Shown here: one piece after another, positions 1-64,000 of the stretch | How the letters are laid out: every line of letters begins with the position of its first letter | Numbering within the stretch: position 1 is the first letter of the stretch | Assembly: GCA_021613535.1 (NCBI GenBank) | Contig: CP075494.1 | Coordinates: 9,486,001-9,550,000, forward strand | DNA: 64,000 nt | Direction: 5' to 3' | Source: Adineta vaga | Lineage: Eukaryota; Animalia; Rotifera | Position numbers and translations under genes: made by a program | The notes under the pieces: model-generated | What the model was told of the DNA's origin: nothing | The model's input: only the letters and a program-made list of their open reading frames with translations | The model's database searches: none

Positions 1-567
1 AAACAATATCGGAATGGTTAAATTGACATAACAATGTCAGTTATTATCAAATATCCAACGTAGATATGGCACAACTTGACTATTTGTGTTCATATACTTG
101 TAAAGAATAGAAAGAAAAGTGTTTTCATTATTAATTTTCTTTAACAACATTATGGTTGCTTTTTCTCGAAGAAGTAATCAAAGAAAAATGCTCAGTATAT
201 TTTCCCTTTCTATCCCTTTTCTCTCACCCTCCCTCCATGTCTCTCTATCGTCATTCTGTTCGTTCTCTTTGTTCTCTATGTGTGACTGACTAGCTACTAT
301 GACGGTTGATGATGAGTAGAATGGCACTTTTTCATTATTTGAAATGACATACAACTGACTAAGACAAGCTGAAGAAAAGAGAGAAAGAGAAGAAAAAAGA
401 AAAGAAAAGAAAAGAAAGTTTTTGTTATTTGTCTAGAAAATCTCATTTTCACTTAAAAACTAATGTTTCTATTAACATCCATATCATTTAGATAGGATAA
501 AGTATGATTTTATTATAGTTATTGTTCAATTTTTTTATTGAGAATGTCATGAGAATACTTTCTTCGA

Positions 568-2138
568 ATGATTATCGGTACGCAAAACGTGCGCACAGTT
601 GCACTCATGTTCATTGTGCTGATTTATTTAATGTTTGGTGCTGCTGTTTTTAATGCTTGTAAGTCTTTTCTTTAATCATTGTACTTTAAAATAATTGATT
701 TGTCTAGTGGAATCAAAAGAAGAGCATCATTCACGAACTCTTTTAAGGCAGAGAATTGCTCGTATTCTATTTAAAAATGATACCATTCCAAATGAAACAG
801 TATTTATTAGTTTAACAACAGCAATATTCGATAGTCGACATTTTCGTACGGGAACAACTAAACAATGGACATTTCCAGGTGCCTTCTATTTTTCTACATT
901 AGTCGTTACTTTAATCGGTAAATTTCATTTGAAATAAGAGTTTTTCTTTTCTCTCGATAAATGAATCTTTCTATTCATTAGGTTATGGTCAAACAACACC
1001 AAAAACAAGTAAGAATTTGAGTTCTTTTTCCGATTACATGTTTTTCTTTCGTCTGTTTTTAGTGGGTGGAAAAATCTTTTGTATGGTTTATACTGTTGCA
1101 GGCGTGTAAGTTTTCTTTTTTTCGAAATCTTTCTTTTTCATTTGAAAAACATAAAGTTTCGTTTTCTTAGTCCTCTTAATTTAATTATGTTTCAATCAGT
1201 CGGTGAACGATTAAATGCTATTATTTCATTTGTTTTATCACGTATCAAACGTTTATTTGGTTTTCGTCGTCAGAAAGTATCCGGTTTCGAATTAATTGCT
1301 GTGGAATTTGGTATGACAACAATGCTTGTTCTCGGTGGATCATTGATTTTTAGTCGACAAGAAAAATGGACATATTTTGAATCCATCTACTATTCTCTTG
1401 TTACATTTTGGACTATTGGTATGTTAAATTAATCTTAATTTACTTCTAAAATTTTTAATTTTTTTCTTCTCATCAATAGGCTTTGGTGATCTAGTTCCAT
1501 TAGCAAGTTTACAACGTACTGGTCACTCATTGTATTCTCGTTGGGGCTATTTCATCTTTACAATATCATTTATTCTCTTCGGTCTTGCATTAGTCGCGTC
1601 ATCATTGAATCTATTAGTACTTCGTCTTGCGCAATTTCATTCGGAAAACGGTATTGGTGGAATATCTGCGTTTCTCGGTCGAAATGAAGAAGATCTCATT
1701 GCTGCGGCTATCGCTGAACATCGTGCATCACTAAGTGTTCAACATCGTACTCGTATTTGTTCAAATTCCAATAGTATAAGTCAAACAAATAAGAATTTCG
1801 CACCATTTCTTTCAGTAAAAACCAATTCACAATGGTCATTATCTTCATCAACAACAACATCATCGGAGAAGAAATCCGATATTTATATGAAATCTCATGA
1901 AAGAACTTGTTGTTCATGTTTTTCCGTTTTCAATTGTCGAAAACGTCAACGACGTCAATGGCATCTTCGACGTTCACCACAAAATATCAAACATTTACTT
2001 TATTTCAATCAATATTTAGATAATCATAAACTTGAACTCGTACGTAAATCATTGATTCCAAATCAATATCATCACCATCAAGTGACGAATCATCTTTCAG
2101 AACAATCTTCTCGAAAACAACATAGAATATCCATTTAA
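568..2138 (+). CDS. Two-pore-domain K+ channel, TASK/SUP-9 (KCNK3/9-like) subfamily, spliced
   Basis: N-terminus MIIGTQNVRTVALMFIVLIYLMFGAAVF; QWTFPGAFYFSTLVVTLIG|YG (P1) and WTYFESIYYSLVTFWTIG|FGDLVP (P2) joined across GT-AG introns; ASSLNLLVLR TASK signature. Confidence 0.9.
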
Positions 2139-2866
2139 TCCAACGATCTTATCATTCGTGACATATGTTCTTGATAGTTTGGATTTGTTAACAATAAGAT
2201 AATAGAATAGTTGATGAGATATGTTAACATGGATTTCTAAGAATAGTTTCTTATTGTTGATAAGTGTGCTCTCTTGTATTCTTCTAACAAGTATATTTTT
2301 CAACAAAGATGTGTATAGTTCTCTTATCATAATGATAAATTAAAGTCATACTTTTTTGAAAAGAATTTTTTATTCGTTCCTAAATTAAGAAAAGAATATA
2401 GACAGTTTTATGTTCTACAATTCTTTTCTTCTTTTTCTTTTTGAAAAGATGGAATTTGTATTTAATCTGATCAAAGAAAAATCTTCTTTATGATTACATA
2501 TGTTATTCTGTATTCTTTCTGGATAAGAATTCTAATGTTGTAGACATAATGTCATGAAAGGCTTTACTTATGCTTACAGAGAGGAATGTGACGAATGAGA
2601 CAATTATTTTAATCAAATAAATGAATATATCAGAGCTAGCTTTTTCTTCAAATGTGTAAAAAGATATATGTTATATTTTCATATTATTAATTGCATGTAC
2701 CAATAGTGTCATGTCCATTAGAATACAGTTCTATTTCTGAATAATGGAAATTCTATTTTCAAGTCTGTTCGATAGAGAGATAACTCGTCCATTACTACAA
2801 TCCAACGAAGACTAATGCATTCTCATCTAACAGATCAGTATGGTTTAGTTTCTATCAAACAAATAT

Positions 2867-2887
2867 CCAGATGGCGCCATATTTCGC
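2867..2887 (+). promoter_or_regulatory. CTCF-core/YY1-like motif CCAGATGGCGCC, near an ETS-like GCGGAAGTG
   Basis: CpG-rich motif in very AT-rich DNA; near-identical copy CCAGATGTCGCC at 21104. Confidence 0.35.
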
Positions 2888-3578
2888 ATGTATTTGTATT
2901 TAACCTTGCGGAAGTGGCGCAATAGTTTCAAGATGCGCAATAAAATAAATAGAAGAGAATCTAATCCGCTAGAAATATTTCCTGCTTGTCCTTTTATTCA
3001 CACTCACAAGAAGAAAAATCACGAAAAAAGACACTATATCGTACAATAACATAAAGAAAAAACAAGCGAAAGACACACGAAAAAAAAACGAACGTTTTGT
3101 GTTTGAGAAATATATATGTATATATATATAGAAGAATCATCACCAGGAACAATACTATTGAAGAAACACGACAATAGAAAAAATCGTCAAATATAATACA
3201 GAAGAAAAATTAACAAAAGTCAATTTTAAATGGAAATGTCAAGAGAAAAACAAACGAAGAAAAAAATTTCTACTCTTTTTTTGAATGTTTATAGTTGCGT
3301 TTGTCAGTATATGTAAATAATTGAGAGGTAGAAAGAAAAAGAGACAAAAAAAACCCAAACGTCTGGGCAAAAGTTTTTCTTTTTTTATGATTTTTTTGGG
3401 GAAATTTTTAACTACTTATATAAAATTTTTCTTTCAAAAAGAAAACAAAAACAACCACATAGAATTTCTCTTCATCATGTATAAACAAAAAATAAGTTTG
3501 ACATGAATAATTAGATTCTCTTAGAAGAAGAAGAAGAAAAAATAATCAATGTTTTTTTATTTACTATCGTCATTGATA

Positions 3579-5687
3579 TTAATTTCGACGATTTACTGCT
3601 GGAACATGAAGATATCCTCGTTGACCATGATATGAATTATTATTCGATTGTCGTTGTGAATGATGATGTCTATATGAATTTCCACGATATCCATATGATT
3701 TCGTTGATGAACCTGATGGTGAAGACTAGAAGAGAAGTTTTTGATTAGTAAATGAATTTTTAACATTTAAAAACATACCGATCGATTAGAATTCATCGTA
3801 GTATTATTTCGATGATGTGGATGATTATATACATGATATTTTTGATAATGTTGAGAATCGTTAACAAATAAATGTTCATATTCATAATGATATGATTCTT
3901 TTAAGTAAAGTATATTCATTAATAATAATTCTCGATCTTCATGTGTTAGACAAACAGTACTTTGTTGAATAACATCAGCTAAATATTCGAAAAATAACAA
4001 ACATAATCGAGCATTTATTAAATCAGCTTGATCAATTTGATTCGAATCATATTTCGAATTCAATAATTGACTTTGTAAATATGATCGATGTTGAAATATT
4101 TCATTGACATTATTCGTTATATGTAAATTACTGATAATTGAAGAAGGTAAGAAATGTGTCGCTACATATTGGGCAATAACATGTATTTGTTCTGGACTTG
4201 TCTTATAATCAATGCAAAAACGTGAACACATATAACGTTGCATATGAATCATAATTGCAATATCATAAGGTTTATAATTTCTTGCTAATAGATCACAATA
4301 TTTCTAAAAGAAAAACAAAAGATTGAATTTTATAGTTCTTTGTTTTTTTTGCAAAGAATTGAAATACTTACTAATAAACCTCCACCACGAATTGTTTCAG
4401 GTTCATAAGTACAAATTAATTTATGATTTAAATGATGCATTGCTTGATGTACATCTTTGTAAGCTGAATAGACTTCACTTAATAATGGTACGGGCAACAA
4501 AATCTCTTTTTCTATCACTGATGAAGAAAAGACATGATCATCATCTTCATTCGTTGAATCATCAGCATCAACTTCAATTCCATCATCAACATCTTCATTG
4601 ATGGAAATTTGAAATTGTAGTGATGAATCAGATTGATTATCATCATTTGTAGATTCTGATGGTTTCGATGAATGAGAACGAGATTCCGATGATGCTAAAA
4701 CAAAATATACAGGTCAATGATTTGTTATTATAAATAAAGAGGAAATCTGAATTAACTTTTAAGAAGATTAAATCGGAAATCAGTTTTCTTTTGTTAATCT
4801 ACTAGACAGTTATGTGTAAACAACATCTACTTACAATTATTTTTCTCTGCTTTAATCGTTGTTATTGTTGCTAATGTTTGACATTGAATAGGATTTTCCT
4901 GTTCAGTAACGCTAGGTAAAGACGAGGGTGCAAAAAATCCGAATTGTAATGGACTTGTACTTGTATTCGTATGAGAATTTATTGGTTTTTTAAGAATTGT
5001 TACTCCATTGATAGCTTCAATAACTAAACTTTTCGTTTGAATTTGTGTTGTTATTGATTCAGGATTGATTTTTTCGAAAAGTAATGGTTTAAGATCGATT
5101 TGAAATGAATCAACGCTAAATTGCCATTGACGTTTAAGATTTTCCACAAATTTCAATTCAAGATTTTGTCCTAATAAATTCTGTAATGATAATAATGCCC
5201 ATGAATCTTGATCAGATGTTATTTTAATATTCTTTTTTGAATAAGTATCAAGTACTGAAGCAATAAAATATTGTGTACATGATGCAGCATTTGGAATATG
5301 TTCAATTAAACATGAAGAAATAATGTATTTTATAATTGTCCATACATCACATAGATACGGTTCATTATTTGATGAGAATAATGTTGTTTGTTGCTGAGAT
5401 GATAAGGATGTTTTAATAAGAAAAAGAATATCAATATCACGATAGACAAAATCTGAATCATTTATAAGTACATAAGATGCAGCTCCGCCATGTAAACGAA
5501 TAGCAGATATTTCAATTGAATGTTCTCGTAATTTAATCAGAAGATCACGAAGAAAATCTTTTGGAATAATATGTAATGTTGGAAATGACGATGTTGGTGG
5601 CGAAGGATAAATAGGAATTGTTGGTGTTAGAACCCGTCGTAATTTATCATTTTGTTCAGGTGATAAATAAACTGGTGTAACGTGCAT
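3579..5687 (-). CDS. TENT5: Terminal nucleotidyltransferase 5 (FAM46 family non-canonical poly(A) polymerase), spliced
   Basis: RLHGGAASYVL..YRDIDILF NTase motif, DSWALLSL, LELKFVENLKRQWQFSVDSFQI, PETIRGGGLL, MQRYMCSRFCIDY. Confidence 0.92.
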
Positions 5688-8600
5688 TGTTAAGAAAAAT
5701 ATCTTTCGAATTTCTAAAAAAATGACAAATAAATATATTCTATCACATGACACATGTTTGTGTGGGCGGTATTACGCAATTAAATTGAAATCTCTTCTAC
5801 CTAAGAATCTTTGAGTAAGTCTATGAAAATAATCCTGATTTATACAGAGGTCGATATCATACGTATATACTCAATGATTTGTTGTGTCCTAGTGGGTTAG
5901 GGTATGATAGTAATAATAGAAGAAGAAGAAGAAGAAGAAGGAAAAAAACGACTAGTCGTTTCGATATTATTCGAAAGAAAGGTAATGCATATGATTGGAT
6001 GAAAGTGTGTGTGTATAGTGTGAGAGAAAAGGACACAATGAATGACGACATCTTTAGACGTATTTTTATATACTATAGAAAAACGAAGGAAGAAATCCTT
6101 GCTGTAAGATTGATTTATATGACGAGTGAAGTTTTGGGAAAAATTCTATTTGTTTTTACGCATTTAATCAGACTGTTTACTTTTGTTAAGAAGAGAATTG
6201 TTTGACGTATTTAAATGTCTTTTTTTCTTGCTGCAAGTTTTCATAAATATTACCTGATTTCTATTGTCATTCAACTCAGAAGAAAAGAAAAAAAATGTAT
6301 TCGATCTTCAAGTATACAACTACACATATTCTCAACGTTAAAAGAAAATGTTTCAAAAATATCTTGTTCAAAAAAAAACGAAATAGAATTTGAAAAGAAA
6401 ATTCATTTCTGAAATTATTTTGTATTTATTTGCTATGGCACGTTTTCTAACAGGCGTTTCGTACGCGAAACAAAACGTGTTGAAAACCTAAATGCGACAT
6501 AAAAAAAGAAACGTAAAAGATGATAAAAAACCTCGAAAAACAGTTCTTTTCGAATATAAATAGAAATATTCTGACGAAATGTAAAGAAAAAAAACGAACG
6601 ACGCTATTGTTATTCAGATTTTATGAAATCGAACAATTTTCTTTTCTTACTGTATACAGTTAACCTTGTTTCATATTATTAATTATTGAGAATTGTCAGT
6701 TATTCATTATCATAACATTAGAATGTTCGTGATTGAAATATAGACAAAGAAAGTTTATATATTGAGAGTTGAGAACAAAGAATATGCTAGAAGTACAATG
6801 AGCATACTGCAAGATCAACAGTGTGCAGAACATACGAGAATGTACTTGAGTAAGAAAAGAAAAGAATACGTATATGTACAATCAAGAGAAAGGTTACGAT
6901 CACCGTTATATATTTTCAGTTACTCTTATAAACCTGTTAGATCTCACCTAATATTGTTCGTACACTTTCAAGCAGCAATTGGAGAGAAGCTTTTCATCTC
7001 TATATCAAATGAAAAGAATCATCCTCATGACTTATATTAAGAAGACTAACAGCTGAGTTTTTATTAATTCTTTGAAATACATATTCGTCATAGCTTGATA
7101 AATCCTTATATGATTATTTTTAACATCTGTCGTCCACATGCTTGAAAGTCTGTTTGTTTTAATGAAAGAGAGAAAAAAAAAGGTTAATTCATTTGACTCC
7201 GAATTCGATAGAGTTATGTGATAGAATAAATGATTAATGTCGTTATGACCGAGATAACGAAAACAAAATTATGTTTTGATCATTTTTTCTTACGTTTATA
7301 ATCTATCGGTTTTTCAATCATATATAGAGTACGCTTGTTTATTATCCGTGTAAAAACCTAATTTTTTATGATTGATATATTTACAATTATGATTTAATTT
7401 ATAAGTACAACCGCAACGTATGTTGATATACTTGATTTTCGTATTAGACTTGTTGTTAGCATATAACCTTGACATTATATTTATAAAGAAAAATATAGTT
7501 TTTCGTAAAAAATCTATCCATAAGTGGATTTTAGTAGCATTGAAAATTGTATTTCTTTGTCTAGAATTTGTGTATTATGATGGTGAACATATGTTCTTCT
7601 TTCGTACAAGTTAATATTTAGATGGGATTCTTATCGTAAAAGAGCAAAAAAAAGTAATAATTCAATTAGTCTGGATTCGTAGATAAGATACGAGAGTAGT
7701 TCGAAGAAAACAAAGATGCAATCAGTGAATATAGCTGTGATTGGTTTTCATATCTGTGTGTAGATTTATTGAAATGATGAATGAATATCGATATACCAAT
7801 TCGACTATGCTCTTAAATCAGATTGTTCTTCAACCGTGATTCATCCGAACAAAAATACAATAGATATATGTATTATTAATCAAATCAATGATGGAAAGAA
7901 TTGTCTTATTCATTGTGATTCATAAGTCATTGTATTTCGTATTTGAATTTTGAGAAACGCAAACTGTCGAATTTCTCAATGGAGAACTTGAGTGTAGTCC
8001 TTGATGATGCAAAATACAGAAAAATGTTTTTTCGATGTTTATTTATTATGAACAAATGAAATTTCATGTATATCTTTGGTACTAATTATAACGAGTTGTT
8101 CATTTTGTTGTCTAGACGTATAACATTTTGGTTTTCTCTCTCTCTCTCGTCTATTTTCTTCAACAGTAATAATTAATGAAATATAATTTCCTCCAAAAGT
8201 CATTTATTAATGATATATCTAAATGAAAATCTCGATATGTTGCCTTTTTTTTATTGTTTTTTGTTTATGAAAAATTCTCGTTTCTTTTTCTCACTATGAA
8301 ATCAAAATAAACATGTCTATGCTCGTTAATTCTAATGAAGCGAAACTAGTCTGTAGTATATTATTTTTGAAGGTTTATTAGACGGAAAACTTGTTATGAA
8401 TGATTATGCATATCTCAGTTATTGATGGATATGATGTGTAGAAAAAAAACGAAAACAACATTCGAAACGATGATAATTTTCTTACATTAGTTATCACTTA
8501 TAAAATCCGAAAAGTGATTTATTCTTGCATGAAAATATATTAGATAGTATCCGTTTGATCTATTGAGAATGTCATATGATTGATCGAAGTTGTAATTAGA

Positions 8601-9365
8601 ATAAATAGATCAAAAACAGAAAATGTCCAATTCGTTTAAGAATACACGATGAGATTTTCATCAGTAGTAGTAGTCAATTTTGGTCTTTCTAACTCCAATT
8701 AAATCATATATATTTTTGTACGTACTACGATGTTTATTGATCAAAATCATTCCCCTTCGTTCGTTTGAATATCTTCGGTGAAAATCAATCTTTATCAGTT
8801 TTTTTGCTATCGTCTGTAATCGCTTCTCATATATTAAAATTTAGCCGATTCAGTGCATATCTGTCGAAAACAAGGCAACCAACTGTGACGCAATTCTTAC
8901 ATAGTAAATACTATGTTTTGTAATTTTCGTATTACATAATGATTGGTCGTATTTTGTTTTGTTGATAAAAGTTTTTTTCTCTTCTTCTTCTTCTTCTTCT
9001 TCGTCTTTTCGCTCTTTTGTGTATTTTCATATCAACAAAAAATAAAAAAATCATAAATATTGTCAAGATGAGAGCGGTTTTCATCATGTTTTTTTTTCGC
9101 TTCGTATGCCGGTTCTGGTTGAACGAACATCGGGTTAACCCATCAAACCATGTAAATGTGCATTAGGAATGCAGAAAAAAGCAATGTAAAGTGCAAAGTA
9201 TAGTGGTTTTGTGTGAAGTACGGCATGCGGTGAGATGGAGATACTCATCAATTGCAAGTATGGTTATCGTCGATCAATAACCTTGAGAAAAAAAAACGAA
9301 AAAAAGAGAGGTAAGACAAGAGGGCTACCACCGACGTTTTCTCTCTTCGTTTACAATTTGAGTGG

Positions 9366-9372
9366 TATAAAA
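9366..9372 (+). promoter_or_regulatory. TATA box of the proline-rich gene
   Basis: TATAAAA about 100 bp upstream of ATG 9464. Confidence 0.55.
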
Positions 9373-9463
9373 AGCCGCTGTATGTCTTCATTCAAACGCT
9401 TTCATTTGAAGCTTTACATTCTACTAGTCCCTTTATTTTTTCGAATTTTCATTTTCCGAAATC

Positions 9464-10242
9464 ATGGTTGCCATCGATCGTGTTGGACATGTCTATCCTT
9501 CAGTTCATCTTCAAGAAATGCTAAATCTTGCACAAAAACCTGCACCATTAGCAACACCAACTCAACAAGGTCATATGCCATTTAACGATACTGTTGCTAG
9601 TGTAATGAATGGTGATGCTACACAAAAGATTACACCTGAACAATTTGGTCTTGCTAACAATCCATCATTACAATTTGCAACACCTGGCGGTGGATTCATT
9701 CAAGTCTTCGGCCCTTTGAGAACACCTGGTAACGATAGATTCTTTCATGATCCTAATCCAGTTGTCATTCAAAAGAAATCAAAACCAATTACATACGTAC
9801 AGAAAATCAACTTAGCTTATTATAAACCACCTGCTCCACCAGCGCCAGGTCCAGTTATCATTAAAGAAGTATGTGTATATCATTTGAATTGTATTCAGTA
9901 TTAATTACATTTCAATATCTATCTAGGTTCGACCACCTCAGGCACCAGTTCCACCACCACTTTATGTTCGTATTCAACCACCACCACCACGAGAGCAAGC
10001 ACCAATAGTCATCCGTGAAGCTCCACCACCACGACCAAAACAAATTCCAGTAAGTTTTTCTTTCCAATGAAAACGATTTAATTAACATGTATCTCTCTCT
10101 CTTTCTTTAGACAACTCATTTAACTAAAGTCTTACCAGCTATTCCAGTTCCACCACCCAATGTTCAAGTACGTAATGCTCCTGATGCAGCAACACTTGAA
10201 AAGACTTTAAATGGCTTGGGTCTTACATCATTGTTACAATAA
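9464..10242 (+). CDS. Proline-rich protein (3 exons), probably structural/cytoskeletal
   Basis: YVQKINLAYYKPPAPPAPGPVIIKE|VRPPQAPVPPPLYVRIQPPPPREQAPIVIREAPPPRPKQIP|TTHLTKVLPAIPVPP; two clean short introns; biased codon usage. Confidence 0.8.
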
Positions 10243-12730
10243 ACGAAATCAATCATAACAACATAAACTCTTTTTCTCTTCTTATGTATTTTGTATGATG
10301 AGTATAGATAATTTATTTTTTTATATTAATCTTCTATAACGGTGGTCTGTGCGAGGATGCAATCAATCTATTTAGCTGTTCATTTTATTCATAATCTTAT
10401 ATTCTTCTTATTCTATTTTCTATATCTTCGTCGTTTTTTTTTGTTCGATCTCTTATTTTTCTGTGCATGAAATATGTATTTCGGGAAGGCATTCAATTGT
10501 TATCAGCTTTTTTCTTGTATCTGTGTCCTGTGTTATCGATATGACAATGTGGAATGTCTTCTTCTATTCCTGGTCATCCGATGGTACGGTTGAAACGATC
10601 ATGAACACTTTTGATAAACATAGAATGAGCAACTTGCAATGCAAATTTCGAATATTTAATGTTCGAAAGAAAAAAATTCTATTTAAAACATACAAAAAAA
10701 AAACGATTTAAAAATAAAAATCTAAGCTCCGGCCGATCTCTAAAATTATGTGTTATTTTCACGATGAAAGATTTGATAGATGATAAATATCTTCAAGAAT
10801 GACATCGGTCAGTAATCGAAAGAGTTAAGACGTAAACATCATTAAAATAATCCATGTGTAATATTGTTTTCGATTGCATCATAAAAAACGTCAAAATATC
10901 AATGTAAACAGAATATCCCTCGAATAGAGAAAAATAAAACAAAATTACTGCGTTCGTTTTGACAGCTCATCAGTAAGATTCATCTGTCAATCATTTTCGA
11001 GAAATAGAAATAGACGATGACGTCGTTCGATGATTCGAATATATTTTCTATTGTATGACTTTTTTTTTTATATATATTCGAAAACAAGAAGAAAAAAAAC
11101 AAGTATTTCGTTTTTGTTTTGTTCGAGAATATAAAGAAAATATGTAATTATAATTTCTCAAAGTTAATATATCTAATCATTCGATTAATCTTTGTCCTTT
11201 ATATAAGATTAATGTCCAATTCTATTGTTCGATAGATGAAGAAAAAACAAACATATTCGTTTATAGTTAGAATTAAAATAACAACTATTCATGGTTTGAT
11301 TATATATTCGAGCAATAATAATAACAATCAAAAAGGAACGAAACAGTTATTATTTTTTCCTATTAATATATTTGATAATTAGTTTCCTCGTCTTTTATAC
11401 TTGCGTATTTTTTCGCTACATCGAACTTTCGAAAGATAATTTTCATTCGTTTTCAATGTTGATTGCAATATTTATTACAAATCAATATAGAAAGTAAACA
11501 TTATGTTTACCGACCGTAGACTCTTTTTTATTATAATTATCACAATGAAGATCAAAAATTTTCTCATTCAAATTTCTAAACATGTACTTGAATAAAGTTA
11601 AAGACGCAAAATATCAATTCATACAATATATGACTGTTGATTTTGATGAGTAAATATAATCGTACACGTACGTTGAGAGAAAGAAAATCATTGAATATTA
11701 GTCATTATCTTATACACATCCATAAGGATAGAAAAATACCCGTAAGCCATGAACTTATCTATTGATATACTTGTTCGAACTAATGTGTATAATTACGAAC
11801 ATAAATCAAGTTAATTATTGATTTTGTACTTTTTTCTTATTCAACTTGATACGAATCAAAACAAGAAAATAATGATGACTTGTTTTTTTTTATTTTGATT
11901 ATTTTTCAAATATGAACTGTGTGATTGTACTGATTGTAAAGTGTGTAATTAAGTATGAAAAAATGATACGAATAGATTAAAAAATTTATTTCGTCAATAT
12001 GATGAGAATGATAATCTTGCATCATCTATTGACAATGTGTCTTATTTATTTCACTAGTCAATTCCATACTTACGAAAAGTCTACTTTACACGTCGTTCAG
12101 CGATTTCTTTGATAGATACTTTTTGACGAAATAAATATATTGATTGAAATCAGTATATCGATGTATTTATAACTCTAATGATGCAAAGCTGCACATTTGA
12201 CATATCGTTAATGATATATATCGACGTATACGTATGATTCAAATTTGGACTTATGTTAGTGGAAAATCGACAAAGATATTCGAATATCACTGACCGATGT
12301 AATGTGTCCATCCTTAAAGATTTAGAGTTCAAATATTAGAATGCGTAACAGAAATAAAATAGCAGTGTAAGAAAAAGTATGTTGTCTAATAGCTTAGTCT
12401 GATTCTAATCAGAAAAGATTATTTCGATGAATAAAAACAACGTAAAAGTTTACAGATGACGCTTTATGTCGATCTGATCGTTTCAGAAATTCTTTCAATT
12501 TTTCTCACTAATTCTACTCGTCACGATCTATCACTCTCAACAGCAATGTTCAACAAACATCAATTTATTCAAGAATAACATTTGCTGAAATTAACTGCAT
12601 TGAATACCTATGGCAACATAAAATCAATCAGTATGAAAGTTTTTTTAAACGTTTACACATGAAACGAAAACGAATTCAATGTCGTGCTGTTTTTATTTAC
12701 TAAAATCAATTTGAAATTCTTTCAAACATA

Positions 12731-13771
12731 ATGTCTGCTTTAGTCTGTGATGTTACCGGTTGTAAACGTGATTATGATACTGTTTGTACTCATTGTCAAG
12801 TTAATTTTTGTTCGAAACATTATCTATTTCATGTGAAAAAAGCGAATCAAGATCTTGTACCAATTGCTGATCAATTAAATGCAATGATAAATAAAATTCA
12901 ATATACAAATCCAATGCATCAAGCATTTCAACAACTTGAACAATCACGTGAAATGAGTCATCGACATATTGATAATTTATATGATGAAAAAAAACGACAA
13001 TTACAATTTGAAGTTGAATTAAAACGTGAATTACAATTGAATAAATTACTTGAATTAAATCAAAAAGTAACAAAACTAGTCTATGAAGGTGAAGCATCAT
13101 TTAAACAAATTGAAACTTTAAAACGAGATTTTGATGATATTAAAAAACAACAGAAACACTTTCAAAAAGCTAATTTTATACGTTTTGATATTGAATCATC
13201 TGGTTTGCGAGCAAATGTTTTAAATAAAGATTTCTTTCATGGTGATGGAACATTATTATCATATGAACAACAAGCGAAATTAAATGAATTCTATGGAAAA
13301 GAAACTCAAAAGTGGTCATTACTTTATAAAGCAACTCGAGATGGATTTTCTAGTGTTGCTTTTCATAAATATTGTGATCATCGTGGTCCAACAATGACAA
13401 TCATTCAATCAAAACCTGGTGGTTATCTATTCGGTGGATATACATCTGTATCTTGGAGATCAAACAAAGGTTACATTGAAGATAACTATGATCCATTTCT
13501 ATTTACATTAACAAATCCACATGGTATTCCTCCAACAAAATATCCTGTTTTAGAATCGAATTATGCGATTTATAATCGGAAAGATTTTGGACCTACATTT
13601 GGTTGTGGTCATGATCTACATATATGTGATGATAGTAAATCAAGTGGTGGGAGTTATTGTTATTTTCCTTGGTCATATAGTGATCGAACACAGCGAGGTA
13701 CGGAAACATTTACGGGAAGTAAATTTTTTCAAGCAAATGACATTGAAGTTTATCGATTAGTGAACAATTGA
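12731..13771 (+). CDS. Intronless B-box-like Zn finger / coiled-coil / TLDc-domain protein
   Basis: CxxxxC..CxxC..C..H..H N-terminus, coiled coil, then WSLLYKATRDGF..FHKYCD..GPTMTIIQS..YLFGGYT..GPTFG.GHDL..IEVY (TLDc). Confidence 0.9.
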   Translation: MSALVCDVTGCKRDYDTVCTHCQVNFCSKHYLFHVKKANQDLVPIADQLNAMINKIQYTNPMHQAFQQLEQSREMSHRHIDNLYDEKKRQLQFEVELKRELQLNKLLELNQKVTKLVYEGEASFKQIETLKRDFDDIKKQQKHFQKANFIRFDIESSGLRANVLNKDFFHGDGTLLSYEQQAKLNEFYGKETQKWSLLYKATRDGFSSVAFHKYCDHRGPTMTIIQSKPGGYLFGGYTSVSWRSNKGYIEDNYDPFLFTLTNPHGIPPTKYPVLESNYAIYNRKDFGPTFGCGHDLHICDDSKSSGGSYCYFPWSYSDRTQRGTETFTGSKFFQANDIEVYRLVNN

Positions 13772-14107
13772 ATAGTTCTGATTTTGTATGTAGAAAAACA
13801 AATTATGCAAGAGAAGATGATATTTTCTAGCCACCATATATTTGTATCAATGATCGATATTCTTATAATTTAATAACGAAAAAGAAAGAAAAAAAGCAAA
13901 GAAAGGTTCACATTGTAACAAGCAAAAATGTTCGAGAAAATAAAATGAGGATTTGACTGAGTGACAGTTTAAAAAAAACAAACAGTTGACTGTCAATAAG
14001 TGTAACAGTTTGAATCTCTTCTATTTTTTTTTGTCTATAATATTTAACTAAATTCAATTAATGGAATGTTCATTTGTCTTGTGTTTTTTTTTCTATTCTC
14101 ATTTAGA

Positions 14108-16294
14108 TTAAAATTCGTCAGGTTTCATTTGAACTTCAGGATAAGTATACATTTTAGCAATATTAACGATTTCTTCGACTTTATACGAAGGATAAAGTCC
14201 TGATTGACCGTTCGTTTTATCTGATCCTTTCGAAAATCCATCCCAATGATTTCCTTCTGTACCAATCGTATCACCACGTTGAAAACTAAATTCATTTGGC
14301 CAATTTGGAGTATTTGATAGAACTGCACGTTGATTATGAGCATTTTGACCACCAAAATAATAAACATCATCAAGAGGTTGTACACGCCATGCGCCATCAA
14401 TAACTCGTTGTTGCATAACTTCATAAGCGACACGACAGATCTAAATATCAAATAGAAAATACTCTTTGAAATTGAGAAGAAAACAACTCACTTGTGAAGA
14501 AAATGTACAAACTAAATAATCGGATAACGAAAGAAAATGAATATCTAAAAGAACACCTTTTAATGATTCTGTCCCATATCTTGTATTCAATTGAGCCGAT
14601 TGGGCAACGGCACTGTCACCATAGAATATATAATCTGGATATCTATACATAGAGACAAATAGAATAGTCTATGAGAAATGTCTCGAGTAGAAAAAAAATC
14701 TACATACTTTGAACGAGCATCAGAGAAAACTTTTGGCTCATCTGTTGCTAAATAAACACGTTTTTTAAAAGATGAATTTGGATTTTGATATTGATAAATA
14801 ATATAATAATCTTCAACAAATTTCATATATTCGGATATATCATGAAAAGCAGCTTCACTTCCAACTTTATCTGTTCGTCGAACATGAATTCTACAATTGA
14901 ATATAAATAACTTTCTCTCAAACAAATTCCTATTAATCTCTTTATCTTACCCAACAATAGGTGTTTCAAATTTAATCGCTTCGAATTTTTTCTCTACAAA
15001 TTCAGTTAACCAACTTTGTGGTCGTAAGAAATATTTCATTAATTGTCCAGTAAACCAAACAAATGGATTTCCATGTAAACGAATTAATCTCTCCGATAGA
15101 TCTTCTGGAATAGCCATTGGCATAAAATCTTCCTTCGGATGAATATTATCAATCAACGGAATTTCTACTACATTAGCAGATTTATAATGACCTAAGAAAC
15201 GAAATGGATTTCATTTATTTTTATTTTCAAAGAATCAATTTTAATTCGTACCCCAAGCTTCAGCACCTAAACTATCCGTCTGTGTACAATTTTTGCTTAA
15301 TCGTTCAAATACTTGATCAAATCCACCTGGATTATATCTCCATCCATCTACAAGAAATCGAATAGAACAGAATTCGTCAACTTCTTATTTAAATATGAAA
15401 ATACCAGAGAAAAGAATCATAGGTCGGCCAAGTGCATAAGCAATATGAAAACAATGCATTGCATGATGAATTTCACATCCATAACCACATCCTTTATTGA
15501 TATTACATGTAACACGTTTGACATCTGAACATGATTTTGAAGGATTTTGTAAAACATTTAAACGTGCTTGCATTAGTTTTGAAAGATTTTCATGTTCACG
15601 TTCACGCCATGATTGATATCCATCAACATCCGTTAAGTTTCGAATTGTAGCAAGAAGAACTCTGTAAATATGAATTCTCTTTTGAATGAATTATTATTAT
15701 TTGAACAAACAAACCGGTATTGATCAGCAAAACGTTCAGTTACTTTTTGCCAATTGGGTTTATCAGTTTCAGATAATTTTTCTGTGATCTTATTCATTTG
15801 ATCACTTGTAAAATAAGATAATTCACGTGTTTGAGTTTCAATCTTTCGTCGTGTCTGTTCATATTCTAATGAGGGTCCTTCTGTAAATCGAAAATAGTAC
15901 ATGAAATATTCAAAATTAATAAAGATATACTGACGTTGAGATGTTGTACTACTTGTTTTCGAAGCTAATTTACGTTTAACAACTTTTAATTCATTGCTTA
16001 ATTCTTGACATTGAGTATTTGTACTGAAATACATTTGTATTTATCTTCAGTAAAGTTGTATGTATTTAGATAAACTTACTTTCCTAATGAATCTTGATCA
16101 ATATTCTTAGGACCTGATTGTATTTTTGAAAGTTTTTGTCTCAACGTTTCTACTTCACCCTGTAAATATTCAATTCGATCTTCTAAAACTTTATCATTGT
16201 TTGGTGTTGAATGAAATGTTGTGAAAATAAAATATAAACCAAATACCCATAATGTTATGAAAATAATATAAAATTTATTTCCGAGTAAGAACAT
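14108..16294 (-). CDS. FUT8: Alpha-(1,6)-fucosyltransferase (GT23), spliced
   Basis: Type II TM N-terminus, [50 protein letters not shown]-terminal SH3 [18 protein letters not shown]. Confidence 0.96.
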
Positions 16295-16379
16295 TACATA
16301 TCTAGAAAGAGAAGAAGAAGAAAAAAAGTAACAAGAAATGGACAAATACTCTTTTGTTTTCTCTTTTCTTTTATATCAA

Positions 16380-17381
16380 TTAAATATGTAAAGCAGTTTT
16401 TAGTTGATTATGAACAGCTTGTTTCATTAAGTGAAATAATTGTAAATTAGCACGAGTAGCTGCATCTAACATTTCATTATAAATATCATAATGAACACGC
16501 GATTCACATGTTAAAGCAACGATATCATCACGTTGTGGCATTAATGTTAATGTTAATTGAGGAGATTTTTGTTGTTCTTCTTGTTGATTAAGATCAATAA
16601 TACATTTATTTTGAACATAACCAACAGTTGATGAACAGACAAAATCTTTCATTGGAATACCTAGAAAGAATATATCATAAGAAATATTTTTTCTCTACTT
16701 AAGCAAATTAAGATCTTATCTAAGACAGAATGACATTCCTATTATAACATATGTCAAATAGTTGACAAAAACACTATCAACAATATCTAACTTGTTGTTT
16801 ACAAGAAAGCTATAGAGTTACACACACTGTCAAGATACAAAAACGAAGTGAATTTTTTAATAACCTGCATTAATAAATGCTAATGTAGTTGCATTAACAC
16901 ATGGACAATAATCATTTCCATCGGATTGTAAAATTTTCAAATGTATATCAATTTGTGATTTCGGATATGTTTCTGTAATAACTGCTTGTTGGAAAACACG
17001 TTGAATAGCCATTTGTAATTTTTGACTTTTCATATCGCCGAAAGTTCGTAAACGACGTTCACTAACACAGTAGGATGTCATACTAAAGTCACAAGTGATG
17101 ACAGCTTGTTCTTGATTGGATCGAGATTCACCTTCATATGGTCCATAGATTGTTGCTAATAGTTTACAATTTCCATGTTCCATGTAACAAGAACCATCAG
17201 CATCCGGAACAACATTGAACGAAGCACGAAAATGTCGTAATTCATCCGCTTTACGTCCATCTTGTCGGTAACCTTCAATAGAAATCAAATCAAAACCAGA
17301 TATATAATCTGTTGTTGATGTTGTTGTTAATTCATTTCGTTTCGTTTTCATTGGAGATGATGTTTCCATAGAACTAGTCAT
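16380..17381 (-). CDS. EXOSC4: Exosome complex component RRP41 (2 exons)
   Basis: EGYRQDGRKADELR, ADGSCYMEHGNCK, YPKSQIDIHLKILQSDG, NATTLAFINAG|IPMKDFV (RNase PH fold). Confidence 0.93.
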
Positions 17382-17474
17382 ATCTACAATAAAAATTGAG
17401 ATTACGAAGTTTATCGTATTGAACAAACATGTGAAAAATGAAATTATTGCGTGAATAAAATATACGATTTAGAT

Positions 17475-19176
17475 CTATTCAAATGCTGGAAATCGAGATT
17501 GAGATGGAGATAGAATATCTGCCATATAGTAGATTGTTCCTGCTAGACCTAAAACAAATCAGGTTATAGTTCATTATATTTCTATCTTATAGTAAGTACC
17601 TTCAAACAGTGAATATGGACTATCGGGTGTGTTTGATATGTTATGTTTTCCATAATCGTAACAGAAATCGGCAAACTAATAATATAAGTAAGATGAGAAA
17701 ATGGAAATAAATTAACAACAAACTTTTATTGCTCGATGAAGCCATTTTAAATCATTCGTAGCATGATATAAATTAAGAAATACATAACCATTGCCTGCTG
17801 TACCATGACAAATACCATAACCTTTTGTTAGAATTCCACGCTGCCAAATAACATCGCCCGCTGATAATGCTAAGTCTATATATGAACTATTTTCTGTCAC
17901 CTAGAAAAAGAATAAAATACTTATGTGTCATGATAGTTAATCAATGAACAAAGAATCTGACTTGATATGCACTAACAAATAAATAAACAAAACCAGATGC
18001 ACCATGACACCATTGTACGAGCTTATCTGATTTACTATCACTCGATGACATATAATTACCACTTGATAGACGTTTTGATTTTAGAAATTCAATCGTTGGT
18101 ATTAAATGAGAATCAACATATGAACGAAGATGTGCAAATGATTCATGAGTTGTAATCTATAATAAAGTTCAAATGATGAAACATTTGTTTGTTTGTTTGT
18201 TTTCTTTTTGCTTTTTTACTTTGAGAAGAAGATAAACTATTCCGGATACACCATGTGCTGCTCCCATATACTCCGTCTTATGCCAAATGTACATCAATGG
18301 TGATGGTGAACCTGTTTCTCGTGCATATTTTTCTCCTGATTTGATCATAGCTTCGAAAATCTAAATAGAACTATCGAATTGCTCAGACAGATAGTATAAT
18401 TCAAACTATTTTACATCAGTAATATGTTGACTATCGATCACATCATATCCAAGTTCTCTTCGAAGATACATTAATGTATATAGATAACCAGCTCGACCAT
18501 AAAGATATTCATCTGGAATCGAACGACTCAATGCCTGTTTTTTCATTGATAAAATTCTAAAAATTAACTAATTTAATTCATTTTTTTAATCTTTTCTTTC
18601 CACTTACTTTTCAATGAATTTAATCACCATATTCTGATCACCAAAATGCGAATAAATGACAGCTGCGATTGCTAGCGGTCCCGGAGCACCACATAGAAAT
18701 GTTACTGTTCTTTCTATTTTCATTCATTACAAATTTCTTTTTCTTTTTTGCATCAAAGATTCAAATGAATTTACCATCTAATTGTTTTAATGCTGAGTCA
18801 ATCAATGTTTTTGCTTTAGACATGTATTGATTTTTTTGTTCAGGAAAAAGTGATGCAAGTCGTAGATAAAGCAATGAGATTCCTATATGTAACATGATGA
18901 AATAGTTGAAAACTCAATGGAAATTTTCTTTACCTGCACTACCAGTGTAAACTGATCCATCCGATGGATCAGTTCGATTAAGATTTTGTTCAAGTCGATG
19001 TGTTTGATGTTCAATCCATTGAGTAATCTTTACACCTAAGTCAGTATTTAACTAATTGAAAAGATGAATTTTTCAGAAGACAAAAGTTGAAGAAAACAAC
19101 CAACTTGATTCTGTTGATTGAGATATTGTTCTCCATTGTAATCGGGAAAATTATTTTGAAAAAAACGATCACTCAT
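17475..19176 (-). CDS. LanC-like protein (LANCL1/2 family), multi-exon
   Basis: SVYTGSAG, TFLCGAPGPLA, PDEYLYGRAGYL, YMGAAHGVSGI, LVQWCHGASG, GYGICHGTAGNGY, PDSPYSLFEG, FPAFE* read on minus strand. Confidence 0.93.
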
Positions 19177-19258
19177 AATTGAATTATCTGAAGAAGTATA
19201 AAATAAAACGACTGAAAGATAAGATAACAGAACAAAATAAAATATTTTTAGTTAAAAT

Positions 19259-20943
19259 CTATAAATCGGTTTTATAATTTTCTAAATGTAAATGTTCATC
19301 AGTTTCTTCTTTGATATTCGTTTTATGTGATGATTTATTCTTTTGTTTTTCATCGATTAATTTAAACATTTCATAGAGAAGATCGGAAATATGATGTTGA
19401 TGCTTAAAATACAAAAGTTTTTATAAAATAAAATTTCATTAAATCATTTCTTACAGGTCCATCGATTAAATCAATCTCACTCATAGTTATTTCACCATTC
19501 GCATCATGATCAATAATTTCATACAACTAGAAGAAAAAACAAATTGAAATTCGAAAAGTAATTCTTCACCAATTGAATTTACTTCATCAAACATTGCAGA
19601 TGTTTCCGGATCAGAACCCAAATTAAATGACAAATGCTAAAGTAAAAACATAGGTATCTTTGCAATTTATTGAACAATAAAGAATTACTTTAGAAAATGT
19701 TTCTAACCATTTTTCATAAGTATTTGCTTTGGAATTGACCAAATTTATGACAACATCTCTATTAAAAATCATTTTGAAAATAATTCTCAAAAGAAATCTT
19801 TCAATATATACTTTAAATTTTGTGGTTCATTTTCCGTATTTGCCCAATTAATATTATCAAGTGTAAATGATGCATCATATGTATTACTTTCCGTACAAGT
19901 TTGAATTTCATTTAAATCAATATTTAATGCTTGTTTATGATGAATATTGTGAATAATAGATATAGTACTATCCAATGATCGTTCATGAAATATCCAATGA
20001 ACTGGGATTAATAAACAATCACCAGCAGTTAAATTTGTAATATGATATTCAACATTGGCTAATTGAGGAAATTGATTGAAATCAACTCTTAAGAAAAGGA
20101 AATGAAGATATATTATGTTTACAAATATTCAGAAAATTACTTGTCAGGATTCAAAGGTAATACAGCAGATTGACGATTTTCTGGGATAACAATCTATAAG
20201 AAAATTGAAATTTATGTAAATCCGTGTAAGCTATTGTTTACTTGACGAGTATCGGGATATTTATTCGTATTAACAAGAACAAGACGTTTATTTCCACGAA
20301 AAAGACAAAGTAATGAATCAAATTCTTCATTGATCATTAATGGTGATGTATTCATTCCATTCATCACTAGAATCTGAAGAGAAAATAATTTCAATTGAAA
20401 TAGAAAATAACTATGATACAAACAGTGGATTGTAATACAGGAAAAACAGCTTCACATTGTAAAGGTTGTGGAAAAGTTATATATTTGCTAAAATAGTTTT
20501 CAATTCTTATTCGAAAAATATTGTATCAGAGAAATTATTCACCGTAGTATTTCAGGTACATTATCCGCAAGATATAATTGTTCTTTTTGATATCTATCAA
20601 AAAATTCACTAAATTTCATTTGCGTACGCTGTGATTGACTAAAAGAATCGACATAAATATTCGTTTTTGATAATCCATCAACTTCATTCTCAAGTTCGTC
20701 ATCTGTTTTCCATATCTCATACGAATTATCATTAATTAATACTTGACGAGAAAGAATTGGTTCAGATTTTGGTAAATAATATGTAAAAAGTTTTAAAACA
20801 TCAGGATATTTTCCATTGATTTCATCGATATTAATCAATGATCCCACAGAACCGAATGGTTTTAAATGACCGAGATTCGTTGATTGACAAGATAGATTAA
20901 GATTATTCAAACTTACTAAGAGAATGAAGATAAAAGAATACAT
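19259..20943 (-). CDS. Secreted/ER JmjC-like (cupin-8) protein with EF-hand-like motif and C-terminal KTDL
   Basis: Signal peptide, GHLKPFGS, LYLADNVPEILR, CLFRGNKRLVLVN, NLTAGDCLLIPVHW, DHDANGEITMSE, ends ENYKTDL*. Confidence 0.75.
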
Positions 20944-21103
20944 CTAGAACAAGATTATGTATTGTTTACGATGTAGTGTTTATAAAAATAAAAAAGAACA
21001 ATACAAAATTATTTTTTAAAACCGAATTGAAAAAAAAATAGTTAGTAGAATTTTGCACGTTATGTGAACATCCAATTGTAATTGTTTGATGTATCGTCGT
21101 CTT

Positions 21104-21123
21104 CCAGATGTCGCCGATATTCG
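21104..21123 (+). promoter_or_regulatory. CTCF-core/YY1-like motif CCAGATGTCGCC upstream of the JmjC-LANCL-EXOSC4-FUT8 cluster
   Basis: Second copy of the motif at 2867, both followed by ATATT(T)CG. Confidence 0.35.
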
Positions 21124-21845
21124 AAATACTATCGCCTGACTTCCATCGATTAACGTGAAATAAAACAATAAGTTAATTATTTAGAAATAATTACTTCTAA
21201 AATACTACAAAGCTATTATAAAAGTGACTAGAATGTCAACGATTAACTTTAGTGAATTTCATTACGGTTCAATAGCAATAGTAGATATCAAAAAGAAGTC
21301 GTTTCTTTGTTCCTATATTACAATAGATGAAATATTACATTTTATTTCTTTATTCATCTCATAAAATCTCTTGAGACTTTCATGTATGATTACTTATTGT
21401 AAAGAATAAAAGTCTATGCATGTTAATTTATAGTATATGATCAATAGGAGAACTTTCTGCTCGTCGAATAGATCATTATCCTAATACAACTCACAAGACT
21501 TACAATGTGTAAGTCACGTTTTATTTCCTATGAACATCTGGCTCCTTTTTCATTCCAGTCATCTTGATATATTTGTAGTATCGCATGTTAACATGATAAG
21601 AATGTTCCAATATTTCATCGAGTTCTATTGTAATGCAATGCAATATTTGTTTTATTTATTAAATAAACAATATACATTCACAATCAACGAATAACATTGA
21701 CTAGAAACCACAAAATCCAAGTATTATATTATATTCACATCTTATTAAGTCAATGTCGAGTATCACAAGAAGAAAAATACAAAACAATTGTTCAATACTC
21801 GTTCTATCACTGTTTGATGAGAAAAACAAAATATTTCATTTTTTT

Positions 21846-24800
21846 TTAGAGAAGAAAATCATCTAAAGACCATGCTTGTAAGAAAATTGCATCCAAGGAA
21901 TATTGTTGCAATTGAGGAATAGCTTGACTTGCTTTTGCTCCATAACCAATCGCTAACATATAGGATATATTATCAGGATCAGTGTCAAAATTATCAGATC
22001 TTGCTAAAAGTGGAGTAGAACGAGGATTTTCTCGATGTAGTCGATGTTGTTCAAATTTTTCTTGTAAATATTTAAATTGATTTCGAAATCGACTATCATA
22101 ATATTCATTTGCTACTGTTGCTGATGATGATGATGATGATGATGTGGATGGGGTTGATAAGAAAGCAGATGGTGAAAGAGAAAAAAGATGTAGAACATGT
22201 TGATCATAAGCATGAACAATATGTAAAACTTGAATCGATGATGTTGGTTTAACAATAAGAATATGTCCTGTACTTAAACCGATGAATACCAACATTCGTG
22301 TTGGTAAAATTGAATCAACAGTTAGATCATTTGAATCATCTAAGATCAGAGTAATAAAGAAATGTATGTTATAAGAAAGAATTACCTTTAGATCGTCTGA
22401 GAATTTGTTCACAATCAAGTTGATTAGTCATACGACGAGAGAGATGACTCCAAATACATACCATACTTCCTAGAAGATATAATTTCAATAATTTTGAACT
22501 TCATATTAAAATGATTCTTTGAATCAAATATAAAAAAAGACATGACCTATACCTGTTTTCATTGCTGTCCATATTGAATATTGATAAGGTGAATCTTTTG
22601 ATGCACAAAGTAAATGTACAGCACTTGAACCTGATGTTAAATGATGTGATAATTGAACTGATAATTGAGCAGTACGAACATCAATAAGACGTAAATTTCC
22701 TAATGAACATCCACACCAAAGTTCCACACTGAAATCATTTATTGATTCATTTCAAAGAAAAGGAACATTAAGACTTACTTTCGACCACTTGCTGTTGGCA
22801 ATGCAAGAATTTTAAATGTTGGCAATGAAACATTTGCTACATAACGATAGCAAAGATCTGGAGCTGCGGATATTGAATTTCGAGATGGATGTAAAAGTAT
22901 CGATAGATCAATACTATATATGGAATTATCTGATAATAATAAAAAAACAACTGATGATTCAGTTAAACTTGTCATTTGTATTGGATGACCATTTTCTTGA
23001 TGATGTACTAGAAGAAATTGATTAATTTCTTGAAATGTTTGTGTGGAATAGATATGAATAAGATTTTGACGATCAGCAAGTAGAATTACATGATCACGTT
23101 GATGATAATAAATAGATCGTATTTCACATTTGCCAAGATTAATTATCTAAATACGAATTGTTTATCAAGATAAAAATTCAAAGATAAAAAATAGGATCGA
23201 TCAAACTTGTTGATTAACAGCATTAAATTGATCATAAGCAACAATAATGAGAGCTGATTGATCATCTTGTTTCGTTTGTCGAACAAACCAACAATCAGCA
23301 GTAGGAATACCAATACCATCATCATCATCATCACCATTATCACTTTCAAAATTTTCATTAACTATTCAACAAAATAGTTATAAAAGAGTTGAATAAATTT
23401 TTCTATTTACTATCTCGATATGAAACTGTTGCTAATGTATTAGAATCATTGAAATCATTTCGATGACCAAGTTCAATAACATCCATTAAATGTCGAAATT
23501 CGACTGAACTCGATAATCGATGAATATCTTTTGCTGATGGACGATCATTGGGATATTCAGACCAACAAGCAACCATTAAATCAAGAAGAAGTGTTGGAGA
23601 GGATAATTCCTACGAATAGAAATGAATCACTCGTTACATCGCGTGCGTCAGAATAGTATATCGATCTATAAATTTTTAATTACTTGTTCAGTTAATGATG
23701 GTCGCCAGCCATGTAGAATTAATTCTCTAGCATGATCACGTTTATTTCGACTGAATGGATGATTTAATGACAAACATTCATACATAAGCATTGAGAAAGA
23801 AAATATATCAGCCTTGAAAAAGAAAAGGTTTTTTTTTCTTCTCAAAGACTTTCAAAGAAAATTTAACCGACTTTTTCAGTATACAATTCATCACCAGTAA
23901 AACGAACAATTTCCGGTGCGATATATCCTTGAACAAAGTAAAAGTTGTAAATATTTCTCTTTCAAAAGATTTCTTTACCTTCTGTTCCAGCAAAACCTTT
24001 CGTACCTAATGAATAAACAGGTCGCAAGAGATAAATAATTTATATTCAAAACAAAACATCTTACCAATGGGTGATAAAACTCGACTAATACTAAAATCTG
24101 ATAGTTTAACTAAGACTTGTCCATTGGATGGTAAACGCGGTTGTGGCATATTCCACACGAGAATATTTTCAGATTTTAAATCCAAATATATTATATGATT
24201 ATTATGTAAATGTGCAATAGCACTGGCTATCTAAACACAAATAAAAGTATTAACGAAAATTAGAATAAAAAATACAAACTTGAATAATCAATTTCTGATA
24301 AATAGTAAAACCTAATTGAGTATTTGTTCGTTTATATTCCTTTAATATTGATTCAAGTGATCCCATAGGAGCATAATGTAATATTAAACTTAATGGATGA
24401 GTACATATACCTATTAATGGAACAATACTTGGATGTGAACCAGTTGTTAACAGACAAGATAGTTCCTGACGACAAGTGATATAAGCTTTACATGCAGCTC
24501 GTATTGGATTTCGTGTCCATTCTTTAGCAATATCTCGCTAAAAGATTGATTATGAAATCATCTGCTTTCTTCTGAGTCTGTTCAATCTTACCAAAGATAA
24601 TTTCTTTTCCGAATCTTCATCTCGATTTCCATTGTGTATTTGTTCGATGAGACCATTTGTAATCAATGGATCAATTGGTACAAATGCTTTACAAGCAAGA
24701 TCCACAGTAGACTAGATGAAATTAATATATAAAAATCAAACTAACATAATAATCTAACCCTATACGATGTCGCTGCAAAAACAGTTCCAAAAGTTCCTTG

Positions 24801-27800
24801 TCCGATTAATTTCTTCAATTTAATCACATCGAATGGTACAATAAAATTCTTCGATGTTAAATCAGCAAAAATCTAAAGATCCAAAATTCATCAAAACTTC
24901 TTCTTCTTCCAACTATTTCTCTTCGTCACTAACTAACCAAATCGGGTGCAATGATTTTCATGGGAATTTCTCCATGTTTTTCACATTTAATCTTCATTTG
25001 TTTTTCTACTAACATCATCAATGTTTCTAACCAAAATGTTTGACAAATATACTTTTCCGGTGAATGATTTTCATATAAACATTGATGACAAGGAATAAAT
25101 CGATTGACTAAATAATCTCCTTTTGAATTTTGTACAAATCGAGTACCCATTTCTGGATACCAATCTTCTAGTAAAGTATCAAAATGTGCCATTACTATTG
25201 TTAAAATACGTGCAATTGTACTCTGTTGAACAAGAAGTTCGATTATATATGGATTTGTTTCTTCAAGATTTGAATCAATCATCATTTGTAAATCACTTGT
25301 ACAAATAAGAATTTCAATTAATGTTCCTTGATCATTAAAAGGTAAAATTTGTTTTTTCTGTTCTTCATCCGTATCGAATTGAAAAATAAGATTTAAATAT
25401 GAATATGAAATATCATCATCATCATCACTTGTTGATGAAGTTAAATTAATTTGATTGATTCGTAGAAGACAACAATCATAATAGCGAAGTTCTAAACCTG
25501 TTTGACATACAATCCATGAACATTCAGCAAGAAGAATATTCTGAATTTTTTCATTCAATTGTGAATCAACAAGAAAATAGTTCGTAAATGTTTGTTGTAA
25601 TTGTTTATCTCCAAGTAAACGTGTAAATAAACGTGACCAAAAACAAGATGGTATAAAAATTAAATGATAAAAACGACGAATGTAAGGAAAAGATTGATTA
25701 TCATCTTTTTTTATACGTGCTAAATATTTCAAATGAAATGATTTTGCTTCCGATGGATGAGTAATTGAATGTAATTTGGAAGTTTCTTTAAATTGAATTA
25801 CACTTGAAGAAGATATGATCGATGCACGACAATGACTTGACTAAAATAGAAGAGAAAATGAACGACGATAAAAAAAATAAAAAGTTTTCAATTTACAATT
25901 GTATTTAAACTCAAATGAACAGGAAGCAATGGTGGAAAAATTAAATGTTGATTATCCCATGTAATTGCAAGATCAAATTTTTGTAACAAAGGAAGTAAAA
26001 TCGAAATATTATTCTTGACAAATACATTTGTTTCTTGAAATGTATTTGGTAATTCATTGATTTTCATCAATCCTAAATTGAAATATTAAAGTTTCAATTT
26101 TTCAACTTTATAAATTACCATGTCTAGCAAGACCATTGGTTTGCTCATGAGCGATTGATTGTGCTAATAATTCGGCAAGATATTGTGGATCAAGAAAATA
26201 ATAATTAGATAATAGAGTATCTTCAAAATGTAGAATAACTCCTAAAAGATATTCATAAAATGAATTTTGATTATTATGTTTTGTGTGTCGTACCATTTTC
26301 ATGCAACCATTTTGTTCCTTGTTGAACATCAACTGAATCACGAAATTGTACATGAATAGAGATATCTTTGATCCATTCTCTAAAAGAAGAAAACAAGATT
26401 ATTAAATCATTCTTCGTCGTCTATTTTACTCACTGATATTGTTTATCATTTAAGATCGAACTTTTCTTATTCAATCGATAGTCTTCTAATGCTTCTTCTA
26501 AATAAATATATTTCGCTGGTATTCGTTGTTGAAAAATCGTTTGATCTTTATTATTTGGTGCTAATAATTGTCCAGCAATATCATAAATTAATGTACAAAG
26601 TTGTTTGATATTATGACCTGTTTTACAACTTATTTCAATTGAATCAAGTACTTTCGGATAGCCTAATTTTTCACTTTGAGATGTATCAATAAATTGTTGA
26701 TAGATTAATGATTGAAAATTGTCGGATAATTGACGATAATTTTTCAATTTCACTATTTGATCATGATGTGTACCAACAATAATCACAGATGAACCTGGTG
26801 CAACAGTCTAAAAAAACACATTTTATATGTTTGATTATACAATCTGGTGTCGTTTCTATTGCAACAGATGATGGCGAGAATGTATGTTTTAATCAATGGG
26901 TATAGAATGAGGCCTTTTAGCTTGAGAGAATCTTTTCAAATATTCTTAATTATAAACTTTGTTTCTCTTTCTCTTACATTGATTCACTTCTACGTGTTAT
27001 TGTTAAAAGGTGACACATTCTTCCTCTCTCTCTCTCTCTCGTGCATTCATTATACTATATATACACACGAAGGTTCGTTATGTACTTCAATAAATTCTCT
27101 CTTTATGACAGTATAACCTTATTACACATAATCGAGAGAAGAAAAACAGAATTTAATATTAGTTTTACGGTGACTACATCGATCATGGATTGGAATTGTA
27201 TTTCAAAGTTTATTTTAGGTCTCAATGTCTGGTATACCTGTTAAATTCGTTGATGATCTGTTCACTAATGTATGCATGAAAAACTCTTATAGAATTGTAC
27301 ACAAACAAAAGAATATTCGTCTTTTGTAGATCGTCAGAAATCAAGTTAATGAATTAATCAATTTACCACAAATTCAAGAACTTTCGTATACAGATGATCA
27401 TGCAACGGAAAATTTAACTTATAAAATAATCGATATAGTGAAACATCTTGTTCATGGACATATTAAAGATAATTATAAAGTGATTATTCAAGTTATAACT
27501 TATCCGAAGAAATTACAAGACAATATTTTAATAATGAGTCAATGTTTATGGAATTCTCGAACTGATGATGTTCTCTCCTTAGAAATTGAAAATGATACAT
27601 TGAGAATTCTTGTTGTTATTCATGGACTTGCAGCATAGAAAAAAAAACATCAACTTACTTGAATATTTATGAGAATATTATGAATTGTATCAAATATATG
27701 TTCATTTTGATCGTATTCAGTCATTTTCCAACAGATTAAATAAAGTGTACGTCGTGTAAAAAAATATTGATAAATCGAATGAAATTCTCGCTGAAAAAGT

Positions 27801-30800
27801 CAAGACAATGATAGAATTCATCAAGATGGAGAATATTTAATATACCTGTCCGCCAAAATCCCAAACACGAAAAGTAATTGGACCTAGGGTTGTACGTGGC
27901 GTTTTCTCATAGGTCCACTCTGATATATCCAAAATTGGAAAATTACGAACGGTTGTAGATTTCTAAACATAATCGAATGAAATGTGTCCTATGCTAATCT
28001 TTACAGGATGAATAAGACATACTTTTCGTTGATTTTGTTGAGCATTATTCATATTTGTACTTTCACGTTTACAAACTTGAAATAATGATGTTTTTCCTGT
28101 TTGTTCATCGCCAAGTAACATTAATCTCATTTTATTGTAAATTTTTGTACTAAACATAGACAATTTAAAGAAATTTTCAATCGAAATTCAAATCTTACTC
28201 ATCACATAAACTTTTCATATAAGCAATAATTTCTGCTGTTCGATAATTATTCGCTATGAAAGAAGATAGGGGCTCTTTTGTTATATCAATCATAGCTGTT
28301 GATTGTGTACCAAGCATTTTGTTTTTCGACGTTGGAAATAAATCTAAAAGAATAAATATTTCAGATGTATTTTACAGATAAATGATTGTTTGTCTTGTTT
28401 TTCTTTATACAATAAATTAGGAAAAAACAAAAGAATATTGATCGATTAACATCATTTTATACTGCAATATCAAAACGAGTGATTTATGTTTATTATTGAA
28501 ATCTGACGAGAGAAATTCAATCAAGTTGTCTTGTTTCATTTTCTACACGATCGACCACAACCGTGAAGATCTAAATTCCATAATTTCTGCATTGAACCGA
28601 TTGATAATGGAATCTAGAAGAGAAGAAGAAAAAAAAACAGTTATATCTTTTCTTTTTCTCAAGTATTTTTCTATCTTACCTCTTTGAGAAGAGAATTATC
28701 TCGTAATATCAATGTTCCAAGATTGCCTAATAATGAAATACTTATTGGGATAGATACCAATTTATTTTGGCTTAAATTTAAACGAGTTATTGCCGGAAAT
28801 AATAACGATGAGCGTAACATTGTCATGTCCGTATCCGGCGATAGTTTTGATATTGACTACAAATTAATATAAATCTTATTGTCTGAAAAAAACAACATTT
28901 CACTTACTGATAATGTTAATTCTTCAATAAGATTATCACCAAGATTTAAATCATGAAGAAATTCTAGTTTAACATGTCGTCGATGTGGACAACATTGATC
29001 GGAATGGTCTGATTTCGATGATGGATTGAGTCCAATTGATAAATTAGCTGATGTTAGAAGTTTATGTCGAGATACTGATCGACTCCGACGTCGTTTTGCT
29101 GCATCTAATTGTGAATTTGTTTCTTTTAATTCTGGTCGATAACAAATATTTTCAGGCGAAATATTTTCATTATGACGATTTCTTCGATGTGATTTTTCTT
29201 TTCGTGATAATGATGATATTAATGATTCAGATAAAATACTAGATTGAAGACGATTAAATGATAGATCAAGCATTTTTAAACGTGGTGGATAGGAAGATAC
29301 ATTGGATGCATCGGTAAGAAGATTGTGTGAAAGATTTAAAGATGTTAAATATGGAACAAGACAACAAAGCATTGGCGGAAGAGTTTCGAAATGATTGTAA
29401 GAAAGATTTAAATTAGTTAAACGACTTGCCGTCGATGATGAAGAGGAAGAGGAAGAAGAAGATTTTGTATTTGGTCCTGATTGTTGATCATCATCTGTCG
29501 ATGGAGCAATATGATTTTGCCAAAGACAGAGACGTTTTACTGGCATGGATTGTAATGTAGATGGAGGAGAATTCTGATAGGTTATTTTTAATTTTGCTCG
29601 TCGTTCAATTTCATCATCATCGTCCGGTGATGGTGGCATATCATCTGTTGAAATTTGAACAAATGTGGTCGAACGAGGAGGAGCGGAAAGAGGAGCAGAT
29701 AGTGTCGAGAAATCTACAGTTGTTGCTGACGATGATATTGTTGGAGATTTAATATCAAGCATAGTTGGTTTAAGAGACGAAGCGAAGTTTGGTTGTGGAC
29801 GTAATTCACTTGCTGTACGATTTTGAGTTCCCGAATGTCGTGCTGATAATTCACAAAAAAAGAAGAAGAAGAAATTATAACAAAATATTTTTCCGATTGA
29901 AAGTGTTGCTTACATGTCATATGACGTCCAAGTTTTTCTGCATGTTTTGTCGAAACAACCGCTGGTGTTGGCAATTCTTTCAACGAATTATTAGCAACAT
30001 TTAAATCAGTCAGCATTGGTGCAGACCATATTTCAACAGGTAAATATTGAAGTTGATTATGAGCTATAAGATATACATATATTTTCTTATCTTATAAATC
30101 GTTGTTACTCTACCTGCATATGCTCTTTGTAACGATCGTATTTGAAACATAGCTGGTGGTAAACAAGTTAATGCATTATGTGATACATCTAATTCTACTA
30201 ATTGATGACATAACCAAACATTATTTCCATTTGGTAATTCTCCTAATTGATTATTCGAAACATTTAATATTCTCAATGAATACATTTGAAAAAGAAATGC
30301 TGGTAGATTTTCTAAGGAATTATCTGATAAATCGATACGTGTAATACAATGAAAGAGTAAATGACGATTAGTTGATGTTATATCTGATAGTTGAGTAAAC
30401 GTATCTTTATTAACAAATATTGACGCTTGAATAAACCATAGAGGATCAAGAGTTTTTAATGGACCATAATGATGCCATTGAATACCAACTGGTATTGATG
30501 GAATTGGTGATGATAATGGAATTTGAGTTGGTATTGTTGTAGGACGTGTAGAAAAACGATTTTTAATTTGTTCGAAACCTGTCGTTAGAATTTGATATCG
30601 TTTACTTGGGCGTCTTTTCAAAATTGGTTCCATAGAATAATTCGAGTCTGATATATTATTATTATTATCAACATTTTTCTCATCTGTTGTATTCATCCAA
30701 ATTTTTGTTAGATCAATTGTTGACCAAAATTTATCATCAAATGGATATAATACATTGGATGTTAATTGTCGTTTAGTTAATTTAAATTCATTGTCTTGTA

Positions 30801-33800
30801 GAACACGATATTTCAATAAATGACCAATAAGATATGATTGTTTGCAAGCATTATAAGCAAGAAATTCTTTGTCTGTTGCATGAGAATTAAGTAGATATTC
30901 AATCAAATGAATATGTCCAAGACGACAGGCACAGGAGAGTGGTGTAGAACGAGTAACAAAACATTGTTCTTCATTGGATACTTGACTGGCAATTTCTTCA
31001 TATGGTAAGTTTACATTAGCACCGTTTGAAACAAGTAAATAAACTAATTTGAAATTTTGTTGTTCAATAGCTTCATGTAATGCTGCTCGACCATTATTAG
31101 AATAGACATCAAGATTAAATGGACAAAATGATGACGTAATTTTCTGTAGAGTTGTATTAAAATCCGAAAGAGTAGTAATTGAACCTATGAAGAAATATCG
31201 AATGATCGTTTTCTTATTGAAAAGATATTTACTTTCGGAATTAAAATAACTATGAGTTGATCGACGTTTAAATAATTCAATTTCTTGAGCAGTTAATCCA
31301 TGAATACGAAAGGAAAGAAGATATTCTACAACATCAATATATCCACCAAGTGCAGCTAAATACAAGCTTGTTTGATCATTTAAATCTTGTGCTAAAAAAA
31401 ACAACATAAATATTTCCACGTCTTATATGTTTATAGTTTGTAAACAATTTTCTTCACTGAAATCTTGACAATGTAATTTAATACTCTTTCTAACAGAATT
31501 TAATCTCATGTATATTGTAACTGTATACGAATGTATATCAAGAGAAGTATTACACGAGATGAAAGTCTATGTCATCAAGGAAATCGTATCTTATCAGTTG
31601 TCTATATTGAGAAATCTATAGACTTAAAACTACTACATCAAACTTTTATTTCGAAGTTATACCATTGAGATTAAATGGAAACACGTAGGAACGTTGTAAA
31701 CGATCAGCAAAAAGTGAACAAGATGCGAATGGATAATTTGGATAAGTTAATAGAAGTTGTACAATTGCTAAATGACCTTGTGAACAAGCAGCAGCAAATG
31801 GAAGAATTTGTTCTAATGTTGCCACTGAGACTAAATGCGGAAAATGCTAAACAAAAAACAAAAAGAGAAATTCAAATAATCAATAAAGTTTATTATCTTA
31901 CAGTTAGAAGCATTTGAACAATTTCAAGATTTCCAATTCGACAGGCTATGTACAATGGTGAATAGGATGTTTGACGATGTGGTTTAGCAATAGCTCCATG
32001 TTTTAATAATAATTTCACTAAATCAACATTTCCCGTACGACATGCTCGATATAAAAAATTCAATGTATCACTTCCATTTGGACTAGAATTCAATACTGCT
32101 TTTGCATGAGCACCTAAATGTGCTAAACATTCCGCTGCTTTTTCAACATCACCATCAAAACAAGCATCGAGTAATTCTAAATAGGATAATTATTTCTTTG
32201 TTCGTTTGTTTCTCATTCACAAAACTTTACTCTTTTCCGTTTCTTGTCGAACTTGTTGTCGAAGTTCAATTTCATTCTGAATCATTTCTACTGTATCAAC
32301 TTTACGATTCATTTGTGCTAATGCTAATGATGTATCACCATGTTTATCTTTTATCGTTACATCAGCTTTATGAAATAGTAATAGAGCCAAAATTTTTTCA
32401 TTTCCCACTGCAGCAATTACATGTAATGGTGTCTAAACAAAATACATGAGAAAATAACTAAATAACAAAAAAATTCGATCTAAATTTCTAAGAATTCCTT
32501 TGTTAATTAAAAGTTTTGGAGTAGTCTTAGGAAATTGTAGACTTTCGAAAGTCTTTTTCATTCTTGTTAATAGAGGATATTTTCCTTGTTTACAAAAATT
32601 TCCACGAAAATCATCTAAATCTAAGGACCAGATCATCGCTCCAGCTAAACGTTCTTTCGCAATAAAACGACATTTTTGTTCGATTGATTGCTGATTATCA
32701 TAACCAACCCATTGATCATTTTTATATGCAAATGGTACTTGTTGTTCTCTATCATATTCTGTAGACCATTTTTGTTTATTAATCAAATCACATATTTCAT
32801 AATATGATAAAAATCCATTATTAGCGGTGTAATTACCCGATGAACCAGCACCAATCGATGGTGCATATGGTTTAACATCAGGATTTTTCTTTTGTGGTAA
32901 TTTAAATGTTCGTCCATACGTTCCAAGACCAAGAACAAGTTTCGATGATTGACATCCACCATCAATCCATGTATCGACAGTTGCTTGTTGATTTAAAAGA
33001 CGTTGTTGATTCGTTTCAGTTGAACGTGGATATAATGGACTATTAAAACCTATATACGAATTCCAACTACCTAAAAAATTAGAACGTTTCTTTTCGAACG
33101 AAAAAGAACTATTTTTGTTCGATTAAACAAACCATGGTAATCATAAGCCATGAGATTGACATAATCAACAAATGAACAAACGTTTTGTATATCGTATGCA
33201 ATTTCAGTTTTTGGTCGATAAGCTCCAACAGCTATTGTTAGTAGAAGTCGTGTTCGATTCGTTAAACGAGCTTCATTTTGAAATTCCATTCGATAATCAC
33301 GAACCATCGAAGAAAAACTACGTCGATCAATTTCATTTTCTGGAAATTCCCAATCGAGATCTAAACCATCAAATCGATATTTTCGTAAATATTTAATCGT
33401 ATTTCGTACAAATTCTCGTCGTATTCTTTCATGTTGAAAAACTTGTCGAAATTGTGTAGTATTGACTGTTGCACCACCCAATGTTAATAACGTTTTCAAA
33501 CGTCGATTTTTACTTTTTAATAAATAGATTTGTTCATACAATCCTTTCGATATAGTCGATTTTGTTTGATTATTAACTTTAATTGGTATGAATTCAATAT
33601 CATTGAGTTCAAATGGACTTGGACTACGAGTTACAAGATCAATATTCGCAAATGCATAGTATAAATGTGTACAAAGCGTTGGATCAATATGTGATGGATC
33701 AAAATATCCAATACCTTGTCGATATTGAGACCAATTTGTAAAATAACAACCGCGAACAAATTGTTGACTATGTCCCGAATGAATAAGTATTACTAGTAGT

Positions 33801-34358
33801 ATTAGTAATATACATCTTACATACATGTTGATTTCGTTTTCTTATGAGAAAAATATGTCTGTTAGTTTTAACTTTATATCTATACTTCCTTCTTCTTCGA
33901 TCTATGTAAATAGCAAACAACTGTTTAAATAGAAAACGAAAACCTTTGCTATCGAAAGAAGACATTCCGATGAAAAAAAATGTACTTTCGATAAGAAATG
34001 AATCTATTCTTACTTGATAATCATAACGTTCACCAGCTTGAATATTTAAATCAGCACCATGATCAATGAGTGCCATAATAAATTCCAAGGATGAATCGAG
34101 AACTTTTGTATCATTTTGCAGTGTAGCTTGTGCAGCAGAAATACATGCTGTAAGTAAAGGTGTACAACCAAAACGATCTGTTGCATCGATATTATTAATT
34201 TCATCACCTGTAAGAAGATCCTACTCAGGAAAAAGAACCTTGAATTTACATAGCTTTTTTTCGTAGAATTTTACTTTGAGAAGATCAACATTTAAATATA
34301 ATGCAGCTTGATGCAGAAGTTTTCCTGGATAATTATCATCGTCATCATCGTTATTCAT
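21846..34358 (-). CDS. LRRK1: Leucine-rich repeat kinase (Roco; ANK-LRR-ROC-COR-kinase-WD40), LRRK1/Lrrk/LRK-1 type, many exons
   Basis: YPGKLLHQAAL N-terminus, ankyrin repeats, LRRs, ROC LMLLGDEQTGKTSL..VWDFGGQ..IIVGTH, COR FWSRLFTRLL..DTLLEDWYPEMGTRFVQNSKG, kinase GQGTFG..IIYLDLKSENILVW..DFSISR..APE, WD40-like tail. Confidence 0.93.
27225..27638 (+). CDS. Tctex-1-domain (dynein light chain Tctex-type) protein nested antisense in LRRK intron 26808-27658; exons 27225-27269 and 27330-27638
   Basis: MSGIPVKFVDDLFTN|IVRNQVNELINLPQIQELSY..NYKVIIQVI..ILIMSQCLWNSRTDD....EN....LVVIHGL matches the Tctex YK..VQV..SRCLWD..TD pattern; clean 60-bp GT-AG intron. Confidence 0.8.
32433..33826 (-). CDS. GH18 chitinase (2 exons), signal peptide and hydrophobic C-tail, nested on the same strand in LRRK intron 32433-34013
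   Basis: CYFTNWSQYR, LCTHLYYAFA, FDGLDLDWEFP catalytic motif, VNLMAYDYHG|SW, KLVLGLGTYGRTF, QWVGYDN, GAMIWSLDLDDF. Confidence 0.96.
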
Positions 34359-35424
34359 TTTCTACTATAATATCAACTATATTACGAAGAAGAAATGAGA
34401 TATTTCATTCGAATTTTTCGTTGATACAAAACAAAATTTTTGGCAGAAGAAAAAACTTTTCTTATATGACTCGATTATTATATTCTGTTGTCATTTTTTT
34501 TATTTGTAAACATTTTAACCAATCATTTTCAAGTAGAGACATCTGTTCAAAAAAGATACACGATTGGAGAAAGAAAAGAAAATGTTCTCATAATGAATGC
34601 ATTTACTCATAGTTAGTTGAAGCATCATCAATCATCATCATCTCGATCTCAGTTTGTCATTTGTCTAAATTAACAATTTAATTCAATTAGCACATAGTGA
34701 TAAATGAAATAAGATCTTCAAATTCATTCTTTTGTCATGTATGATGACATGCTTATTTATTAATCGAAGCGTTAGTTTCGAATATATTGCATTTCGAAGT
34801 GAAATATACATGTTGTTGTTGTTGTTGTTGTAATGTATGACCTCATATGACGAGTGCATTAAAGTATGAGAAAGAGAATTCTCGGCCATCTATACAAATG
34901 CTCTTTCACATTCATCAACTAATAGTCTCGACGTCTTGTCGACTCGTTTCGGTCAAATACTTAAATAGCTCATTCATTATCGGTCAATCATAATATCGAT
35001 GCATCGAAGGCATATTTGTCTCTCTCTCTTTCACTTTCAATAAATGTGCGATAAAGACATAAGGATTGTTTTGTATTACTTTTTCTTCTCGTCAATTACA
35101 TTCACACTATGACGAGACAAAAATATTTCACTATCATTATCAATGTTACCACTTGTGTTGCTTATGATTCATACATTTTGACATTCTTTATTCCCTTACC
35201 CACACACCTGCGCGATAAGAAAACTGAATAAACTTCAATGATTAACATATTTTATTATCAACAACGACAATAGTATAGAATGTATTGTATTACAGCTGTT
35301 TCATAATCATTTTTCTTTCTTTCTTTTCGTTCTCGACGTTTATTGTTGACTAATACTACTATTCCATTTTTCTTCTCATATAAAATCCTCGTCAGTTTCT
35401 TTTCTATTACTCATTCACCCAAAT

Positions 35425-36055
35425 ATGGGCAAAATACTTTCAAAAATATTCAAAAAATTATCTGCTGATGGACCTAAACGTATTCTCATGTTAGGTTTGG
35501 ATAATGCGGGTAAAACGACAATACTCTATCAAATGAAACATACAGAAGATTACAATACTGTTCCCACAGTTGGTATGTTTGTCTTTTAATCAGATGTAAA
35601 AAACGAAATTTTGTTTTTTCTTAAACAAAGGTTTTAATGTTGAAACAATATCACCATGTCGTGGAATATCGTTAACAGTTTGGGATGTTGGTGGACAAGA
35701 TCATTTACGAACATTATGGCATCATTATTTCGATAATGTAGATGGCTTAGTTTTTGTTATTGATTCAAGTGATCGTCAACGTCTTTCACTTGCCAAAGCA
35801 GAATTAAGAGGAATCTATCATCACGAAACAATGAAATATGTACCAATGGTTATTGTTGCAAATAAACAAGATAGTCACGAAGCTTTGTCTACGAATGCAA
35901 TCCTTGAAAAACTTGAATTAGATCAATGGACACATGGACCATCTGATATTGTATCATGTTGTGCATTAACAGGCGATGGTCTAACGAATGCATTTACAAT
36001 TTTAGCAAAAATGATTCGAAAGCAATCGAAAACTCGACGATTAGAGATGAATTAA
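35425..36055 (+). CDS. ARF/ARL family small GTPase (2 exons)
   Basis: MG myristoylation start, GLDNAGKTT, PTVG|FNVET, VWDVGGQ, VANKQD, CALTGDGL. Confidence 0.93.
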
Positions 36056-37082
36056 GATACATTGTTTTGTATATCTTTTCTTCTTTTTCAATGTCAGATC
36101 AAATATTTTATACGGTGATTTTCATTCAATAGGTATTGGTTTATTTTTATATAAAAAAATAAAAAAATAAAAAAATAAATGTGTAATTTTACTTCATGTC
36201 GAGTAACAAACGCATCCCATTACGTATGATTATGACACATTCATTTTTCATTCAAATGACGTCATTATGATTCAGTCGTGACTTAGTATACAATCAAACC
36301 ACTGATTAGATTTTCAATATACATATAATAGTCAGTTTCAAAACGCATGGAGATTGATTGATGAAAGTATAGGTATTTTTGTTTTGATCAAAACAAAACT
36401 AATGTCAAGGGCTAAAGTGAAAACATCGGTACATTCCTTCTGTTATAAAAATAATCATAAGAAAACATACAATGTCAAACATGAACTACATATTTCTGTT
36501 GAAGAAAAGAGCAAGTCTGCATTCTTTTGTAACAAGTAGAGAATCGAAATTGATTCGGATTATTAAACAAGATATACTGTGTACAAAATCATGTGACTGC
36601 ATCATCAGAAGAATCAGTTAGTTTTACAGCTGCTTAATTAATCATATGTATATCATGTTATTCTATTTTTGAAGTAATTAGTATTAAAATATAGTAGATA
36701 CAAAATGTCATATGTTCTTGTTTCTGAAAGAGAAAATCAAATATCAAGTGTTTTCATATAATCTAAAACAAAACTTTCATGTTTTTTTCAAAGGCCATCA
36801 TGCGACAGTTTTATCACAAGATAAACTTTGCTCTTTTCTGCTTAAAATAGAAAAAGAACTCCAGTATAATTGTTGTTGACGTGCTCTAACAGATTTATCT
36901 AACTGATAACTATCAACTAGTCTGATATTTTCTTTGGGAACAAGACTTATTGTTCTCTGTATAGTTTCGTCCAAATTTGTCTGAAATGTAAATTTCGTAT
37001 AAAGCAGTATCATTGTTTCTTTGATAGCAATATGGTAACATATTTATTCCTTATTTCAGATCAAACCTTTTAATACAATCAA

Positions 37083-38414
37083 ATGTTTAATGATCAGTTA
37101 AATAAAGAACTTACTAACTTATCACATAGGTTAACAATTCCAGAAGATTTACTGAAGATTGGTAATTTTCATATGCAAACTATCTTTTCACTATTACAGA
37201 AGAAATCGGATTATAATTTGGATCGAGCACGATTAGTGGGTGGTGTAGGTAAAAAGACATCAATCCATGTTAAATTTGACTATGACTGCGTCATTTATAT
37301 TAATAATGTTCATCCGACGTTCGAGAATATTTTAGATGAATGGGAAGAAATATTGACATTACATTTGAAGAATCTTGATGAGGAAATAAAATGCACCAAA
37401 TGTAGCATTCAGTTTAGTATTCAAGGTTTTGGTTTTGACATCTTACCTGCACCAAACTATGCTGGTCCGAATCACGATTATATGGTGCAAGCTGAATGTG
37501 TTTGGAACAAAATTTCAGAAGCTAGAAATAGTTCGAAAGAAAAAAACGTATCCTATATTTATAGCTCCGGACTTTCCGAATTAGCATTGTGGTTTATACA
37601 GAAACAAACTGCATCTATTCATGATTTATGTCGATTAGCAAAGTTTTGGAATTGTACAGTATTGTTTAAACAACATGTTAGTGGTCGTTCAAGTTTCATC
37701 GAATATTTAGCGGTCAAAGCAGGACAAGAAGAAGAGTGTGCAGCTATCACTAACAAGTTGTCAATCTTACGAGTGTTCCGTCGATTTTTAAAACATCTAA
37801 CTGATTATAAACAAATGGGAATTGTATTCAATGACTTCTACTCTCAAAAAATGACTCCTTTATATAAAAAACCATTTTTAGTCGATCCCTCTAATCCACA
37901 CAATAATTTTCTTGATGGTGTCCCACACGATTTTTTACCTACATTATCAAAATATGCACAAGAAACACTTTATCGATTAGATAGATGTGAACAAAATTTC
38001 ACCGTTGAATTTGAAAAATTATTCGATCCACAACCAGATTTTCGAAATATTTTCAGACAGGAATATAGAATTGTTCCTTCCGAAATAGTAATAGGTAGCC
38101 GTCAAAATCATCCTGGCCAATCACCAACATTAATTCAACGACGTGAAGTATTCGATCGGAATACAATAGAATACTTGAAAACATCGATGGCATGTGTTTT
38201 AGCACATTTAGTGAATACTATTCGAGATGTGTCCGAAGAAGAAATAGTAAAGAAAGCACAGAGCGCATGTAAGGATCTTATTAATCGTACCATCTATAAC
38301 GGGAATGATGTATTCCAACCAACAACAATAAAACATGAAGATTGTGACATTACTTTTATTTTACCTTTAAATTCAGAGAAAAAGGACGCAATGTACATTT
38401 CAATGAATAAATAA
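37083..38414 (+). CDS. Intronless 2'-5'-oligoadenylate synthetase-like nucleotidyltransferase with C-terminal extension
   Basis: [21 protein letters not shown] aligns without gaps to OAS1 [36 protein letters not shown] and [12 protein letters not shown] match OAS FDVLPA, SLIRLVKHW and PVILDPADPTGN. Confidence 0.85.
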   Translation: [443 protein letters not shown]

Positions 38415-38928
38415 TCTATTTTTCTTCACTTCTGATATATTAAATCATTCGAGAAAGAGTATCAGGAACGAACTAACATTCTGATGATCCTATTTGGTTG
38501 TAATTCATTCTATCGCAACTCATAGTATTGAGAAGAATGATTGAACTCTTTCAAACAATTGACATGGAATATAATCAGTTTTCAGATACGAAAAGGCGTT
38601 AACAATTAAACATGGTCTGCAATTGTGAAATAAATCAAGATTGGTAATGAAGATAGAAAGACGATCGTTATTTTATCATTCAATATTAAATAGACAAGTA
38701 TATATTAGTTTTACTTTTGTTTTGAAATCACACACAACTAATGTCGATGCGATAGTTTTCAATTAAACAATCTAGTAATCTAGTGCATATTTCCTTTTAC
38801 CCATATATATACCGATTATCGATCTCACAATAAAGCTAATATCTAAGCATATATTAGAAACATATGTTATGATCAACATGCATCAAGACAACAGTTAATA
38901 TTTAGTTCACTATAGGCATTACTGTTTC

Positions 38929-41065
38929 TCAAACCGCCGTGTTCTCTATTAACGAGATTGTTGGCCAGTTCACATATAGATATCGTATTTTCACTGGTGA
39001 CTTCGGTTTTTTATTTTTCGTCTTTTGATGCATTCGATTTAATTCTGTTTGTGCCGGGTCAATACCAAATCCAAACTTCATTATATCCATAGTTACGATG
39101 AAAATGCCAACTGCTGATAACATAATGATGACAATATATACAAATGATTTGGAAACAGTTTGATAAAGTTCTAATTTCCCTACTGTTATTTGACAATGAA
39201 CACCAGAATAACTTCCTACAAGACATTCACATTCATAATCACTATACAATGGTCGACAAACACCTCCATGCATACATGTCACATTTCGACAATAATTCAA
39301 CTTTCTCTCACAATGATCACCTTCCCATCCATACACACATTGACAAAGAAATGTGCTATTAGATACTTCCATACAACTACCTGAAATGAAAGTTGACAGT
39401 GAGATGAGAATGTGTATGATGAAGAGAAGTGATAGTTACCATTGTTGAAACAAGTATCTGATTTGCAAAGACGATGATCGAATTGACACTGACTACCGTT
39501 GAAATGCAATGGACATGTGCAGTCATAAGTGAGATGGGATGCAGTATTGCCAGTGCAAGTACCATTATTTAGACATGGCAGCATCATTTGACATGGATCA
39601 TTAGTGACATTACAGCTGAGACCCATGAGTGTTCCATTAGAACACGTCGGTGGTATAAAAATAGGTTCGATCACTTTGACTAGAAAGAGAAGCTCAATCG
39701 CTAGTGAGAAGAAGAAGAGAAGAAGTTCATTACCAGTGGCACTTGTAATATCCACTACTATGTTAGAGGTTATCATCGTAGTTGATTCTATAAAACATAT
39801 ATGATGTTATAAACTACTGTGTCAAATAAAGCCTGAGAATCTGACAGAGATCACCTTGTGCAATATATTTAGCTTGAAGAGTGTACACACTTCATCTGAT
39901 CTCAGAAATCGGTGGAAAAAGTGTTCTCACCGAACTGAGTGATCTAATCCGTGTTATGTATCTCTTACCATGTCTACTAAATCACTGGCGCAAATGTTAA
40001 TGCTTTTATTGAAAAAATGCATTCATATCAATCTTGACAACTTTCAGCAGAGCATATTTCTAATATGCCCCTAAACTTACCACAAAAGTTCGCTACCAAC
40101 ATAAACTTCTGAATACGATGATTAAATTCATCAGCTACATATATATTCGCTGCGCTATCAAAACGAAGCGAGTAAGGTTTGTAAAATTGATCAGGTGACG
40201 ATCCATTTATACGAGAACAACCAGCCACACAATAATAGTCACTCGATCCAACACGAATAATACGATGATTGTTACTATCGGCGATAAATAAATAACCATC
40301 GTAGTCGAGTACAACATCCGTTGGACTGTTCAATGTCAAATTGTTGGGAATACCTCTTCCAGCAACCGTGGTACCATTTAGTTCGTTGTGTCGAAAGACT
40401 TGAATTCTTTGGTTACCAGAATCGGCGACGTACAAATCAAAGTTAGTATCAACAAAGATACCCCATGGTGATCGAAGTTGTATTTGCGCCTGTCCTGCAA
40501 TACTATTTCCTGCAACAATTTTGGACACATTAGTATCTACATCCAGAGCAATTGCCACAATTTGATGTAACGCATGAACAGAACAATAGAGAGTGTTGTT
40601 GAGATCAACAAATAATCCTCGACATCTGTCGTCAAACCTAGTTACAAGAACACTATCGTTTACATTCTTTGACAACTTATAAATGTATCCAGTGCCACTA
40701 TGACTTTCAAAATAGATATCTCCATTCATCGTTACAAACGGTGTTGTGTATAAGTACAACGTCCGGTTTACGTTTCGCTGATATCTAGCATTGTTCTTGT
40801 CCCAAATGAGAAATTGTTTAGATGATACTTTGGCATAGTATAATGAATTATTGGTATCAATGTATATACCGTGAGGCGTTGTGCTAAGAAGAGTTTTATT
40901 TGCAAAAGTAGTCCCATTTGGATTCCATCGAGCACAAGAACTAAGTTTTGGTTGATTGAATGATATACCTAAAAATGTGAGTGAATAAATTGATGTATGA
41001 ATACATGAGAAAAGGACTTTTCACGTATATAGAAGGAACATGATCAAAGTATTTGATTTGTACAT
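38929..41065 (-). CDS. NHL-repeat / Thr-rich / EGF-repeat single-pass membrane protein; first exon uncertain
   Basis: SFNQPKLSSCARWNPNGTT start, PWGIFVD..LYVADSGNQRIQ, PTDVVLD..LFIADSNNHRI, NIYVADEFNHRIQKF; several EGF-like Cys repeats; TM FVYIVIIMLSAVGIFIVTMDI. Confidence 0.85.
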
Positions 41066-42288
41066 GGATAAATTTTGTTTTTGAGGAATGTTTGATACGT
41101 CATTTCTCGTTGAACTATGCAATGAAGTAGAACTATATAATCTCTTAACATAATATCTAGTTTTATGTTGATTATCAAAGTATTGAAATGGCAGATATCG
41201 AGAAAAGTAGCGATTTTATCATTTATGTATCGTCAATCCGACAGTATTGTTCAAGAAAATTCTACTCAATCTTTGACATGTGTAGTCCATACCTTTATAC
41301 TTCTTGGATTGAATATCTATGCTATTTGTAACTTTAACAAATCATTCATATTAGTTAGGTTCGAAGTAATATATTTGAAATAAAGCGAAACGGCACTTTT
41401 TAGTCTAATCCTCAACAGCAGTAGAAATGCTCCAAGGCTATATATGAATTTTATCAAAGAAGGAGAAAATGAAGTAAAAGTCTTACTTGATTCTTCACTG
41501 TTCATCAATACCAACAAAGAGTAAAGCAAAGAAATTTCAATGAATCGTGGGTGAAACATTTCGAGGTATTCTTTTTAATGATAAATATGTAGAGTTGCTA
41601 GATGTTTACCAGTTTTTAAACTGACAGTTCCGGAGAGCTTGTAAACAGAATAGAAAAAAGTGTTTTTTTAATTTCAATAGATTTTTACTCGGGAATAAAA
41701 TAACATTCTTTGATCAATTATTGATGTTCACGCTGTAAGTAAACGTGCATTTGAAATATTAAGTCCAAAATCAACTTGCAAAGGAGCATATTTGACTGTA
41801 ACCACCGAGGTCGAGTTTAAAAGTATTCTACCGTGAAGTGACCATGTTGCATATCTTGAATATCGACATTAGAACTGCCCTCGCTAAAGCCGAGAAAACA
41901 GCACTATTTTACATTTTTATCACACGCTGAACCTTATTGCATGAAGTCACGTTTCATCATTGCGTTTTTTCAGCGATGGAAGCTACATAAATAAAACTTT
42001 CATTCTTTTTATGTACTTGTTTTGCTGAAAAAAACTATATTTCCCTGAAATTTTAGAAAAACTCAATGATAAAACGTGACTTCCTGCAAGAGGATTCAGC
42101 GTATGATAAAAGTGTTAAACAGTTCTGTTTTCTCGATTGTAGCGAGGCAGCTCTAATTTCGATATTCAAGATACGCAATACGGTTACTTTATGGAAGAAT
42201 ACTTTTAAAGTCGACCTCACTGGTTACACTCAAATGTGTTCCTTTGTTAGTAAACAACCATGTAATATCTTATGAAAATATATATTAT

Positions 42289-43235
42289 CCCTCGCTTGAC
42301 GTTGTGGGGTCCAAGAGGACCCACTTTACAGCTTTTTTCTAAATACTATTTTAGGAGGTTATGTTTCCAATCAGTTTTTACATCTAATCTCTAGTTTTTT
42401 GCTGGTAGACACTGCCTATATTAGAAATCGGAAATAGCTGTAACTAAGAAAAAGTTCAGGTACGGGTCCTAGTGGACCCCATAACAGCTATGGTGTTATT
42501 ATCGTATTTTATACGCTGATATTACAACCATTTACTTTGTTACAGTTACAGTGTTATGTCATTCTCACGATCTCTTGCGATTGATTTTCATCTTTGCTAC
42601 CTATAATAAAGACTCATATTTAGTAAAAAGTGCATGAAATCAGTCATTTTATCGGTCAGGATCACATTTCATTGATTGCTAGTGAAATATTTGATTTTCT
42701 GTGAACAGTTATTCTGGTTGCTGAATATGAGACGATAAAATAACATTCATGTTTACATTTTTCTGTTTACATAGCATGAATCCAATTTTGAAACTAGAAT
42801 TAAAATCAATTGGAGATATTTTACTAAAAGATAATAATAGAAGTGATTATTCTGTCAATGAAGATTTAGAATCTGATTCACGATAATAATGATTATGAAC
42901 CTATTGTTTCAAGCTCAGACGACTCATTTAGTGATGAATATACAGTGTATAGCATCCCATCGACAACAGTTCAATCTATAAAACTGTCAGTTTTTGTCGG
43001 CATCATTTGAAAAGGATGTTACTCAATCCTTATTTATAGTACAAAACACTCTTACAGTGTCTAGCAAGAAATTCGATGATATCCTTCGAAAAATCGAACC
43101 GTCTATGTCTTTCTGATACACAGTTGGAAAGCCTTAGTGACGCTAAAATGTTCGTTTTTTCTGAAATTTCATAAGCGGGTCCAGACGGACCCTTAAACAA
43201 CTACGGAGTTAAAAAATGCGAACATCCACGGAGGG
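42289..43235 (+). mobile_element. Non-autonomous piggyBac-like DNA transposon (deletion derivative, 947 bp)
   Basis: CCCT...AGGG termini with imperfect 15-bp TIR (CCCTCGCTTGACGTT vs CCCTCCGTGGATGTT), TTAT direct repeat on both sides, three GGGTCC-N4-GGACCC palindromes, stop-riddled acidic transposase-like N-terminus from about 42776. Confidence 0.8.
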
Positions 43236-43767
43236 TTATATAAACAATTTTTGTCATCGTACCTGTCAATGAACGAGCCATATGCAGATAGTTTCTTTTG
43301 TCGATATATTATACATCGCAACTATTTTAGTTGTTAAATCGAGCAAGAAATTTATTCTAAATTATATAATAAAACAACTTAAAACACTACTCTTTCTGAA
43401 GGTTTTTCTTACTTCCTTATCCTTTAATTATCATTTTAAGATATAGAACCTTGATTTCATATTAGTTTGTCAATCAAATCATAGAAGTAAACATAAGATC
43501 TAAAAACTGAGTACTTATTACTAGTTACAATGAGTTGTTTATATCAATCATGTTTGAAGTTGCTATGCTCATTAATTGCTATTGAACATACGATAAAATC
43601 GCACATTTACATTTGTATAATACCTAGAGTAGTATATATTGTATGTGATGTTGATAGAATTCTAAGATTTGATCGAATATTATTCTGTAGTTCGTGTTTA
43701 AAAAATAGAATCTTTATTTTTTATCTGTGTATAAAAAAAAAGAAATCAAAATAAATGAAGTTCACAG

Positions 43768-46700
43768 TTATTTTAACCGGTTTAGTGTTTCACTATCATC
43801 AAACATCGATGAATAATATTCCAATTCTTCATCAAGTAATCTTCGACTATTTCCATCAATCATCGATAAAAGAACATCAATTTGTGGAAGTATTGTTAAT
43901 TGAAGAAGAATATCATATGCATATTTGATATAGGAAAATGTCACATCGTTTATTTGATGTTCTTGTGTATAAGTTTGTTCAGCTTGAATCATTATTTGAA
44001 TGATATTAATAATAATTTCGATGGACTTCTTTATTGTTAAATTAATTGAATCAAATGAATGAAGAATTATTGAACATTGCTCTTTCAAATCATTGGTATT
44101 TTCAAAACTAATTGATGAATTGAAACAAATCTCTTCACTACGTATACGTTCAAGTTCTTCATATGAAAGGCAAGTTTCCATGTCACTTTTCGATGATGAA
44201 GAATTGATACGAATTCTTCGTTTTTTTCGTGGAATTTTCTCGTGTCGACAAGTATAATATTCTGATAGAACAATTTGATTATTCGGTTGAAGTTTTAAAT
44301 ATTCTTTTAATGTTGATTCATATAGATAATTTTCACGAGATATTTTATAAGCTAATGCTTTATGATATAAAGCAAGATAATTATTTTGATCTTCTTTTAA
44401 TACTTTATCACAATCATTAATCGTTTTTTCCGGCTAAATGAAAATATTTATTGTAGATTTTTTTTTTACTTTGCAAAAGTTTCATTTACTTCGTAGACTT
44501 TCAAATAACATTCTGCACGTTTTAAATAAGTTTGTGTATGATTGGGTTGAAGTTCAATACAAATAGTATAACATCGGATAGCAAGAATAAAACAAGCACT
44601 AAGATAAAAATCATCTCCCTTTATTTGATACCATTCATAGGATTCATTTGAATTATTTAAATTGTGTAAATAATAGTCATCATCACTATTAGTTTGTAAT
44701 CGTTCCCGCCATGTGTCGTCACCAGTCGAATTCAATTCAATTGTTAATCTAAACGTAAAATATTATGATTATGGGTTCGATACCATTTAAATGTCGACAG
44801 GATCAAGAAATTCAAAGATTAACTCATAAACATCGACAAATTATTTATGATAAATGGAAAAATGAAATTAACGAAAGAAAAAATATTCAATGCAGTATTA
44901 CTTTTAATCATATTGACGAAAAACAAAGACTAAATGAGTTTAATAACAATAATAATGCACAGAGAAAGTACAGATCGGTTTAATTTAAACGATTATGTAG
45001 AAACTCTTAGATTTAGGGATAAAATAACAAATGGAGTTTTTCGTTAGTTTATTACAGTTAGAATAAACTTACCTTTCACAAGCATGTTGTGCTTCATAAT
45101 AGTTAAAATTATTACTCGGTATACGAGAATAATCTTCATAACTTTGAAGAAGCCTTTAAACAAAAAAAACACAAATAAACTCTATATTAAATGCTTTTTT
45201 CTCCATTGTCAAAACTTGCATATTCTCTTTTTCGAATGCTTTCGCTCGACAAAGTAATGCGTCGCCATTTAATCTATGATATTGTAAAGCTTCAGTTCCA
45301 TATTGTAATGCATGTTCGTAATCATGAAGTTTCAAATAAGATTCTGCACATATAACCAAAGTATCGACAATATATTCTGCATGATAATGATAATCTAATA
45401 AAGATAATTATTATGTGATGACAAAGAAATGAAGATGAAATTTACCAAGAAGACCATTGTGAAGCATTTTTTTCGATACTTCAATTGCATTTTGATAATC
45501 ATTACAACGATGAAATCGATCAATATCATATTGAATAGTATTGAGTGACCATGGTCGAATCGATTTTGTCCATGGTCGACCATGGATGGATGATGAATAA
45601 CGTGTTGAATGTAATGCAACCAAATCACGTAACCAACTTTGAATTAGAGAACCAAAATTAGAATTTGAAATGGTGTCATTAATTGTAGTTGATTGCATTG
45701 ATGTTTCATTCATATTTGTCCTCAGATTCGAAGAATTCTATTGAAAAAATAAAATATAATGAATACATTTTTAACAAAACAGATAGAAACATAGTGAAAT
45801 ATCTCCTTTCACTACATGAAAAAGACTAAAGAAAAGTGTTTGGTCATAAGCAATACTAACTGTAGCCTGTTTAAATGATGAAAATTGATTTGATATAGTT
45901 GGCAAATTATAATTATCATATAAATCATCTTGATCATCATCTATTTGACTATATGAAGGCATCATGGACAAACCATTTCGTCGACCATTTTGTCTATTGG
46001 TAGCTGCAATAATTTGATCGATTGGATTATCTTTCGTTAATAATGGTGTTGTTGGTGGTGTTTGAAGTGGTTTATGATTGATTAATTCTGGCACATCGGA
46101 ATCATTATCCATTGTTGGTGATACACGTGCTTCTTCATCACTAAGATTTGTTGTTATACCACCACCAGCTTCATAACCGAGTGCCATATCTTCATCATCA
46201 TCAGCATCATCATTGATGGTTGATATTTGAAACTGATCAGTATTATGTTCATCAAATGCGGTTGGAGAAGATGTTTGTGAAAGAGAATGATAAGGAATAT
46301 CTTGACTAGCAGGAAAATTAGTATCAATTGAATGTGTCATTCTATTATTAACTGATTCATCTTCGATATTTAAAGATGTAATCTAATGAGATTTCGTATA
46401 GAAATTTTGATCAATAAAAACAAAACAATACTTACCATTGATGATTGTTTATCAATATCTTGATTATTATTATTTGTAGTTTGACTACTAGTTGGATTTT
46501 CCATGGTTGTAATATTTTGTAATAAATCCTAAACATATACAATATGAATTGTCATTTTCTTCAATGAAAACGTTTTACCTGTGCTTGTCGATTCTCCGAA
46601 TCAATTGCAAATAAACATCCTAAATCATGTTTTGCTTCATTGTATTGTTGTTTCATATAATAACACAATGCACGTTGATAGAGAGCTAGAGATAAAATAA

Positions 46701-47746
46701 CATTCAATAGTTAGTTTTCTATTATAACATTGTCATTTACCATTTTTATGTTTCGGATCGAGCGTTAAAATTTGAAAACAATCTCGAATGGTTGCATCAT
46801 AATCGTTCAATTTAAAATCTACAAAGAACGTAAAAAAATAACTAAACTATCATTGAATAGAAATACATACATGCAATGGCTCGATTGAAATAAGCAATGA
46901 TATTTTCATCCAATGCCAGACTTTCCGTATATAAATCAATTGATCGCTGATAATTATTCGATTGAAATGCAGTATTTGCATTTAGACGATATTGTCGAGC
47001 AATATGACGACGTTTATTGGTTTCATAAGATTCATTTTCTAAGAAATTAAACATTAAAAAAAAGAAACGAATGTTCATTTTCATTACTCGTTTGGTCAGT
47101 ATCATCATCAATATCACTATTGAATTCATGTGAAATACTTTGTGCATGACTAAACTCAAAAAAAGGAACGTTTTAATATGAAAGAAGATGAATTCACTTA
47201 CTTCTCCCATTCCGCATTAGTTTTCGGTACAGATTGTTGGTTATTATTCGACATCACAGGTATTGAAGAAGTTGAATTATTCTAAGAATATAACAATAGT
47301 ATGTTTCTTTTTATATGAATGAGTTCATACATACATTATTTTGTTGATTTTCTGACGTAGAAATATTAATTGTTTGTAGTGATATATCCAATGAACGTTT
47401 ATCTTGCTGAAGTATTTCACTGAGAGGGGGAAAAAAACAATACATAGAATTCATTTGCGGTTTATTTATTTACGATAACTACCTATTCGGTTGAATACTA
47501 CGAATTCGATCGATTGTTAACTGTACAAGAAGAGGAAATATACCGACTTCTCCACCACTAAAAATATACAGATGAATTCAACATTTAACAAATTTATTCT
47601 GTTTTTTTTTGGTACATTAGTTCTTTATATATTTGTTCAAGTTCTAGTCCATCTGTACATTGTTGTATATATCTATGTTCTAGATGTGTCAATGGTATAT
47701 TATATTTCTTTGTATGTGTTGACGTGATCAGTGTTGGATCATTCAT
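43768..47746 (-). CDS. SPAG1: Sperm-associated antigen 1-like TPR co-chaperone (dynein assembly factor), multi-exon
   Basis: KKYNIPLTHLEHRYIQQCTDGLELEQIYKEL..GEVGIFP SPAG1-type N-terminus, three TPR clusters, RPAP3_C-like C-terminus. Confidence 0.78.
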
Positions 47747-48162
47747 CTGAAAATAGTTTTGAACAAACGGAAAAGAAAATTGTTGTTGTTTTATTTTCTT
47801 TACGTGAAGGATATTTGGGTACTTATTTATCGGCTAGATATGTGGGTGATGAAATAGACTGGTCGACGTATTTCTCCATTATCTCCGTACAATTTGATAG
47901 ATCGAGAGAGATAAATATGTTAACAATACTTATCTCATTTATCCATATTTCTTTGTTATACAATGTGTCATTGAGTCAAGACAAGTAGAAGAAAGAGAGA
48001 AAGAGAAGGCGAGGAATGTCATCGAGAAGTGCATTTCTTCGAAAAAGATAAGAAGATATTCTCCGAACGTATAAAAATGAGTAGTTACTTATAATTACGC
48101 TTGTCAGTCGAGTTATACAGCTCTATTCACACGAATATTCTACATTGATTTAACAAGAAACG

Positions 48163-48833
48163 ATGGCTTTCAATCATTTCTCCTTATTTCTTTTCTTTCT
48201 ACTTCATTTAACTATCTATGCTGCTCAATTACAACATCCATTTAAACAATGTTCATGTACGTATTGACATTTGAATGATATTCATTTCTAATTCTTTTTC
48301 TGATCTTTCTAGCAAGACGTACTGGCGAAATTGTTAAAGCTTCCGTTAATGCACCATGTGGTAAAGAATACTGTACATTTTATAAGGGTACTGATGCTCG
48401 TCTAGAATTTACATTTACATTACGTAAGATAGTTTTTTTTACAAAAGAAAACTGTTTCAAAACAGGACGATGATTTTTCTTATGCATAGGCAAAAAAGCT
48501 CATAAAATTCGTGCTAAAGTTGTTGCTACCATTGGCACAATTGATCATGATTTTGTTTTACCAAATCATGATGTTTGTCAATTACTCGGCTGTCCACTTC
48601 AAAATAATGTGCCTTATTCATATCATAATAGTATGTTTGTTAGTCCAACATATCCATCTGTAAGTTTACAAATGAAAGCGTTTTTTCTTCTTCGTCTGTA
48701 TCTTAACTCTATTTAATATATTGATTAGGTTAAAATCAATCAAATGCGATATTATTTAATCGATGGTAAAGGACGCGAGCTTGCTTGCGTTTCATTACCG
48801 GTGATGATCACTGAAAAAGACTCGAAATCATAA
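48163..48833 (+). CDS. NPC2/ML-domain lipid-binding protein (4 exons)
   Basis: Signal peptide, FKQCS, PCGKEYCTFYKGT, DVCQLLGCPL..VPYSY...FVSPTYPS, ELACVSLPVMI. Confidence 0.88.
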
Positions 48834-49038
48834 GTGGTAGCAACCGATTCAGACACTTTCAGATTGTTACGAAGAAGAAGAAAAACAGTCGTTTTTTTGT
48901 CAAGCATATGATTTTTTTTTCTTTTCTATCAATAATTTTTTTAATCGAGTTTAAATACAATAAAAGAAAAGTTAAATACACATACACATCGATTTCTAGC
49001 TCATTTTTCAAAACAATAGAAACGGTGAAATAGCAATC

Positions 49039-49744
49039 ATGCCGTTATATAGAAATCGTATATTTCCTACAGACATAGATCAATCCACAAGTAAGAAAAG
49101 ACTAATCATTGATATATACGGAAAAACTTATTCGCATTTTCTAAGGTTCAGTTACTGAATATCGAACACGTTATTTGTCACCACGTCGAGAAGATTATAT
49201 ACCTCATGTTGCGTTACCAAAAATTGGCACAAATCGACTTCCATCACGTAGTCGATCGTTTGTTTCATACGATGTCGATCCTGATTACATATCAAAAACA
49301 TCAGAATACGGTCTATGCTTTCCTAATCATCGTCCTAAACGACCTTATGTCTTTCATGAACAACCAACTCACATATTCGATCCTTTACCAACACCGAATT
49401 CATCTCGATCAGAATCGAACTCATCATCTCCAATGAAATTTAGTGAATATCAAGAACGTTTTGCTACATATCGTTCTTCTCTTCCAATGAAAGATTCGAT
49501 CCCATCATATATGACTTCTCAATCTAGTAATTTTCCACTAGGAACTACATCGAGAAAAGAACGTATGACACGAAGTCAATATTTTCATGAACTTATTGCT
49601 GAAAGTGATCAATCGAATGGAGGACAACGCTATGTTGGAAATAGTGAACAACGAATAGCTTTTCAATGGCCCACTAATGTACAACGAGATACATCTCATA
49701 TATATCGACCGACCGTGCGAGAGTTTATCAATACTACAAGTTAA
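49039..49744 (+). CDS. MDM1/SAXO-like protein with repeated S/T-E-Y-x-x-x-F motifs (probable microtubule-binding), 2 exons
   Basis: STEYRTRY, TSEYGLCF, FSEYQERF, RSQYFHEL, NSEQRIAFQWP. Confidence 0.55.
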
Positions 49745-49811
49745 ATTCATTTCACAGAAAGAAACAAAAGAATTCGAGAAAATTAATCTGTATTTTTTGA
49801 AACATTTTTAT

Positions 49812-50712
49812 CTAAATACGTTCTGCTAAGTAAATACCCAAACGACAACCCAACTTGATGACACCGGTGAGGTTACGATAGAATGGTGCCTAGAAAAGAA
49901 TAGAAATTCAATAGAAAACTAAACACAATTCATCAATAGAGAATTACTTGTTCAGCATTATTTGCTAAACCAGTATCATGATGTTGATTTTCATCATCAC
50001 GAAATTTCTTAATTGTCTTAAAACAAAACAATCAAATAATAGGCAAAAGAACTTTCCTCGGATTATCTTCATACTTCAATTAGATCTTTATCTTTTGTTT
50101 GATCGGCATGTTCCATTAAATCACGTAGTTGACTAGAAGAATTCCAAGATAAGAGAAAACAAAGACAACATACTTAACATAATCTCACTTATTGTAATGT
50201 TCTCCTATGACTGATTCAACAGCGACTGTACATGCCATTGCTGCTTCTTTACCTAATAAAGCTGTACCAGCACCTAAAGAAAAATTTCATTGTTTTTTAT
50301 AAAAAAAATATCCCCAGAGAAATGTTCTGGTTTACCCAATGCATAACCAGCAACATTCCATAAAGGTAATAGTGCTGATGGTCGTGCTTTATATTTTGGT
50401 ATGAGTTCATTAAATTTGGCTAAATGAGCTTTTTCTTCATCCCACATATGCTAATAAAAGTAATGATAGTCGTATTTTCTTTGATAAAAATAAGTTTACT
50501 TGAATTGTTGGTCCAACATCTGTACGACCAAGTACTGCCATTTGTCCAGCATAAATTCGATCTGCAGCTAATTCTCCTGCTTGATCTACACGAATAATTC
50601 GATCTATAAGTTCCCGAGTTCGTTCTTCAGGTTTCTTTTCAAATGAAGTTAATGTCGATAAATAGCGACATGTTTCAGGTCGATAGATAACTCTTGTGAG
50701 TAAACGTGACAT
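49812..50712 (-). CDS. COQ7: 5-demethoxyubiquinone hydroxylase (CLK-1), multi-exon
   Basis: [68 protein letters not shown]. Confidence 0.96.
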
Positions 50713-51166
50713 AAGAATGATCTATAAAGTTAATATCCATCAGATGTATTATTTAACAAAAAAAACATATCTAAAAAGGTTAAGGATTTAAATAAAGAAT
50801 AGAAAAACGTTGCAAAAACTGTCAAAATAAAAAAAATGCTTCTTTTTTTTTTGGTAGCAAAGCTTTATTGTAAAAAACAGCACTGAGCTGGAGTAGAAAA
50901 AAAAAGACACATGACGTATGTCTTTTGTCCGTGAACTAGAAATAAGAACGAGAAGAATTATATATAACAATAGTTAGTGTAGATGGGGTGACGCATGTAT
51001 AGTCTTACATATGTGGTAGAAAACAGAAGATATAGTGGTACTATATGGATAGATTTGAGAGGAAGAGAAAAGAAGCTGGATGATGTGTGACACGTTTTAA
51101 ATCAGCAAATACATTGACTCGATATCATATTGCATATAAGAACCAGCAAAAGATTTGGGAATTATT

Positions 51167-52845
51167 TTATTTTTCGTCATCGGATTTTTCTGGTACACCT
51201 CGATTAGTCCATCCTATTAATTTAAATGGTGGTTCGTTCTCCAAATCTTTCTTTTCACCATATGGACATGTAATCATATGTTGATTTAATGATGTTAATT
51301 TATTCGGTACTGTTAATCGCCATTTTGGAACAGCCGATGCCGTATTTGTGAATAACCAGTGCTATAAAAGAAAAGAAACCACTACTAAATCATCTTTTGA
51401 AAATAAATTCTATACTTTTTTTCGTTCGATCCACGTAGTCTCATCATGTGATAATGTATGACGTTCATATTCAGCAATAACAATACCTCGAGAAGGTAAT
51501 AATTGTTCACAAAATGTTCGTAAACGCTAAATTAATCAGATGAATTTAGTAACATAAGAAAATTCAAATGACAAGCAAGAAATCTTACACGACACACACA
51601 AGAAAGATTTCGTAACGATAAACTATCTAAATTTGATAGAATCTTCTCCAATAATTCTATTGGAAAATCAAGTAGATTCAATGTATAATTTTCTGCTTTC
51701 TCTATCATTGGATACCAATTGAAACTAATTGCATCATTTGCTCTATCAAAACAAAGTTGTATAGATTGTCCACTACTTCGACATGGTTCCAAACGTTCAT
51801 ATTGAAATTTACATCCATATCGAGCTTTCGGGCATTGTTGAATCAAAGCTGTATTCAAAATGCAATCAACATGAAAATGAATAAGCCAATGACTTTCAAT
51901 TTCATCACGACGGCATAGAGCATTGCAATTAAATCGAGGTGATGGGTCGAATGAAGTGAGATTATTCGGATATGTATTAGAAAATAAATAATTTAATCGA
52001 TACATTTGTGAAGATGCCGTTTCAATATCAGATATGATTGGTATAGATTCATCTGAAGGTAAATCTGTCGTTGAATTGTATGAAGATGGAGTTTGTGTGA
52101 AAGTTTCCGATGAATTGAGTACAGTTGAAGACATTTTTAGTAGAGATGGAAGTGTATCTAAATTAGAAGATTCATCATAATTGTCATTGAAGTTAATCAT
52201 TTGTTGTCGTTCTTCTAAAAAGACAACAATTGTTAAAACAAGTGTGAAATACTATTCTACAACAATTACCTTCGTTCATATCTGCAAGACGTTGATCTTC
52301 TTCATCTTCTAATCGTCTTAAATGATTTCGACATGTACTACATATAGAACCATCTCTACGACCTAACATGCACTCAGGCATTGTTATATATCGATATTTT
52401 GTACTACGAATTACATGTGCTTCTTGATTTTTTCTATTGGGATTTGGTCGTCTTTTTTTAAATATTTCTTCATGTTTTCTTTCACATTCTTTTAAATGTT
52501 CAACCCATACGTTATCACGTAAAGCAATTGTTTGCACTAAGTTATCACCCAATGAATTCGGTAATTCATTAAAATGATAGTCATGATTGTAAGTAAATGA
52601 ACAAACAACAATAGATGCAGGACATACACGTAAATGTTGCGTAAGTTGGAACGTTGGATTATCAACGGACAGCCATAGATAGCATTTAAACAAGGAATAA
52701 AACTATTTGGACAGATATTTTCATGATCTTGATATTTACATTTATGCATTTGAGCAAAACATCCATTCGGACAAGATATTACTGGACAAGAAGTTGCATT
52801 AAGACAATTTGCAAGAAAACATTTACTACAGTGTTCATGTGTCAT
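51167..52845 (-). CDS. F-box protein with TRAF-type Zn fingers (FBXO30/40-like); apparent 1-bp frameshift near 52648
   Basis: HEHCSKC..CPVISCPNGC..MHKCKYQDHENICP..IPCLNAIYGCP / HLRVCPASIVVC; CRRDEIESHW..H; CPKARYGCKF; F-box LLDFPIELLEKILSNLDSLSLRNLSCVCR; HWLFTN. Confidence 0.85.
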
Positions 52846-53847
52846 CTAAAATAATCATAGAATAAAGATTGATAGAAGTCAATTATAGACAGTTCTTTGA
52901 ATACAATAATACTTGTAAATATCAACCGAACAAGGTATAAATATCGAGAAAAACATCCTTAGTTGGAAATATTGCACAATCGATATAATATTTTTAAATT
53001 AGTAATAAATACAATTTTTAAAATCGAGAAAACTTTTTATTTCGATATCAGAAAATAATGTTGATGAAATGTTGTCACGATAAGAAATATGTACATAGCA
53101 TAGAATCAATCACAAGAGAGAAGGAAGAACGAAGAAGATTTTTACATATGGGTAGCTGACTTTCTATTGGTTGTATGATAACCATTGATATTGCAGATTC
53201 TATTTGAGTGAAAATGAATATTATTATTGCATGCTTTATTTTCTCTTTATTGCTAAGATATTTACTGAAGCGTAACTCAATGGAATGATTAAAACACAGT
53301 TTCATTTTATTCCAAATATAGTTAAGATATAACTAATTTAAATGACAAATATGCTACAGACCAGTAAATAAACTCCTAGCTAGTTTAGATTATTAATTAC
53401 TTTTGTAGTTGAATGAGATTTCGAGTCATCATATTCTTTCAAGTAAAAGAAAAGTAGTCGTTATTTTTGTTTAAATAGCGTAGAACTCAATTGACATCGT
53501 ATAATCTTAAAAAATTGTCATGTGTTTTCCGAGAGAAGTCATTCATTAAATGAACTTTCAAGTTAAGAAAGATCCTAGTTTTATACTTTAACTTTCTCAT
53601 CAATATTTTCTTTACGAAACGGTATATAGTTCAGAAATAATCCAATTTTTATCATAGTCTATGTTTTCACATGCCCTCTTCATAGATGGTTCTGTCATAC
53701 AAAGTTTTTTATACGCGAAAATTTCAACCATTGATTTTTTTATGTGACACACATCATCCATCATACTATCGATTGAATTGAATCATCTTAACCTCAAATT
53801 TAGAATATTTTCAAATTATTTCTTCTATTGTTTATTATTTCAGATCA

Positions 53848-55787
53848 ATGTTCCGTTATTTATTAACTCATCAAAACTCTCGTTGGTCATGTTCATTTCT
53901 TTACTCTCATTTTTCAAATAATCGATTGAAAAATTTCGATCAAAATACATTCGATTATTTCTACACACGTCGTCTTAAATTCTTCAATGATAATCATAAA
54001 CAAATGTCCGATCATCTTCATACACAATTGAAATCTTTATTGAAAACATCTTCGATTCATAATCATTTAATTCATTTAAATTCAACAAAACATTTTTCAG
54101 AAAATTTAACTATTGAACAGTTAAATGATATTCTATTCTATGCTTATAAACATCAGATTAAACTTGATCTATTAACAAAACGTTTGATCGAATGTCTCAA
54201 TCCAATTGAGAAAAACTCTTCATCGAATTTATTCATTGAATTTGTTAATCTTCTTGTTCTTCATCAACAAAAATATTATGATTATCAAACGAAAGCTCCA
54301 AACAAAACTCTCGACAAACTTCTTCAAACATTTGAATTTAATTTAACAAAAGATCAAATCAAGAATATATCTTTATCTGATCTCAGTCTACTCTGTTCGG
54401 CTATGTATCGTTTACAAATATCGTTAAAAAATCATCAATTACTCGAATCGATCGGTGAATATTTAATTGAAGATGAAAAGAAGAAAAATCTTTCTGCAGT
54501 TGATAAACAAAATTTCATTAAAATTATAACATTATCCAACTATGGAAAGATTGAAATAGCGAATGCTCTAGCTAATCGATTTAATCAATCATTTGAACAA
54601 CATCTACAATCAAATTTAAATTCTTTCAGTTATGAAATTGTTCGAATGACAATGAGAATTGGTTTTTATTTTTCAATGATACGATTTTATTCCGAACGAT
54701 TTTTTCAGAATTGTTTGAAATTAATTGAATTAGAAGCAAAAATCTCAGCACCATCCTATCGAGTCAAAGATATAGTACAAATTATGAATACATTAATTTT
54801 CATGGGTTATGTCAAAACATGCGATAGGAATTATATGAATTTAATTGATAGATACGATCAAATTAAACATTTCGAAGAAAAACCAGAACGATTGTTGGAT
54901 GTAATTCCATCATTAGCTATTGTTGAACATTTTCCAGACAATTTATTAGAGAAATTATATACAAAAGATAATTTAAATCGATTGTTAGGTTAGATAGCTG
55001 GAAGATTGAAGAGAATGAACAATTAATAGTTTATTATTTAGAATCACGAATGAAAGAAAAGTTATTCTTTGTATCTGAATCATACAAACTTCTCTGTTCT
55101 CCATCAAAAGCACTGCTCGATCAGGTTTGAAAGTTCTAAACGCTAAGAACTGAAGTGATTTCATTTATTATTTTCAGTAGAATTATCTTGTTGGTTTACC
55201 ACATCATCTATTTGGTTCTTGGTCAATAGAAAAACGAAAACGTTCATATTTTTCCATTGTTATGAAACATTTGTCAGAATGTGTACCTGATCGTTCGTAT
55301 GTGAAAAGTGCTTTTCTTCTCAAACATTTCAAAATTCCTGGTACGTAAATATCAATTTTGAAATGAAAGAATTAATTCAAAACTTAATTAGATATTATCA
55401 TTTGTTTAAATACTAATCAACAACCACAAATTATCTCTAATGAAAGTAATTGTTCAAAGTACGTTCTATTAGAATAAATAGCAAGACTTGATAATAAGAA
55501 CATTTTCATTTAGATATGCATTAGAAGTACTTAGCGAAGAAGAATTATGTGTAAATGAACCGTTTCGACCACTTGGTTTATTCTATTCGAAAGCAAGACA
55601 ATTACAAAAAATGAATTATATACCTGTGATTGTAGATATTTCGTCTTTATTAACGTTCTTTTTCTATTTGATTTTATTTCAGATTTATCCACATGATACT
55701 CTTCATGAAATAAAAACAAGAAAAGAAGTATTTGAATGGATTGTACATCGTGCTCAAACTACAGAGTTATTGTTAAAGAAAAATTAG
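53848..55787 (+). CDS. FAST kinase domain / RAP-domain mitochondrial RNA-binding protein (FASTKD-like), multi-exon
   Basis: Presequence-like N-terminus, helical repeats (RVKDIVQIMNTL, SLAIVEHFP..LLEKL), FLLKHFKIPDIII, YALEV..KARQLQKMNYIPVII RAP-like end. Confidence 0.7.
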
Positions 55788-55881
55788 TCCTATGACTTTG
55801 ATAGAAAATGTGATTTCATCGAAAGGAATGTATGATTACATTTCTAATTTATTGTTCTAGATAAACAAAAATGATTGAATA

Positions 55882-58687
55882 ATGTCGTCGAAAAGTGAAT
55901 TAACAAAAACTATTGAAACTCAACAATCAAGAATAACAAGACTTGAACAACGTTTTGCTGGTTAGAACATATTTTTTTCTTTACATTTGCTTTTATTGTA
56001 CATGTAAACTCTTTTTTAGATCTATTTTCTGCATATAAAAACTTACAAAAAGAAAAAGAAGTACTTGAATCTACTGTTCGAGTTTTATCGACCACTACAT
56101 CAACTGTCGAATCGATTTCTACAGAAAATCAAACGAATGTTGATGCTAATGAAGTAAATATTTTTATATACTTCGTAGCTTTTAGTGATTTCAAATTATA
56201 GAATACGGAGTTGGATACTGAAGGAGAGCGTGGTCAATCAATAACGGAACAACAAACTTTTCAAGAGAAACTTCAAACTCTTCAGCACAATGTGTCTGCT
56301 ATTTCAGAACAAAAGAATCAGATGGAACAGACGTTTCAATCAGATAAACGGAAAATCAAAGTAAATATTAATAGATAATGAACGCTAGTTTTGATATATA
56401 TATATATATGCATCTTTTTAGGCTGAAAATGATGACTTGAAAAAGAAATTAGAAGAAACCAAAGCAGAAAATATCATTATTAAAGAAAAAGCTGATAATG
56501 AAATAAAAGACGTAGCTGAAAATCAAGAATATATATTTTAGATAATATATAACTTTATAATTTTAGTTGAAAAAATCTTTACGTCAATCGCAACTTCAAC
56601 ATGAACGTGTAATAGCTGATCATGGTGTTATGGTTCGTGAATTGCAAACTCTTATTTCTACTGAACGTAATAAATCCGAAACTCTTGAACATCAAGTAAA
56701 ATATCCTATGTGAGATAATCAATGACAAGCATTTCGTTTTGAATTAGTATGATGAATGTCGAGCAAAAGTTGTTACATTAGAAACACAAATAGATAACTT
56801 AAAAAAGCAATATAATTCATTAAATAGTCAACATCAGACAAAACTAAATGAATTAAAAGAAAAAGATTCGTAAGTTCTCACGGAAATATATGTTGGATGG
56901 AACATTTTCGTTCTTGTTTATATTCTTAATAGAATTGATATCGAAGAATTGAAACGTTCCAAAGAAAAAATCGTTGAATTAACAACTAAATTAAATAATT
57001 TAGAGGTGAGTAGAAACAACAAATTTGAGCGAATTGGTTTAGGCGAAAGGTTCTTTTGTTAAATGTGAGGGTCCAGACGTCAGATGAGAAGAAAGACACA
57101 GACTCACACCCCTTGTTCAAACCATGCCATATGTTTTGTTTAGACTAAATATACGGAACAATTGCGTACTGAATTCAAACGTAATGAACAATTAGAAAAG
57201 AAATTAAATGAATCGACTACAGAACAAGCACAAAAAATGTCAACAACTGAAACACAAATAGCTGAACTATCAGAACAGATTGGTATTATTGAAAAACAAC
57301 GGTACACCTTTCTTCTTTCTTCCAACTAAGTATCAACATACATGTTTTTCAGTGCACAAGATCAAATGGTTATTCAACGTTTGAAAGAATGTATTGCTCA
57401 ACTTGACGTAGAAAATTCTCTTTTAACCAAAGCATCAACCACAGCAATTGAACAGGATGATGTCAATATAACTGATGATGACATAGATAATCATCAGGAT
57501 TTAAATACATTATTAAAACATATTTCAAAATTAAAAGTATTGATTCGTGTTGCAAATGATCGATTTAATAAATCATTAACAATCGAAGGTAAAATATTCA
57601 AATTTGACTTTTCCAATATAGCTTGTAATTTTTGTTAATAGATATATTGAATATTGATCGTGAAATATCATCCGGAAGTACAAATAACAATGGAATGAAT
57701 CTATCTCCGGAAAATAATAAAGTTTTACATAGTAAATGTAATGAAGAAATTGAACGATTAAAAAGTGAATTAGAAAAATATCGAAGTAAAACTATCGCAG
57801 CATTTAAAGCGAAAGCATTCAAGGATACAGATACGTCCAAAGAAAATGATGATTTACGTAATCAAATTGATCAATTACGTGAAAAATTAGTGAATAGTCA
57901 ATCATTATATAATGCTGAAAATGAACGACATGGTCAAGTTGTAGAAAAACTTGAATTATGTTTAACAAATATTCGTGAACAACATCGTCATGAAATGGAT
58001 CAACTTTTAGTACGAAAACGTACAGAAATCAATGAACTTGAATGTGAATTAGAAAAACAACGTGAACGTACCGTACGTTTACTCAGTGAAAAAGATCGAG
58101 AATTAGAAACATTACGCAAACAATCGGACATACTTCCTATTCTCAATAAAGATGTATCTCAATCATCTATCTCGGAATTGAAAGAATCTACTGAGCCAAC
58201 AACAATTATTAGTGATTTATTTCCACGAGATTTTTCATCATCAACTATTGGTGGACCTATAAGTCCATTATCTGCAGAAAATAATAATCTTTTATATTTC
58301 ATTCAAGAACAAAAATTACATGAACAAGAATCAATGTCACTTCGAAAACAACGTCATGAACTTGAAATGACTATTCGAGATTTACATAAGAAATATTCAT
58401 TTGAAATTAATCAATTACAAGCAACAATTGAACAATTAAATGATGATTTAGAACATATTCAATTAAGTACGCAAAGAAACGAAGTTCTAACAAAGAATGA
58501 ACATAACATTGATTATATTAAAAATGTATTCTATCATTATTTACTCGCTAATGATACTCAAGTTAAACATACAATGGCAAATGCATTAATGACAATTTTA
58601 CATTTTTCAGCGAAGGAAAAGGCGAAAATTGAGAATCAAAAAACAAATAATACTTTAACAGCTGGTGGTTGGTTTAATTCAAAATAA
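55882..58687 (+). CDS. GCC1: GRIP and coiled-coil domain golgin (GCC88), multi-exon
   Basis: ELTKTIETQ..DLFSAYKNLQKEKEVLE N-terminus, LEKQRERTVRLLSEKDRELE, GRIP NIDYIKNVFYHYL..ALMTILHFSAKEK. Confidence 0.9.
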
Positions 58688-58893
58688 AAACATTGTTTTC
58701 TTCTCCTTCTCTTTTGTGCATTGTTTATTTTCCATTCCATATGAATATATTTATATTTCAAGGGTGATCAATAATAATTGATAGTAAACTATCTAGAATA
58801 TTCTGTTTTTTTCTAATTGATAAGACACTAGAAGATGAAACATCGTTCGTTGAAAACATAATGAAAAGATCTGTAGTCTTTTTTCTTTAGGTA

Positions 58894-60129
58894 ATGTTAT
58901 TACAGATTCGATATCCTTTAGTTCGATTTCTTCGGACATTTTCTTCGACTAAAAATGAAGCTATTCATCGAATTATTTATTCATCCTCAACAAATATTTG
59001 GTTTAATCTAGCAACAGAAGAATGGTTATCGAAAACGATTCAACCGAATGAACATATTTTATTTCTTTGGCAAAATGATAAATGTGTAATCATTGGACGA
59101 AATCAAAATCCTTGGGTAAGAAGAAGAGATCGTAAATAGACAATAGAACACAAAGGCTCGTTTCGTTTTAGAAAGAATGCTTTTTGGAACGAATGGAAAT
59201 GGATGGTGTGTTACTTGCTCGACGCCGATCTGGTGGTGGTAAGCATTTAAATTTGTTGTCTTATAATTGATAGATTTTAATATTCTATGCAACAATCTCT
59301 AACAATAAATAAATTTCATTTAGGTGCTGTTTATCAAGATCTTGGAAATACATGTTTTACTTTTCTTATTTCTCAAGCTCATCATCAACTTGATAAAAAT
59401 TTGAATTCAAAAATCTTACTTGATGCTCTCCAGTCTAGATTTAATATCGAAGGTCGTATTGAAGGTCGAAATGATCTTGTTTATGGTCCACAAAAACGTA
59501 AATTCTCTGGTTCAGCCTATCAAAATACACGTCAATTTGCTCTTCATCATGGTACATTAATAACTAGTGTTGATACCAATGCAATGAAGAAATATTTAAA
59601 TCCGAATAAAGAAAAATTAATATCCAAAGGTGTTGATTCTGTTCAAGCACGTGTTATTAATTTATGTGAAGTGAATCCATCAATTAATCACAAAGATCTT
59701 TGTTTAGCTATTGAAAATTCTTATCGTGAAACTTATTCAAATCATCATATTCCATCAGCAAAAATTCTATCGCAAGAAACACTTCATTCTATTCCTGAGT
59801 TACATGCTTCCTATCAATTATACAGTGACGCTCAGTGGCGCTTTGGACAAACGTTTTCATTTACTCATGAATATGAACGACGTTTTCCATGGGGTACAAT
59901 ATCTATTGGTATTGTTTCAGAACGTGATGGTATTATTCATACATGTGAAATTTATTCGGATTCATTGTATGTAAATATGATTAGTCGTTTAAAAGAAAAT
60001 CTTCTTGGACAAATTTATACGGGAGAAAGTATTCGACAGGCATGTCAACGAACACGCAGTCAAGTAGAAAGTGAACAAGAAAAATCAATGATTGATGATG
60101 TTGAAGCTTGGATATTAACTCAAATTTAA
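58894..60129 (+). CDS. lplA: Lipoate-protein ligase A, bacterial/protist LplA type, with mitochondrial presequence and 2 introns
   Basis: NLATEEW, LFLWQN..VIIGRNQNPW|KEC..LARRRSGG|GAVYQDLGNTCFTF, KFSGSAY, HHGTL, YLNPNKEKL.SKGV.SV..RV.NL, WRFGQT..RFPWG..IYSDSL. Confidence 0.9.
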
Positions 60130-60323
60130 TAAACAAAACAAAGTTCATAGTTGATTTCTTTTGTTCTTATCATATTTTACTTTGTCGAATAAAATATATT
60201 CATGAGACATGTAGAGCATTTCGATACTATCGAAATAGTCAATCAAAAGATTAAGCGAGAATAAATGTCAAATGATTTAACTATAAAAACAGCTAAACTT
60301 TTGAATAATGAAAGTATTCTATC

Positions 60324-60673
60324 ATGAAACTAAACGTCCTAAACATTGTTTTTGCTGTTCTTTTATTTGTAGTAGTTACACATTGTATTCTATTAGAAAA
60401 TGATCTGTTGTTTCTATCACGTCAAACACGAAATTTTACAACAGCACAAAGAAAATTTCAACGTGAAGTTTTAAATGCTCATAATATTTATCGATCTCGG
60501 CACTGTGCTAGTTCTCTTCGAATTGATGATCGTCTAAGTCGTTCTGCTCAAAACTATGCACAACGATTAGCAAATATGAATACGATGGTTCATAGTGGTA
60601 TGAAAGGTGTGGGTGAAAACCTTTATATGATGAGTAGTTCAAATGAAATTACTCAAATGAGTGGTAAGCAAAT

Positions 60674-60710
<37 letters not shown>

Positions 60711-60994
60711 TGATGTGCATTTCATCATTATAATGTATAGGATCGAAAGCAACTCATGCTTGGTATGATGAAATTAAACAATATAATTTTAATCAATCCA
60801 CATTTTCCATGGAAACAGGTCATTTTACACAAGTTGTTTGGAAAGGTTCCCAACGACTTGGTGTAGGTTTTGCTTTTGGAAATGGAGGCCGTTCCGCATT
60901 CGTTGTGGCACAATATACACCACCAGGAAATGTTCAAGGTACTTTTCGAATAAATGTTTTACGGTCCAATTGTCGATCGAGTTTGTTAAAATAA
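60324..60994 (+). CDS. Secreted CAP/SCP (GAPR-1/PR-1-like) protein (2 exons)
   Basis: Signal peptide, LNAHNIYRSRH, GENLY, WYDEIKQY, GHFTQVVWK, VVAQYTPPGN; TATA-like CTATAAAAA at 60281. Confidence 0.92.
60677..60706. repeat. (TC)n microsatellite in the CAP gene intron
   Basis: Uninterrupted TC run. Confidence 0.9.
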
Positions 60995-62357
60995 ACTAAA
61001 ACACACCCAGCTAATCAAATCTTCAGCGATCTGTATAAATCATCTGTTATCCAAGTCGTTCGTTTGTGTCTTATGAACCTAGCATATTACATATCATCTT
61101 TTGAAAAGTGGATAAATAATTCAGATACTTTTTTTCTTCTAAATGAATAAACAAGAATAACCAAAATTTGCCTGACAAGCTTCAGTTGCGATTATGAATA
61201 TTCTATATTACTATATTTATCTTCTACTAATGAATATAATTGTCGGTTTAGAATGTCAGAGAAGAAGGTCGATTTTCATTGTTGTTTTAGTTTGAAAATT
61301 TCTTAATACTTAGTATATACCAAATAAACATTTTATTAAGATACTAAAATCTTTTATTATTAACCCATTTACCACGATTCAATTTGCTTAGAAAAAGGGC
61401 AAGACCCACCTGTGTGACCCATTGCTGTGAATAGTTTAATAAAACATAATTTAGAAGATTTTTCACTAATTTACACAAAGAAGGCTAGTAGATCGAAATT
61501 ACTATATGATTAGTACGTTTGAATACCTTTACGAACATGTCGTCCTTCGTTAGTTAATAATTAGAACAGAATACAATTTGACATATTCATTAAGAAAAGT
61601 ATATCACTATATAAAGAATAAAATATTAGTTATCCGACTGTTCACATCATGCAAATCTTTGTTATTGAGTTATAGGAAAACTTTGCTTTTTCAATAAATG
61701 AATGAAATCTTTCCATTCATTAATTGATCATGCAAAAGAAATGCTAAGTAATATAAGAATAAATCGCAATTTTCTTTCTCGTTACAATAATAAACGAAAT
61801 TTAAATAATAAGTTTACTCGCACGAATGACATATTTCAATATTAATTGAACAAAACAAGAAGTATTCATGCAAATAAATTCCGATTGAAAACGGAAAATG
61901 ACATCCGTTTTGTTTGCTAACTATCGAGGTGTTATCTGATTTCAATTTGATCTATCGAAGTGCAAAAAATTGTTGACATTAATAATGAATCCTTTTTTTC
62001 TTTCTCAACAAAGTTGTTTAGTTGAAAAAATGAATTCAAAATGAAAGACTTTATTTTGTTGATCTGATATTTTTTCATAAAAATCGCGTGCTTCTTTATA
62101 CATGGATAAAGAAAAGAACAATTTTGATCTCTTGGAAGAGTAATTGAACACCTCTCGACTGATGGTTGATGCTCTTAAATCTTTTTCTTCTTTTTCCATT
62201 TCCTCGTATTTCCTTTTGTTTTATACGCGTGATCACTCTATCATTGAGAGAATATTATCTCAGGTTTTTCTTCTTCTTCTTCTTCTTTCTATCTTCATTA
62301 TCAATAATATCAGTAGAATGAATGCTTACTAAATAAGACAATCATATCGACGAAACA

Positions 62358-64000
62358 ATGTATGGTCTTTTATTACAATCAGCCATTGAAATAATTCGAG
62401 CAAAATATGGACAAGAAACATGGGAACATATTAAAACGGCGCTTCATTTAGATCTGAATTCATTTTCAGCTTTTCAACAATATGGAGAAACATTATTTGT
62501 ACGAATTACAAAGATTTTAAGTGAAACTCAAAGTATACACTAAGTGCATTGTGCCATTTGAGAAGTGTAAATTAACATTTTCTTCCATTTAGATGAACCG
62601 ATTGGTGATTTGATGAATATTTTTGGTCTCGAATTCGTCTCCTATATATCGAATTATGGTTATGATCGTGTCTTACGAATTCTGTAAGATTTATTTTTCT
62701 AATCAACAGTTGTTTTTGAGTAAGGAACTTTTTCTTACTAGTGGACATAATATGCGAGATTTTCTTAATGGATTGGATAATTTACATGAATATATGCGTT
62801 ATACATATCCACGAATGCGTCCACCATCGTTTTATGTGGAAAAAGAAACAGCTCATGGTTTAACACTTCATTATCGAAGTCGACGACGAGGTTTTGTTCA
62901 TTATGTCATTGGTCAAATTACGGAGGTTTGATATCCAAATCTATCTTTGATAGATGAATAAAAAGTGATATCTTTATGAATAGGTTGGCCGTCGATTTTA
63001 TGACACACATGTTGAAATCGATATTATAAGTGAACGCGAGGAATTTGATGTTACTCATGTTGTTTTCGAATTGAAATTTGAAAATACTGCCTATGTTAAA
63101 CAAGCAACATCAGACAAAGATTCAACAGAACTTGATTTAGCTATTGATTGTCATATCTTTTTTGACTTATTTCCATTTCATATGGTTATTTCTGAATCGT
63201 TAGAAATCATTTCTGCTGGTGAATCATTAACACAACTATTTCCAAATATTGTAGGAGAACTTATTCGAGATATCTTCAATCTTGTTCGGTAATGAAATCG
63301 AACGACTAATCATTTGAGAACTGTCATGTTTGTTTTTTTCTCCTTCAGACCGATTATTACATTAAATTGGTCACAAATTGTTCTACATTCGAATAATGTC
63401 TTTGAATTTTCAACGATTGAACCATTACGAAAACAACTGAATGAAAGTGATTTACAAATAAATGATGCACGACAACAGAATGATTCGGGTAAAATAAAAA
63501 GATTGATGATCTAAATCTAATGCAATGATGAACATTTTAGAAATGCTCTTAACTATGACTGCACAACGAAATATACAAGAAGAATATTTACGTCTTCGAG
63601 GTCAAATGTTATATGTTCATGAATGGAAATCAATTATTTACTTGGCAACACCTGTGTATGTTTATATTATGGAAATAAATTTCATTTTACTTCTCATTTT
63701 AGTTTGGAAAATCTCGATGTCATGTTCAATACTGGTCTATTTATTAATGATTTATCCATGCATGATTCCAGTCGAGATTTAGTCTTGGCAGGTACTCAAC
63801 AAAGTGCTGAACTTAAACTAGCACTTGATCAAGTAATGATCAATAAATTAGACATAAAATACATTTATTTTGTTTTTCCGTATTTGTTTAGGAAAGACAA
63901 AAGAGTAAAGCATTAGAAGATAGTATGAAGAAATTAGATGCGGAAATGAAAAAAACTGATTTACTTTTGTATCAAATGATTCCGAAGAAAATTGCTGATC
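62358..64000 (+). CDS. Atypical soluble guanylate cyclase (Gyc88E-like; H-NOX, PAS, coiled coil), truncated by the window end
   Basis: [41 protein letters not shown] (YxSxR), [50 protein letters not shown]. Confidence 0.93.

What the first reader, a model, noticed from the sequence alone, without database searches (positions are those of the whole stretch)
32433..34013. Chitinase nested on the same strand in an LRRK intron, with its stop codon doubling as the host 3' splice site
Seen: LRRK exon 2 ends ...GERYDYQ|GTAAGA (donor 34013) and exon 3 starts TPLHVIAA at 32432, which restores an ankyrin repeat in phase 0. The 1581-bp intron holds a complete 2-exon GH18 chitinase in the same orientation. 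Its last codons TTT GTT TAG end exactly on the acceptor AG (32435-32433). The T-rich codons of its hydrophobic tail (RIFLLFSYFLMYFV, GPI/TM-like) are also the host polypyrimidine tract. Inference: the chitinase has no 3' UTR of its own, so its UTR must run into LRRK exon 3 or beyond, and LRRK splicing and chitinase mRNA formation are mutually exclusive on one molecule. Same-strand nesting with a shared stop/acceptor is rare.
Basis: partly seen in the sequence, partly recalled or inferred. Interest (0 to 1): 0.85.

Follow-up and report, generated by a model that had tools for sequence, protein, structure and literature searches.

The report
Chitinase gene nested inside LRRK intron
In this bdelloid rotifer a complete chitinase gene lies on the same strand inside a 1.6-kb intron of an LRRK-type kinase gene and ends on the very TAG that supplies the host's 3' splice site, and at least seven rotifer lineages share this overlap, so it is old and real, though no RNA data could be obtained.

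Summary
Host exon 2 ends at 34014 (donor GT 34013-12). A two-exon GH18 chitinase runs from 33826 to 32433. Its stop, TAG 32435-32433, is the last three bases of a 1581-bp phase-0 intron, and host exon 3 starts at 32432.

Comparative data support the nested-gene reading:
- Two rotifer contigs have the same exons 2 and 3 separated by an ordinary 57- or 69-nt intron at the same position, so this is one gene.
- Host exons 2+3 give dN/dS of 0.03-0.23.
- The stop/acceptor coincidence recurs in seven distinct lineages. Two Rotaria species have earlier stops, so the coincidence is dispensable.
- The homoeologous block on C2, and its Rotaria socialis counterpart, keep the chitinase and a second nested gene (Tctex-1) in order but have lost LRRK. 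Nesting therefore most likely predates the bdelloid genome duplication.
- A TATA/initiator-like block upstream of the chitinase is shared by nested and host-less copies, which argues for the chitinase having its own promoter.

The 3' UTR must enter host exon 3; the polyadenylation site is not known. The scan has noted other same-strand nested genes elsewhere in this genome. Verdict: a real and conserved new variant of gene nesting, of moderate interest.

The parts
34275..34358 (-). Host (LRRK-like) exon 1, MNNDDDDDNYPGKLLHQAALYLNVDLLK, phase 0
   Evidence: the same start peptide is seen in Rotaria (P0003) and in L018, L019, L021 and L022.
34014..34220 (-). Host exon 2 (69 codons, ankyrin), ending GERYDYQ before the donor GTAAGA
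   Evidence: Ank_4, weak. It is 84.6-89% identical at protein level in 10 other loci. The donor is conserved.
32433..34013 (-). Host intron 2, 1581 nt, phase 0, holding the whole chitinase coding sequence. The other introns measured in these two genes are 54-62 nt.
   Evidence: The orthologous intron is 69 nt in L021 and 57 nt in L022, without a chitinase.
33895..33932 (-). Candidate chitinase core promoter: CTATTTAAACAG (33932-33921, TATA-like) and GCTATTTACATAGATCGAA (33913-33895, initiator-like)
   Evidence: The alignment shows the block conserved in nested copies (L015-L018, L024) and in host-less C2-type copies (own C2 in L010, R. socialis L023). Its function is inferred.
33133..33826 (-). 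Chitinase exon 1: signal-peptide-like N-terminus and the first half of GH18 with DGLDLDWE
   Evidence: PF00704, E 8.4e-45, profile positions 4-184.
33071..33132 (-). Chitinase's own intron, 62 nt, phase 1, GT..AG
   Evidence: The Pfam profile is continuous across it. It is absent in the L019 lineage, where the chitinase is a single ORF.
32433..33070 (-). Chitinase exon 2 including the stop codon
   Evidence: PF00704, E 5.5e-35, profile positions 186-317.
32436..32477 (-). Chitinase hydrophobic C-terminal tail RIFLLFSYFLMYFV (GPI-signal-like); the same bases are the T-rich end of the host intron (branch-site/polypyrimidine region)
   Evidence: Homologous tails are seen in 6 other lineages and in C2-type copies. 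GPI anchoring is inferred, not tested.
32433..32435 (-). TAG: chitinase stop codon and host 3' splice site (T-A-G|exon 3)
   Evidence: conserved in 7 lineages.
32231..32432 (-). Host exon 3 (TPLHVIAAVGNEK...), completing the ankyrin repeat. It is necessarily also the start of the chitinase 3' UTR.
   Evidence: Ank, E 7e-8, starting at profile position 4. It is 78-87% identical in other loci.
32177..32230 (-). Host intron 3 (54 nt) with AATAAT at 32194-32189: candidate polyadenylation signal for the chitinase mRNA
   Evidence: AATAAA or AATAAT lies in intron 3 in 5 of 5 chitinase-bearing lineages examined and in neither L021 nor L022. This is weak evidence, because these are AT-rich introns and L021/L022 are GC-richer.
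23403..32176 (-). Remaining host exons: ankyrin, LRR, Roc, COR-B and kinase. The 3' limit was not delimited.
   Evidence: Pieces of the Rotaria orthologue carry ANK_LRRK2, LRR, Roc, COR-A, Pkinase and Beta-prop_LRRK2.

Best explanation
This is an ancient host/nested gene pair. An LRRK-type ROCO kinase gene (ankyrin-LRR-Roc-COR-kinase) has its second intron enlarged from about 60 nt to 1581 nt by a complete metazoan-type GH18 chitinase gene on the same strand. The chitinase has a signal peptide, an intact catalytic motif and a GPI-signal-like tail.

The chitinase is a transcription unit of its own. It starts from a TATA/initiator-like promoter roughly 80-120 nt downstream of the host donor. Its reading frame runs to the last base of the host intron. 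Its T-rich tail codons therefore also serve as the host's branch-site/pyrimidine region, and its TAG stop is the host acceptor. As a result the chitinase mRNA must carry host exon 3 as 3' UTR. Its end probably forms in or just after exon 3; an AATAAT/AATAAA in host intron 3 is the best candidate. LRRK pre-mRNAs, started upstream at exon 1, splice the whole chitinase out.

The overlap is best read as a frozen accident held by double constraint: the AG by host splicing, the T and the open frame by the chitinase. It does not look like a necessary regulatory device, because two Rotaria species moved the stop 82-126 nt upstream and kept both genes.

What is shown: the anatomy, the conservation, the reality of the host intron, purifying selection on the flanking exons, and the loss of the host from the homoeologous block. 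What is inferred: use of the chitinase's own promoter, the 3' end position, and the GPI anchor.
For: - Anatomy and domains.
- The host intron is real. L021 and L022 have exon 2 and exon 3 separated by 69 and 57 nt at the same phase-0 site, with GTAAG...YAG.
- Splice sites are conserved. The donor (G[ED][RHK]YD[YL][QKR]|GTAAG) and acceptor (YAG|ACACC) are kept in all 9 loci where they can be seen.
- Host exons 2+3 give dN/dS of 0.03-0.23, whereas the first 60 nt of the intron are only 32-42% identical.
- Without splicing, the peptide following exon 2 is not conserved: 74 extra codons in the window against a stop after 6 codons in R. magnacalcarata.
- The stop coincides with the acceptor in 7 lineages whose exon 3 DNA is 81-96% identical.
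- The order ARF-like GTPase / host exons 1-2 / chitinase / rest of LRRK holds in Rotaria sp. Silwood1, R. sordida, R. magnacalcarata and in metagenome rotifers.
- Homoeologous block: own C2 and R. socialis have ARF / chitinase / Tctex-1 in the same order but no LRRK exons.
- The chitinase tree separates nested-type and host-less-type clades (SH-aLRT 86 and 87).
- The promoter block is shared by both types.
- In AV20, chromosomes 2 and 5 are homoeologous, and tetraploidy predates the bdelloid families (PMC8494291).
Against: - There is no transcript evidence of any kind.
- Annotators of three Rotaria assemblies did not join exons 1-2 to the rest of LRRK. They called a separate 99-104-aa ankyrin gene, or fused it to the chitinase.
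- No canonical AATAAA follows the stop in the window within exon 3. The intron-3 hexamer could be chance; I estimate about 0.27 per AT-rich intron.
- The promoter is inferred from conservation only.
- The direction of change in L021/L022 (loss versus never gained) is not rooted.
Confidence: 0.75

Rival explanations
1. Operon-like processing. The chitinase mRNA is cut out of the host pre-mRNA by spliced-leader trans-splicing to an acceptor just upstream of its ATG, rather than being started at a promoter of its own. On this reading, host cis-splicing and chitinase production would truly compete on each molecule.
For: Bdelloids trans-splice a 23-nt leader onto more than half of their mRNAs (Pouchkina-Stantcheva and Tunnacliffe 2005, as cited in PMC1925144). 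AG dinucleotides preceded by T-rich runs lie 14-35 nt upstream of the ATG in the window. The gene lies on the same strand as its host.
Against: The upstream TATA/initiator-like block is conserved in C2-type copies that have no host gene upstream; their neighbour is a divergently transcribed ARF gene. Those copies must therefore start transcription themselves. The candidate trans-splice acceptors are not conserved between lineages.
Confidence: 0.1
2. There is no nesting. Exons 1-2 (34358-34014) form a separate small ankyrin gene, as annotated in Rotaria, or a relic. LRRK then starts at or after 32432, and the three genes simply lie in tandem.
For: Gene predictions for R. sordida and R. magnacalcarata call separate 99- and 104-aa ankyrin products. 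No RNA data are available here.
Against: In L021 and L022 the two exons are 57-69 nt apart with canonical splice sites and matching phase. The ankyrin repeat is split exactly at the junction: the Pfam Ank match on exon 3 begins at profile position 4. Conservation stops at the donor. The protein after read-through differs between species. Exon 3 begins without a start codon.
Confidence: 0.05
3. The overlap is a regulatory switch. Chitinase 3' end formation in exon 3/intron 3 and host splicing or elongation compete, so that expression of one gene lowers the other. Selection for this coupling, and not mere double constraint, would then keep the stop on the acceptor.
For: The coincidence is kept in 7 lineages despite indels in the tail. 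An AATAA[AT] hexamer lies in host intron 3 in all five nested lineages examined. Nested genes are known to cause premature polyadenylation and isoform changes in their hosts (PMC3192792; PMC11694760).
Against: R. sordida and R. magnacalcarata lost the coincidence through earlier stops, yet keep intact chitinase and host exons. The host-less C2-type chitinase functions with an unrelated 3' UTR of its own. Double constraint alone explains the conservation.
Confidence: 0.1

Closest known systems
Host/nested (intronic) protein-coding gene pairs of metazoans, as catalogued in Drosophila and mammals (e.g. PMC11694760; OMP in CAPN5, PMC6549253)
   Same: A complete protein-coding gene with its own promoter sits inside an intron of a larger gene. 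It lies in a 5' intron that is much longer than its neighbours. Same orientation occurs about as often as opposite orientation in mammals.
   Different: Here the nested coding sequence uses up the intron to its last base. The transcription unit therefore cannot be contained in the intron: its 3' UTR must overlap a host coding exon. The stop codon and tail codons double as host splice signals. The pair is conserved across bdelloid lineages, and the nested genes outlived the host on the duplicated chromosome.
Same-strand (tandem) overlapping genes and intronic/composite-exon polyadenylation
   Same: The upstream unit's 3' UTR runs over sequence that is exon in another mRNA on the same strand. 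Cleavage at a site inside a host intron is the proposed end.
   Different: The overlapping partner here is not the next gene but the host that encloses it. The polyadenylation site has not been observed.
Dual use of bases as codons and splice signals in compact viral genomes (e.g. influenza A segment 7, M1/M2)
   Same: Bases near a 3' splice site are both coding sequence for one product and cis-acting splice signal for another.
   Different: That case is viral, with one promoter and two products of a single transcript. Here there are two unrelated cellular genes and probably two promoters. It was not tested.
Other same-strand nested genes noted by this scan in the same genome (BEN-domain gene in a TPR-like intron, s1-489503; two genes in an ABCA intron, s1-502187)
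   Same: Same genome, same-strand nesting in an enlarged intron of a genome whose introns are otherwise tiny.
   Different: A shared stop/acceptor is not reported for those cases. The flanking complementary boxes proposed for the BEN case were looked for here and not found.

Membership tests
GH18 chitinase (Pfam PF00704), metazoan chitotriosidase/AMCase-like | Full-length match to the GH18 domain profile | tested here: met
   exon 1 matches profile positions 4-184 (E 8.4e-45) and exon 2 matches 186-317 (E 5.5e-35). The nearest non-rotifer hits are vertebrate and mollusc chitinases at 34-41% identity.
GH18 chitinase (Pfam PF00704), metazoan chitotriosidase/AMCase-like | Catalytic DxxDxDxE motif | tested here: met
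   FDGLDLDWEFP is present in the exon 1 translation. The motif is also kept in all rotifer homologues read.
GH18 chitinase (Pfam PF00704), metazoan chitotriosidase/AMCase-like | Chitinolytic activity, secretion, GPI anchoring | not testable with these tools
   The only evidence is sequence: a signal-peptide-like N-terminus (MYVRCILLILLVILIHSGHS) and a C-terminal hydrophobic tail after small residues.
LRRK/ROCO kinase (host gene) | Domain order ankyrin - LRR - Roc - COR - kinase on one strand | tested here: met
   Ank (1e-13), LRR_8 (1.5e-8 and 4.8e-8), Roc (weak, 0.0044), COR-B (5.4e-7) and Pkinase (weak, 0.0072), on successive minus-strand ORFs from 31419 to 24006. Pieces of the orthologue in R. 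magnacalcarata carry ANK_LRRK2, Roc, COR-A, Pkinase and Beta-prop_LRRK2.
Host/nested gene pair (strict sense: nested transcription unit wholly inside one host intron) | The flanking exons belong to one host gene and are spliced to each other | tested here: met
   This was tested comparatively only. There is an ordinary 57/69-nt intron at the same site in L021 and L022. Donor, acceptor and phase are conserved. dN/dS is 0.03-0.23. No RNA reads were available.
Host/nested gene pair (strict sense: nested transcription unit wholly inside one host intron) | The whole nested unit, UTRs included, lies inside the intron | tested here: not met
   The stop codon occupies the last 3 nt of the intron, so any 3' UTR lies in host exon 3 or beyond. 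This makes the pair a hybrid of nesting and same-strand overlap.
Host/nested gene pair (strict sense: nested transcription unit wholly inside one host intron) | The nested gene has its own promoter | tested here: inconclusive
   A conserved TATA/initiator-like block is shared with host-less paralogues. No transcription start data exist.
SL trans-spliced operon (downstream cistron) | Spliced leader joined at an acceptor upstream of the ATG on a transcript continuous with the upstream gene | not testable with these tools
The promoter conservation argues against dependence on host transcription.

The most novel reading that the evidence does not exclude
Because the chitinase coding sequence ends on the host acceptor, every chitinase mRNA must be finished inside host exon 3 or intron 3. 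If that cleavage competes with host splicing and elongation, the locus would be a conserved built-in toggle between a secreted or GPI-anchored chitinase and an LRRK kinase, at least as old as the split from Rotaria. The coding tail would then be selected simultaneously as membrane-anchor signal, branch-site/pyrimidine tract and terminator. That would be a cellular example of the triple-use sequence economy otherwise seen in viruses.
Probability: 0.15. Interest if true: 0.7.

Novelty: new variant of a known kind. Interest (0 to 1): 0.55.

Why it matters
Nested genes are common, but they are normally thought of as passengers that fit inside an intron. Here the passenger's coding sequence is welded to the host's splice signals, and the weld has held across at least seven rotifer lineages. 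After the bdelloid genome duplication one copy of the locus lost the host and kept both passengers.

That gives a natural experiment with three states:
- nested with overlap (the window and six other lineages);
- nested without overlap (Rotaria);
- host-less (C2-type), with a passenger-less state (L021/L022) alongside.

Comparing these states could show how transcription, splicing and polyadenylation of overlapping same-strand genes are kept apart in a genome with very short introns.

The finding also exposes systematic annotation errors. In the public Rotaria assemblies LRRK is split into fragments, there is a spurious small ankyrin gene, and there is an ankyrin-chitinase fusion.

Tried and rejected
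- **Representative search.** The search of protein representatives with host exon 3 (68 aa) was meant to find gene models or transcripts spanning the exon 2/3 junction. It was swamped by generic multi-repeat ankyrin proteins and gave nothing usable.
- **Transcript-derived ORFs.** The search for homologous proteins with the 451-aa host exon returned only genomic exon-sized ORFs and no transcript-derived ORFs. Among chitinase hits, no full-length spliced Logan-derived protein of the nested type appeared. Records of this genome, or of one very near it, are left out of these tools.
- **Bridging helix.** A search for complementary boxes bridging the long intron, as proposed for another nested gene in this genome, found only short AT-rich inverted matches of chance quality.
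- **LRRK remains on C2.** A search for decayed LRRK exons found none by tblastn or tblastx.
- **Horizontal transfer of the chitinase.** Rejected: its nearest non-rotifer relatives are animal chitinases, and it has a spliceosomal intron.
- **Gain versus loss in L021/L022.** The LRRK tree is unrooted and compatible with either. ARF exon 1 resembles the nested-type copies (87-90% against 61-63%), but only over about 30 residues.
- **Joined spliced models.** These were not sent to any search or folding tool; exons were searched one by one by reference. The only joining was a local concatenation of gapless exon 2 and exon 3 codons for dN/dS.
- **Literature.** Searches found no report of a nested gene whose stop codon is the host acceptor. 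That is absence in the held library only.
Full report
**1. What is in the sequence**

Reading the minus strand gives the following layout.
- Host exon 1 is 34358-34275 (MNNDDDDDNYPGKLLHQAALYLNVDLLK).
- A 54-nt intron follows, 34274-34221.
- Host exon 2 is 34220-34014 and ends GERYDYQ. The donor GTAAGA follows at 34013.
- Host exon 3 starts at 32432 (TPLHVIAAVGNEK...) and ends at 32231. A 54-nt intron follows, 32230-32177.

Both sides of the 1581-nt gap are in phase 0. Together they complete an ankyrin repeat, because the Pfam Ank match on exon 3 begins at profile position 4.

Inside the gap, on the same strand, lies a GH18 chitinase.
- Its ATG is at 33826, and exon 1 runs to 33133.
- It has a 62-nt phase-1 intron, 33132-33071.
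- Exon 2 is 33070-32436, and the stop TAG is 32435-32433.

The two exons match Pfam GH18 back to back, at profile positions 4-184 and 186-317 (E 8e-45 and 5.5e-35). The catalytic DGLDLDWE motif is intact. The TAG is the last triplet of the host intron. The 14 codons before it (RIFLLFSYFLMYFV) are the T-rich end of that intron.

The host continues downstream with ankyrin, LRR, Roc, COR-B and kinase ORFs. It is therefore an LRRK/ROCO-type kinase.

**2. The genome**

The window is C5:9486001-9550000 of a 100.8-Mb, six-contig assembly. The closest public relatives of its genes are bdelloid rotifers of the genus Rotaria. Six chromosomes, with chromosomes 1, 2 and 3 homoeologous to 4, 5 and 6, is the published structure of Adineta vaga AV20 (PMC8494291).

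**3. Are exons 2 and 3 really joined?**

The answer therefore rests on comparison.

Two contigs from ENA assembly ERZ26165376 (L021 and L022) carry the same host gene next to the same divergently oriented ARF-like GTPase gene. In them exon 2 and exon 3 are separated by only 69 and 57 nt, with GTAAG...YAG, at exactly the same codon boundary. They have no chitinase. This shows that the position is an ordinary intron of one gene.

Other lines of evidence agree.
- Across nine loci where the junctions can be seen, the donor and the acceptor YAG|ACACC are conserved.
- Host exons 2+3 evolve with dN/dS of 0.03-0.23, while the first 60 intron bases are 32-42% identical.
- If exon 2 is not spliced, the peptide after it is not conserved. 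The window gives 74 extra codons; Rotaria magnacalcarata stops after six.

The public Rotaria annotations break this gene up. They give a separate 99-104-aa "ankyrin" product, several LRRK fragments, and in one partial contig an ankyrin-chitinase fusion (P0003). I regard these as prediction errors caused by the nested gene.

**4. Is the stop/acceptor coincidence more than chance?**

Yes. The order ARF-like gene / host exons 1-2 / chitinase / host exon 3 onward is found in the following loci:
- Rotaria sp. Silwood1 (L015, truncated);
- R. sordida (L016);
- R. magnacalcarata (L017);
- environmental rotifer contigs L018, L019/L020 and L024.

In L018, L019/L020 and L024 the chitinase ORF ends ...TAG|ACACC, exactly as in the window.

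I then scanned metagenome contigs with a degenerate pattern taken only from the first 38 nt of exon 3. The scan was therefore blind to what lies upstream. It returned eight contigs. All seven with enough upstream sequence show a chitinase tail ORF running into a TAG that abuts exon 3. The eighth (L029) holds only 13 upstream bases and shows the TAG alone.

Grouping by exon-3 identity (81-96% between groups) gives seven distinct lineages with the coincidence: the window, L018, the L019 group, L024, L025, L028/L030 and L032. The tails differ in length by one to three codons and in sequence, yet all run to the acceptor.

R. sordida and R. magnacalcarata are the exceptions. In-frame stops lie 82 and 126 nt upstream of the acceptor. 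In R. magnacalcarata a recognisable remnant of the tail lies behind the stop. The overlap is therefore ancestral and long-lived, but it is dispensable.

**5. Age and origin**

The chitinase has a 77% identical copy on C2. tblastx of the window against 26 kb of C2 shows a collinear block:
- the genes downstream of LRRK (window about 18.7-21.0 kb);
- a Tctex-1 gene (window 27330-27638, plus strand; Pfam E 2.6e-9);
- the chitinase;
- the ARF-like gene;
- genes at 43.8-48.2 kb.

No LRRK exon is detectable on C2, and LRRK is single-copy in the genome.

In the window, Tctex-1 lies antisense in the host intron between the first Roc exon (28163-27963) and the next exon (26786-26430). The host thus carries two nested genes. 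Both survive, in order and orientation, on the homoeologous chromosome that lost the host. R. socialis has the same host-less arrangement, ARF / chitinase / Tctex-1 (L023).

A chitinase tree rooted with other animal chitinases gives two clades. One of 22 sequences contains every nested copy. One of 12 sequences contains the two host-less copies. Support is moderate (SH-aLRT 86 and 87).

The simplest history is as follows. The chitinase and Tctex-1 were already nested in LRRK before the bdelloid genome duplication. One duplicate then lost LRRK before this lineage and Rotaria split. Tetraploidy is reported to predate the bdelloid families (Hur et al. 2009, as cited in PMC8494291). If so, the chitinase-free intron of L021/L022 is most likely a secondary deletion within the intron.

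Some evidence bears on that direction, but none settles it.
- In favour of loss, the last ~20 intron bases of L021 (CTTCGATGATGTTTCTTTAG) resemble the chitinase tail end of L024 (TTTCGATCTTTCTTTAG).
- Also in favour, ARF exon 1 of L021/L022 is of the nested type.
- Against certainty, the LRRK tree is unrooted and cannot decide.
- Synonymous sites between L021/L022 and the others are saturated.

I put loss at roughly two to one over late gain.

The chitinase is a native animal gene, not a horizontal acquisition.

**6. How it probably works**

Upstream of the chitinase ATG, an alignment of nine copies shows a conserved block. In the window it reads CTATTTAAACAG at 33932-33921 and GCTATTTACATAGATCGAA at 33913-33895. 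Further conserved motifs lie upstream of it in the other lineages.

The block is shared by the host-less C2-type copies of this genome and of R. socialis. Their upstream neighbour is a divergently transcribed ARF gene. Those copies must initiate on their own, so the block is most simply the chitinase's own TATA/initiator-type promoter. The nested copy therefore probably also makes its own primary transcript. It also weakens the alternative that the chitinase is released from host pre-mRNA by spliced-leader trans-splicing, although bdelloids do trans-splice most mRNAs (PMC1925144).

At the 3' end, the coding sequence leaves no room for a UTR inside the intron. The mRNA must therefore include host exon 3. 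No AATAAA occurs in the window's exon 3. Host intron 3 carries AATAAT (32194-32189). AATAAA or AATAAT lies in intron 3 in all five nested lineages examined and in neither L021 nor L022. Because these introns are AT-rich and L021/L022 are GC-richer, this is only a hint, and I give it about one chance in three.

The C2-type copies have an unrelated 3' flank of their own that is conserved between the two genera.

No helix bridging the long intron was found.

**7. Comparison with what is known**

Host/nested gene pairs are common. In mammals, same and opposite orientations are about equally frequent (PMC11694760). This scan has noted two other same-strand nested cases elsewhere in this genome. Nested genes can disturb host splicing and polyadenylation (PMC3192792).

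Three things are unusual here:
- the nested coding sequence is fused to the host's 3' splice signals, so the pair is part nesting and part same-strand overlap;
- this state is conserved in many lineages;
- the passengers outlived the host on the duplicated chromosome.

I found no report of a stop codon shared with the host acceptor in the held literature.

**8. Verdict**

The RNA-level consequences remain untested.

This is a new variant of a known kind. Interest is moderate (0.55). It is a clean and evolutionarily deep example with built-in natural controls, but its most likely explanation is a frozen accident maintained by double constraint.

Two limits on method should be stated. Joined spliced models were not submitted to any search or folding tool.

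Noticed in passing
window 27330-27638 (+), within host intron about 26787-27962; also L017 12636-13176, L021 13618-13905, L023 12005-12640, L010 2315-2620: A Tctex-1 (dynein light chain) gene is nested antisense in the LRRK intron that splits the Roc domain. It is conserved in Rotaria and in L021. It is retained on the homoeologous C2 block and in R. socialis, where the host LRRK is gone.
   Followed up: partly
G000:C2:10941000-10966999 (L009-L011) versus window 18.7-48.3 kb: This is a collinear homoeologous block in which all LRRK exons have vanished, while both genes nested in it and the flanking genes remain. The distance from chitinase to Tctex-1 shrank from about 4.9 kb to about 1.2 kb.
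   Followed up: yes
L015 10001-11307; L016 3880-4337 and 6084-14067; L017 4357-4729, 6390-10995, 11439-12408, 13363-16251: Public Rotaria gene models break the LRRK orthologue into several pieces. They call exons 1-2 a separate 99-104-aa ankyrin protein, or fuse them to the chitinase (P0003). These are likely annotation artefacts caused by the nested genes.
   Followed up: partly
L019 10001-11302; L018 1587-2930; P0035: The chitinase's own intron varies between lineages. It is absent in the L019 lineage, where the gene is a single 433-codon ORF. It is present but open in frame in L018 and in the P0035 lineage, where prokaryotic gene callers read straight through it. It is 62 nt and closed in the window.
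   Followed up: no
L010 about 3620-3700 (-) and L023 about 11185-11250 (+): The host-less C2-type chitinase copies share a conserved stretch of about 60 nt just after the stop (TCGAATCTCACTCGAAAAATA...ATCAAACAAATAGAT). It is unrelated to anything downstream of the nested copy and is possibly their own 3' UTR/terminator element.
   Followed up: no
L028 about 300-421 and L030 about 540-664: In this metagenome lineage the nested chitinase has an in-frame loss of about 20 codons (the QGKYPLLT...linker region) just before the tail. It still runs open to the TAG at the acceptor.
   Followed up: no
L022 656-2041: A questin-oxidase-family gene (PF14027), a family not typical of animals, lies a few kb from the ARF/LRRK locus in the chitinase-free contig. 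It is a possible foreign gene of the kind common in bdelloids.
   Followed up: no
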